From Octopus vulgaris (taxonomy: Eukaryota): a stretch of DNA of 64,000 bases. The notes beneath the pieces are model-generated. The model made no database searches. It was not told where the DNA came from and saw nothing but the letters and a program-made list of their open reading frames with translations. The position numbers and the translations under genes are program-made. The stretch spans positions 93,124,001-93,188,000 of the forward strand of contig OX597814.1 in the NCBI GenBank assembly GCA_951406725.2. Reading direction: 5' to 3'. Shown piece after piece: positions 1-64,000 of the stretch (within the stretch, counting starts at the first letter, position 1; every line of letters starts with the position of its first letter).

Positions 1-296
1 AACATTACCGTCGTCACTCTCATTGCATTCTTGTCTACTATAGTAATCATCATCGTTAGCATCATCAACGTAGTCGTAATCTTTGTCGTCGTCATCATCG
101 TCATGATTATTATTATTAGTTAACACGCCGGACAGAGTGCTTTGCGGTATTTCATCCGTCGCTACGTTCTGAGTTCACTTTGCCTTCTGAGTTCGACTGT
201 GCCTTTCATCCTTTCGGGGGCGATAAAATAAGTACCAGTTGAGTACTGGTCAACGTATCATCGTCGTCGTCGTCGTCATCATCATTGTTATTATAC

Positions 297-1712
297 AGGA
301 TTCTGCTCGTGGATCTGAAAGAGGAAGGACGTGTGTTTGTGAGCTGTAAATTTTTGTTCAATTTTTACAGATGATATTGTTGTATCTGAAAATTTCATAC
401 ATTTCCGTGACCAAGCTGACTGGGCTCTTGCTGAGCTGAGTGGTTAAGCGGGACTTTAGCCCTATTGGGCCGAATTTTCAATTTAAATTCTTCATTTATT
501 CATTTTTCAATTTTAAAATTTGCAAAATGTCCTTGGCGAAGAGTATCGGCTCTTCCTTTCTTCGTGACTTCCCTCCTCTCCTGTTGGAAAGCAGCCAAAA
601 AAGTTTAAAATTGTCTCCGTCCTCTCCGCGCCTTAAAAGGCAGAAAGAGATACGACCAAAGTCTTGCTAGGCAGTGCAACGCTGAGCAACAGAAGGAAAA
701 AGAAGAAAAGAAAGGCAAGAAAGATGAGGAAAAGAGTAAGGAAATTCAGCTAATGAATGCTGCCAGTTTCGCAACACCTGTGAATCCAAACCCTCCTACT
801 ACCACCACTAACACTAAAACATTGAACACTCAACAGCAGCACCAACAAGCCAATGCATTAAATAGCTAAGGATTTGCTTCAATGACAAAGCCTAGAAATG
901 AATTCATTAATATTTCTGTAGAATCTCTCAAAGACGACAGAAACATGTTAAAAAGAAAAAGCAAAAGATGTGTTTCGATTAACACACCTCCAGATATTAT
1001 AGACAATGCAAACAAACGTACAATTATGTATAAAACTATCTCTTTAAAAATAGACGTTTACAAACTGCCACAAAACAAGCAGTTGAAAAATGCTATGCAA
1101 CTCATTTGGAATGACGTAACCTATCTCTCGAGGGGTAAGAAACATGGTACAATTGAAGTCAGATTTGCAACAAAAGACGTAGCAAAACAGCAGTCAACAG
1201 TCCTGCTGAGCTTGTCCTTGTTCCAACATACTTGGGACGGAGAGTCGCCAAGATAAAAATACTGGAGATACCACCAGAAATGAACGCTTGCTGGATTATC
1301 GCAGCCGTCCTCTTCGACTTGGAAGCTAAAATCAGAATCATCCAAGTCGAGAAACAAGGAAAGAAAACAACTGGACTGGTCAGGAACTGCAAATAATGGT
1401 CCAAATAAACCAAGACGTTTTTGAACAAATTCCTGACCAAATCAGCCTTCCAGACGGCACTATGCTGAACGTCACAGTTGAGAACAGAAGACCAAGATGT
1501 TATCAATGCGAACAGAATAACCACCTGAAAGCCTTCTGCTCACAACTAAAACGGAAAGAGGGCACTACCCCCCTGATACAAGCACCACCTACACCACAAC
1601 TGAAGCAACCCCAACAAAAGCAACCCCCACAAAAGAAGAAACCCCACGAAAAGAAAGCAGAGAGGGCTCCAGCAAAAGCACCACCACCACCACCACCACC
1701 ACCACCACCACC

Positions 1713-1760
<48 letters not shown>

Positions 1761-2260
1761 TACACGAGAGACAATAATACCAACAACAATAGAGGCGTTG
1801 ACCACAACCACCACCACAGCGCCTACAAAAACATCAACGCAGCTCTTGCCAGAGGAACAAAATGCATCATCAAATTTCGACCCACTGGAACGACCCCTTC
1901 CCGACTCTGACCACTCAGACATGTCGTGCAGAAAGGCCAACAGAATTGAGTGGACAGAAGTCACACGTAAAAGACTAAGAAAAAGGCACAACAGTACACC
2001 AACAAATAAACAAGCTGTACCCACCAAAAAGCTTCCAAATCCCTCGAAAACAATAACAACAGCACACCAACACCCACGCTTCCAAAACCTTCACCAACAC
2101 CACCACTACCAACACCAACAGTACAAGGCACAACAGGGTCAACACAAAAAGTAAACAAAATAACAAAAACGCCACAAAACTTACTGTCATAAACACAGAC
2201 AACAGAAACTTACTATTTATACATAAAGAAAAATACAGACATCAAAATGACTGACTTTGT
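297..2260 (+). mobile_element. Tx1/L1-like non-LTR retrotransposon 5' part with frameshifted ORF1 (gag-like, CCHC zinc knuckle)
   Basis: ORFs 882-1256 and 1396-2154 join across a frameshift: LIWNDVTYLSRGKKHGTIEVRF...EIPPEMNACWIIAAV...RRPRCYQCEQNNHLKAFC (CX2CX4HX4C). Homologous to the ORF1 at 55.5-56.2 kb. Boundaries approximate. Confidence 0.8.
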
Positions 2261-2342
2261 CCCCCCCCCCATGTGGTGAAGAAAAAAATCTTGTTAAAGG
2301 GCAAATCTTATTTAGAAACATTGCAAAAAAATAAATAATTAA

Positions 2343-2377
<35 letters not shown>

Positions 2378-2394
2378 TAATAATAATAATAATT

Positions 2395-2425
<31 letters not shown>

Positions 2426-2619
2426 TAATAATAATGATAAAGATATTAACTACATAAAATTTATTATGAATAGAATGTGAATTATGTCGTGGGAGTGAGT
2501 GGTGTTGGATGTACGGTAAATAATTCCTGACATGTTTTGACCTTATTAGACCTCATCTGCCACCACTCATACAGGTACTTCGAATATCACAACATACATC
2601 ATAAAATCCTAATTTTCAC

Positions 2620-5210
2620 AGGTGAATGGAGGCTTTCAACTGGTTGGACACTTTTAACTGTCTGACGTACCGACTGAATTTCCCGAATGTGACAATGTGG
2701 ACATGAGCAAACCGCATCAGAACATCCAGATCGTATCTAGATAGAGTATTTTGCAGGTCTTTAGATAGGGAGAGTATTAGTTGTCCACAATTTCAAATAG
2801 TCGGCTACATAAATTATAAATTGGTGACCTTAAAGTCGACTTCGATAGCATACATAGTCAGGGCCCCGGCTACTGGAAGCTGAACACGTCAGTACCGGCG
2901 TGCCAAGCTTACAGAGACCGGATTAAAGAGTGAGTTTAGAAAGCTTTGCCGGTGGGCCATTTCAAAGGATGGATTTTACTGCCTACCTCGATGGTCTGCT
3001 ACGACTCTCAGCAAGAGATGCGGAGTGTTGCGAAAGGCCAATAAAAATTAAGGAATACGGGACGAGATAATGGGCTGCGCAGGGGAAAAATCGCCGGTAT
3101 TAGATTGTTTGCCCTACGAGCTTTATTCTAGTATGCCAGACTTATTTGCAGGCCTCTTGGCAGATATCTACTGCAACTAGCAACAGAATGAGAGAATTCC
3201 CTAATCTGTTAGCTGAGGAGTAGTGCTATTGCTGAGAAAAGATCCCAACAATGGTGAAGTATTAGATAAGTTTTGGCCTATCATTCTGCTTAATGCAAAC
3301 ATGAAAATTTTGGCCAAAGTATTAGTGAAGAGGTTGGCACTCGTCGTCGAGAAACTGGTTTGAGACGCACAAACATGCGCCGTCCCAAACAGGTCCATCC
3401 ACGACAACCTCCACCTCATGCGCTACATCGTGGATAGGGTAGTTTAAAAACCTGGCATGGGTGGGGATCTGATCAATTTAGATCAGTCAAAAGCCTTTGA
3501 TAGGGTTGACTATCAATATCTGGCAGCTGCCCTCATGGCGGGCGATTTCGGTCCGGTTTTCCACGGTTGGATCGCTGCTATGTACAGCGACATCTGCTCA
3601 GTAGTCCGGGTGGATGGTACCTATCAGAGCCATTCAACATCGTGCGTTCGGTCCATCGAGGGTGCCCCTTCTCATCCCTTCCATGTGTACTGACCCTCGA
3701 GCCATTATTTCGGAAACTGGAGACGTTGAGAGGCATCTCGCATGAACTAGGAACATGGTAGAGTTGTGTTGACATATGCAGACAACCTCACCGTCATAGT
3801 GTCGGACGACAAACACATAGATATGACCGACAGCGCTGTAGGACATTGGACGGTCGGGCCTGTAAAATTGCTCGGGATCTGCCGACCGGACTTCCAACTG
3901 GAGAAGAACTGGAGCGAGGTGACGAGCAGGATAGCCATTTTCACCCAGTAATGGGCCGAGAGAAAGCTTTTCTTGAAATGTCGGGCAGAAGTGGCGAACA
4001 CATACGTCGCCTGAGTCATTTACTACCGCCTCACCGTCGTGCCTTGCCCCAGTTTGTACCTGGTCAAGCTGGAGCGTTTGCTTTTCCGCCTTTTATGGAA
4101 GAGAAAGACTCCGCTGGTCAGGTGCTCCATCTGCTGTCAACACCCTATGAACGGTGGGCTTGGTATACCGTGGCTATTGATGCGCAGAAATGTGTTGAGG
4201 CTGCAACACACCCAGCATTTCCTCGACGACGGTGAGCAGGTGTGGTCGCAGTTTGTCAGACTCGCTTTCCTGCAGCTCGTCTCTTTGAATTAGCTGCAAT
4301 CTTGGATCAAACGTAGAGCGAGGCTGGGCGATGCAGTTAGTGGAAGTTCTAGTATGGCGTTGTATAGAGGGTTAGTGGTGAAAAGAAACAACGACGTTCT
4401 TGGAGAGACAATAGGCATCGATAAATTTCAACTCACCAGTCTATTCTGGAAGACTTTCGGGCCGGGGCCTAGGGATAACTTCCAGAAATCCCTGGCCTGG
4501 CAGTGCTACCGCGGGGCTTTGCCTGTTCGAGATAAATTCTACAGGTACGGAAGAGCCATCGGTCAGACCTGCCCGAGATGTGGGCTAAGCGACGAAATCG
4601 TTCTGCACGCACTCGTCCATTGCCCGAGCATATCTGATATATGGGTTTATGTCGAACACCTGCTGTCACCTATAGAACGTGTCCGCTTGCTGGCTGATTC
4701 CATCATGAAGATTGCCCCGCCGCCTTCCTTTGGCCGGCAAGGAAAGGCAATTTTCATCTGTCTTGTAGCTGTAGCGAAAGAGGTTGTATGGTGGTCTGGA
4801 CTGAAAGAGCTGAAAACAAATACTTTTCTCTTTGTCCTACCCCTCATCAACTTTTTCAGATACCATCTGAAAGGAAAGTGAAGGTTGAGAGAGAAGTGTG
4901 CCTACTTTGTGAGCCTACTTTGAGCATGCGCTTTTGAGTTTCTAAGGCTGAGAAAGAGAGAAAGATAGGGAGCGAGCTCTTGCAGAAAATACACAATCGC
5001 CTCGACCCTTAGGTCGAGGCGATTGTGTATTTTTCGTGGGGTCCCCATGAGAAGCCCTGAGTTGCTTGCCTCCTTTAGACATTTTCTTTGTTATAGTTTT
5101 CATTGTTATCGACTTTTTTTCATGACACTTTATGTAAACCCCACTTTGTCCTTCATGTTTTGTAATGTCCAGTCTCATTTTTGTCGGCCCTTGTGGCTAA
5201 TGAAGAAAGG
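2620..5210 (+). mobile_element. Degenerate Tx1/L1-clade LINE ORF2 (APE endonuclease C-terminus, RT, zf-RVT) plus 3' UTR ending in (ATT)n
   Basis: Motifs across frames: SRSYLDRVF, GPGYWKLNTS, WPIILLNANMKILAKVL, LDQSKAFDRVD, RGCPFSSL, TYADNLT, GGLGIP, CPRCGLSDEIVLHALVHC. Many stops and frameshifts. Confidence 0.9.
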
Positions 5211-5515
<305 letters not shown>

Positions 5516-5870
5516 TCCCGCTACAATAACAACATCATCAACACTTGTATTACCAATAGCAATAAAAGGCAGTTAATATCAATTATGCAGCACGTCTCTA
5601 CTACACACGCGCGCGCACGAACACTCATAGAGTGCGCGCGTGCGCGTGTGATAGGGGGAGAGAGTGAGAGAGAGAAAGAGTCTTTTCCGCTGCACTCCAT
5701 GAAAATAAATGTGTTAACCTGTTCAACAATGTATGCTAGCAACCATACATCTTCGATTCAATTATAAATATTGATTTCATACAGAGGTAGTCAGTCAGTT
5801 AGTCAGTCGGCTTAGTATGTATAGAGAAGTGGTATAAGTGACTGAAATAACTCTCATTAAATGTGTCAGG

Positions 5871-7060
5871 GAAGCCGCGAGCTGGTGGAATCGTTATCAC
5901 GCCGGGCGAAATGCGAAGCGGTATTTCGTCTGCCGCTGCGTTCTGAGTTCAAATTCCGCCGAGGTCGACTTAGCCTTTCATCCTTTCGGGGTCGATTAAA
6001 TAAGTACCAGTTACGCACTAGGGTCGATAAAATCGACTTAATCCGTTTGTCTGTCCTTGTTTGTCCTCTCTGTGTTTAGCCCCTTGTGGGTAGTAAAGAA
6101 GTAGGTATTTCGCCTGCCGCTACGTTCAGAGTTCAAATTCCGCTGAGGTCGACTTTGTCTTTCATCTTTTCGGGGTCGATAAATCAAATACATGTTACGC
6201 ACTGGGATCGATGTAATCGACTTAATCCGTTTGTCTGTTCTTGGTTGTCCCCTCTGTGTTTAGCCCCTTGTGGGCAATAAAGAAATAAAAATAGTACCAG
6301 TTGAATACTGAGGCCAATGTAATCAACTAGCCCCCTCGAAAATTTCACGTCGTGTACCTACAGAAAGGATTATATATATATGTGAATCAAGGCGGCGAGC
6401 TGACGGAATTGTTAGCATACCGGACAAAATGCTTAGCAGCGTTTTTTCCGGCTCTTTACGTTCAGAGTTCATATTCCACTTAGGTCAACTTTGCCTTTCG
6501 TCCCTTTTGGGGTTGATAAACTAAAGTACCAGTCAAGTAATAGAGTCAATGTGTGACCTGGTACCAAAAATTGAAACTGTTTTGAAAGGTGGCGAACTGG
6601 CAGAGTCGTTAGCCCGCTGAACTTAGCGGCTCTTCTGGCTCTTTACGTTCTGAGTTCAGACGTCGGGGAGGTCGATTTTGTTCTTCGTCTATTCGGGTGT
6701 CTATAAGATAAGTACGAGTTGAGCAATGGGGGTCAATGTAATCGACTAGCCCCCTTCCTGAAAATATCAGACCTTGTACTTATATTAGAAAGAATTATAT
6801 GAGTTAGACAAGGCGGAATTGTTATGCATGCAAAAAAAAAAAAAAAAAGGGTAAAAATGCTTGGTGGTATTTCTTCCGGCGCTTTGCATTCTGAGTTCAA
6901 ATGCTACTGAAGTCGACTTTACGGTCTGATGATTCGGGGCTGATAAAATGAGTAGCTGGGTTGATAAGATAAATGAGTATCAGTTGAGCAAGAGTGAGTA
7001 TCAGTTGAGTGACCGACTCCTCCCCTTTAATACTGTTGGCCTTTTGCCAAACTTAAAAAG
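5871..7060 (+). mobile_element. Cluster of tRNA-derived SINE family A copies (dimeric, plus older degenerate copies)
   Basis: A-box-like GAGCTGGCAGAATCGTTAGC, B-box-like GAGTTCAAATTCC, conserved core GCCTTTCATCCTTTCGGGGTCGAT(T/A)AAATAAGTACCAG. More than 12 copies in the window. Confidence 0.9.
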
Positions 7061-8599
7061 AACTATACCTGATAGAGCATCTCTTGTCAAGAGAAACAAG
7101 TTGACAGAGTTGTTAGAGTACTGGCGCTCCACTGCCATGCGGTAGTTGTCCAGACTCACTGCGCTTTGAATTCAAATCCATCCAAAGTCAACAGTAGCCC
7201 ATCGTCCTTTAGAAACTGATAAAGTAAGTATCCAGCTTGAGCAGTGGATTGACAAAAGTATTCGAAGGATGGGTTTTTTTTCTAGCTCTATGGGTATTTG
7301 TTCCAAGTTGGTAGCCTTATACATTGGATAAACATTGGTAGCGTGCAGAGAGGAGGCTTGCATACACGGATAACTGTTAGTCTTCTTTAAAAAATCTTGT
7401 CCAGGCTTGCACGTACATCTGCAGATGCAAGGTCAATGCTGACCATCGAAAACCTTAAAAATTACTACCATGAATTAAATAGCACTGGTTTAACTGATAG
7501 CGCCAGGTAATAGTCGGTGACTAAAATAGCAACATCACTTTGGGGCAGAGAAAGTAGCATAGCTAGGGGTGAGGGGCGGTCCGTTTCGCGTGACGCTTTT
7601 ATGGGATCGGCACTTTGGAGCCGATTGTACTTGCCTGTATAGGCTGTATAGGCCTCATGCAGGGTGCACCCAATTCAAGGGCTGTTCTAGGCGGCACAGA
7701 CTCCAGCTACGCCGTGAGCAGAGGTTGCCAACGCGGTGTCCGTGGAACCTAAGCGCTCCTACAACGGTAGAACAGAGTCTCTGTAAATTTTGTTTGAAAT
7801 GTTAAAAAATTAGATTCTAAAACTCACAATCACTCCGTTACACAAAATTATTCCGATACATACAACTTTTGACTGAGATATAAAATTGAAAACGAGTTTG
7901 TTTGTCTTCGGGAAAAACGGATTTGATTTTCGAAATCTACGTCCCAAAGAGAGGGTTTCCGGTAAATATTAATAAAAGAATATAATTTTCTACGAGAAAC
8001 GGTTCAACTTTCAGGTAACCAAATCTACCACTCCTTATCTCTATCAGCAGAATCTGAACTTAGTGTAAAAAGACGGACGAAATACCACTAAGCATTTTGT
8101 CTGGCGTGCTAACGATTCTACCAGCTCGCCATCATTTTGCAAACAACGAAAACAATAACAACAACAACAACAACTGTTCTTTATCATAACTCAGGCTGGA
8201 TTTGAACTTTGGATACTGCAAGGGTTTAAAACTTTTGTGCTCTGCCCTTTCTAGTAATTTTTCAATTGTGAATGCTTAATTTTATCTCTTGGCTGGGGGC
8301 CAGCAATTTAAACGGAGTAAGTGACACCCACTCCTGCCCTTCCTTACATTTTCATTAATTATTTTATTAACTTTGTAGATAAAAAGTAAAGCAGACATTT
8401 AATGAAAGACGAACTAATTGCTCTAAGTCACGTGGTCTAGTCCTACTTTTTCTAAGTTTCAGCCGCACAGTAAATATTTACATTGAGACAAGAGAAAACT
8501 ACTCAGGTACACGCTCTGTATGCAAATGAAATAGTAAAGTTAGTGTTAATACAGTTAATGGAATAAGCCAAAACATTTTAATTAATTCTTTCTCGTTTT

Positions 8600-8810
8600 G
8601 GAACAAGGTTAGCAATTTTGAAGTGGGGTGAGGGTGGGAGTCGATGATACCGACGCTGGTACTTCACCGGTACTTAATTTTATCGAATCCGAAAGGATGA
8701 AAAGCAGAGTCGGTCTCGGTGGAATTTGAACTATGAACATAAAGCGTCGGAAGAAATTCCGCTAAGCAATTTTGTCCAACATGCTGACGATTCTGCCATC
8801 TCGCTGTCTT
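8600..8810 (-). mobile_element. SINE family A, degenerate
   Basis: Reverse complement of the family A core and head. Confidence 0.75.
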
Positions 8811-8840
8811 TTAAATTCAACTTTCAATTAATTTAAGTTA

Positions 8841-8910
8841 CCCATGTGGTGAAGAAAAAAAATCTTGTTAATCTGATTTAGAAACATTGCAAAAAAAAAA
8901 AAATTAAAAT

Positions 8911-8952
<42 letters not shown>

Positions 8953-9071
8953 GATATTAACTACATAACATTTATTATGAATAGAATGTGAATGATGTCG
9001 TAGGAGTGAGTGGCCTTGGATGTACGGTGAATAATTCCTGACATGCTTTGACCTTATTAGACCTCATCTGC
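8841..9071 (+). repeat. Dispersed duplicate of 2268-2560
   Basis: CCCATGTGGTGAAGAAAAAAA...GACCTTATTAGACCTCATCTGC is present at both loci. Confidence 0.9.
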
Positions 9072-9773
9072 AATCAAGTGAAGTCTTTTAGTAGCACTAT
9101 CAGGCAAAGCTAATCATGCACACACGTGTGTGTGTATGTATGTATGTATGTACATATGTATGCATGTATGTATGTATGTATGTATGTATGTATGTATGTA
9201 TGTATGTATGTATGTACATACGTACGTATGCATGTATGTATATATGTATGTATGTATGCATGTATGTATGTATGTATGTATGTATGTATGTATGTATGTA
9301 TGTATGTATGTATGTATGTATGTATGTATGTATAAGAAGCGTGTGTGTGTGTATGTGAATAAGTTCTGAATATTAATTTCAAGTTAGCTTACCATTCAGT
9401 GTTTAATCTCTATAAATCTATATTCTATTTGAAACGGTAAAGACTTTCATCTAATCCGTTAGATATATAGCCAAATATAATATAAACAAAGAACACAAAA
9501 AGAAAAACAAATAAAAAGCTGATACAATGGTTTTATTGTAATCTCCTAGTTCTGGGTTAATAGCATAAAATTTAGTAATAAATATACGTAATTAATTAAA
9601 ACTTGTATGGCTGTGTAGTTAAAGCGTTCGCTTTACATCTACGTGATTCTAAGTTCGACCCCACTGTATGTCACTATAGGGAGGTGTCCTTTACTTCAGT
9701 TCCAGATCACGAATGTGAGTAAAATTTGTGTGTGTTTTATGTTTGTGATCACGTTTAGCAGTGTAAAACGAGA

Positions 9774-9870
9774 TACCGTATTTTCGGAATGAAAAGTCGA
9801 GTTTTTACAAACCCGAACTTACAGCCAAAATAATGGTACGGCGACTTATACAGTAAAGCCGACGTTGGAG
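9774..9870 (+). mobile_element. Possible left end of a non-autonomous pogo-like DNA transposon
   Basis: TACCGTATTTTCGG resembles the TIR start of the pogo element at 29321. No matching right end found. Confidence 0.4.
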
Positions 9871-10332
9871 GACAAAGAATTCCATGTGAAATGCCACAGG
9901 ATTTGGAAAGATAGCGACACATGAGAACATTTCTACTCGAACACTGACATCTAACAAAATAAATGTTGATTGAAAGAACATACGCTTGATGTTGTTAAAA
10001 TAGCGGAGCTACAAAAACATTTCTATACATGTTTTTTGACTAGGAAATTCGCTTTGCAATCGCGTTCTTTTGATCTCAGTCATACTGCGCAGTACCCCGG
10101 GCAAATTCACTTACAGTATCTTGCGAGAGAATTTGGGAACTGCAGGGGCATGTTGTTTCTACATACATACATACATACATACATACATACATACATACAT
10201 ACATACATGTGCATGTGTATATACATGTTCATATGAAATACCTAATTATTTCACTTCTCTACTCCCATAATTTAATAACTGGTCTATTGTTTTTTTAGCA
10301 GTTGAAATATGTGACAAACTTACCTAAATCCG

Positions 10333-10392
<60 letters not shown>

Positions 10393-10446
10393 TCAACGTA
10401 GATATTTTGTTTGAACGCACAAAACTGCAGTATTTACTTTAAAAAA

Positions 10447-10898
10447 AACCTCTCATATGGACGCATGCTGCATAAAAGTACACTTATATCGTTGGTAGAT
10501 GAGAATTGTCTGCTATAGGCACCAGAAAGGGCGGATCACGTTATTTTGACGTATTGCATCACATCAGTGACAACCACCAGCTAGCCACATACCAGTCAAA
10601 TCTCAGTGACAACGATATATAGAATTCCAGTGATTTTTCAAACTCTGATATAGCAAATAGCTCTGCCGCTAGTAATTAAATTTTAATAAGTCTGCTAGCT
10701 ATTTGCATCATCAATGCTTGAAAAGTCACTGGAATTCCATATATCGTTGGCAAGCTGTCACCTGTCACTAAAGTGACGTAGTACTTCGAAATCACGTGAT
10801 CCCGCAGCTCCGGGCATTCGTAACAGAATATTCTCGTCTGCTAACGATATAAACGTGTGTGCTTTTATGCACCTTAGTGCAGTATTCTCCATGAGGTT
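10447..10898. mobile_element. Palindromic (fold-back) MITE
   Basis: Nested inverted blocks: TGCATAAAAG/CTTTTATGCA, TATATCGTT/AACGATATA, CAGTGACA/TGTCACTA, GAATTCCAGTGA/TCACTGGAATTC. Confidence 0.75.
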
Positions 10899-10990
10899 CC
10901 CACAGAAGTGAATACCTACCATATTCTGCGTTCTAACAAAACATCCACCATATATAAAGTTTACTTTTGGTATTAATACTGCTTCTGTCA

Positions 10991-11007
10991 CAATAATAAT
11001 AATAATG

Positions 11008-11071
<64 letters not shown>

Positions 11072-11073
11072 TA

Positions 11074-11150
<77 letters not shown>
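10991..11150. repeat. (AAT)n followed directly by (ATT)n: inverted microsatellite
   Basis: Direct reading; switch point near 11073. Confidence 0.95.
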
Positions 11151-11151
<1 letters not shown>

Positions 11152-11193
11152 AGAGAGAGAGAGATGCACATACATGTATGCATACATATAGAT

Positions 11194-11309
<116 letters not shown>

Positions 11310-11769
11310 GATGTGTATATCCTGTTTGAGTGGGAAGAATATTCACAAGTGAATTCGCCACTTATGTCAAAAAGATATCCCTTTCGAAGAAAAGAAAAAG
11401 AAAACCGCATAAGAAGTAATGAAATAAAGAGAAGTGAGTAGAGCACATGCGAATATTCCTTCCACGCAAATAGGATAAACACATCATGTAAATAGTTTTA
11501 CGACTGGACGAGACAGGAATACACATTATTATTTATGTGTGTATATATATTTTGTCAGTCCCCTATAATTTTATTTTATGTTCTTTGTTTTAGCTTCACT
11601 CATTGAACACGCATTGTTATTGTTTTACAGAATAGAGTAAGTGGAGCAAGAGCACACTCGAAAACGAAAAATGTCCCTGAAGAGGTCACAGAGGTATGAC
11701 GAAAGATTTCCGGACAATGGACATGAGTCAAACATAAGAACAGTAATAAACGAGTGAAGAACAGATATA

Positions 11770-12204
11770 GGATCTTTTCGGCTTGAACGGCAGTTTTTAA
11801 CATAATTTCTAGGTAACTAAAAAATTTTTAACTTCGTATACTGGTAGAATGTGTTTATAAAACATCTTTTTCTCTTGGCTTTATTGATAAAATTCTATAG
11901 TTTGTAAGATATTTGTTGTTTTTTTTCTTCAATTTCTGCAATTTCAACCAATCACTGACGTCTATTGAGGTAAAAAAAAACACTTTGTGCCGTATGAATA
12001 TGTCCCTCGTTTAAGAAACAGATTGGGTTTATTTACATTTGTGAAGAAAAAAAGATACCCTTCCCCCACCCCTAACCTTAACCCTAACTAACACTAACCC
12101 TAAATCAGATTGAAATGCGATAGATCGATACTAGGGTCATAATTATGGGTGACAATTACATATGACACCGCTAGAAAAAACTGCCGTTCAAACCGAAAAT
12201 ATCC
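11770..12204. mobile_element. Merlin-type MITE with internal CCCTAA-like repeats
   Basis: TIRs GGATCTTTTCGGCTTGAACGGCAGTTTT / AAAACTGCCGTTCAAACCGAAAATATCC; perfect 8-bp TSD CAGATATA (11762-11769, 12205-12212). Confidence 0.85.
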
Positions 12205-12783
12205 CAGATATATAGTGCGTGTGCTTATTTGTCAAAAAAACAAAAAAACAAAAACAAACAAACAAACAAACAAAAAAACAAACAAACAAGAAGACCATCC
12301 TGAAATATAACAATAACAATTCTATATTTATTTTATATTCTTTTATATCTATTTATTATCTTCGTTGTTACAATTATCACCCTCGGTCATTTTTTAGTTT
12401 TAGTTTTTGGTTTCATTATATTTTTGTTGTTGTTGTGAAGGTTGTGGTGGTGTTAATGATATTTGTTCTCTTATCATCACTATATATATATATATATATA
12501 TATGTTACCGGTAAGAATAATTGATCATGCACATAACCTTCATAAATGGTTCAAATAACATCTAGACTGGCTTGAACAGTAGCATTTATTTAAAATACTC
12601 TTTTTCATCTTCTGCAGAATAAGTATATTCATTGAACGATATCACGCCTTGTATGCTCTGGCTGACCGTGCGTAACAATAGTACGGACGTTTTACTGAAA
12701 TTAATTATGTGCCTCATATGATGAGGCCAGTTAATAGTAGAATGTTATAAAGTTAAAGTCTTGTTAGTTACAATGATGATAAC

Positions 12784-12885
<102 letters not shown>

Positions 12886-12890
12886 AATCA

Positions 12891-12957
<67 letters not shown>

Positions 12958-13146
12958 ACACACACGCTCTCTCTCTCTCACTGTATTTCTGTCTCTCAAC
13001 AACAACAACAACAACAACAACAACATCATGTCATTATAGTGAAAGGCTTTTCCTGAAGTTTGTGTTGCGTTGTCTGTGTGTTCAAAGACATACAGAAACA
13101 CACACACACATCCACACACTAATAACTCCCACAAAATAACTATAAG

Positions 13147-13191
<45 letters not shown>

Positions 13192-13194
<3 letters not shown>

Positions 13195-13528
13195 AAGGAA
13201 ATGAAGAAAATGCTGACTAAATAATTTAAGTAAGGGAGAGTATAGGTGAAAGTTCTTTACCGGTTGCGCATTTGTTATGCTTATCAAAAGATATTTTTTA
13301 AGAGAGTTCCTTTCTGATAGATTTTTTTCTCTTGTCAGATAAGAGAAAAAAATCTATCAGAAAGGAACTCTATCTCTCTTAGAAAAATATCTTTTGATAA
13401 GCATAACAAATGCGCAACCGGTAAAGAACTTTCACCTAATTAAATACACTCTCCCTTACTTAAATTATTTAGTCAGCATTTTCTTCATTTCTTTTTTTAT
13501 ATATCACAACTCGTATTCCACATCTCCT

Positions 13529-13598
<70 letters not shown>

Positions 13599-15109
13599 CT
13601 TTTTAAATATATATATATATATATTCCTTTTTAAAATATATATATATATATTCCTTTTTAAACAAGGACAACGTTTCACAGTAAAACACAACTTCACATG
13701 CGCATCAGAAAACCTAGTATATGTCTTAACTTGCTCGGGCTGTAATGAACACTACATAGGCCAAACTAAAAATAGCCTCCGCCAACGCATGACTGTCCAC
13801 AGATCCCACATAAAAATACAGGAATACAGAAAAATAGCACTTAGTGCACATATTGATACCTGTGCCGCACAACTTCATCCCAATTTTAGAATCTTTCCCC
13901 TCTACAAATTTAAAGACAATGCCACTCATACCCAGCGAATAACCATGGAATCCCACCTTATTAATAAATACAGACCACTTCTAAACACATCCCCCTAACA
14001 CGAACCCACAACAAACACACTTACACCTGCACACACCCTACACACACTTTTACCCAGATATTAACACCATGACACACGCAAATATATGGTTCCACACATA
14101 CACATAATTTGATACGGGTGCAAAACATCCAACACTATTTTTTGGAAATGACTGTAAATATTGACTTCACACAAACACGTTGCTTCCCGATATAGGCACA
14201 AGGCCAGCAGAACTATAAATATTGAAAAAAAATAATTTCCAAAAAATAGTGTTGGATGTTTTGCACCCGTATCAAATTATGTGTATGTGTGGAACCATAT
14301 ATTTGCGTGTGTCATGGTGTTAATATCTGGGTAAAAGTGTGTGTAGGGTGTGTGCAGGTGTAAGTGTGTTTGTTGTGGGTTCGTGTTAGGGGGATGTGTT
14401 TAGAAGTGGTCTGTATTTATTAATAAGGTGGGATTCCACACACACACACGCGCGCACACATACATACATATAGCTCTTCCTGTCCTAAACGAACTTACTT
14501 ATCCAGCTCAAATTCAGTCAAGCGGAAAATACACTCCTTAACTACGCGCTAAAAAGCTATTTAAAATATCCACATGACGTCTACTGACCAGCCTGAACAA
14601 TAAGAATTTTCAACAACGCTATTTTCGAAAACTCCATACACCACCCACATCAACATTCATTCTAAACATTCACGTGACCTCTCTATTATGACCACATGCA
14701 CGTGACCTCTTTATTATGACCAATAAGAAATTTTAGGCGCGACACTAGCCAAATTTTAACATCTCTGGAGCCTATTTTCTTACCCCAACACCAACTTCCA
14801 TTCAAACATTCACGTGACCCCTTTATAATGACCAATTAAAATTGTATTGACCATTGTCCACAAGAAATTTTAGGCGCGAAACCAAGCAAATCTTAAACAA
14901 CTCTGGAGCTTCTTTTTTCACATATAAGAGACAGCAAACCCAACATAAAGTCAGATAAGAGAAAAAAATGTATCAGAAAGGAACTCTATCTCTCTTAAAA
15001 ATATATCTTTTGATAAGCATAACAAATGCGCAACCGGTAAAAAGAACGTTCACCTAATTAAATACACTCTCCCTTACTTAAATTATTTTGTCAGCATTTT
15101 CAGCATTTC

Positions 15110-15112
<3 letters not shown>
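13192..15112 (+). mobile_element. Penelope-like element (PLE) locus 1: inverted 3' ends, GIY-YIG endonuclease C-terminal part, 3' region with internal inversion
   Basis: 13652-13998 translates FTCASENLVYVLTCSGCNEHYIGQTKNSLRQRMTVHRS...ESHLINKYRPLLN (GIY-YIG). 13192-13335 is inverted relative to 13338-13490; about 14235-14438 is inverted relative to 13950-14150. Flanked by (TA)n. Confidence 0.9.
13390..13427 (+). ncRNA. Variant minimal type I hammerhead-like motif in the PLE 3' terminal repeat (other copies 13254-13291 -, 15006-15045 +, 25263-25302 -, 27998-28037 +)
   Basis: TCTT-[TTGATAA]-GCAT aacaa ATGC-[GCAA]-CCGG-[TA]-AAGA matches hammerhead topology with U3:A8 and A13C changes. Confidence 0.55.
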
Positions 15113-15143
<31 letters not shown>

Positions 15144-15146
<3 letters not shown>

Positions 15147-15428
15147 CTGTTCGAGACATGCAGTGAAAAGTTTTGGGGAGATTGTATCTCCTTGCTTCAC
15201 TCCTTTCTCGTCCGGCACTCGTATGGGTGATGACAGTAGAGCTATGTCGGTGGTGCATCCGGAATTTGCCTATCTGAGCAGCTGCACATATTGCGCTTCG
15301 ATTCCTTGCCTCTGCAGCGAGTTCAGCACTGCGTTGGTTTCGACGCTATCGAAGGCCTTCTCATAATCTATAAACGCAACGCAAAGAGGCAGCTTGTACT
15401 CATTTGCTCGCTCAAGCAGTTGCGTTGT
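15144..15428 (-). mobile_element. RTE-clade LINE reverse transcriptase fragment
   Basis: QLLERANEYKLPLCVAFIDYEKAFDSVE...KGVKQGDTISPKLFTACLE. Confidence 0.9.
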
Positions 15429-15454
15429 ATATATATATATATAGAGAGAGATAT

Positions 15455-15539
<85 letters not shown>

Positions 15540-15845
15540 CATATATGTATATACATATGTGTGTGACGGAGAACACGGCCAGTTGATAGTAGTTATGCTA
15601 TATAGTAAAAGTCTTTTGTGAAGTCTGTGTTGAGTTGTGTTCACGGACTTGTACTTAAAATTCCCGAGTTTTTAATCAAAACTAGTTAGTTACTATGGTG
15701 ACTGCACTCTACCTACCTATCTCCCCGCCCTGTATTTCTCTCTCAGCAACAACTTTTTTCCTCCCCTTCTTCCCGTCCTTCGCATACATCTTGTGACGAA
15801 CAGACAGACGGAGATCAGCTTATATTTTATAATATAAGATTGTTA

Positions 15846-16430
15846 AGGCGGCGAGCTGGCAGAATCGTTAGCACACCGGGCGAAATGCTTAGCGGTATTT
15901 CGTCTGAGTTCAAATTCCGCCGAGGTCGACTTTGCCTTTCATCCTTTCGGGGTCGATTAAATAAGTACCAGTTACGCACCGGGGTCGATATATTCGACTT
16001 AATCCGTTTGTCTGTCCTTGTTTGTCCTCTCTGTGCTTAGCCCCTTGTGGGTAGTTAAGAAATAGGTATTTCGTCTGTCATTACGTTCTAAGTTCAAATT
16101 CCGCCGAGGTCGACTTTGACTTTCATCCTTTCGGGGTCGAAAAATTAAATACCATTTGCGTACTGGGATCGATCTAATCGACTAGACCCCTCTCCCAAAA
16201 TTTCGGGCCTTATACCTAGAGTAGAAAAGAATCGTTAGTACGCTGGACAAAAGGCTTAGCAGCATTTCTTTCTTGGCTGCACGTTCTGAGTCGTTCTAAT
16301 TCCTCCGAGGTCAACCTTACATTTCATCTTTTTGGAGTCGATAAAATAACTATCGATTTGAATACTGGGATCGATATAATCGATTAGTTTCCTTTCCAAA
16401 CATTTCAGGCCTAGTATCTATAATAGAGAT
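15846..16430 (+). mobile_element. SINE family A multimer
   Basis: Head, core and tail followed by repeated bodies. Confidence 0.9.
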
Positions 16431-16569
16431 AATTTCACTATTATTGTTGTTAATTGTTCGACGTTAATTTTTAAAATTTTATATTTCATTTTCGTAATTG
16501 CTGTAGGTTTAATCATCCCAAGCTAGCAGAAATATAGGCGTAGTATACATACGTGTATTTATATATATA

Positions 16570-16800
16570 TTTCTTTACTACCCACAAGGGGCTAAACACA
16601 GAGGGGACAAACAAAGACAGACAAACGGATTAAGTCAATTACATCGACCCCAGTGCGTAACTGGTACTTAATTCATCGACCCCGAAAGGATGAAGGGCAA
16701 AGTTGACCTCGGCGGAATTTGAACCCAGAACGTAACAGCAGACGAAATACTGTTAAGCATTTTGCCCTGCGTGCTAACGTTTCTGCCAGCTCGCCGCCTT
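16570..16800 (-). mobile_element. SINE family A
   Basis: Full reverse-complement copy, inverted relative to the 15846 copy. Confidence 0.9.
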
Positions 16801-17661
16801 ATTTTTATATAACCAATTCACATGTTCGTATTTATGCGTTTGTGTTTGTGTGTATGTGTGTGTGTTTGTGTGTATGTGTGTGTGTTTGTGTGTATGTGTG
16901 TGTGTGTATGCTTGCGTGAGTGCGCGCGCGAATGTTCACCAAAATCTTACAATTAAATCAGAGTTGTTCCTTTAGTCGGTTAAATGGTACGCTGACCTTC
17001 TTACATAGCACTGATTTTTACCATGTAGCAACTTCATGCAGCAGCTGACGAACGGTGTCACGGGAATTGTTAGCTGACTGTCAGTCGGACAACTTCATAA
17101 TTGTGGGTTGCCGGGAAACTTGGAGTACTATATGTAAGCCTTCCATAATATAATATAATATAATATAATATATTAAATATATTCCTAATTTTCAGAAAAT
17201 TTGAAGTTAGCTGTCTATCTACTCCTAATTTCGAGCATTCAAAGACAACGAGGTTAGTGGGTAGCGGTAAAAGACCACGTTTATGTTCCACCGCTACCCA
17301 CTAAACATTCGAATAACAACAGTGAGCAACTTAGTGGATCGGGATATGCTGATACGCGTCTGAGAGGAATTCTCTTATCGCATTGATGCTGTCTGTTTAG
17401 TAGGTGGTGGCCACATTGAACACTTGTAAGACAGGAAATAAAAGTTGGTTGTGAGTAAATACTTGTGACTTAGCTGGAGTTTTTTATTGCTTTTTCTTAT
17501 TAAAATATTACGTAATGAAATCGGTTCATTCTTTTTGAATAACCTGGCGTATATACGTATGTGTGTATGCATGTACATATGCATGTATATATGTATGGAT
17601 GTGTGTGTCTGTATATATATATATATATATATATATACACGTATACACAAAAGATTCAGTG

Positions 17662-17699
<38 letters not shown>

Positions 17700-18329
17700 A
17701 GGGAAAGAAAGAAAGATTGACAAATAGTCAACCAGGTTGACAGACAGACGTACAGGCAGACAGAAAAGTAGATAGAACGATAGATAGATAGATATTACCA
17801 GATACATTCAGTTTGGGAGATTCAAGAGGATTTCAAGGGCAGTTATGATAAAAAGCAGTTTTATCAAGATTTATTGCGACGCCATGCATGTTATAATGCG
17901 AATGAAATTTTACATAGAAGAGTTGGAAGATCAGTTGCATTGAGTGCAACGATATGGTAGTTATCAGTATTCAGGAGCCGTCTTATCAGAGATACATAGT
18001 ATTATCTAGAATTAAACCACTTGAGGCTGGGCAATTTACCAGTTGTACAGCTGCGATAATAAGTATCTTCAAAGCAGTTTCTTGAAAAGCGATTGAAAAA
18101 AAAAATTGGTTAAGTATATTACTATACTTAACAATAAGTTATATCACTGATTGCATCAGCTCTGATTGAAAATGGTTATGAGTATTTTCCATTAATTACA
18201 GCATGTTTTGATATCATCATAAAATGGCTTGATAAACATTGTAAATTTATGAAGACAACCAACGTTATTGAGAATACTTCAGGTGATTTAAGGATTGGAT
18301 TAATTAGGCGCCCGACTCTAACTCCACAA

Positions 18330-19110
18330 AAAAAATTCCCCCGGAAAGTTTTGTGGCTCACACCCCATTCTCCCTGAACATAAAACTTGTATAGATCAGA
18401 TCTTTTTTAGTTTCGTGGATAAACACTTTCCCCAAACGTATAGACTCGGGAAAATATTTAATAGACAACTCTCAAGAGTTTATTTAAGCTGTGCACCTAG
18501 TATAAAGAAAATCTTAGTAGATGGGCTAATACCTGAAACAGAAGCAGGATGCTCATGCAGGACCAGTACCACATGTGCACTAATGAGGTTAGTGCAACTA
18601 GCCTCATTAGTGGACATGTGGTACTGGCAGAATCATTAGCACGCCGGGCGAAATGCTTAACGGTATTTCGTATGTCAGTACGTTCTGGATTCAAATTCCT
18701 CCGAGGTCAACTTTGCCTTTCATCCTTTCGGGGTCGATAAATTAAGTACCAGTTACGCACTGGGGTCGATGTAATCGACTTAATTCGTTTGTCTATCCTT
18801 GTTTGTCCCCTCTGTGTTTAGCCCCTTGTGAGTAGTAAAGAAATAGGTATTTCGCCTGCCGCTACGTTCTGAGTTCAAATTCCACCGAGGTCGACTTTGT
18901 CTTTCATCTTTTCGGGGTCGATTAAATAAGTACCAGTTACGCAATGGGGTCGATATAAACGACTTAATCCATTTGTCTGTCCTTGTTTGTCCCTTCTGTT
19001 TAGCCCGCTGTGGGCAATAAAGAAATAAATGAGGCTAGTACAACACAGAGTCCGTTGTATATGAGATAGAGGTAGTTACTCCTTACACCGTAAAGACACT
19101 CCGACCCTTG
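18330..19110 (+). mobile_element. Degenerate second PLE family fragment (RT C-terminus/linker) interrupted by a SINE A dimer at about 18622-19028
   Basis: FVDKHFPQTYRLGKIFNR...LSCAPSIKKIL...CSCRTSTTCAL resembles the PLE RT-to-GIY-YIG linker. Confidence 0.6.
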
Positions 19111-19587
19111 TACAAAGGGCACAACTCTCTATAAATACCACTCTGAACTAGTCTCAGATAAATACATTTTTCTATCTATTTACTCTATTTTTTAATCTTA
19201 AATATTTAACATGATAAATGTATTATAGGCACCTGATCCTAATGTTTAAAGTTTCAAATTTAGTTAATGGAGTTTATTTTATTTCTTTAAGAAATACTGC
19301 TTAATTCTATTTGCTTATTTATTTAACTATTATTGTTATTATTGTTGACCCGAGGAGTGACTATAATTTAAACTGAATTGTTTTTCGAATAAATTTAAAT
19401 TTAATTGTAATTCGAATTTAAATTACAGCCATGAAACGTACGTAGTCTTTTTACTTATTGTATATTGTTTATTAATTTTTGTACTTTTTGTGATCTAGTT
19501 ATATATTTTAAAATATATTTTATTTTTTGTTTATGATTTGGTTTATGTCTATCATTGTTTGAATTGCATAATAGTGGTTTTTCTCTA

Positions 19588-19626
<39 letters not shown>

Positions 19627-19648
19627 TATGTATGTATGCATGCATATA

Positions 19649-19684
<36 letters not shown>

Positions 19685-20104
19685 TGTATGTATGTATGTA
19701 TGTATTTATAAAAGATGGAGGTGGAAATAGCACAAAAGTATGTCTAAGACATTTCAATTTAAGAAGGAATTTAATAAAAATGATTTTATGAATTATATAA
19801 AGAAAATATTACCGATTTCGACGATGAATCTCATCTTATCAAATATCAGTAAAAATTTATAAAAATTTGAAGTAAAAGTAATTTATCTTTTGTCTGGAGA
19901 TTTTTCGTTGAAGTCTTCTTTAAATATAGTTTGGTATAGAGTTCAAAGTGTTAGAGAAAGAGAAGAGGTGTAGTTGTCTATTGTCTAAAAGAAATCTTTG
20001 TGTGTTTCTGCCAAGGGAATGGGTAAAAAGTATTTATTGAATGGGTTTTATGTCCACTTGTGTGTGTGTGTGTATCTGTGTGTGTGTGTGTGTATGTGTA
20101 TGTA

Positions 20105-20161
<57 letters not shown>

Positions 20162-20475
20162 CGTGAAGCGCATTTCACATAATTTGTCTTTATTTACCAT
20201 TCGGTCTAGAGACCCTTTTCTTGTTATTGTACTTGTTTTATTTTTCTGTTTGTGTTCATCTATCATGTTCACTCATTTATATCTCAGCAGTTTATGTTGC
20301 TGACACCGCCAAATTGAACACTATAATCGGACGATGTCGAAATTGTGATGATATTTGGTCGATAACTTATGAGGGTTAAGCTTATCCACATCTATTGGTT
20401 GATTTTTTTCTTCCGTTTCTGCCCGTTATGTTCTGCCGTTGTCCCCCTGTGCCGCATATATATACAGTGTATACA

Positions 20476-20517
<42 letters not shown>

Positions 20518-20911
20518 TATGTATGTATATAACTTCTCAGTTGAATGGTCAATTGGTCGATCGCCTCTAAAGCAAAGGAGGGAATCATTTTGCTAAAATT
20601 CACATCATTAATAATTTTTGCTTTAGCGAAAGTAAGAAATTCATCTTTAAGCATTTATTTGATTAGGTTTTCTTACTTTTAATTTTTATTTTTGTTCAGA
20701 GACTCTTTGATGTTCCCATGTAGCTATTTCAATTTCGTTGGATCTCTTCAGTAGTTGAGGTGTATTAAACATTACATTACATTAAAGTAATGTAATGTAA
20801 TGTTTAATGAAGTACAAGAAGGAATATGGGGAAAGTATTTCTTTGGGATAAAGGAAATATCATTCACAGTTCATTAGTAGTGTTAAAGATGGACATGTGG
20901 TCGTGGTGATA

Positions 20912-20971
<60 letters not shown>

Positions 20972-20972
20972 C

Positions 20973-21016
<44 letters not shown>

Positions 21017-21628
21017 ACTCACTTGTATGGACTCTGAATCACATATCTAAGTCCTTTCTTGCTTTTCAACATATGTAAATTAAGAGTTCCTTTGCGATTC
21101 TCGCTAGAGCAGCACTAGCTTCGACCAAACTTTTGTTATCAATCATTCCCCGGAATACATATCACGCTTAACCAGAATTATCATTCAGCCAGAACTTACA
21201 TTTTGTATTGCTAAAAGAGATGCTTTCTTACTCTCAAAACCATTCTGCTGCCCACAAGCTGGTCTCAGTTAATACTAGAGGTAAGTAGACGTGTTCTAGT
21301 CGGTATTTTCAGCAAACTAAAATCTGTTTCTATTGATCTATATTCTATATTTGTTTCTACAGTCCTGGTTAAAAATTTTATGGTTTCAGTTTAAGCGTAG
21401 CTATAAAGATAAAAACTAATTGTCTACTAGGTATTTTGAAATAACAAAATTACTTTGTGATTGTTAAGTTTTATGTAATATGAGGGATGGAATTTTATTC
21501 CATAATTTCGTATTCTATATCGCATTTCTGAAGAAGAAAGAACTGATATTTGTACAGTACTCTAAATTACCATCCAAACAGGGTATTCACTAAAGGTTGT
21601 CTACATATACTCATCCATAATATATATC

Positions 21629-22095
<467 letters not shown>

Positions 22096-22229
22096 CAAGG
22101 AAATTTCCATGACTGTCAGCTTGTATACTCTGTAGTTCAGCTTGCTCGAGGCGTCAGTAATCCTAGAGCCGGGCCTGCTACTATTAATGTGTTATTACCA
22201 TCACCACCACCACCACCACCACCACCACC

Positions 22230-22368
<139 letters not shown>

Positions 22369-22792
22369 AAATTGTTATCACCACTACTACTACTTTAATT
22401 GTTACCACCACCACCACCACCACCACAATTTAAGCCGAACAAACTGAATCACACAATTTAAGTCGAACCGACAGAATCAGCATTGAAGTTGAACAGAATC
22501 ATAGCATAATTATCTAGTCGGCTGGACTTCTGGGTTACATTCAATCATGTTCTTTCATATATTTTATACACGAAGTATATAAGAGTTATATAAGAGTTAC
22601 TCACTTCACACGAAACATGCCCCAATTGAGCTGAGTGGAGCTATTTAATAAAACACTACAGCAGTTGTCATAGATTCACAGTCTTTTTAGAAATCGTACT
22701 GCCATTGTAAGGAGACATAGAGCAAAAAAAAAAAAAAAAGAACGAAAAGAAAAGAAAAAGGGAACGTTAAAGGAAATGTGCAAACAATTGTT

Positions 22793-23355
22793 GGATCTTT
22801 ACCTTTTGACCGGCATATTTAGAAAATAATTTTTTGTAACTAAACACTTTTTTGCCACCTGCCCCTACTCCTCAAATTTCTTCATTTTTCCTTTTTTCCG
22901 TGACTCTAACCCTAAAACCCCAACCCTAACCCTAACCCTAAGACCTTAACCCTAACCCTAACCCTAACTCTAAAACCCTAACCCTAACCCTAACCCTAAC
23001 CCTAAAACCCTAACCCTAAAACCCTACCCTAAAACCCTAACCCTAAAACCTTAAAGCTAAAACCAGTACAAACGCACGAACGATGTCATAAATAACAGTG
23101 ACAAACGAAATATACACCGCCGGAAGTTCTTGTTGACAAACAACAGCAGTAATTTTATTCAGCTGAATACACGTCATTGATTGGTTGAAATTACCGAAAT
23201 AAGACAACTTCAACACGAAATAACTTCGTAAATATGAACTTTTCTCAAAAACGCTAAGAGTAAAAGATGTTTTATATGACACATTCTAACAGAGTTCGGA
23301 GTTTGAAAGTGTTTAGTTACATAAAATTATTTTCTAAATCTGCCGGTAAAAATCC
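22793..23355. mobile_element. Merlin-type MITE containing about 150 bp of (CCCTAA)n-like telomeric repeats
   Basis: TIRs GGAT...ACCGGCATATTTAGAAAATAAT / ATTATTTTCTAAATCTGCCGGTAAAAATCC; perfect 8-bp TSD CAATTGTT; CCCTAA/CCCTAAAA array at 22905-23055. Confidence 0.85.
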
Positions 23356-24042
23356 CAATTGTTGCTTATTTCATTTTGTTTTAGTTGATGAAAAAGAATA
23401 TGACTGTGATGACAAAACTTCTCTGGTGCCAGTGCTACGACAAATACTCGTAGCAAGCTCAATTACAGGAACTAGCATTAGAAGGAACATACTAATCTCC
23501 GATTGACCGATTGAGCTAGATTTGCTTTATATAGCGGCCAAATCTCACTCAAAATAAATAAATAATAAAATAAAATAATCAGCAGGATAAAAAAAAAAGG
23601 TGGATACATAGGCACCTATATTATCATATTCAATAATAAATAAATAAACATGTCTGCATTTTTGGAAAATGCAAAAAATTCGTTCAAAATAATGTAGAAT
23701 TTGAGCTACTTCATGTCAAGGTAAGTCTTTCTTTTAGGTGACGACGTAGCATTTTCCGATACTGTAGACATGTGCGTAATTTATTTATTATTAAACATGA
23801 TAATACTAGTTTGCGTGTTCTTTTGTTAAGAAACAAATATGTCGTGACATTTGGGTTTTTTTCTTTTGTTATGTAAACGTTGATCTAAATATTTCTATAA
23901 CATTTATGACAATATTACATCCTTTTCTTTTTCTTTTGTATATTACTACAGAGGGTAAGGGGTCCTAAAAGTTATTGATGAGTTTCAATTTTTAATAACT
24001 TCCTTAACTTTGTAAATAAATGCATGAAATTTTGACACACTA

Positions 24043-24211
24043 TAGGCGCAGAAGTGGCTGTGTAGTAAGTAGCTTGCTTACCAACCACATGGTTCCGGGT
24101 TCATTCACACTGCGTGGCACTTTGGGCAAGTGTCTTCTACTATAGCCTCGGGTCGACCAAAGCCAATTGAGTGGATTTGGTAGAGGGAAACTGAAAGAAG
24201 CCTGTCGTATA

Positions 24212-24284
<73 letters not shown>

Positions 24285-24595
24285 ATATGTTTGTGGGTCT
24301 GTGTTTGTCCCTCTAGCATTGCTTGACAACCGATGCTGGTGTGTTTATGTATGTATGTATGTGTATATGTTTGTGTGTCTGTCTTTGCCTCCCCCAACAT
24401 CGCTTGACAACCGATGCTGGTGTGTTTACGTCCCCGTAACTTAGCGGTTCGGCAAAAGAGACCGATAGAATAAGTACTAGGCTTCCAAAGAATAAGGCCT
24501 GGGGTCGATTTGCTCGACTAAAGGCGGTGCTCCAGCATGGCCGCAGTCAAATGACTGAAACAAGTAAAAGAGAGTAAAAGAGAATAAAAAAGAGT
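24043..24595 (+). mobile_element. SINE family B, full length with internal duplication
   Basis: Head, core, microsatellite and tail ending GAAACAAGTAAAAGAG. Confidence 0.9.
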
Positions 24596-24949
24596 ACAAT
24601 ATAAAGAACATAATGGAAATTAACATGGACAAGTTAAATTTTGCCACACCACTACATCACATATGAAAAATGGCATCGCTTAAATGGCAGCCATTTTCGG
24701 CTTCGCACACACACATACACGCACACAACACATATCTATACACATGTGTGTACATATACACACACGTGTATATGTACACTCGTATACATACATAAATACA
24801 TGTATATATATATATGCATATATATGTATACTTGTATACATGTATAAATACATATACATACATGCATGCACACACACATATTTACATATATACACACTCA
24901 TACATACATATATATACACATGCAAACACACACACATATATATACAGTT

Positions 24950-25105
24950 GGAATTTATAGAAAAACAAAAGACGATGATAGGTGTATAAACAACGAGCAG
25001 GCGTATCAGTCTGACGCTCGGGAAAGTGAGAAAGTCTTTTACGTTTCGAACCTACGCTCTTCAACAGAAAGGGAAACGAGGAAATAGGCAGAGAAAGAAT
25101 AAAAC
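24950..25105 (-). mobile_element. PLE-type terminal fragment with minimal hammerhead-like motif (25035-25072)
   Basis: Reverse complement CCTTT-CTGTTGA-A-GAGC gtag GTTC-GAAA-CG-TA-AAAGA; homologous to 31395-31510 and 31635-31780. Confidence 0.55.
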
Positions 25106-25106
25106 A

Positions 25107-25165
<59 letters not shown>

Positions 25166-25168
<3 letters not shown>

Positions 25169-28103
25169 AAAAAGGGGATGTGGAACACGAGTTGTGATAT
25201 ATAAAAAAGGAAATGAAGAAAATGCTGACAAAATAATTTAAGTAATTTAATTAGGTAAAAGTTCTTTTTACCGGTTGCGCATTTGTTATACTTCTCAAAA
25301 GATATTTTTTTAAGAGAGATTAGAGTTCCTTTCTGATAGATTTTTTCCCCTTATCTGACTTTATGTTGGGTTTGCTGTCTCTTATATGTGAAAAAAGAGG
25401 CTCCAGATTTGTTTAGGATTTGCTTGGTTTCGCGCCTAAAATTTCTTGTGGACAATGGTCAATACAATTTTGATTGGTCACGTGAATGTTTAGAATTTTC
25501 GAAAATAGCGTTGTTGAAAATTCTTATTGTTCAGGCTGGTCAGTAGACGTCATGTGGATATTTTAAATAGCTTTTTAGCGCGTAGTTAGGGAGTGTATTT
25601 TCCGCTTGACTGAATTTGAGCTGGATAAGTAAGTTCGTTTAGGATAGGAAGAGCTATATGTATGTATGTGTGCGCGCGTGTGTGTGTGTGTGTGTGTTTA
25701 TATGTATGTTGGTGCGCGCGCGCGTGTATATATGTGTGCGTGTGTGGGTACAATTTTCAATATTTATAGTTCTGCTGGCCTTGTGCCTGTATCGGGAAGC
25801 AACGTGTTTGTGTGAAGTCAATATTTACAGTCATTTCCAAAAAATAGTGTTGGATGTTTTGCACCCGTATCAAATTATGTGTATGTGTGGAACCATATAT
25901 TTGCGTGTGTTATGGTGTTAATATCTGGGTAAAAGTGTGTGTAGGGTGTGTGCAGGTGTAAGTGTGTTTGTTGTGGGTTCGTGTTAGGGGGATGTATTTA
26001 GAAGTGGTCTGTATTTATTAATAAGGTGGGATTCCATGGTTATTCGCTGGGTATGAGTGGCATTGTCTTTAAATTTGTAGAGGGGAAAGATTCTAAAATT
26101 GGGATGAAGTTGTGCGGCACAGGTATCAATATGTGCACTAAGTGCTATTTTTCTGTATTCCTGTATTTTTATTTGGGATCTGTGGACAGTCATGCGTTGG
26201 TGGAGGCTATTTTTAGTTTGGCCTATGTAGTGTTAATTACAGCCCGAGCAAGTTAATACAGGAATGTTCTGGAGGATGGTGTCAAAAGCTTCATTGTTGA
26301 GGGGGTTGTGTGTAGAGATGTATGGTAGAGTATGGGGTTTCGATGTAACTGGTTTAGGGCGTCTAAGTTCCTGTGTGCTGAGTTTTAGGGCGCGTTGGAT
26401 CCCATTGTCAATTAGTGACGTGGGGTAATCCCTGCTTGTTAATGTGTCCTTGAGTTCTTGTAGACGTAAGAGAGGGGTGTTTTTATTGGAGACTAAAACT
26501 AAGCACACAGGAACTTAGACGCCCTAAACCTGTTACATCGAAACCCCATACTCTACCATACATCTCTACACACAACCCCCTCAACAATGAAGCTTTGGAC
26601 ACCATCCTCCAGAACATTCCTGTATTAAAAAAGGACCATAGAATGAACCAAATCTTCCTAACACACGAAATCATAAAGAGCAAAAGGCAACCCAAATCAT
26701 TGAAAACTATCCTAACAAATGCCAAAGTACTGCCAACCACAACAACTAAACCCACAGTAAACAAATGCAATAGACCCAACTGTGGTATATGCATCAACCT
26801 AATAGAAGGTCCGGAATTCCTTTTTAAACAAGGACAACGTTTCACAGTAAAACACAACTTCACATGCGCATCAGAAAACCTAGTATATGTCTTAACTTGC
26901 TCGGGTTGTAATTAACACTACATAGGCCAAACTAAAAATAGCCTCCGCCAACGCATGACTGTCCACAGATCCCAAATAAAAATACAGGAATACAGAAAAA
27001 TAGCACTTAGTGCACATATTGATACCTGCGCCGCACAACTTCATCCCAATTTTAGAATCTTTCCCCTCTACAAATTTAAAGACAATGCCACTCATACCCA
27101 GCGAATAACCATGGAATCCCACCTTATTAATAAATACAGACCACTTCTAAACACATCCCCCTAACACGAACCCACAACAAACACACTTACACCTGCACAC
27201 ACACTACACACACTTTTACCCAGATATTAACACCATGACACACGCAAATATATGGTTCCACACATACACATAATTTGATACGGGTGCAAAACATCCAACA
27301 CTATTTTTTGGAAATGACTGTAAATATTGACTTCACACAAACACGTTGCTTCCCGATATAGGCACAAGGCCAGCAGAACTATAAATATTGAAAATTGTAC
27401 CCAGATACGTACACATATATACACGCGCGAGCGCACCAACATACATATAAACACACACACACACACACGCGCGCACACATACATACATATAGCTCTTCCT
27501 GTCCTAAACGAACTTACTTATCCAGCTCAAATTCAGTCAAGCGGAAAATACACTCCCTAACTACGCGCTAAAAAGCTATTTAAAATATCCACATGACGTC
27601 TACTGACCAGCCTGAACAATAAGAATTTTCAACAACGCTATTTTCGAAAATTCTAAACATTCACGTGACCTCTCTATTATGACCACATCCACGTGACCTC
27701 TTTATTATGACCAATAAGAAATTTTAGGCGCGACACTAGCCAAATTTTAACATCTCTGGAGCCTATTTTCTTACCCCAACACCAACTTCCATTCAAACAT
27801 TCACGTGACCCCTTCATAATGACCAATCAAAATTGTATTGACCATTGTCCACAAGAAATTTTAGGCGCGAAACCAAGCAAATCCTAAACAAATCTGGAGC
27901 CTCTTTTTTCACATATAAGAGACAGCAAACCCAACATAAAGTCAGATAAGAGGAAAAAATCTATCAGAAAGGAACTCTAATCTCTCTTAAAAAAATATCT
28001 TTTGATAAGCATAACAAATGCGCAACCGGTAAAAAGAACTTTTACCTAATTAAATTACTGAAATTACTTAAATTATTTTGTCAGCATTTTCTTCATTTCC
28101 TTT
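25166..28103. mobile_element. PLE locus 2: head-to-head inverted dimer (minus arm 25166-26481, plus arm 26493-28103) encoding RT thumb, Cys linker and GIY-YIG
   Basis: RDYPTSLIDNGIQRA...CNRPNCGICINL...FTCASENLVYVLTCSGCN*HYIGQT...PLLN. Arms are near-identical reverse complements. Flanked by (TA)n. Cys-rich linker suggests a Neptune-like clade (inference). Confidence 0.92.
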
Positions 28104-28110
28104 ATATATA

Positions 28111-28160
<50 letters not shown>

Positions 28161-28306
28161 TTTTTTCGTGTTCTTTCTTCCTTTATCTTCTTGTTGCTGA
28201 TGTCTTCTTCTTCTTCTTCTTCTTCTTCTTCTTCTTCTTCTTCTTCTTCTTCTTCTTCTTCTTCTTCTTCTTCTTCTTCTTCTTCTCTCCTTCACACATG
28301 CTTTCT

Positions 28307-28454
<148 letters not shown>

Positions 28455-28607
28455 ATATGCATATAAATATAGAGAGACTTATATACATATACGTACATAT
28501 ATATATACTCACATATACATACACACATACATCATTTGGACATATATACACACACAAATATACACGCACACACATACATACATATACACATGCATATACA
28601 TATACAA

Positions 28608-28660
<53 letters not shown>

Positions 28661-29048
28661 TAAAAAATTAAAGAGTGCGTACGTTACATGAATAATATTT
28701 TCAGGATTAGACAGCATACGGAAAATATGACCTACTTATATATATATATACATATAACATAAAAAAGACGTGTAGTAAATAAACAAACAAGCATATACTA
28801 AATACTCAGGCGGACAGAAAACATAGGTCATCAGTTATCGGCCAGAGGTGTCAACGCAATTTCAACCATAATCGATAATATTGCTTCCACTCTGGAGGCA
28901 CCGACAAGAAACTTGCCGGGAATGGGACCTAAACATAACAAAGCGAAACAGGCTCGAGACGAGACCGTTAGTGGACGTACGGGGGACAAAACAATAAACA
29001 GAATAAAGGCTTAGGGTCACACGAAGGCAACAATTAATAATGATAATA

Positions 29049-29190
29049 CAGGCGTGGCTGTGTGATAAGTAGCTTGCTTACCAACCATATGGTTCCGGGT
29101 TCAGTCCCACTGCGTGGCACCTTGGGCAAGTGTCTTCTACTATAGCCTCGGGCCGATCAAAGCCTTGTGAGTGGAATTGGTAGACGGAAC
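29049..29190 (+). mobile_element. SINE family B 5' part
   Basis: Head and core, truncated before the TA tract that holds the pogo element. Confidence 0.85.
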
Positions 29191-29240
29191 ATGGCCATTG
29201 CTTTGGGCTGAAACTAATATATATATAAATATAAATATAA

Positions 29241-29322
<82 letters not shown>

Positions 29323-29324
<2 letters not shown>

Positions 29325-31071
29325 GTATTTGACGGCATATTAGACGCACTGGCATATTAGACGCACCCTCATTTCAGCAGGTCAAATTCAGGAAAAAAAG
29401 TTTTAAGTGTATTTAAGCATATATTGTTGAAAGCAGTCTAGCAGCACATTACAAAAGCAGAAAACATTGCTGTATAAAAGCAAGCATACAGAAGGAAAGC
29501 ATACAAATTACAATAGTAATCATCTTTAATCATCTTTTTAACCAGAAAACTCTTCATCATCTTCTACACCAGAAAAGTCTTCATCATCTTCAAAACAAGG
29601 AACATCTTCATCACTACTGCTGAAATCACTGTCTTCAAATAATGCATCATCTTCTGTGCCATCAAGGGCATTGCTAATGCCACACTTCTTAAAGGCCTTC
29701 ACAATGATTTCTAACATCATCCCAAGATTTCTTCACCCACTCACACACTTCAGCAATGGTGGGCCGCTTCATTCTTCCTGTGGGTGTGAGGGCATGATGT
29801 GGCTCTGCCATCCACTTGTTCCAATATTCACGCATGTTCTGCTTAAATGGCTTATTCACAGACACATCTAAAGGCTGCAATTGGCTCGTCAGTTCACCAG
29901 GAATGACAGCTAACTGCGTTTTCAATTCTCCCACCCTTTTTTTAATGGCTTCAGTTCTATGTGCTCTAAACTGATCCCAAACCAGAAGAGAAGGTTTTCT
30001 TAATAGTCCACCAGGACGCCTTGACCATATATTTTGTAACCACAGTTTCATTCCATTTTCGTCCATCCAGCCTTTTTCGTGCACATGAACTAGTACACCT
30101 CTTGGAATTTTATCCTTAGGCTGAGTTTTTCTCTTAAATATCAAAAGAGGTGGCAGTTTTATGCCATCAGCACAACAGGCCAGAGCTACTGTATAGTGGG
30201 TCTTTTCCTGGCCAGTGGTTTTTATCGAAACCGTTTTAGACCCTTTGACACTCACAGTCTTGTTGGATGGTACATCAAATGTGAGTGGAACTTCGTCCAT
30301 ATTCCCTATTTGGCCCAGTTCAAAACAAGTTTTCTTTCTTGCATTTATAACAAATCTATGAAAATCTAATATTTTTTCTTCATAAAAAGCAGGCATTTTT
30401 TGTGCAATGGATGTTTTTGTACGCATTGATAAACCCTTCCGTTTCATAAACCTGTAACACCAACCTTCTGTTCCTGCAAAGTTCTGTATCCCTCGTTGTT
30501 CTGCTACTCTCATGGCCTCATGAATTATCATTTTGGTAGATACACTTCTCCCTGAGTTTCTCTCATCAAGCACCCACGTTTTTATATCATCCTCAAGTTC
30601 TGGCCAATGTGGGGCTGGGCAACGAAGGTTATGTTTACCTTTCTGTGCTCTCATCAGCTGCTTTTCTTGCTGTCGCCAGACACGTATAATTTTTTCTGTA
30701 GGTGGTGGCCCAAAAACCCTTGCTGCTGCTCTATTTCCATGCTCCTTGGCATAATCTACCACTCGTAGTTTGTAGGAGATTTGGTAGCTTGATCTTTTTG
30801 CTGCCATAGCCATGAGGGTGCTTGTACTGTTGTAGTGTGTTTTGTTATGATCATAAACTTTGTTGTACCAAGATATCCAACCTACCTCCGTATATACACG
30901 AACTCGCAACGATCATGTGCATTCCGTAGTTTTACTCCTCACCGTCAGATGGCATCGAGTTAGGGTTCCGATCAGCTGATATTAGTAAACGTGTGTCATG
31001 GATCGCAGCCTAACAATTTACGGTAGATTGCTTTGATTTTTACGATAATTCGTATTTTAAAGTAATAATAC

Positions 31072-31124
<53 letters not shown>

Positions 31125-31324
31125 GCAATAAAATAATGATGCATGAGTACGGAAAATATCATTAAGGCGTTAGCGTAGGTAGAAATACTTATCGTAAGCT
31201 AGGTTAGTGAGCGTCTGGGAGAAGATTAGCCTACGGGAGGGTCTTGACATCGCATATTAGACGCAGGGCGATTTTTTGAGCCAAATTTTTGGGAAAAAAG
31301 TGCGTCCTATATGCCGTCAAATAC

Positions 31325-31326
<2 letters not shown>
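29323..31326 (-). mobile_element. pogo-superfamily DNA transposon (DD35D, Passer/POGK-like), full length, about 2.0 kb
   Basis: TIRs CCGTATTTGACGGCATATTAGACGCAC / GTGCGTCCTATATGCCGTCAAATACGG with TA flanks. Confidence 0.95.
29538..30813 (-). pseudogene. pogo transposase (Brinker-like DBD, CENP-B HTH, DDE_1) with one frameshift near 29710
   Basis: RSSYQISYKLRVVDYAKEHGNRAAARVF; GWCYRFMKR; NMDEVP...LVWDQFRAH...LQPLDVSVN (35 aa between D2 and D3); C-terminus IVKAFKKCGISNALDGTEDD in another frame. Confidence 0.92.
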
Positions 31327-31360
<34 letters not shown>

Positions 31361-31394
31361 GACGCCATGATAGATCGTTAGCTCCTATACGCAT

Positions 31395-31780
31395 TTTTTT
31401 CTCTCGTTTTTTTCTGTGTATCTTTCTGTCGAAGAGCGTAGGCTCGAAACGTAAAAGACCTTTTCTATTCCTGAGCGCTATACTAATACATTTGTTTGTT
31501 TGTACTCCAGATGACAAGCGAAAGCGCAAACATGGGGCTATTTGAAGGGCCCGGTCTATATCCCCCCTTTTCCTGCAAACCTAAAGGAACTTGAGCAGAG
31601 AATCACTACCGCACTGGAGACTGTTACCCAGAAACAAAAGACGAAGGCAGGTGGTGTAGACAACAAACGGATGTATTAGTTTAACGCTCAGGAAGTGAAA
31701 ATGTCCTTAACGTTTCGACCCTACGCTCTTCCGCAGAAAGAACACAGAAAGAAACAGGGAGAGAAAATAAAGAACGTGTA
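31395..31780. mobile_element. Inverted pair of PLE-type hammerhead-bearing fragments bracketing a Tc1/mariner transposase scrap
   Basis: Motifs at 31421-31458 (+) and 31704-31741 (-); 31533-31631 translates WGYLKGPVYIPPFPANLKELEQRITTALETVT. Confidence 0.6.
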
Positions 31781-32358
31781 ATATTCAACTTACGCCGGTA
31801 GTAGCTTCCCCACTCCCGTAGATAGGCATGTATCACTAATTATTATAACTATTCTAATTGCATAACTAAATTTTTCAGTCGGCCGAAATGTTTTCAGAGG
31901 GACTGCATGTAACATCGATTGGTATGTCCTTATTTCCTCTTTTTCTCTTACTTTTTCTTTATTTTCCCACTCCGATGAAGTTCCAATATTTAACTTGGTA
32001 TAATTATTAACAGTAATAATTATAATTATTGTAATAAATAAGCCTGATTATGCCCAAATTAGCGCGAACAGAAACAGCTGTTAGATGAGAGATAGTGTCT
32101 TTTTGTAATCAATAAATGATAATTGATGTTTCTCATTTATCAATTTTATCTCCATTTTCTTAATTTTTCCTTAAATATAGATAATGGAGGGTCGAAGTTG
32201 GGAACATAAACATGACAGAAGAGACATACAAAGAAAACCGAAAGAAAACAAGCATGGAGGGTCGTTAGACCAGAACGAGAGGAAAATAATGAACGCTGTG
32301 AGAAACATTTTTGTGGAAAGAGAAAAGATAGAACAGAGAAAAAACACGTTCGCTCTAC

Positions 32359-32391
<33 letters not shown>

Positions 32392-32657
32392 TGTATGTAT
32401 GTATGTATGTATGTATGTATGTATGTATGTGTGTGTGTATTATGTATGTATGCATGTATGTATGTATGTATGTATTATGTATGTATGCATGTATGTATGT
32501 ATGTATGTATGTATGTATGTATGTATGTATGCATGTATGTATGCATGTATATATGTATGTTAAAATGTATGTATGTATGTATTATGTATGTATGCATGTA
32601 TGTATGTATGCATTACGTATGTATGTATGTATGTATGCATGCATGTATGTATGCATG

Positions 32658-32691
<34 letters not shown>

Positions 32692-33245
32692 TGTATGTAT
32701 GTATGTATGTATGTGGTTTTTCATTTAAGCACAAAGCCAGAAAATTTGCAGGACGGGGATTAGTCGATAGTATCGACCAAGCAATTGACTGATATCTTAT
32801 ATTGTTGCCCTTGGTGGCGGTGGTCGTGGTGGTGGTGGTGTGTGTGTGTATGGGGGGTGGAGGTGAGGATTACTTTGTTGGGTTTTTGAACTCTGAATCT
32901 TGAGAGCGGAACAAATAGCACAAAGTTTTCCCCACCATCAGCCCCTACTCTAACAATACAGCCATCCTACCACCCTTATACTTGTATATATATATTTCAA
33001 ATTTAGCACATTTCAACTTTTAGCATAATGCCAGCAATTTTAGAAGGGTTGGGAGAATATTCGATTACATCGACTCCAGTACTTTATTTGTACTTTATTT
33101 TATCGACCCCTAAGGAATAAAGGATGCACTTGACCACGGCGAGATTTTGAACTTAGAATGTATTGTTGCATTCGTAATAAAATCATGAATAGCGCATTTC
33201 TGTACATGTTCAAAACCCTAATAAGTATCATCTAAAACTTGAGAT

Positions 33246-33581
33246 CAGAGGTTCTCAGTTGAGGTCCATATGGCCCCTGTAGGTCCATATAAGATTTTGT
33301 GGGGTCCGCACTACAGAATAGTAAATTGGGAATCCACAATAGTATTTTAAGGGCCCCTGAAAAAAATTTTGCTTCAGATGTATTGCAAGAAAGTTTGGTT
33401 TCTTTCCCTAACATTTTACATAGTTCAACCTACACAAGGTAATGTGTGAAAAACAAAACAGGAATTTTCGAAAGAAGGGTCTATAAAACTAGCTTTTAAA
33501 CATCGAGTGGCTATGAAGGTCCATCAGCATAAAATAGCAACTAAAGGGGTCCATAGATAGAAAAAATGTTTGAAAATCTTT
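33246..33581. mobile_element. hAT-like non-autonomous element
   Basis: Ends CAGAGGTTCTCA / TTGAAAATCTTTG, with repeated internal GGTCC(A) motifs. Confidence 0.5.
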
Positions 33582-33597
33582 GCTTTACATGATATTC

Positions 33598-34004
33598 TCT
33601 TTACTCTTTTACTTGTTTCAGTCATGTGACTGTGGCCATGCTGGAGCACCGCATTTAGTCGAGCAAATCGACCCCAGAACTTATTCTTTGTAAGCCTAGT
33701 ACTTATTCTATCGGTCTCTTTTGCCGAACCGCTAGGTTACGGGGACGTAAACACACCAGTATCGGTTGTCAAGCGATGTTGGGGGACAAACACAGACACA
33801 CAAACATATACACACACATACATATATACAAAATATTACGACGGGCTTCTTTCAGTTTCCGTCTACCAAATCCACTTACAAGGCTTTGGTCGGCCCGAAG
33901 CTATAGTGGAAGACACTTTCCCAAGGTGCCGCGCAGTGGGACTGAACCCGGAACCATGAGGTTGGTAAGCAAGCTACTTACCACACAGCCACTCCTACGC
34001 CTAT
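33598..34004 (-). mobile_element. SINE family B
   Basis: Full reverse-complement copy. Confidence 0.9.
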
Positions 34005-34249
34005 ATATTTGGAAAATCCTCTGTGCTCTTGGCTACTCTTTGCAAGTGCAGCGTTTGAAACCCACTGTACTACGTTTTCTTTTTATATATTTTGGGTGTT
34101 ACCAAAAAATTGTATGAACAGGACCAGAACGTTAAATAGCAGCCCTTCCTTCGAGTAAAAATACAGCTATCTTTGCCATGTCAAGAGAAGTGCAAGTAAA
34201 CTGATATGAGAAATATGCAATGCTGCAGGGAAACCATTCACTATAGCTA

Positions 34250-34250
34250 T

Positions 34251-34282
<32 letters not shown>

Positions 34283-35050
34283 ACATCGCCGCCACCACCA
34301 CCACCACCAAGACCACTACTACTGCTACTAGTACTACTTAAATTGTTAACACCACCACCACCACCACCACTACTACTACCACTACTACTACTACTACCAC
34401 CCGTACTACCGCTACTACTACTACAACTTAATTTGTTTCCACCACTACCACCACCCCATCTACTACTACTACTACTACTACTTTTACCCCTCCTCCTCCT
34501 CCTCCTCCTCCTCCTACTACTACTACTACTACTACTACGACGACGATGACGACTACTACTACTACTATTACTTAAATTGTTACTGCCAACACCACCACTA
34601 ATAAAAATAACACTACTTAAATTGTTACTACTAATATCACCACCAGCACCACCACTACTACTACAACTACTACTACTGCTGCTACTCCTGCTGCTGCTAC
34701 TCCTGTTGCTGCTGCTGCTGCCGCTGCAGCTGTTGCTACTACTGCTGTTTCTGTGAATGTAGGCTAGTCTCGAACAAACAATGACAGCATAATTATCTAG
34801 TCGGCTGGACTTCTGGGTTTCTTCTGATCATGTTCTTTCAGATATCTTACACACGAAGTTTATAAGAGTTACATAAGAGTTACATAAGAGTTGCTTACTT
34901 CAATTTGTTTCAGTTGATGAAAAAGAATCTGACTGTGATGACGAAACTTCTCTGGTGCTAGTGCTTACGACAAACACTCGTAGCAAGCTCAATTACAGAA
35001 ACTAGCATGAGAAAAAGTATTCTAATCTTTGATTGAGGTAGATTTGCTAT
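34250..35050 (+). repeat. Diverged paralogue of 22190-23530, lacking about 22610-23360
   Basis: Shared AGCATAATTATCTAGTCGGCTGGACTTCTGGGTT and AGTTGATGAAAAAGAAT...CTCGTAGCAAGCTCAATTACAG blocks after CAC/TAC microsatellites. Confidence 0.9.
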
Positions 35051-35063
35051 ACATGTATGTATG

Positions 35064-35122
<59 letters not shown>

Positions 35123-35181
35123 AGGTCCCGGGTTGAGTCGAGGTTAACCACAGTAAATAAGGTACTCAATACATTGCAGAG

Positions 35182-35220
<39 letters not shown>

Positions 35221-35229
35221 TTATAGAAG

Positions 35230-35282
35230 GAGCTTCTACAGGACTAGAACTGTTTCATTCAGATGAAATCTTCAGGAAGCTC
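35230..35282 (-). ncRNA. Type I hammerhead ribozyme motif (inverted partner at 35297-35350 +)
   Basis: Reverse complement GAGCTTC-[CTGAAGA]-tTTCAtcTGAAt-[GAAA]-CAG ttctagtc CTG-[TA]-GAAGCTC: perfect 7-bp stem I, canonical core, GUA site; weak stem II. Confidence 0.7.
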
Positions 35283-35377
35283 AGATGAAAGCTTCAGGAG
35301 TTTCCTGAAGATTTCATCTGAATGAAACAGTTCTAGTCCTGTAAAAGCTCTTTCTATAAAATAAATATATATATATA

Positions 35378-35943
35378 TTGGGTTGTCCGGAAAGTTCGTG
35401 CCGATTTATAATAGCTTACCTTTCGATGTATTTTAGAACATGGTTGAGTCCATAAAATAGGATTTGACTACACCTCCATTTAGAGCACAGTTTAAGCTAT
35501 CTTTTCGTGGAAGAATGTTTATGTTCCTATAATCTGTGTTAATTCTGTAACCCTTTAAAATGGAAGATGAGAAAACTCATTTTCGGCACTTGATGCTTTG
35601 GGAACCAGACAAAAATTGCTGCAGCTCGGCTGGGATGTGTTACCCCACACTCCATATTCACTAGATATGGCTCCTTCGGATTTCCACTTATTCAGGTCTC
35701 TGTAGAATATACTTAATGGTAGAAATTTCAATTCCTTGGATAACGTAAAAAGATACCTTGATGAATTCTTTGCCATGAAACCACCTCAATTCTGGGAAGA
35801 GTGTATTTTCAAGTTAAAGGAAAGATGGAGACGCATTGTGGAACAAAATGGTTCATATTTGGTTGATTAAAAATGCAATGGGAAGTATTTATTGACCCTT
35901 TTCTTTCCTTTAAAAATCGGTACGAACTTTCCGGACAACCCAG
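35378..35943 (+). mobile_element. Internally deleted mariner element
   Basis: TIRs TTGGGTTGTCCGGAAAGTTCGTGCCGATTT / AAATCGGTACGAACTTTCCGGACAACCCAG with TA flanks; LGWDVLPHTPYSLDMAPSDFHLFRSL. Confidence 0.93.
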
Positions 35944-35956
35944 TATATGCATATAT

Positions 35957-36290
35957 CGGAGATCCCCTTCGGTCACGAATGACCATGGGACTGACCCTGA
36001 AAAGTTACTGTCCGAGATACAAGTCTGGGCAAGGTTGTTTATGGAAGACAATCAGTCGCCCATGCATACCAGCACCCCCTTTCCACGCCAGCAATGTTAT
36101 CCAAGGGAAAGGCAAAGGCCGATACAGCTTGGCACCAGAGACGTCGCTACTCATTTCTACAGCTGAGTGAACTGGAACAACGTGAAATAAAGTGTCTTGC
36201 TCAAGAACACAACATGCAGCCCGGTCCGGGATTCGAACTCTCCCAACCTCACGGTCGTAAGTTCGACGCTCTAACCACTGTGAGCCATGC
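35957..36290 (-). mobile_element. tRNA-derived SINE family C (second copy 46028-46320 -)
   Basis: Reverse-complement head with GTGGTTAGAGCG and GAGTTCGAATCCC, then GTGTTCTTGAGCAAGACACTT core; shared tail with the 46-kb copy. Confidence 0.85.
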
Positions 36291-36299
36291 ATATATATG

Positions 36300-36410
<111 letters not shown>

Positions 36411-36427
36411 GTATGTATGTATGTATG

Positions 36428-36459
<32 letters not shown>

Positions 36460-36579
36460 TGTATGTATGTATGTATGTATATGTATGTATGTATGTATGC
36501 ATGTATGTATCAGCCAGATCTCGCTCAAATAAAAAAATAACCTGTTTGAAAAAAAAAGACAAACGAATAAACAGATACA

Positions 36580-37062
<483 letters not shown>

Positions 37063-37661
37063 ATATACAGAGAGGAGTGGTGTGGGGGACGAGATAATGT
37101 GATGTGTGATGTGTGTGTGTGCATGTGCGTGCACGCACGCGAATAGATGTGGCTAAATGACTGAAAGCGTCCAGTGAAATTGCCGGAATGAGTGGAATAT
37201 CTAACGTTCCAGACAGAATCCTTCTCCGGGATAAAAAAGAGACAAGAGGGAAATAAAAAGGAGTACCGGTTTATAACCGTTATGTTTGAGAAACTGATTG
37301 CCTTTGGTATTGGTCACGCAAATGGCTACCACACCCAAATAACCTTTCTCGGACAATCGAATATACTCACTCTATTGACAAATATACGAGTGTATATTCT
37401 TTCTGACTTATGAATTCTTAGACGGCTATGTGACTGCGACACGCGTTTGTGTGTCTGTGAGTGTGTATGTCCTTGGTATGACTTTTTAAACTGCATCCCG
37501 TTGTGCGGCCTCGGTTCCAGGGTTTTGAGGAATGTGGGATCACTTCTTAGAACATTCTATCGATATAAACTTTGGCCGTTGATTTTCGTGCAAATTTTCA
37601 GAAAGAAATTGTTTCAATATTCACAAAATGCCAATAACTTTTGATTAATTATTTTATTATT

Positions 37662-38040
37662 GCGAACTGGCAGAATCGTTAGCATGCCGGGTGAAATGCT
37701 TAGCGGTATTTCGTCTGCCGTTACGTTCTGAGTTCAAATTCCGCCGGGCTCGACTTTGCCTTTCATCCTTTCAGGGTCGATTAAATAAGTACCAGTTACG
37801 CACTGGTGTCGATATAATCGAATTAATCCGTTTGTCTGTCCTTGTTTGTCCTCTCTGTGTTTAGCCCCTTGTGAGTAGTAAAGAAATAGGCATTTCGTCT
37901 GCCGCTACGTTCTGAGTTCAAATTCCGCCGAGCTCGACTTTGCCTATTAACCTTTCAGGATCAATAAATTAAGTACCAATGAACTTGACTAGTCCCCTCC
38001 CACCAAATTTTAGGCCTTTTGTCTTTGGTAGAAAGGACTA
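37662..38040 (+). mobile_element. SINE family A dimer
   Basis: Head, core, tail and second body. Confidence 0.9.
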
Positions 38041-38739
38041 TTATTATTATTGTTATAATCATCATTATTTAGGAGTGGACGAGACGTTATCTATCTTCCG
38101 CACACTATCCTTTATATCAGAACACTCTGTTCAGACATGACAAATAAAACGATAACACCTAAAGTCAAGTTAGTGCTATCTTCTTCATGTAATGAAAAGA
38201 GGGTGAAATTAGATAATGAATAATATTTATATGGTAAGAAGACGGAAAAAATATTATTCAGTCAATGACTGAATCAGAAATCATTTAACCTGATCTTCAT
38301 ATGTACGGACGACAATTCCAGGCATTCTTCTGATTATTGGTGCTCAGCAAAGTATGATCTTCTCATTATTATGTAATAAGAGAACCATTCCAAGTGTCAA
38401 AAATTATTATATTGACCAAGGGAAAAACGACTCGGAGATACGATCTGCCAAAAAAGATGATACCCAAAGTTTACATCGATAAAATGTCAGGATAAATGTC
38501 ACAAATTCAAAATTCGTGGGGTCGACTGTTACGATGATTTGGGGCAAGGATTTGAATAAAGTAATTATTTGTATGACCACATTCAGATAATATATCCAAC
38601 AATAAAACTAGACGCACCCCGTATTGTTTCCAGCCTCTACAGGCCACTTGTTTTGTGCGATACTATACAGCAACAAATATAGTTTTTCACTGGCATTAAA
38701 AGATGATACTCAACTCTCATTTACATGGCATGTAGAAAC

Positions 38740-39086
38740 GAAAAAAGTCACAGGTAAAAAAGTCGCAGGAAAAAAAAGTCACGGAAAAAAGAAGTCACAG
38801 GAAAAAAAGTCACATGTAATACCATCATATATAAATAGAGTTGTCTATGTGCAAGTCATATCGTGTCAGTTAATAACTTATTTAAAATATTTTCTGTTTT
38901 ATTACTTCAATTGTTTATGGTACTTAAATAAATTGTGACTGACTTGAATATTTTTGTTGCTTACCTGACTTTCTTTCCTCGACAAAATAGTGACCTTTTT
39001 CTGTAATTTTTTTCCTATGACTTTTTTACCAGCCACCATATATTAACTGTAACTTTTTTTTTCCTGTGACATTATTACTGGCCACG
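38740..39086. mobile_element. Fold-back/Mutator-like MITE with AAAAAAGTCACAGG subterminal repeats
   Basis: Tandem AAAAAAGTC(A/G)C(A)GG at left and inverted TGACTTTTT / CCTGTGAC at right. Confidence 0.6.
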
Positions 39087-39303
39087 GTAGATACAGAGAT
39101 GTATTTTGGAAGCTTTTGATCGTAAAAGTCAACGTAAATGAATAATTGCTTCTTGATAGGTTTTACGTAATGTTTGACAGGCATCTGTTGGCGAATTTGG
39201 TCTTATGTTTCTAATATATATAATTTTAGTGTCACGGTACCGTAAACTTGAGATATAGGATTATCATACTATAATAAAGACACCCTCACCGTCTCTATGC
39301 CTG

Positions 39304-39971
39304 CTATTACTCTCACCCCAGTATGAGCAATAGCAAAAGTATCAATGAATAGTGAGAGAGAGGAGGATCAAAGTGTGACATACTGACATACAGAAATTAG
39401 TTTTCGTATTTATTATCTTAGATGTATGTATAAAATGTTGGAAGTAGTGTACAGATATTGAATATTGAGAAAAGAGGAGGTCGCCAGAACTTTGGGAAAA
39501 GAATTTTTTTATTGAGCCATTGTTATTAACGCTTCCGTTCGTCTTCGAACTTGTTAAGTAAAATTGTGAATGTGCAAAGTTTGTTCAGGGATTTCTTTTC
39601 AATTTGTAATGTTTTTTGCCATTGTATAGCTACTGGCATGAAACATGAGTTCAAAGAAGGTGACCACTTTTAGGATGGGCACACGCCCACTCTGTCTCTC
39701 TCGCTTATAATTACTCCCACTGCCACCATCAACACTATTACTTTTAATAAAACATCATCAACTCTCCGTAAATTTCTTTGTCTCTCTTCCTTACCCTCTC
39801 TTTTACTTTCTGTCTGTCTGTCCATCTTCACCACCACCCCACTGTCTTAATGCCAACTATTACTCTCACCCCAGTATGAGCAATAGTAGAAGTGTCAATG
39901 AATAGTGAGAGAGGGGGTCAAAGTGTGACACACTGACACACAAATTTGTTTTCGCATTTATTATATTAGAT
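39304..39971 (-). mobile_element. Two duplicated Helitron-like 5' ends (39304-39423 and 39857-39971)
   Basis: About 115-bp duplicate; reverse complement starts A|TCTAA(G/T)ATAATAAAT(A/G)CGAAAAC. Confidence 0.5.
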
Positions 39972-40206
39972 ATATATATATATATGTTTGTGTGTATGTG
40001 TTTGTTCCTCTACCACCGCTTGACAACCGATGCTGGTGTGTTTACGTTCCCCGTAACTTAACAGTTCGGAAAAAGATATCGATAGAATAAGTACTAGGCT
40101 TACAAATAATAAGTCCTGGGGTCGTATTGTTCGACTAAAGGCGGTGCTCCAGCATGGCTGCAGTCAAATGACAGAAACATGTAAAAGTGTAAAAGAATAT
40201 ATATAT

Positions 40207-40428
40207 ACAGTGGCAGCCAAAATGTTCAGAACGGCATTGTTTTCGTCAGAAAAGTAGATATAATTTTTTATCAAAATTGTTTTATATTCTATAATTTACA
40301 CACACAATAAAAACGATATTATTTGTTATTGCCTGAGATTTTGGTGTAATTTGAGAGCATAATACAAAAGTTATGGATGATTTAGTGATTTACTGCAAAA
40401 CAAGTGCCCGTCTTTCGTTTGTCCACTC

Positions 40429-40430
<2 letters not shown>
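40207..40430. mobile_element. Tc1-like MITE remnant
   Basis: TA-CAGTGG start, imperfect inverted end CCACTCA-TA. Confidence 0.45.
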
Positions 40431-40482
<52 letters not shown>

Positions 40483-40484
<2 letters not shown>

Positions 40485-40652
40485 GCACAGGAGGGGCTGT
40501 GTGGTAAGTAGCTTGCTTACCACCCACATGGTTCCGAGTTCAGTCCCACAGCGTGGCACCTTGGGCAAGTGTCTTCTACTATAGCCTCGGGCCGACCAAA
40601 GCCTTGCGAGTGGATTTGGTAGACGGAAACTGAAAGAAGCCCGTCGTATATA

Positions 40653-40729
<77 letters not shown>

Positions 40730-40953
40730 ATGTGTGTGTGTGTGTGTTTGTGTGTCTGTGTTTGTCCCCCTAGCATTGCTTGACAACCGATGCTGGTGTG
40801 TTTATGTCCCCGTTACTTAGCGGTTCGGCAAAAGATACCGATAGAATAAGTACTGGGCTTACAAAAAGAATAAGTCCCGGGGTCGAGTTGCTCGATTAAA
40901 GGCGGTGCTCCAGCATGGCCGCAGTCAAATGATTGAAACAAGTAAAAGAGTAA
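40483..40953 (+). mobile_element. SINE family B
   Basis: Full copy. Confidence 0.9.
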
Positions 40954-41223
40954 ATATATATATATACATACATATATATATATATATATATTTCAACAAT
41001 TGAGGGTAAAATTAATTAGCTATTAATCAATTTCACCAAGTATTCAGTATGTAAAGGGACCATTTAAGGCAAATTCAAAATATTACATTGTATAAAAGGG
41101 CTTAGTAAAATAAAATAAATTACTTTGCCACATACTGAACTCATTAGAAATAGCAGCCAAAAAAAAGATTTTTTAGCCATTTCCAATACTTAAAGAAAAT
41201 TTCTCTCAGATAGTGTTTACTCA

Positions 41224-41299
<76 letters not shown>

Positions 41300-41318
41300 T
41301 ATATACAAACATACATAT

Positions 41319-41385
<67 letters not shown>

Positions 41386-41566
41386 ATGTATGTACATGTA
41401 TATACATATATATATGTAATTGAGATTCAGTTGAATGAAGTAATTAAGTTGAAACACCAAGTCAGTTCTGTGATATTGCATTACTACTTAATATCTTATT
41501 GCATATATATATGTATGTGTATATATATACATATATACACATATATATATATATATATATACATAT

Positions 41567-41659
<93 letters not shown>

Positions 41660-42030
41660 TGCATGTATTCGTTGTTTTCTTTAACCGAAGTCTCATTGAA
41701 AAATAAGATAGGAGGAGGGAACCAGTTTATTTGAAATATATTTTTATAAAATAGTTATGCAGTTTCTTTTGTGTGTATTTTATTAGAAATCAATAGAGTG
41801 CGAAAATAAACCCGGTCAAGATTGTCAATGAGTAATCAGTCAAATTTGCCACGTAAATGTAGCCTGAGAAATTTCAGCCAATCAAGTGACGAATAATCCA
41901 AACACGTGATTTTTCTTCTTTTTTTTTTTCTGTTCTGACATACACGCAAGTATATGCTTCACACTCCCACTAACACGCTTACACATGGTTGCATGTGTCC
42001 AATTGCATAGGTGAATGTGTGTGTGTATGT

Positions 42031-42079
<49 letters not shown>

Positions 42080-42183
42080 TGTGTGTGTGTGCGCGTGCGT
42101 GTTTGGATTATCAGTCAGGAAGTTCACGAGTCCTTTCGTCTTATCTTCCCCAGCTGAATCCGTTGCAATACACACACACAGTA

Positions 42184-42226
<43 letters not shown>

Positions 42227-42334
42227 TATGTGTGTATACACATATATATATATATATATACACACATACACACACACACACACACACATTCACCTATGCA
42301 ATTAGACACATGCAACCATATATATATATATATA

Positions 42335-42602
42335 TGTGGAGGCGCAATGGCCTAGTGGTTAGGGCAGCGGACTCGCGGTCGTAGGATCGCGGTTTCGATT
42401 CCCAGACCGGGCGTTGTGAGTGTTTATTGAGCGAAAACACCTAAAAGCTCCACTCGTTCTCCCACTCCCACTCTTTCTTCTGTTGGCCTGCTCGCTTAGC
42501 CAACGGGGTGGCGTCATTCGAAGGCTAAAAACATTGCGAATGCATTGTGACCAGCGATGTGTAAACAACATCTGATGGTCTGGTCGGTCACGTGATCACG
42601 TG
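42335..42602 (+). mobile_element. tRNA-derived SINE family D
   Basis: GGAGGCGCAATGGCCTAGTGGTTAGGGCAGCGGACTCG...GGTTTCGATTCCCAG tRNA-like head. Confidence 0.85.
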
Positions 42603-42949
42603 ATATATATATATATATACGTACATACATATATATATACGTATTTATGTATACGTGAGTCGTCTAAGAGAGCATATGTCAGGGAAAAGATGCACTTGTA
42701 TATGGGTCAGTAGAGTGGATATATTATCCGTAAAGAATAACATTAAATATCCATCTCGGCTGATCTTATCGTGTAAAGAATACAATATATCCGCGACGGA
42801 GCCAACTGGGGGTGAGGGGTGGAGGAGACTGCGAGCCGAAAGGATTCATGAACCATTTTTTCTGTCCTCGCGGGATACTTATACGGCGTCTTCGACGAGA
42901 GAGTCCGTCATGCATACATACATACATACATACATTCTTCTTGCGCCCT

Positions 42950-43243
42950 TTTCAAGCCTAGCCAGGCTCATGGGCCCGGTTTCCCGGTTTCTGTGGCGTA
43001 TGTGTTCCTCCCAGCTGGACAGGACGCCAGTCCATCGCAGCGTTACTCTGGAAAGCAGAAGAAAGACTGAGAGAAAGTTGGGGCGAAAGAGTACAACAAG
43101 GCTCGCCCTCCTCCCCTGCCGGAGCCTCGTGGAGCTTTAGGTGTTTTCGCTCAATAAACACACAACGCCCGATCTGGGAATCGAAACCGCGATCCTCCGA
43201 TCACGAGTCCGCTGCTCTAACCACTGGGCCATTGCGCCTCCAC
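42950..43243 (-). mobile_element. SINE family D variant (same head, different tail)
   Basis: Reverse complement of the 42335 head through CACCTAAAGCTCCAC. Confidence 0.85.
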
Positions 43244-43443
43244 ACATACATACATACATACATACATACATACATACATACATACATACATACATACATG
43301 CATGCATGCATATATACCCTGTTATTAGTGTTGAAATTCCAATGAAGGAAGTCTTGAATCTAGGTTAGAAACTGGCCCTTTCTCTCCTGGCGAGAAATCT
43401 TGAGATAAAACTGAACAATGACATACATATATATTCCCCTATA

Positions 43444-43825
43444 TCTTTACTTATTTTAGTCATTCGACTGCGGTCATGCTGGAGCTCTGCCTTGAAGGGT
43501 TTTAGTCGAGTAAATCGACTGCATGACTTATTTTTTAAACCTAGTACTTATTTCATCGGTCTCTTTTGCTGAACCGCTTAGTTACAGGGACGTAGCACCG
43601 GTTGTCAAGCGGTGATGGGGGAAGCACAGAGAGTAAGACGCAAACACATTGATATATATATATATATATGAAGGGCTTCTTTCAGTTTCCCTCTACCAAA
43701 TACATTCGCAAGGCTTTGGTCAGTCTGAGGCTATAGTATAAGACATTCGCCCAAGTTACCAATCAGTGGGACTGAACCCGGGACCATATTGTTGGGAAGC
43801 AAGATTCTTGCCACACAACCCATCG
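43444..43825 (-). mobile_element. SINE family B, degenerate
   Basis: Reverse-complement similarity. Confidence 0.8.
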
Positions 43826-44689
43826 TTTCCACTTGTGCCTTTTTTGATTTTAGGTTCGTTTTTTTTGGGGGGGGGGGGGGGAAGTGGGGTTGTTAAAGAA
43901 ATTAATGAAAAAATTTAATTTCAGCTTCCGTCGACTTATCCGACTTTACGTGGGTCTCAGAACACATACTAAAAGCATAAAAAGGAAATAAACAACACAA
44001 AAAAGCTCGAAACGAATACTGAAGTGGAAAATCAAATAAACTACATGTGAAAATTTGTATAAACCAATTATTAAAACAGATAAAAAGTAAATAAATTTTT
44101 CAAAATGTCTTTCCGCGTTACGTCGTTTTCTCGTGTTAAGTCGCATATCATTGAACCAAATGCCGTCGTAAGTTGAGGTGTTCTTGTTTGTTTGTTTGTG
44201 TGTGCGCGCGCGCGTGTGTGTGCGTGCTTGTGTGCGTGTGTGTGTGTGTGTGTACGAATATATATATTTTATCTTTTACTTGTTTTATTCAGTAGACTGC
44301 GACCATGTTGGAGCACCGCCTTGAAAAATTTCCGATTTATGTATGCTGTGGCTCCTTGTAAAATAATAAAATACTATGGGACCCAGCGCAAAGATTTGCC
44401 TACAAGCCTATTATGCTGCTAGCGGGGCTCTGCTTGGGATGGGTTGGGGTGGGGGCGACGCTGGTTTAGGGGTCCTATACTAATCTAGGTATGTGCTTTG
44501 CAATCAATAAAAATGCTATAGGCCCTTATATATTACTTTGCCTGGGGGTTTATAATGCTGAGAAGATGTGGATGTCCCTTGCACGAGGGAGATTGTCATT
44601 TAGCCCATGTCAATTGTGACTGAATAGTCCTTTGATCTTCAGGCTTTTTAGCCATCACCACGTTTTGTATAATCTATATCTACATTGTT

Positions 44690-45411
44690 GACGGAATTCT
44701 GGTTTAAGTATCCCATATAATTCCTCATGATATTTTTATTTTTTAGAATTTGCAGAAAAGTTTTGCGAATTTGTTTTCTCCACACAAGAATTCATACGAT
44801 TATATATATAAAAAAATGTAATTTTTTTATCCAACCCCATAAATCCTAAAGTTTTCACACTTTTTCGATTTTTTAAATATCTGTTTCTTTATTACCCACA
44901 AGGTAATACCTACAGAGAGGACAAACAAGGACAGACAAACAGATTAAGTCGATTACATCGACCCCAGTGCGTAACTGGTACTTAATTTATCGACCCCGAA
45001 AGGATGAAAGGCAAAGCCGACCTCGACGGAGTTTGAACTCAGAACGTAACGGCAGACGAAATACGGCAACGCATTTCGCCCGGTGTGCTAACATTTCTGC
45101 CAGCTCAGTCCGAATCTTTTGCTTAAATCCCAGCAATGGATCATCCTTGGGTGCATCATCATTCCATTAAATGTGTTTTGGGGAAGAAAATATTGAAAGA
45201 ACATCAATACATGTCAAAGTGACAAAGAAAGGAGGTATCAGGTTGTAGAAACAACAACTGAATCGCCCTTGAATTATACACATTTTTTTTTTTTGCACAA
45301 TCGTATGAATTCCCGTGTGTAGAAGTCAAATTCGCAAAAATTTTCTGAAAATTGCAAAAAATAAGAAATGTTACGAGAGGTTTTATGGGGTGCTTAAACC
45401 AGAATTCCGCC
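44690..45411. mobile_element. Merlin-type MITE with long TIRs, containing a SINE A insertion (44884-45106 -)
   Basis: G(A/G)CGGAATTCTGGTTTAAG TIRs extending about 130 bp; 8-bp TSD ACATTGTT/ACATTGGT. Confidence 0.75.
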
Positions 45412-45586
45412 ACATTGGTTAGTTAAGGTGTGCTTGTTTGTTTGTGTGTGTGTGTGCGCGTGCGTGCGTGATTGCTTGTGTATCTGTATGTGTGTGTGTG
45501 TGTACGAATATACATAGTTTATCTTTTACTTGTTTTATTCAGTAGACTGCGACCATGCTGGAGCACCGTCTTGAAAAATTTCCGAT

Positions 45587-45990
45587 TTACTCTTTCATAC
45601 TCTTTCACTTGTTTCAGTCATTTGATTGCGGCCATGCTGGAGCACCGCCTTTAATCGAGCAACTCGACCCCGGGACTTATTCTTTGTAAGCCCAGTACTT
45701 ATTCTATCGGTTAATTTTGCCGAACCGCTAAGTGACGGAGACATAAACACACTAGCATCGGTTGTCAAGCAATGCTGGGGGATAAACACAGACACACAAA
45801 CACACATACATACATATATATATACTTATACATATATACGACGGGATTCTTTCAGTTTCCGTCTACCAAATCCACTCACAAGGCTTTGGTCGGCCCGAGG
45901 CTATAGTAGAAGACACTTGCCCAAGGTGCCACGCAGTGGGACTGAACCCGGAACCATGTGGTTGGTAAGCAAGCTACTTACCACACAGCT
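45587..45990 (-). mobile_element. SINE family B
   Basis: Full reverse-complement copy. Confidence 0.9.
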
Positions 45991-47025
45991 ATATCTTTAA
46001 AGATAATAAAACTTGGTTAAAGAGTAAAGATCCCCCTTCAGTCATGAATGATCATGGGATTGCACTCAGAAAGTTACTCTCCGAGGCACAAGTCCGAGCA
46101 AGGTTGTTTATGGAAGACCAGCATTCGCTCATGCATACCAGCTTCGCCTCTCTGCGTCACTGATGTTATCCAAGGGAAAGGCAAAGGCCGATGCAACTTG
46201 GTACCAGTGACGTTACAACTCATTTCTACAGCTGAGTGAATTGGAGCAACACAAAATAAAGTGTCTTGCTCAAGAACACAACACGCAGCCCGGTCCGGGG
46301 TTGAACCCACTACCTCATGAGAGTTTGGTATGATACATATATAGCAATTTCTACAGGGTGGAGTACAGAAATTCCTTCTTTTGCTTAAGAAGAGCTTGTA
46401 ATTAGCCTATGAGAAAACTTACAAAATCATTTACGTTTCAACACCCACAAACGTTTACTAATCATCAATGTTAGCTGCTTCTAATATATTGGTTTCAAAT
46501 GTTGGTACAAGGCCAGCACTTTAAGTTGACTACATCGATCTCATTGTTCAATTGGTACTTAATTTATCGACCCTGATATTGTGAAGAGCAAAAATCGACC
46601 TCGATGAAATTTAAACGCAAAGACGGTTGAAACGCCGCTAAGCATTTTGCCCGGTGTGCTATCAATTCTGCCAGCTCGCCACCATTGTTGCTTCTAATAT
46701 ACGATTGTATTTTAATTGTTACCTCGCTTTCTGTTTAATACTCTTTGAATTACAGTTTAAACTAGTGGTTCTTAACTTTTGTGCCTTCGTGATGTATCTG
46801 GAAGTCAATATTTCTGTGTGGCACCTTGGGCAAATGTCTTCAACTATAGACTATAACCTCCGACTGACTGATGCCTTGTGAGTAAACTTAGGAGATACAT
46901 ACATACATACATACATACATACATACATACATACATACATTGAAAATACAGGGATAACACATCCAGGCAGGTACCGTTCAAGCTATCTGATATAATCCAA
47001 GTCATGGCTAACAGCATCGAATGGT

Positions 47026-47218
47026 AAGAAACAACTTAGTACTATTCGAGGTAAAACAATCCTAACGTATTTCAAGAAACAACTTAGTACTATTCAAGGT
47101 AAAACAATCCTAACGTATTTCAAGAAACAACTTAGTACTATTCAAGGTAAAACAATCCTAACGTATTTCAAGAAACAACTTAGTACTATTCGAGGTAAAA
47201 CAATCCTAACGTATTTCA
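47026..47218. repeat. Minisatellite, 4 x 48 bp
   Basis: Unit AAGAAACAACTTAGTACTATTC(G/A)AGGTAAAACAATCCTAACGTATTTC. Confidence 0.97.
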
Positions 47219-47345
47219 TTCGATAAGTAAATCCAGGGGTTGCTTCTTTGGATTATAAATAGTTTACAGAGCTTATATCCAAGACAAATCAATGACTAAG
47301 GAGAATAATACTTCTACCTATTTTTCATAATTACTGTCAATTACA

Positions 47346-47516
47346 TAGGCGTATGAGTGGCTGTGTGATAAGTAGCTTGCTTACGAACCACATAGTTCCG
47401 AGTTCAGTCCCACTGCGTAGCACCTTGGGCAAGTGTCTTCTACTATAGCTTCGGGCCGACCAAAGCCTTGTGAGTGGATTTGGTAGACGGAAACTGAAAA
47501 GCCCGTCGTATATATG

Positions 47517-47584
<68 letters not shown>
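47346..47584 (+). mobile_element. SINE family B 5' half (3' half at 50658-50925)
   Basis: Head and core end in a CA/TA tract; the tail resumes after the Helitron block. Confidence 0.8.
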
Positions 47585-47585
<1 letters not shown>

Positions 47586-49290
47586 CTCTTATTATAAAAG
47601 GCAGATTTTATCTGCCTCCCTTTGGGAGTTATACAAATCTACAATATAGGATTTCTTCAATTACAATTTACCTAGCATTTTTAAGAGTACAATGCATCGC
47701 GTCATGCCAGGTCCAGTTTTTAAAATTTAAACTCCAATTAAGCAAAATTTACAGAAAACTCACATTCTGGTGTGTGTGTCAAATGCTTTTCTTAGTCTGG
47801 TTTACACCACACGCAAACGCACACACACAGTGTGCGACGAATAAAATGAAAGTAAATAGCGACAGAGTGATTTGAGGAAGACTAAAGTGAAAGTATTTAA
47901 ACCACTACTCAAAAAAATAAAAAAAACACAGCAAACAGAAACAAATAAATACACAATTTCTTCAATTAGAGTTTACCTAAGATTTTTCAGAGTACTTCAG
48001 TGGGTGATGCCATAAAAAATTTCTTTCAATTTTACCACCAATTAAGACAAAATTCGAGAAAACTCAATATTTTAACATATCACTCCGAAAGCATTGATGT
48101 ACATGTGTGCGTGCGTGAGTGTGTGTGTGTCATTCCTCACACACACGCATACACATACATATACAACTACATACAAACACGTGTGTGTTTGTTATTAGTA
48201 AAACAGGCGCCAAATCACAACTCACTTATCATTCCAATACATTTGCAAAGACACACGGACGGACAGAAAAGGTAAGTTGGTTTTTATTTTACTCATTTCC
48301 TATTGTGTTTTCAAAATTTGTAATTCTGACAAAAAATGGATACGAATTTCATTATATCAAGCAGCGAGTCAGAATTCGAAGGATTTTCTACTGAAGACCT
48401 TCATAAATCTAACTCTATGACTGAAAAAAAAAAGCATCTTTATATAAGAGTGAAGTTGTGTGTCTGTCTCCTACGATTTAGATTCCTAACTACTCCCACA
48501 TTTTGCGGTGCAGTTTAACCAAAAGCGGGTATCTTATAGTCGTGATTCATATCGAGCCCTTCTGGGTATTAGCGTGCGTCTACGATGAGTCTCCGATTTA
48601 AAAAAAATTTACCATCATATTTTTCCATTTTAATGCATTTTTTTCGCTTTTATATAAGGGAAGTAACTCTCTAAAAATATCTACGATGTGTCAACGATTT
48701 AAAAAAAATTTACCTTAATTTTTTTTCAATTTTTAATGCATTTTTTTGCTATATTTCGGCTATAACTCTCTAAAAATGCTTTATAGTTATTTCCCTTACA
48801 AACCCGAGCAACGCCGGGCGATAATGCTAGTCTTATTATAAAAGGCAGATTTTATCTGCCTCCCTTTGGGAGTTATACAAATCTACAATATAAGATTTCT
48901 TCAATTACAATTTACCTAGCATTTTTAACAGTACAATGCATCGCGTCATGCCAGGTCCAGTTTTTAAAATTTAAACTCCAATTAAGCAAAATTTACAGAA
49001 AAATCACATTCTGGTGTGTGTGTCAAATGCTTTTCTTAGTCTGGTTTACACCACACGCAAACGCACACACACAGTGGGCAACGAATAAAATGAAAGTAAA
49101 TAGCGACAGAGTGATTTGAGGAAGACTAAACTGAAAGTATTCTGTCTATGACGCTGATAGATACATGAGTAAAATGTATGGGAAGCTAAGAGCTAAGAGT
49201 GAGTGAAAATGTTCTTGGAAGAGAGTAAATAGCGAGAGAGAGAGAGTGATTTGACGAAGACTTTACATTAAATAACCGTAGTGGCTTGTG
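47585..49290 (+). mobile_element. Non-autonomous Helitron tandem: 47585-48830 (internal second 5' end at 48437), then head-to-tail copy from 48831
   Basis: 5' TC; 3' hairpin CCCGAGCAACGCCGGG plus CTAG at 48827-48830 fused directly to TCTTATTATAAAAGG; 47587-47900 nearly identical to 48831-49140. Confidence 0.85.
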
Positions 49291-49345
49291 TTAGTAATAA
49301 AGTAAACATACACTCATACATACATACATACATACATACCTACAT

Positions 49346-49380
<35 letters not shown>

Positions 49381-49639
49381 TACATACACACACACATACA
49401 TACATACACACATACATACATATACATACATACATACACACATACACACACACACACAGTATTGAAGCTTGAGAACAATCAGATACATTTGCAACACATC
49501 TGTTGAAAATATTATTGTTCACACACATACATATACATATATACATACAGACAGACAGACAGATAGACACACACACACACACATGATCCAGCATGGCCAC
49601 AACCTCAAGGCTGAAACATATAAAAGAATAACAGAATAT

Positions 49640-50000
49640 AAATGTATGCAAAGTACAAGAAATATTAATGCAGTATATGGGGATTGGACAATAAGCGTAA
49701 GGCAGTGTCAATGGTGGTTCCAGAAATCCCGAGCCATAAACTACAGCCTAGAAGACGAGCCTCATCCTGAAAGATCTGTAGAACTCGACAAGGACATCCT
49801 GAAAACCCTGGTGGAACAAAATCTCATCGTAACTGTTGAGGAACTAGCAGAGAAGCTTGGATTTGGTCATTCAACCATTCATTGAGACCTGTGTGCTATC
49901 GGAAAAGTCAGCAAATTGGGTCAATGGGTTCCTCACGAACTTTCCGAGTCTAATTGCATGCAGAGAGTGAATGTATGCTTTTCTTTGCTGTCACATCTCA
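49640..50000 (+). pseudogene. mariner transposase N-terminal (HTH) fragment
   Basis: STRNINAVYGDWTISVRQCQWWFQK...LEDEPHPERSVELD...TVEELAEKLG...KLGQWVPHELSE. Confidence 0.88.
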
Positions 50001-50020
50001 CCACTACTGCGCTATGTATA

Positions 50021-50655
50021 TCTATATATATAAAACTGTAGTTGTGTGAGTGTCTGTCCCCTTCGATTTAGATTCCTAACTACTCCCACATTTTTGCGGT
50101 GCAGTTTAACCAAATTCGGGTAGCTTATAGTCGTGATTCATATCGAGCCCGTCTGAATATTAGCGCGCGTCTACGATGAGTCTACGATTTTAAAAATAAT
50201 TTAACATCATTTTTTATTCCATTTTAATGCATAATTTTTCGTGTGTCGATGGCGGCGGAGTTGGCGTCCACGCTCACACCTGCACCTGTGGGGAAGGGAG
50301 TGTAAGGAAATCAACGTCGTAATGCGTTGTCAAGGAGACCAGTGTTCTTTTAGAACAACGACTTCATGGCTTGAAGACACCAAAACAGAAATGGCTAAGA
50401 AAGCGTCTACATGAGTCTACGATTTAAAAAAAAAATTACCATCGTTTTTTTTCCATTTTAATGCATTTTTTCGCTATTATATAAGGGAAGTAACTCTCTA
50501 AAAATGTCTACGATGAGTCAACGATTTAAAAAAAAATTTACCATCATATTTTTCCATTTTTAATGCATTTTTTGCTATTTTTTGGCTATAACTCTCTAAA
50601 AATGCTTATATAGTTATTTCCCTTACAAACCCGAGCAACGCCGGGCGATACTGCT

Positions 50656-50657
<2 letters not shown>
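50021..50657 (+). mobile_element. Non-autonomous Helitron
   Basis: A|TC...CCCGAGCAACGCCGGG...CTAG|T; homologous to 48437-48830. Confidence 0.88.
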
Positions 50658-50691
<34 letters not shown>

Positions 50692-50924
50692 AGTATATGT
50701 TTGTGTGTCTGTGTTTGTCCCCCAACATCGCTGACAACCGATGCTGGTGTGTTTACGTCCCCGTAACTTAGCAGTTCGGCAACAGATCGATAGAATAAGT
50801 ACTAGGTTTCCAAAGAATAAGTCCTGGGGTCGATTTGCTCGACTAAAGGCGGTGCTCCAGCATGGCCACAGTCACATGACTGAAACTAGTAAAAGAGTAA
50901 AATAGTAAAAGAGAGTAAAGAGTA

Positions 50925-51070
50925 TATTTAATTTAAATCTTCTCGACACATGTTTCTGTTACATGGATAATTTGGAATGTGGTTTTCATTTGCATTAGAA
51001 TCAAAACCACATTGTTAGGTATCCATGCAGTAGAAACATGTGACGAACAAATTTAAATGTTTAAATTAAA
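50925..51070. repeat. Imperfect hairpin of about 140 bp, likely a MITE remnant
   Basis: CACATGTTTCT/AGAAACATGTG, CATGGATA/TATCCATG, AATGTGGTTTT/AAAACCACATT. Confidence 0.7.
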
Positions 51071-51902
51071 CATAGAGTATAACTGACTGTAATAAAAATA
51101 TGTGTAACTGTATCATTCTTCTTATTCATTGAATTGTCTTTTATATACATGTTGAGCACTCATTTTCATCGTTCGACATTTACGTACGTACGTATGTATG
51201 TATGTATGTATGTATGTATGTATGTATGTATGTATGTATGTATGTATGTATGTATGTATGTATTAACGTAGCACTCCGTCGGTTACGACGATGAGGATTC
51301 CAGTTGATTCAATCAACGAAACAGCCTGCTCATGAAATTAACGTGCAAGTGGCTGAGCATTCCACAGACACGTGTACCCTTAACGTAAGTATGGGGACTA
51401 GGAAAAAAAATAGAAACTGCATTCCAATCTATGCACCCGTTTCCACATGTGTGTCATTTTTCATGCACAACTCGCCTGACTCAGCCATCTGCCGTCCAAT
51501 TGCTCTTACATTTAACGTTTTAAAGTTAACAATGAGTCATTAACAATAAAGTTCTACAACACCATTATTCTCTCACTCTCTCTCTCTCTCTCTCCCTCTC
51601 TTTAACTCCATCTCTCCTGGGTGATCCACAGTACGGCTTCCGCAAAACCGGATTTACAGGCGACCAGTTTTCTAATGTCACTCACTAGTGGGCTGTTGCT
51701 TCAGAGATGTTCAGTGAAAGCAATGTTATTGTCCATGACGTCAGAAAAGCCTTCCACCCTGTCTGGCATGCAATTTTCCCATCAGTACATCCACCTTTTG
51801 ATCAGCGCGCCCCGTTGTGACATGTGTTGATGGAGCTCTTTCTGTCCCAGTCTCAAACAACTCTGGTGTTCCTTAGGGCTCGGCTTCATCCTCGACTCTC
51901 TA

Positions 51903-52383
51903 TCATCGTTGTTCGACCGTGGTCGAGACAATGGAATTTACCATGCTACGCCAGACTTCACGGTCCATCATGGCATTACGGAGGTCCTGTTGCTGGATAC
52001 CTGTATCCCTGGAGATTACATGAGGGTAGGAGAGTGTGCGCCCTCTGGTATTGCGAGTAGATGGCTTCCAGAGGAGAAGAGTAGAAATTACTTCTTTTTC
52101 AGCTCTACAACAATGTTCAGCAAACTGGACTCTCCTACCTTTCACAAGAGATGACACAGGTGGTAGTTTCCCATATATTTGCATTTTGGTTGGATGGCGC
52201 TTCCACGAGAGATTTTGAGCTCTCATAAGGAGGCGAGTGTAGGTCCCATCCAACCGCCTCTCAAGCTTCTTTGATAACGTCCAGGTTTCTGAGCCGTATA
52301 GTAGAATTGGTTCGACTGTGGCTTTGAAGATTTCAAGTTTGAAGTCTCTACTTAGATTTGATGACCAGATCTTATGCATGTCT
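51903..52383 (-). mobile_element. RTE-clade LINE 3' fragment
   Basis: KIWSSNLSRDFKLEIFKATVEPILLYGSETWTL...RVQFAEHC...DREVWRSMV. Confidence 0.9.
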
Positions 52384-52571
52384 AACTTCTGTACACAAAT
52401 CACTTACTTGCTGTCACAACCAACTATGTTACTCGTATACAGAAGACACGATCTTTCATTCCTTTCTAACTTACAGCAACCATCTAACATTCATACACAG
52501 GCGAGACATCTCACATAAAACCCGCATTGATTCCATAATAGAGACTTCAAGAGAATCCTTCAGTGGAGGAC

Positions 52572-52796
52572 ATACTCTTTTACTTGTTTCAGTCATTTGA
52601 CTGTGCCATGCTGGAGTACCGCCTTTAATCGAGCACATCGACCCCAGGACTTATTCTTTGTAAGCCTAGTACTTATTCTATCGGTTTTTTTTGCCGAACC
52701 GCTAAGCTACGGCGACGTAAACACACCAGCATTAGTTGTCAAGCGATGTTGGGGGTGTACAAGCACAGACACACAAACACATACACACACACACAC

Positions 52797-52850
<54 letters not shown>

Positions 52851-53010
52851 GTGCATATATACGACGGTCTTCTTTCAGTTTCTGTCTACCAAATCCACTC
52901 ACAATGCTTTAGTAGAAGACACTTGCCCAAGGTGCCACGAAGTGGGACTGAACCCGGAACCATGTGGTTGGTAAGCAAGCGACTTACCACACAGCCACTC
53001 CTACGCCTAT
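52572..53010 (-). mobile_element. SINE family B
   Basis: Full reverse-complement copy. Confidence 0.9.
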
Positions 53011-53031
53011 AACAGCAAAAATAATTAAATA

Positions 53032-54302
53032 TTGGGTTGACAACTAAGTTCCCGCCGTTTTATTTAAATTTTGGAATTTTTTGCGTTTTTAAATTTTGGA
53101 ATCTATTTTTTTCGAGGATTCTATTTTTGAATCATTTTGGAATCTATTTTGTTTTTGTTTTGTTTTTTTTTTTCTAGTTAATTTTAGTTAATTTTTGTTT
53201 ATTTTCAGATCCTTAAAATGGAATGTCAAAGTAAGAAAAACCAGCATTTTCGACACCTCCTTCTTTGTGCATTTAATCAAGGCTATAAGGCCGCAAAAGC
53301 TGCTCGCGACATTTGTGCTGTGTATGGAGAGGATGCCATAGCTGAAAGAACCGCTCGTGATTGCTATGCCAAGTTCAATAATGGAAATTTTGACCTCAAC
53401 GATGCACCTCGTTCCGGCCGTCCAGTTGAGTTCGATGAAGAGCGATTAAACCAACTTTTGTACGAAAATTCTCGTCAAACGACAAGGGAACTGGCAGAGA
53501 AAATGGAATGTTCCCACACTGCTATAGAGAGGCATCTTCACTCGATGGTAAAGGTTCAGAAGTATGGATCATGGGTTCTGCAAGCTTTAAGTGACAAGAG
53601 CAAAAAACAACGAACAAGCTGGTTTGCTTGTTCGTCACTGCTCAACACATGGACACAAGCAACGATTTATTGACCGAATCGTTACTGGCGACGTAAAATG
53701 GTGCCTGTACATCAATATGAAGCAGCGTAAGGAATGGCTTAGCCCCGGTAAACAAGTGACAACGCGCGTGAAACAAGATCTTCATCCGCGCAAAACGATG
53801 TGCGTATGGTGGGACTGGAAGGGGATTATCCATTACGAATTGCTTGAACGGAACCAAACGGTCAATGCGAAATGTGCAACGGATGGAACGACTCAACACA
53901 GCTATTCAAGAGAAAAGACCTAATTGTCAGCATGGAGTTCTTCTGCCCGACAACGCCCGCCCCCATATCGCCAATATGACTAAGGAAGCCATTCAAATGC
54001 ATGGCTAGGAAGTGCTGTCACATCTGCCGTACTCTCCTGATTTGGCACCAACGGATTTCCACCTCTTTCGATCTCGCGGAGTTTCGTTCAATACTGATGC
54101 AGAATTGAGAGCTTGTTTGGATCAATTTTTCGAGTCGAAATCGGGTGATTTCTACCAACGAGGTATTGAAAATCTTGTTAAACGTTGGGAAGAAGTTGTA
54201 AACAGCAAGGGGGAATAAATTATTAATTAGTTGTTATTTTTTATTAAACCCTTTAAAAAATTAAAATTTAAAAAACCGGCGGGAACTTAGTTGCCACCCT
54301 AA
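53032..54302 (+). mobile_element. Full-length mariner element (about 1.27 kb); transposase 53218-54218 frameshifted
   Basis: TIRs TTGGGTTGACAACTAAGTTCCCGCCG / CCGGCGGGAACTTAGTTGCCACCCTAA with TA flanks; IVTGDVKW, DNARPH, YSPDLAPTDFHLF. Confidence 0.95.
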
Positions 54303-54439
54303 TATAATAAACTAAAAACTCGAGCTTTACACATATTTAAAAAAAAAACACCACTGCACCACATCCATATTGCACATAAGCGGCTCTCAGCTAGAACACT
54401 AGCAGCAGCTCCAATGCTGCAAGTTACTATTACCGATGA

Positions 54440-54640
54440 TCTCCTGTGGAGAAAGCATAGCTAGGATTGTATCTCAAACATTGAACGTTCTCTTCAGAAT
54501 GAGATCTTTCAGTTTCCGACTGCTTCTGGCATTCTACAAAGCTCAAGTAAGCCCCATAATAGAGTACTGCTCCCATATCTGGACCGATGTTGCTGCTACG
54601 CACACAAATATCCCGGGTCTCGTCCTGAGAAAAGCCACTC
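54440..54640 (+). mobile_element. CR1/Jockey-group LINE RT C-terminal fragment
   Basis: FYKAQVSPIIEYCSHIW motif. Confidence 0.7.
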
Positions 54641-54644
54641 GACA

Positions 54645-54795
54645 AGTAGCTTGCTTACCAACCACATGGTTCCGGCTTCAGTCTCACTGCGTGGCACCTT
54701 GAGCAAGTGTCTTCTACTATAGCCTCGGGCCGACCAAAGCCTTGTGCGTGGATTTGGTAGACGGAAACTGAGAGAAGCCCGTCGTGTATATATGT

Positions 54796-54842
<47 letters not shown>

Positions 54843-54995
54843 TGTTTGTACTCCCACCATCGCTTGACAACAGATGTTGGTGTGTTCACTTCCCGTAACC
54901 TAGCGATTCGGCAAAAGTGACCGATAGAGTAAGTACTGGCCTTACAAAGAATAAGTTCTGCGGTTTCAAATGACTGGAAAAAATAAAAAAGAATA
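54645..54995 (+). mobile_element. SINE family B, 5' truncated
   Basis: Core and tail. Confidence 0.85.
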
Positions 54996-55070
54996 AACGA
55001 ATACTACACAAAGAAAAAATCGCTTCGAAAATATGCGCAGGCGTGGCTGTATGGTAAGAAGCTTGCTTCC

Positions 55071-56748
55071 GGTTTATGGTTGTTCAGTTGCATTGTTAGA
55101 TTTGTTTGGTACACACGTGCTTTTTTTTTGTTTGTTTTTTTTGGGCTGTCCTGGTGGAGCGACATTTTGCCTCTTATGTGATGGAGGGGCGTCGAGCAAG
55201 AAGTTGGGGGAAGTTGAAGTATTCTTCCCTCGAATGTGATTCGTCTGAGGAGGAATTAGTTGAATACTTAAACAAGATGGACAAGGAAATGGGGAAGAGG
55301 AATTATGCAGCGGCGGCTTGAGAAAAAAATGAAGAAATCAATCTGGAAGCATTGAGTGAGTTCAAGGAAATACTTGAAAGGAAGGGGAACGATATGAAGG
55401 TGTTCCTCCCACAAAAATATTAAAGGACAAAGAAGAAAGGACGATTGTCTATAGAATCTACGCCACAGCAACAAGGAAAATTGAAGGAGTGTCGGAGGCA
55501 CAGGTGGAAAAGGCATTGAGGTTAGTCTGGCAGGAGATAGCATACCTTGGCAGGGGACGAAAATATGGAACGGTGGAGGTGCAGTTTAACGAGATAGCAA
55601 CTGCCAGACTGTACTCGGCCACACCGCTGAAGACAGACAAGGTGGTGCTTCTACCTGTGTACCATGGGAGACGTACTTCCAGGGTTCGGGTGGACGACAT
55701 ACCACCAGAAGTGAATGTGGCTTGGCTGGTGGCTGCCATACTGCTGGGTATGGAGGAGAAGGTAGTGATCCTGCAGGCCACCAGAACGCCCCAAATGAAT
55801 TGGAGAGGACAAACCCTTGAAGTGATGGTACAGGTCGCGGAGGAAGACCTGGAAAAGATGGTGGAACATATCTTAGTGGGTGAAACAACTTTGAAAGATT
55901 GGAGGGAAGAATTCCGCGATGTTATAAGTGTGGCCTGAAGGGCCACATTAGAGCGGAATGTCCTTCACCAAAGGAAAAGGCTGGGGAGAGTGAAAGATTG
56001 GTAAGTGCTCCACAGCCCGTGGAGGAAAAGGACATGACCATCGAAGAAGAAGAGGCAAATGACAGCTGGGAGATAGCAGAGAAGAAAAGAAAAAGAAAGA
56101 ATGTGGTAAAGAATGACCCACAACCCGCACCCACCCACCCGGCCCCCACCCCCACCCACTCTCTACAGACACTAACCCAGTCTGACAAAAAAAAAACAAC
56201 AGCAAACACATAGGAGCCCCAAAGTTACCCACCCCGCCCTGTAAGGAAAAATATGTTTTGATGTATAATGGACAGAATAAAGAACTGGATAACGAGGTAA
56301 ATTCGTGGGACGGAATAGTCAAGGTGGATATAGCAGGTGTAAGGGGTCTGCCCAAGAACGATATTTGTGTGCTGACGGACCTGGATAACCTGTGGAAAAT
56401 GCATGAGTATATGGAAAACTATGACTGTGAGTAATGGTACAAAAAAATTGACACCAGCACAATGCCGGAAAGAATAAGGTATATGGACATTTTAAAGAAT
56501 ATAATATAGACATTTTGAAAAAAGATATGGATTAATTGCAAAATGTAAATAATTGTATTCTAAAGTTGGTTGCAATTGGAAATTCAAATGGTGTTGCAAG
56601 GGGTTCAATGAAGTCGCCCAGAGGTGGGGCCGAAAGACATTATTTCATCTTTTATTATATAATTTCCTTCATTCCATTCGTTTTTTTTTTGTCCCCACCT
56701 TCTGCTGTCCCCTCTGTGTAAGGCCTTTATGGCCAGTTTTCATGAAAT
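55071..56748 (+). mobile_element. ORF1-only Tx1-like retroelement inserted into a SINE B head
   Basis: LVWQEIAYLGRGRKYGTVEVQF...DIPPEVNVAWLVAA...RIPRCYKCGLKGHIRAEC; flanking duplication TAAGAAGCTTGCTTCC / TAAGAAGCTTGTTTTC; SINE B resumes at 56749-57055. Confidence 0.85.
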
Positions 56749-57326
56749 TAAGAAGCTTGTTTTCTAATCACATGGTTCCGTGTTCAGTCCCACTGCGTGG
56801 CATCCAAAGCCTTGTGAGTGGATTTGATAGACGGAAACTGAAAGAAGGCCGTCGCGTGTGTGTGTTTCCAGCCACCGTTTGAAAACCAGTATTCGTTTGT
56901 TTACGTCTCCATTAGCTAGCGGCTTGACAAAAGAGGCCGATAGAGTAAGTAACAGGTTAAAAAAAAACAAAAAACAAATACTGCGATCGATTCATTCGAC
57001 TAAAATATTTTCAAGGTGGTGCTGCAGCATGGCTGCAGTCTAATGACTGAAACAATCAATAGGAGAGTGGAGAAAATATTTAGCGCCTTACATTCTGAGT
57101 TCAAATTTCGTCGGGGTCGACTTCGTCTTTTACTCTTTCGGGATTGACAAAATAAATACCAGCTGAGTACTGAAGTCGATGTAATCGACTGTCACTCTCC
57201 CCACAAAATTTCAGGCTTCGTGCCAATAATAGAAAGACTAGTTAGCTATAGCTTTATCAGATAGCATTGTAAGTTTTTCTATTACAGGTTTCGTTCTCAC
57301 ATGACTACTTCACGTCAAATGAGCAT

Positions 57327-58331
57327 GATTTACACTTGAACTGTCTCTTTAGTCACACCCAGAGAGCTTCAACATTTTCTATGCTTACCTAAGTAACATG
57401 GTTCAGAGAGTCGCAATAATGATTTATAGTACAATTCTATGGATACAGTCCTATTACCTTACTACCCACAAGGGGCTAAACACAGAGAGGACAAACAAGG
57501 ACAGACAAACGGATTAAGTCGATTATATCGACCCCAGTGCGTAACTGGTACTTATTTAATCGACCCCGAAAGGATGAAAGGCAAAGTCGACCTCGGCGGA
57601 ATTTGAACTCAGAACGTAACGGCAGACGAAATACGGCTACGCATTTCGCCCGGCGTGCTAACATTTCTGCTAGCTCGCCACCTAGTTCTATGGATATAAC
57701 TAACGTTAGATCATTATAGCTTCGCCACACATCGATAAACACGACTGATTCAAGTTCAATAATCACATCTTCTAAAGTCACTTGAATGCAATAGGTATGT
57801 GTTGAAGCCATCCCTTTTTTGTTGGTCCTGTCATAAATTTCAACGACCAAAGATTTTTGTAAGATTTTTGTGAAACAAATTTCACGATAGTATCACTACC
57901 AGTAAATTACTGCTTTAGTACCAATGCTATTCTTTGACACATATAACAAATACATCACTAGGGCTTCACGTACAAATTCTTTTTAAGATACGACATAGGT
58001 TGTTAATTTACATTTTTCAATGAACGTGTTGCTTTTGCACAGCATTCTGTATATATGGATATACTATCGAAAGCAACAAAACTCCAGTATTCGTCTTGAG
58101 AAAGCTTCTCGTATAGATATATAGAGCTAAAAAGCACAAAAGTGAATCAGTAACAGATGATAATATATCACATTAAATAAAACATACAGAGAGTGGCTAT
58201 TCTGAACCAATACTGCTTCCATCACTAATAACGAATGTCTTCTTAAATTTTGAGCATATCCAAATACCATCATCGAGATTGTTGCAGTGACGTGATTATG
58301 CACAAAACTTGCCATTAACAACAATAGGGTT
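57327..58331 (-). pseudogene. Highly degenerate Merlin (IS1595/ISXO2-like) transposase interrupted by SINE A (57452-57680)
   Basis: Ordered motifs on minus strand: DDGIWICSK...DGS; VIYW..YYREIC; VVEIYD; ESVVFIDVWRSYNDL; TINH; ENVEALW..LKRQ. Confidence 0.7.
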
Positions 58332-58721
58332 CAGTTGTAAAAACTACACAAGAGCATTAAGGCAGCGGTGTCCAAGGATGCTCAGCACCTAGAAGCACAG
58401 ACTTTTGACGCTTTCTCCTTAGCGGGCATTATAGAGCAGATACGCATGAGTCCGTGATGTTGCAGTGTATAACAAAGTCAAAAAGGCCGTGGATTCGCTT
58501 CTTGAATTAGGCAACGCATTGTATGTACTCTTCATTTTATGTCGCTCCTATTTGCTCAGCTGAAATGGGTACCTGTCATCCCTTCAGCTGTCCACTGGAT
58601 GGAGGATAGGCAGGTCGAGAGAGTGTTCTTGTCGCTTTGCGACTACGTAGGTACCTAAAATATTTAGCAAAAGAATGGCGAGCATATTATCAAGTTATAC
58701 TTGCTTGCGGGGGAACAGCTA

Positions 58722-59015
58722 CTGGTACTCCGTCAGTTACGAATACCAGAGTTCCAGTTGATCCGGTCAACGGAACAGCTTGCTCGTGAAATTAACATGC
58801 AAGTGGCTGAGCACTCCACAGGGAAGTGTCTACCCTTAAAGTAGTTCTCAGGGAGATTCAGCGTGACACCGAATGCGACTAGGCTGGCCCTTTGAAATAC
58901 AGTTACTACTCATTTTTACCAGCTGAGTGGACTGGTGCAACGTGAAATAAAGTATCTTACTCAAGGCCACAACGCGTCCATGGGAATCAAACCCTAACCA
59001 CTAAGCCACGCCCCT
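58722..59015 (-). mobile_element. tRNA-derived SINE related to family C core, different tail (partial copy 51270-51390)
   Basis: CAGCTGAGTGGACTGG...GTGAAATAAAGT.TCTT.CTCAAGG shared with 36160-36215. Confidence 0.8.
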
Positions 59016-59021
59016 ACACAG

Positions 59022-59066
59022 AAAATATGGAATGTTTCACGAATTTGCGTGTCATCTTTGTATAGA
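59022..59066 (-). pseudogene. U6 snRNA 3' fragment
   Basis: Reverse complement CAAAGATGACACGCAAATTCGTGAAACATTCCATATTTT versus U6 CAAGGATGACACGCAAATTCGTGAAGCGTTCCATATTTT. Confidence 0.88.
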
Positions 59067-62000
59067 GCAAAAGGAATATTGCGCATCATACCTGCGCCTA
59101 AGGCGTCATACATCTCCCTCCTCTCTTGCTGTGCCTTTGGTGTTTGGTGTTGAATTGTTCAATATTTTCATTCAGTGTAGCCATTTTGAATAGTCACAAA
59201 GCAACTGAGACTATTAAACAACAGATACTGGTTTTTAAAAAAATCCAAGCCTTCCCTCTAAAACTTTGAATCTGATATTTAAAAGAAAAACTCAAAGACT
59301 TTTTTTTAAAGTATATAAAAAAAGTTAAACGGTAGTCATAATTCAACATCCGAAACTGCTTAATACAAACTGAACTACTTTCATTAACCTTCTTCTTTCA
59401 GTAAACTATTTTACAATATTTAACGGGGTACCTCATTCACTTTTCGAAGATTAAATCAAGTCAGAATAATAATGACTTGAATGAACTATGTGGCAGACAA
59501 CTGAAAATAAAGAATTAAAAAATTAAGCATCACTGCTCTTAGATACTATTGCTCGTCACATGTTAACATCATAGTCAGTCAGCCAGTCACCTATTTCTTT
59601 CTCATTGCAACAAAACTCCACCATCTCGGCTTTTCTCTTTCTAATAAGCTTATACTTTCACATTAATTTTTTTCTCCTTTTTATATACTTTCCTCTTCCC
59701 ACTCCTTTCGTGACAGCCTGTCTCCTGCTTCTTTATACCTTTCTCTGCCGCTTTTACTTTCTCTTCACTTACTTTTCTCTCTCTCTCTCTCTCTCTCCCT
59801 CTTCTCAGTCTGCATTTCCATTTCTTTCTTTCATACACTCTCTCACTGCCACGTTTCTCATTGCAGTTTCTTTTCCTTTCTTATCTCGTTTTTTTTTAAC
59901 TTCTTTCACTCTATTTTCAATTTTCTTTTCTCTCATTCAACATTTTTCTTTAGTCCTTTCCCGCACTCATTTCTATATCTATTACTTTCTCCTCTGACTT
60001 TCTCTCCCTGCATTTAATAAAAAGAAAAACAATCCGGTTCACTGCCACTCTCTCACGCTCCTTTTTCTCTCTCTGTCTCATTGTAGTCTTTCTCGCTTAC
60101 TTACTCACCCCTTCCCTCCTCTCTCGATTTTTACTCGACGTTTTTCTTTTTCTTTTCCTCCTTTCTCTTCTTTATTCATTTTTGTCTTTCGTTCTCGTCC
60201 TTCGTATATCAAATAAATAGACAGAAAAATAGAGAGCCTTAAAGGCCGATTTTCGTGCATTGCACTTTTCAAAAAGATGTGTATATATATATACACACAC
60301 ACATATATATATATCTAGGATCTTATATCCTATATCTTAGATCCTATATCTACATACATACATACATATATATGTATATATATATATATGTACATATAAA
60401 TCCTTAAAAATGTTTTAGCCCGAAGGCCGCGGCCATGCTGGGGTACTACCGCTGTATATATATCTACATATATATATATAATATTCATGCTCCGTTATTC
60501 TTGGGGATTTATGCTCCTTTTTCCTTTCTCACTCACGTCTATCTATTTATAATATCCTTTCTCTCACTATTTCTCTTACCTTCGCTCATTTCCTCCCTCA
60601 CTCTTTTTCTGTCTTTCTTACCACAAACTACGTACGCAAGCCATTTTCTCATATACAACAATATTGCACCTACACACAAATGTGTCTCACATTAGATGAT
60701 GCCATTGTCATTACCAACATTACCACCACCATTACTATCAGTACTAATACTACAACCGCCACCACCATAACTCCTACTACTACTACTACTAGTAGTAGCC
60801 CCCAACAACTATCACTACCACACCTACTTCTACTACTACTATTACTACTACTACTACTACTACCACCATCATCATCACAATTATTACTACCTCCACCACT
60901 ATCATCATTATGTTAATAAATGTTGGCTCGTTTCAACTGTTGCTGTCACCTGAGCCAACCAACCCCACGTGTTTTTTTCTCTGATTCTCTTTTTTTTCCT
61001 CTCTTCTCCCTCCTTTCCATCTCGTTAAAAGAAGCTTAGGATATTCCTGTTCAGATTTTTTTTCCACGTCGTTCGTCTCAATGTTTTACATTTAATCGTA
61101 AGTTAAAGCTTTTTTTTTTTTACATAAGAAAAGAAAAAAAGTAATTTATTAATTGTATCCAATATACATTATATATGTATTACTATTTAAAACACTCGTT
61201 TACATAACTCTTCAAATCTTGTTTGTCTGCTATTCCCCCGTCTCTTAATTTAATGTTTTTCATCAGCTTTATTTAAGGGGAACAAGATATAAGGATGTTG
61301 TGTGTGCGTATATGTCTCTCTCTCTCTATATATATATCTATCTATATATATATAGATATATAATATACAGTTGTTTGGCTGGCATTCATGCCTTTCTCGG
61401 GAAAACAATGACAAAAGTAAAATGAAATTACATTACATATTTTCAAGTTTATTTCTTTACATTAAACCGTTATTTTTAGCAACTTACAGAAAATATAAAA
61501 GGGGCCTTTTTATATTTTCTGTCATTCCTCTTCCATCATATCGATTTTTTTTTTGTTGTGATACTTTTTCTCCGTTTACAATATCCATTCTATTGATTAA
61601 ACGACGAAAATTTTATATTATTGTTACGGGAATATATTTCATTTAGAGATTGTAAAATAATAATTGGAATAACATTATTAATTATTGTAAGTCCTTTTTT
61701 TTAATTACTTCTGAAAAGTCTAAAATGTTAATGGTTGAACGTGTCTTTCAATGATTTATTTTCTCGTTTTTTCTTTTGCTATTTTCAAGAATGATAATGC
61801 TGTCATTTCTGTTATTATGAATTATTACTTAAGTCTGAATATGAATAAAATCCTTCTGATATTGATAATCATCATTAAATTTGGAAAACCGCTGACATAA
61901 TTTCGAGGGTCTCTTTTTAATCTCGTGTCACTTGCACTCCATTAGTCCGATCCTAACGGAATCGGGACTCTTCTGCTGTTCGAAAGAAAACAGGTGTCAC

Positions 62001-62546
62001 GGAGAGGAAATTATATTATGAGTGATGCTTTTGGATTTGGAAACGAAGAAATGCCGTAATAATTCATTACTTGGCAACTGTCCAGCTACAATGGACTTTT
62101 CATATCGCAAAAAGAAGCAAGTATTGACAAGCTATGATGCTAAAATTTACCAACTTCGACATATTTATTTCAAGCAATGTAACAAGAAAGAAACTGTGAC
62201 ATTATGTAATACTTTTCGTGTCCTTTTTTTTTCACCACGCTTTTTTCCAAGCAGAACATTACATCGATATTAGGGTTTAATTCGTGTGACGCCGCTTCTC
62301 GCTTGCAATATCTTCATATTCGCGAAGGAAAAAAAAATCCCACAAAACCTGAAAATTCTGAGTGAATTTAATTGTTGCTATTGCTAAGATTCAAAGAGCC
62401 AGCAACGCGAAAGTACCATTATTAGTCCGTCCCACCCACCGAATAAAAGGCTATCGAGAAGGAAATAAATACTAAAGATAACTTAGATATTTTACTTTCA
62501 TGATTCGCAGCATGTATCCAATTAGTGATTCCCCCCCTCTCTCTCT

Positions 62547-62612
<66 letters not shown>

Positions 62613-63798
62613 ATTAGATTTCTTTATTAAATAATTGCAAGGTTTTGCGCTTGTGCGTGTGTGCGAGCGTATAAAAAAAATACGATTGAATGTTTCAATC
62701 GTATTTTGAAAGCCAATAATTGTTTTTCTCTATTTCATGAGAATGCATATTGCGTAGCGGCTAAGTGGAATATTTTTTTTTCGTTTTAAATACAAAACAA
62801 ACGCGTTCTCTTCCAGTGTATATATATATATATATATACACAAACACTAGTACAGTTAATTATGTGGTAATTTTCTGTAAATTTAATTAACCGCGCTAGA
62901 CAGTTAATATTTATACTACAATTTTAATATTCCGAAGTGAATATAAAATGCCCCTTTCTCTCTCTTTCTTTCCCTCTTATCTCAGTAGTTACGTTATCTA
63001 TAATCGATTCCAATCCGGTAATTGTTATTAGTATTTACACAATTCTATTGCTAATATTTAATTGTATAAACCGCACTCCATGCTAAGTTACTTCCACGAA
63101 CCGAATTGCCGGCATGGAATAAAGGTATTCCTTAAACCATTTTTAACTTGTAAATTCTGATGCGTCATACCCATTATCTATATTGTTAGAAACTATATAA
63201 TTATTCAAGATGCGTTGTCGAGTTGTGTTTGATTACTAGGTAGACAAACACCAGTCTACCTAATTTTATATCTAATTCCGTATTTCGTTTTTTTCAGAGT
63301 TCATTTCGTGATGTGTGGAAATATGTATTGTGATACAAAAAAAAAAGTCTATTGCATCGTAATCATTACAAATTATCCCTTAAATTATTATTTTACTTCT
63401 AAAGTTGTATTCGTATTTAATTTTAACATTTATTGAAAGGTAGTGTTATAATAATGCATTTGCTAGATTCGAGTTTAGCCGGTTTCTATTCGTAATGTTA
63501 TCTACGTTTGTATTACCTATCCCTCCTTGGGAACTTCATAAATACGTAATTAGCTTATATATTACTTCAGATATTTCAAACATGACTTTTATGTCATGAA
63601 GAAGAAAAGATTAACGTTTCAGATATTTACCTATTCAAGGCAGATTGAAAGATCCTTATTTATCCCTTAGGCCGCGCATAATTTTGCTACCTTGGACCTT
63701 TAAATTTTCTCTATCCGAAGAACACGCATCCGAACGTGAAACTTCTCGCGGCATGAAATATATTCCACTATTTGCACTATAATACAGATAGGCATAAC

Positions 63799-64000
63799 TA
63801 CAGAGTCCTGCCCCCTCCCGACTTTGGATGATCATAACTTTAAGAAAAATGGATATTTTTTAATGAAATTTTCTACGAATATGTGTTATATCCCGTAAAT
63901 TCCGAATATACAAAACTTATGGGGTAAAATGTTTTAGGAGGGGGTGGGGGATTTCGGAAAATTCACCGGCGTCCATTTCAATTCGTCTTAACTTTCAAGA
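63799..64000 (+). mobile_element. Probable left end of a Tc1/mariner-type MITE, cut by the window edge
   Basis: TA-CAGAGT start followed by CATAACTTT and ATGAAATTTT subterminal motifs. Confidence 0.35.

Follow-up and report, generated by a model that had tools for sequence, protein, structure and literature searches.

Among described systems, the Penelope-like elements (PLEs) of the Hydra clade come closest to the locus considered here. In the parts of Craig et al. 2021 (PMC8557442) drawn on in this work, PLEs are described as leaving inverted, truncated copies with a tail at one end and as using (TA)n targets, and the motif set listed there for the Hydra clade matches that of the parent element identified below: Hydra-1_Obim and its clade share with the parent a C-terminal GIY-YIG, RW(K/R) and DKT motifs, a CxCx5C linker, and CxxC plus CxH. 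Moreover, according to the same parts of that paper, both the clade and the present family are devoid of CCHH, carry a hammerhead within the repeat and use (TA)n targets, and the legend of its Fig. 2 gives the inverted, 5'-truncated copy with a tail at one end that is also found here. It is nevertheless important to stress that Hydra-1_Obim is a different family, whose published hammerhead and protein differ when compared by eye, and that the tail measures about 70 nt here versus 30–40 in the Hydra-clade PLEs of those passages. Unlike the products described in them, the commonest one sampled here is a double-hammerhead palindrome of 200–240 bp with a fixed 5' point.

Other systems share some of these features. 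For the anole PLE PAc (Poseidon), both strands are primed in vitro from two start sites flanking the tail, mostly on RNA that has not been cleaved (Frangieh et al. 2024, PMC11167929). The tail flanked by start points where the ORF begins, the AT-rich target, the extension of both strands and the mainly uncleaved template would be common to PAc and the present family; however, PAc belongs to another clade, and the main text of that study contains no start-site, cap or palindrome analysis. In Schistosoma, the passages of Cervera and De la Pena 2014 (PMC4209133) considered here report dual, opposite-strand hammerheads 100–700 bp apart, which are read as truncated PLEs without a mechanism being offered in those passages; these minimal hammerheads have in common with ours an extra base before stem II and a palindromic loop III, whereas in our case about 8 nt separate the cores, stem II is short and stem III longer. 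As far as the excerpted text of Schostak et al. 2008 (PMC2377424) goes, transcripts of Penelope in D. virilis start inside the upstream pLTR, supplied by a tandem copy, as would those of the present family. The D. virilis promoter is internal and TATA-less, and an intron precedes the hammerhead; here, in contrast, the TATA-like box is located upstream, and the stubs have lost it. Finally, non-LTR retrozymes, in the portion of the preprint used (bioRxiv 10.64898/2026.07.22.740005), share a type I hammerhead, a non-coding nature and a PLE derivation, but consist of tandem units, while the palindrome studied here is head to head and its parent is coding.

How inverted, one-tailed insertions form and what the hammerhead does are both open in the PLE literature consulted. 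A start-site or cap argument for a PLE was not found in that literature, which consisted chiefly of open-access articles.

Structure of the palindrome and its hammerhead motifs

The locus lies in a window of 64,000 nucleotides of Octopus vulgaris DNA (contig OX597814.1), to which all coordinates refer, whereas positions within the element take the opening base of stem I as +1. Two inverted arms, 35216–35282 and 35298–35364, are complementary at 64 of 67 positions, as expected from the near-perfect hairpin recognized in an initial annotation, which had also seen in it a stand-alone unit inside a (TA)n tract. These last two points did not stand: comparison with family sequences places the element at 35121–35366, with a tail on one side only, and since family sequence continues leftwards to 35121, the (TA)16 at 35185–35216 is internal to the element.

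Read from the left, a (TA)n/(TG)n microsatellite (35048–35120), representing the target side at the tail end, is followed by the PLE tail (35121–35184, minus strand), which corresponds to leader positions of about +75 to +137 and the end of which would be the far start point of reverse transcription. The (TA)16 comes next, substituting about 7 nt of leader at the point where short arms end (L044 versus L033), and possibly reflects a nick that the endonuclease of the element itself made later. The long arm (35217–35281, minus strand) runs from +1 at 35281 to about +65 and holds an intact type I hammerhead at 35231–35281, with its predicted cut at 35237/35236; the non-parental G that precedes its +1 (35282, minus strand) is likely a copied cap. 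A 15-nt junction filler (35283–35297) is a copy of the neighbouring arm, 18 of 19 nucleotides being identical between 35259–35277 and 35281–35299, and the partial third core that had been noticed at the centre is indeed present as this 19-nt copy of 35259–35277. The G at 35298 (plus strand), which precedes +1 of the plus arm, is ambiguous, as it may be either a cap copy or filler overlap. The short arm (35299–35366, plus strand) spans +1 to about +68, with a predicted cut at 35343/35344, and the (TA)n target resumes at 35367–35378.

As stated previously, no RT sequence adjoins the palindrome, its neighbour from 35379 onwards being an unrelated element that we take to be mariner-like. This non-autonomous element (35379–35944), inserted into the TA run to the right of the palindrome, has 33-nt terminal inverted repeats and a broken C-terminal piece of transposase. 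Another interspersed repeat flanks the region as two inverted copies (33592–34024 and 36559–37066; 83–94% complementary), and a telomere-like interstitial (CTAACC)n tract occupies 22906–23064.

The minus arm conforms to the type I hammerhead, with CUGAAGA, a 3-bp stem II behind a U-U, GAAA, a stem III carrying an 8-nt loop and a GUA site, so that the features defining this type (CUGANGA, GAAA, an NUH site and stems I–III) are all present. It is the sole match of the hammerhead descriptor in the window, and strict descriptor matches occurred in none of 200 locally shuffled windows. As a motif fit, the predicted type I fold of this arm is accordingly confirmed by the descriptor, including the weak stem II closed by U-U; the 7-bp stem I assigned to it also holds, except that the seventh pair is not parental, being formed with the junction G, and the parent stem has 6 bp. 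The plus arm, described earlier as the same motif with a stem I mismatch, proved to be just that: it differs by three transitions (35301, 35344 and 35351), one of which breaks the first stem I pair, beside the cleavage site. The covariance-model check suggested at that stage gave another outcome, as the Rfam hammerhead model had no match at E ≤ 10 in the region or in a single arm, and the scan returned only miRNA-type hairpin matches, all below the gathering score.

For the isolated arm, a structure other than the hammerhead is predicted to be the most stable (−12.7 kcal/mol versus −9.6 for the hammerhead), and the whole hairpin is predicted at −122 kcal/mol versus −10.4 for the hammerhead fold alone. 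Since the antisense arm is transcribed first on both strands and a 67-bp hairpin can form, ribozyme folding should be blocked; on these predictions, the cleavage of transcripts from either strand that had been envisaged for the palindrome is unlikely.

The parent element and the family of copies

Walking upstream from the hammerhead led, at several loci, to an RT piece and an endonuclease piece about 1.1 kb apart, and from there to the parent. Three loci (L165, L166 and L167) run from a hammerhead through the tail, the ORF (RT-GIY-YIG) and a low-complexity 3' part to a second hammerhead; the hammerhead is contained in direct repeats (pLTRs) around the RT-GIY-YIG region, and the tail reads into the ORF. 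Insertion of the element is into (TA)n. Motifs of an RT followed by a C-terminal GIY-YIG occur in natural ORF pieces of L165–L167 and L172, RWR and DKT in L165, L166 and L167, and the CxCx5C linker with CxxC and CxH around E and N, without CCHH, in L167, L168 and L172. A Pfam search with four parent ORF pieces returned nothing relevant, and the Hydra-clade assignment is founded on these motifs together with a match, judged by eye, between the parent RT and the published Hydra alignment. The coding region measures about 2.3 kb and the ORF is broken in 12 of 12 long loci examined; the two loci that retain a repeat on either side are 4.7 and 5.5 kb long and include a 3' part of low complexity. 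The PLE origin proposed in the initial annotation is thereby supported, because a parent with the same hammerhead around RT-GIY-YIG exists in the genome, and the search for it that had been recommended ended at L165–L167.

Six natural subfamily copies vary at none of 38 core and stem positions versus 5 of 13 free positions (p = 5e-4), and no compensatory pairs were found among them. Judged by this substitution pattern, the hammerhead motif is under selection in the parent, and the family copies do keep the core nucleotides, a matter on which the ribozyme interpretation had been made to depend.

Two other candidates for the parent were discarded. A 779-aa RT-GIY-YIG ORF between opposed hammerheads in L061 is a different PLE nested in a TA tract, as 20 of 20 other copies of it do not have the palindrome's hammerhead, and a decayed PLE beside L063 is unrelated to the palindrome family. 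The former represents a second young PLE family (L061 2700–5793, L071, L073, L076 and L080), all 40 scored copies of which are 98–100% identical; it carries a minimal hammerhead-like motif with a U3-A8 core variant and a CCGG loop, immediately behind a splice-acceptor-like AG, and older relatives of it lie in the window at 26144–26957 and 13651–13791.

An exact 27-mer that covers stem III together with the cut site gave at least 5,971 arms in the 2.8-Gb genome, and perfect AGCT-centred palindromes number at least 645, which answers the earlier call for a genome-wide copy search with a large family. The palindrome is therefore one of well over a thousand stubby PLE insertions, and in 17 of 17 other palindromes listed one arm extends about 70 nt further. 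A position-ordered sample of 100 matches, corresponding to 70 loci on one contig (C1), left 64 loci for analysis once four long inverted pairs and two singles had been omitted; the youngest subfamily (about 1,200 arms, chiefly in long inverted pairs) is absent from it, so the compact share is lower genome-wide. In this youngest-looking subfamily (L264–L283), a change in loop III lengthens the loop palindrome to 6 nt, and its long inverted pairs contain no RT sequence (four tested with endonuclease or RT queries, plus L272).

Two opposed arms are present in 48 of the 64 loci, and 43 of these are compact by manual reading and 35 by script, the eight loci added by hand having been set by the script at −5/−6 through a chance reference match. 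Arm 3' ends fall into two groups, one at +66 to +76 (53 of 112 arms) and the other at +135 to +137 (54). At the 5' side, arms begin most often at +1, where stem I opens (27 of 112); a further 36 starts are spread over +2 to +12, and 21 lie at −10 or beyond. Exactly one tail was found in 37 of 39 two-armed loci and two tails in none; these 37 loci, like the window, have the layout of an inverted insertion, that is, a 5'-truncated inverted copy with the tail at one end. Both arms bear the same subfamily marks in 26 of 27 loci spanning several subfamilies, which points to compact palindromes having arisen repeatedly and independently, and the junction centres vary from copy to copy. In some cases (L032, L042, L221 and L227), each arm carries sequence absent from the other, so that neither can have been copied from its partner, and such arms fit two separately primed cDNAs.

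Head-to-head joints and the origin of the palindromes

Reverse transcriptase can copy an mRNA cap as one extra C, so that a single non-parental G is expected at joints where a cDNA has run to the end of a capped RNA. In parents, the base before +1 is C, T or A. At free joints, where there is no overlap with the other arm, a non-parental G was found in 23 of 27 (p = 8e-11), part of these joints having been chosen by likeness to the window and some being the two arms of one locus; the position-ordered sample contributes only five such joints, all with G. For instance, in L237 an (AT)19 is joined directly to G+1, and in L259 ORF sequence is. Genome-wide, G precedes +1 in 971 arms, 493 with a single G and 478 with GG, the latter being ambiguous. 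The corresponding control with T is uninformative, since the parental subfamily dominates it (98 of the first 100 matches read AT, and 19 of 20 checked loci are parental). TATA boxes generally lie near −30, and of 48 parent-type arms, selected on a neighbouring motif, 40 have a TATA-like box beginning at −29; this box varies at 1 of 7 positions versus 14 of 22 in the spacer among the six subfamily copies. Taken together, the sequences make it likely that the head-to-head joints record the RNA start of the element, at the first base of the predicted hammerhead. A depth step at +1 in eight contig sets, also seen in the two largest, has no bearing on expression or start.

We thus favour, with a probability of roughly 0.7, the palindrome being a head-to-head, maximally truncated Hydra-clade PLE insertion that likely combines two run-off cDNAs of a capped leader RNA. 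In such a scheme, transcription from the pLTR promoter would begin at the A of stem I and yield a capped RNA, and the PLE protein would nick both (TA)n strands, priming one cDNA at the tail end (+137) and the other at about +68. Synthesis of both cDNAs on the 5' leader copy would end by run-off at the cap, 137 or 68 nt from where it began, with one C added, whereupon the two ends, each with a self-complementary AGCT, would anneal or be joined by repair with short templated filler. The product would have neither promoter nor ORF, and its hairpin would block both ribozymes, whereas longer or full copies would stem from priming at the downstream pLTR of a read-through RNA. The whole hammerhead is present in most genomic arms and breaks at the cut site show no clear peak (102 at +45/46 versus 78 at +41/42), which suggests that templates were mostly uncut; run-off at the cut site was accordingly dropped as a source of the arms.

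The extra G is, however, also exactly the base that would be added if stem I of a cDNA from the same PLE folded back, was trimmed to +1 and was extended by one or a few templated bases, a route for which no start site is needed. The CAGG-AGCTTC class, with three matching bases, and 35 arms in which at least four bases before +1 match stem I are in keeping with it. Yet these 35 long extensions contrast with the 493 single-G joints and may instead begin at the cleavage site, and the conserved box at −29 is left unaccounted for, which renders fold-back rather unlikely in our view; pure snap-back of one cDNA as the sole route is rejected, as each arm can hold sequence that the other lacks. A boundary at +1 could alternatively be a splice acceptor, with arms derived from spliced RNA whose upstream exon ended in GAG. 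The AG at +1/+2 follows a T-rich run and is kept in six of six subfamily copies, and in D. virilis, according to the part of the literature considered (PMC4209133), the intron has been mapped as ending where helix I has its 5' end. Nonetheless, the sequence before the G is not a common exon but mostly other-arm filler, (TA)n or ORF sequence, and a search of eight contig sets, a weak test, yielded no such spliced joint, so that splicing appears very improbable.

The compact palindrome might, on the other hand, be a mobile non-autonomous unit, retrozyme- or MITE-like, that spread from a few masters with ribozymes on both strands, much as the initial annotation had suggested when it spoke of a self-contained non-autonomous or retrozyme-like unit. 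One perfect centre is common to the 645 palindromes and most arms have an intact hammerhead motif, which speaks for such a unit. Conversely, the other centres are highly varied, the perfect centre itself is found with differing subfamily marks while the two arms of a locus agree in subfamily, the palindrome contains no promoter, and its predicted hairpin far outweighs the ribozyme fold. Moreover, a MITE would have the symmetric terminal inverted repeats of a DNA transposon, whereas the ends here are asymmetric (+68 versus +137) and the parent is a retroelement. Tandem units each with a hammerhead, as in non-LTR retrozymes, occur neither at the locus, where a repeat search of the window detected no tandem array, nor in the sampled copies, which are head to head or single. 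With variable centres and arms matched by subfamily, the self-contained unit is unsupported, and we regard it as improbable.

The inverted architecture is already known for PLEs, and what is new is a testable account of its origin by two run-off cDNAs. Devoid of the TATA-like box and the ORF, the stub is likely inert, and the single locus in the window is in itself such an inert copy; as a family, by contrast, stubs make precise predictions, namely an RNA start at +1, a promoter box at −29, priming points +68 and +137 and a ribozyme cut at +45, and have placed over a thousand potential RNA hairpins of 60–70 bp across the genome. More tentatively, the mRNA of the element may begin with the ribozyme, so that cleavage at +45 would remove the cap and thereby switch between two forms, one capped and translated, the other processed. 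The genome would then amount to a natural 5' RACE of this RNA on a thousand-fold scale, and twin priming at two start sites might explain the inverted, one-tailed layout of all endonuclease-bearing PLEs.

A few minor observations concern the leader around the cut site. The palindromic loop III would allow one molecule to pair with another. Small changes cluster at +42 to +51, and only in one of the two arms (15 partner arms out of 48, versus 1 of 48 at +32 to +41), this stretch being variable in 19 of 100 arms (L202–L233 and others), and the plus arm of the window is likewise changed at +46; either an RT crossing the cut or structured site or quasi-palindrome slippage may be involved. Indels near the cut site do not differ significantly between compact arms (3 of 61) and parent-type arms (1 of 84; p = 0.31). 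Finally, a few arms start exactly at +46, the base after the cut (L294, L295, L303, L304, L313 and L318), and possibly are copies of the cleaved 3' product; one of them is joined to endonuclease-coding sequence.
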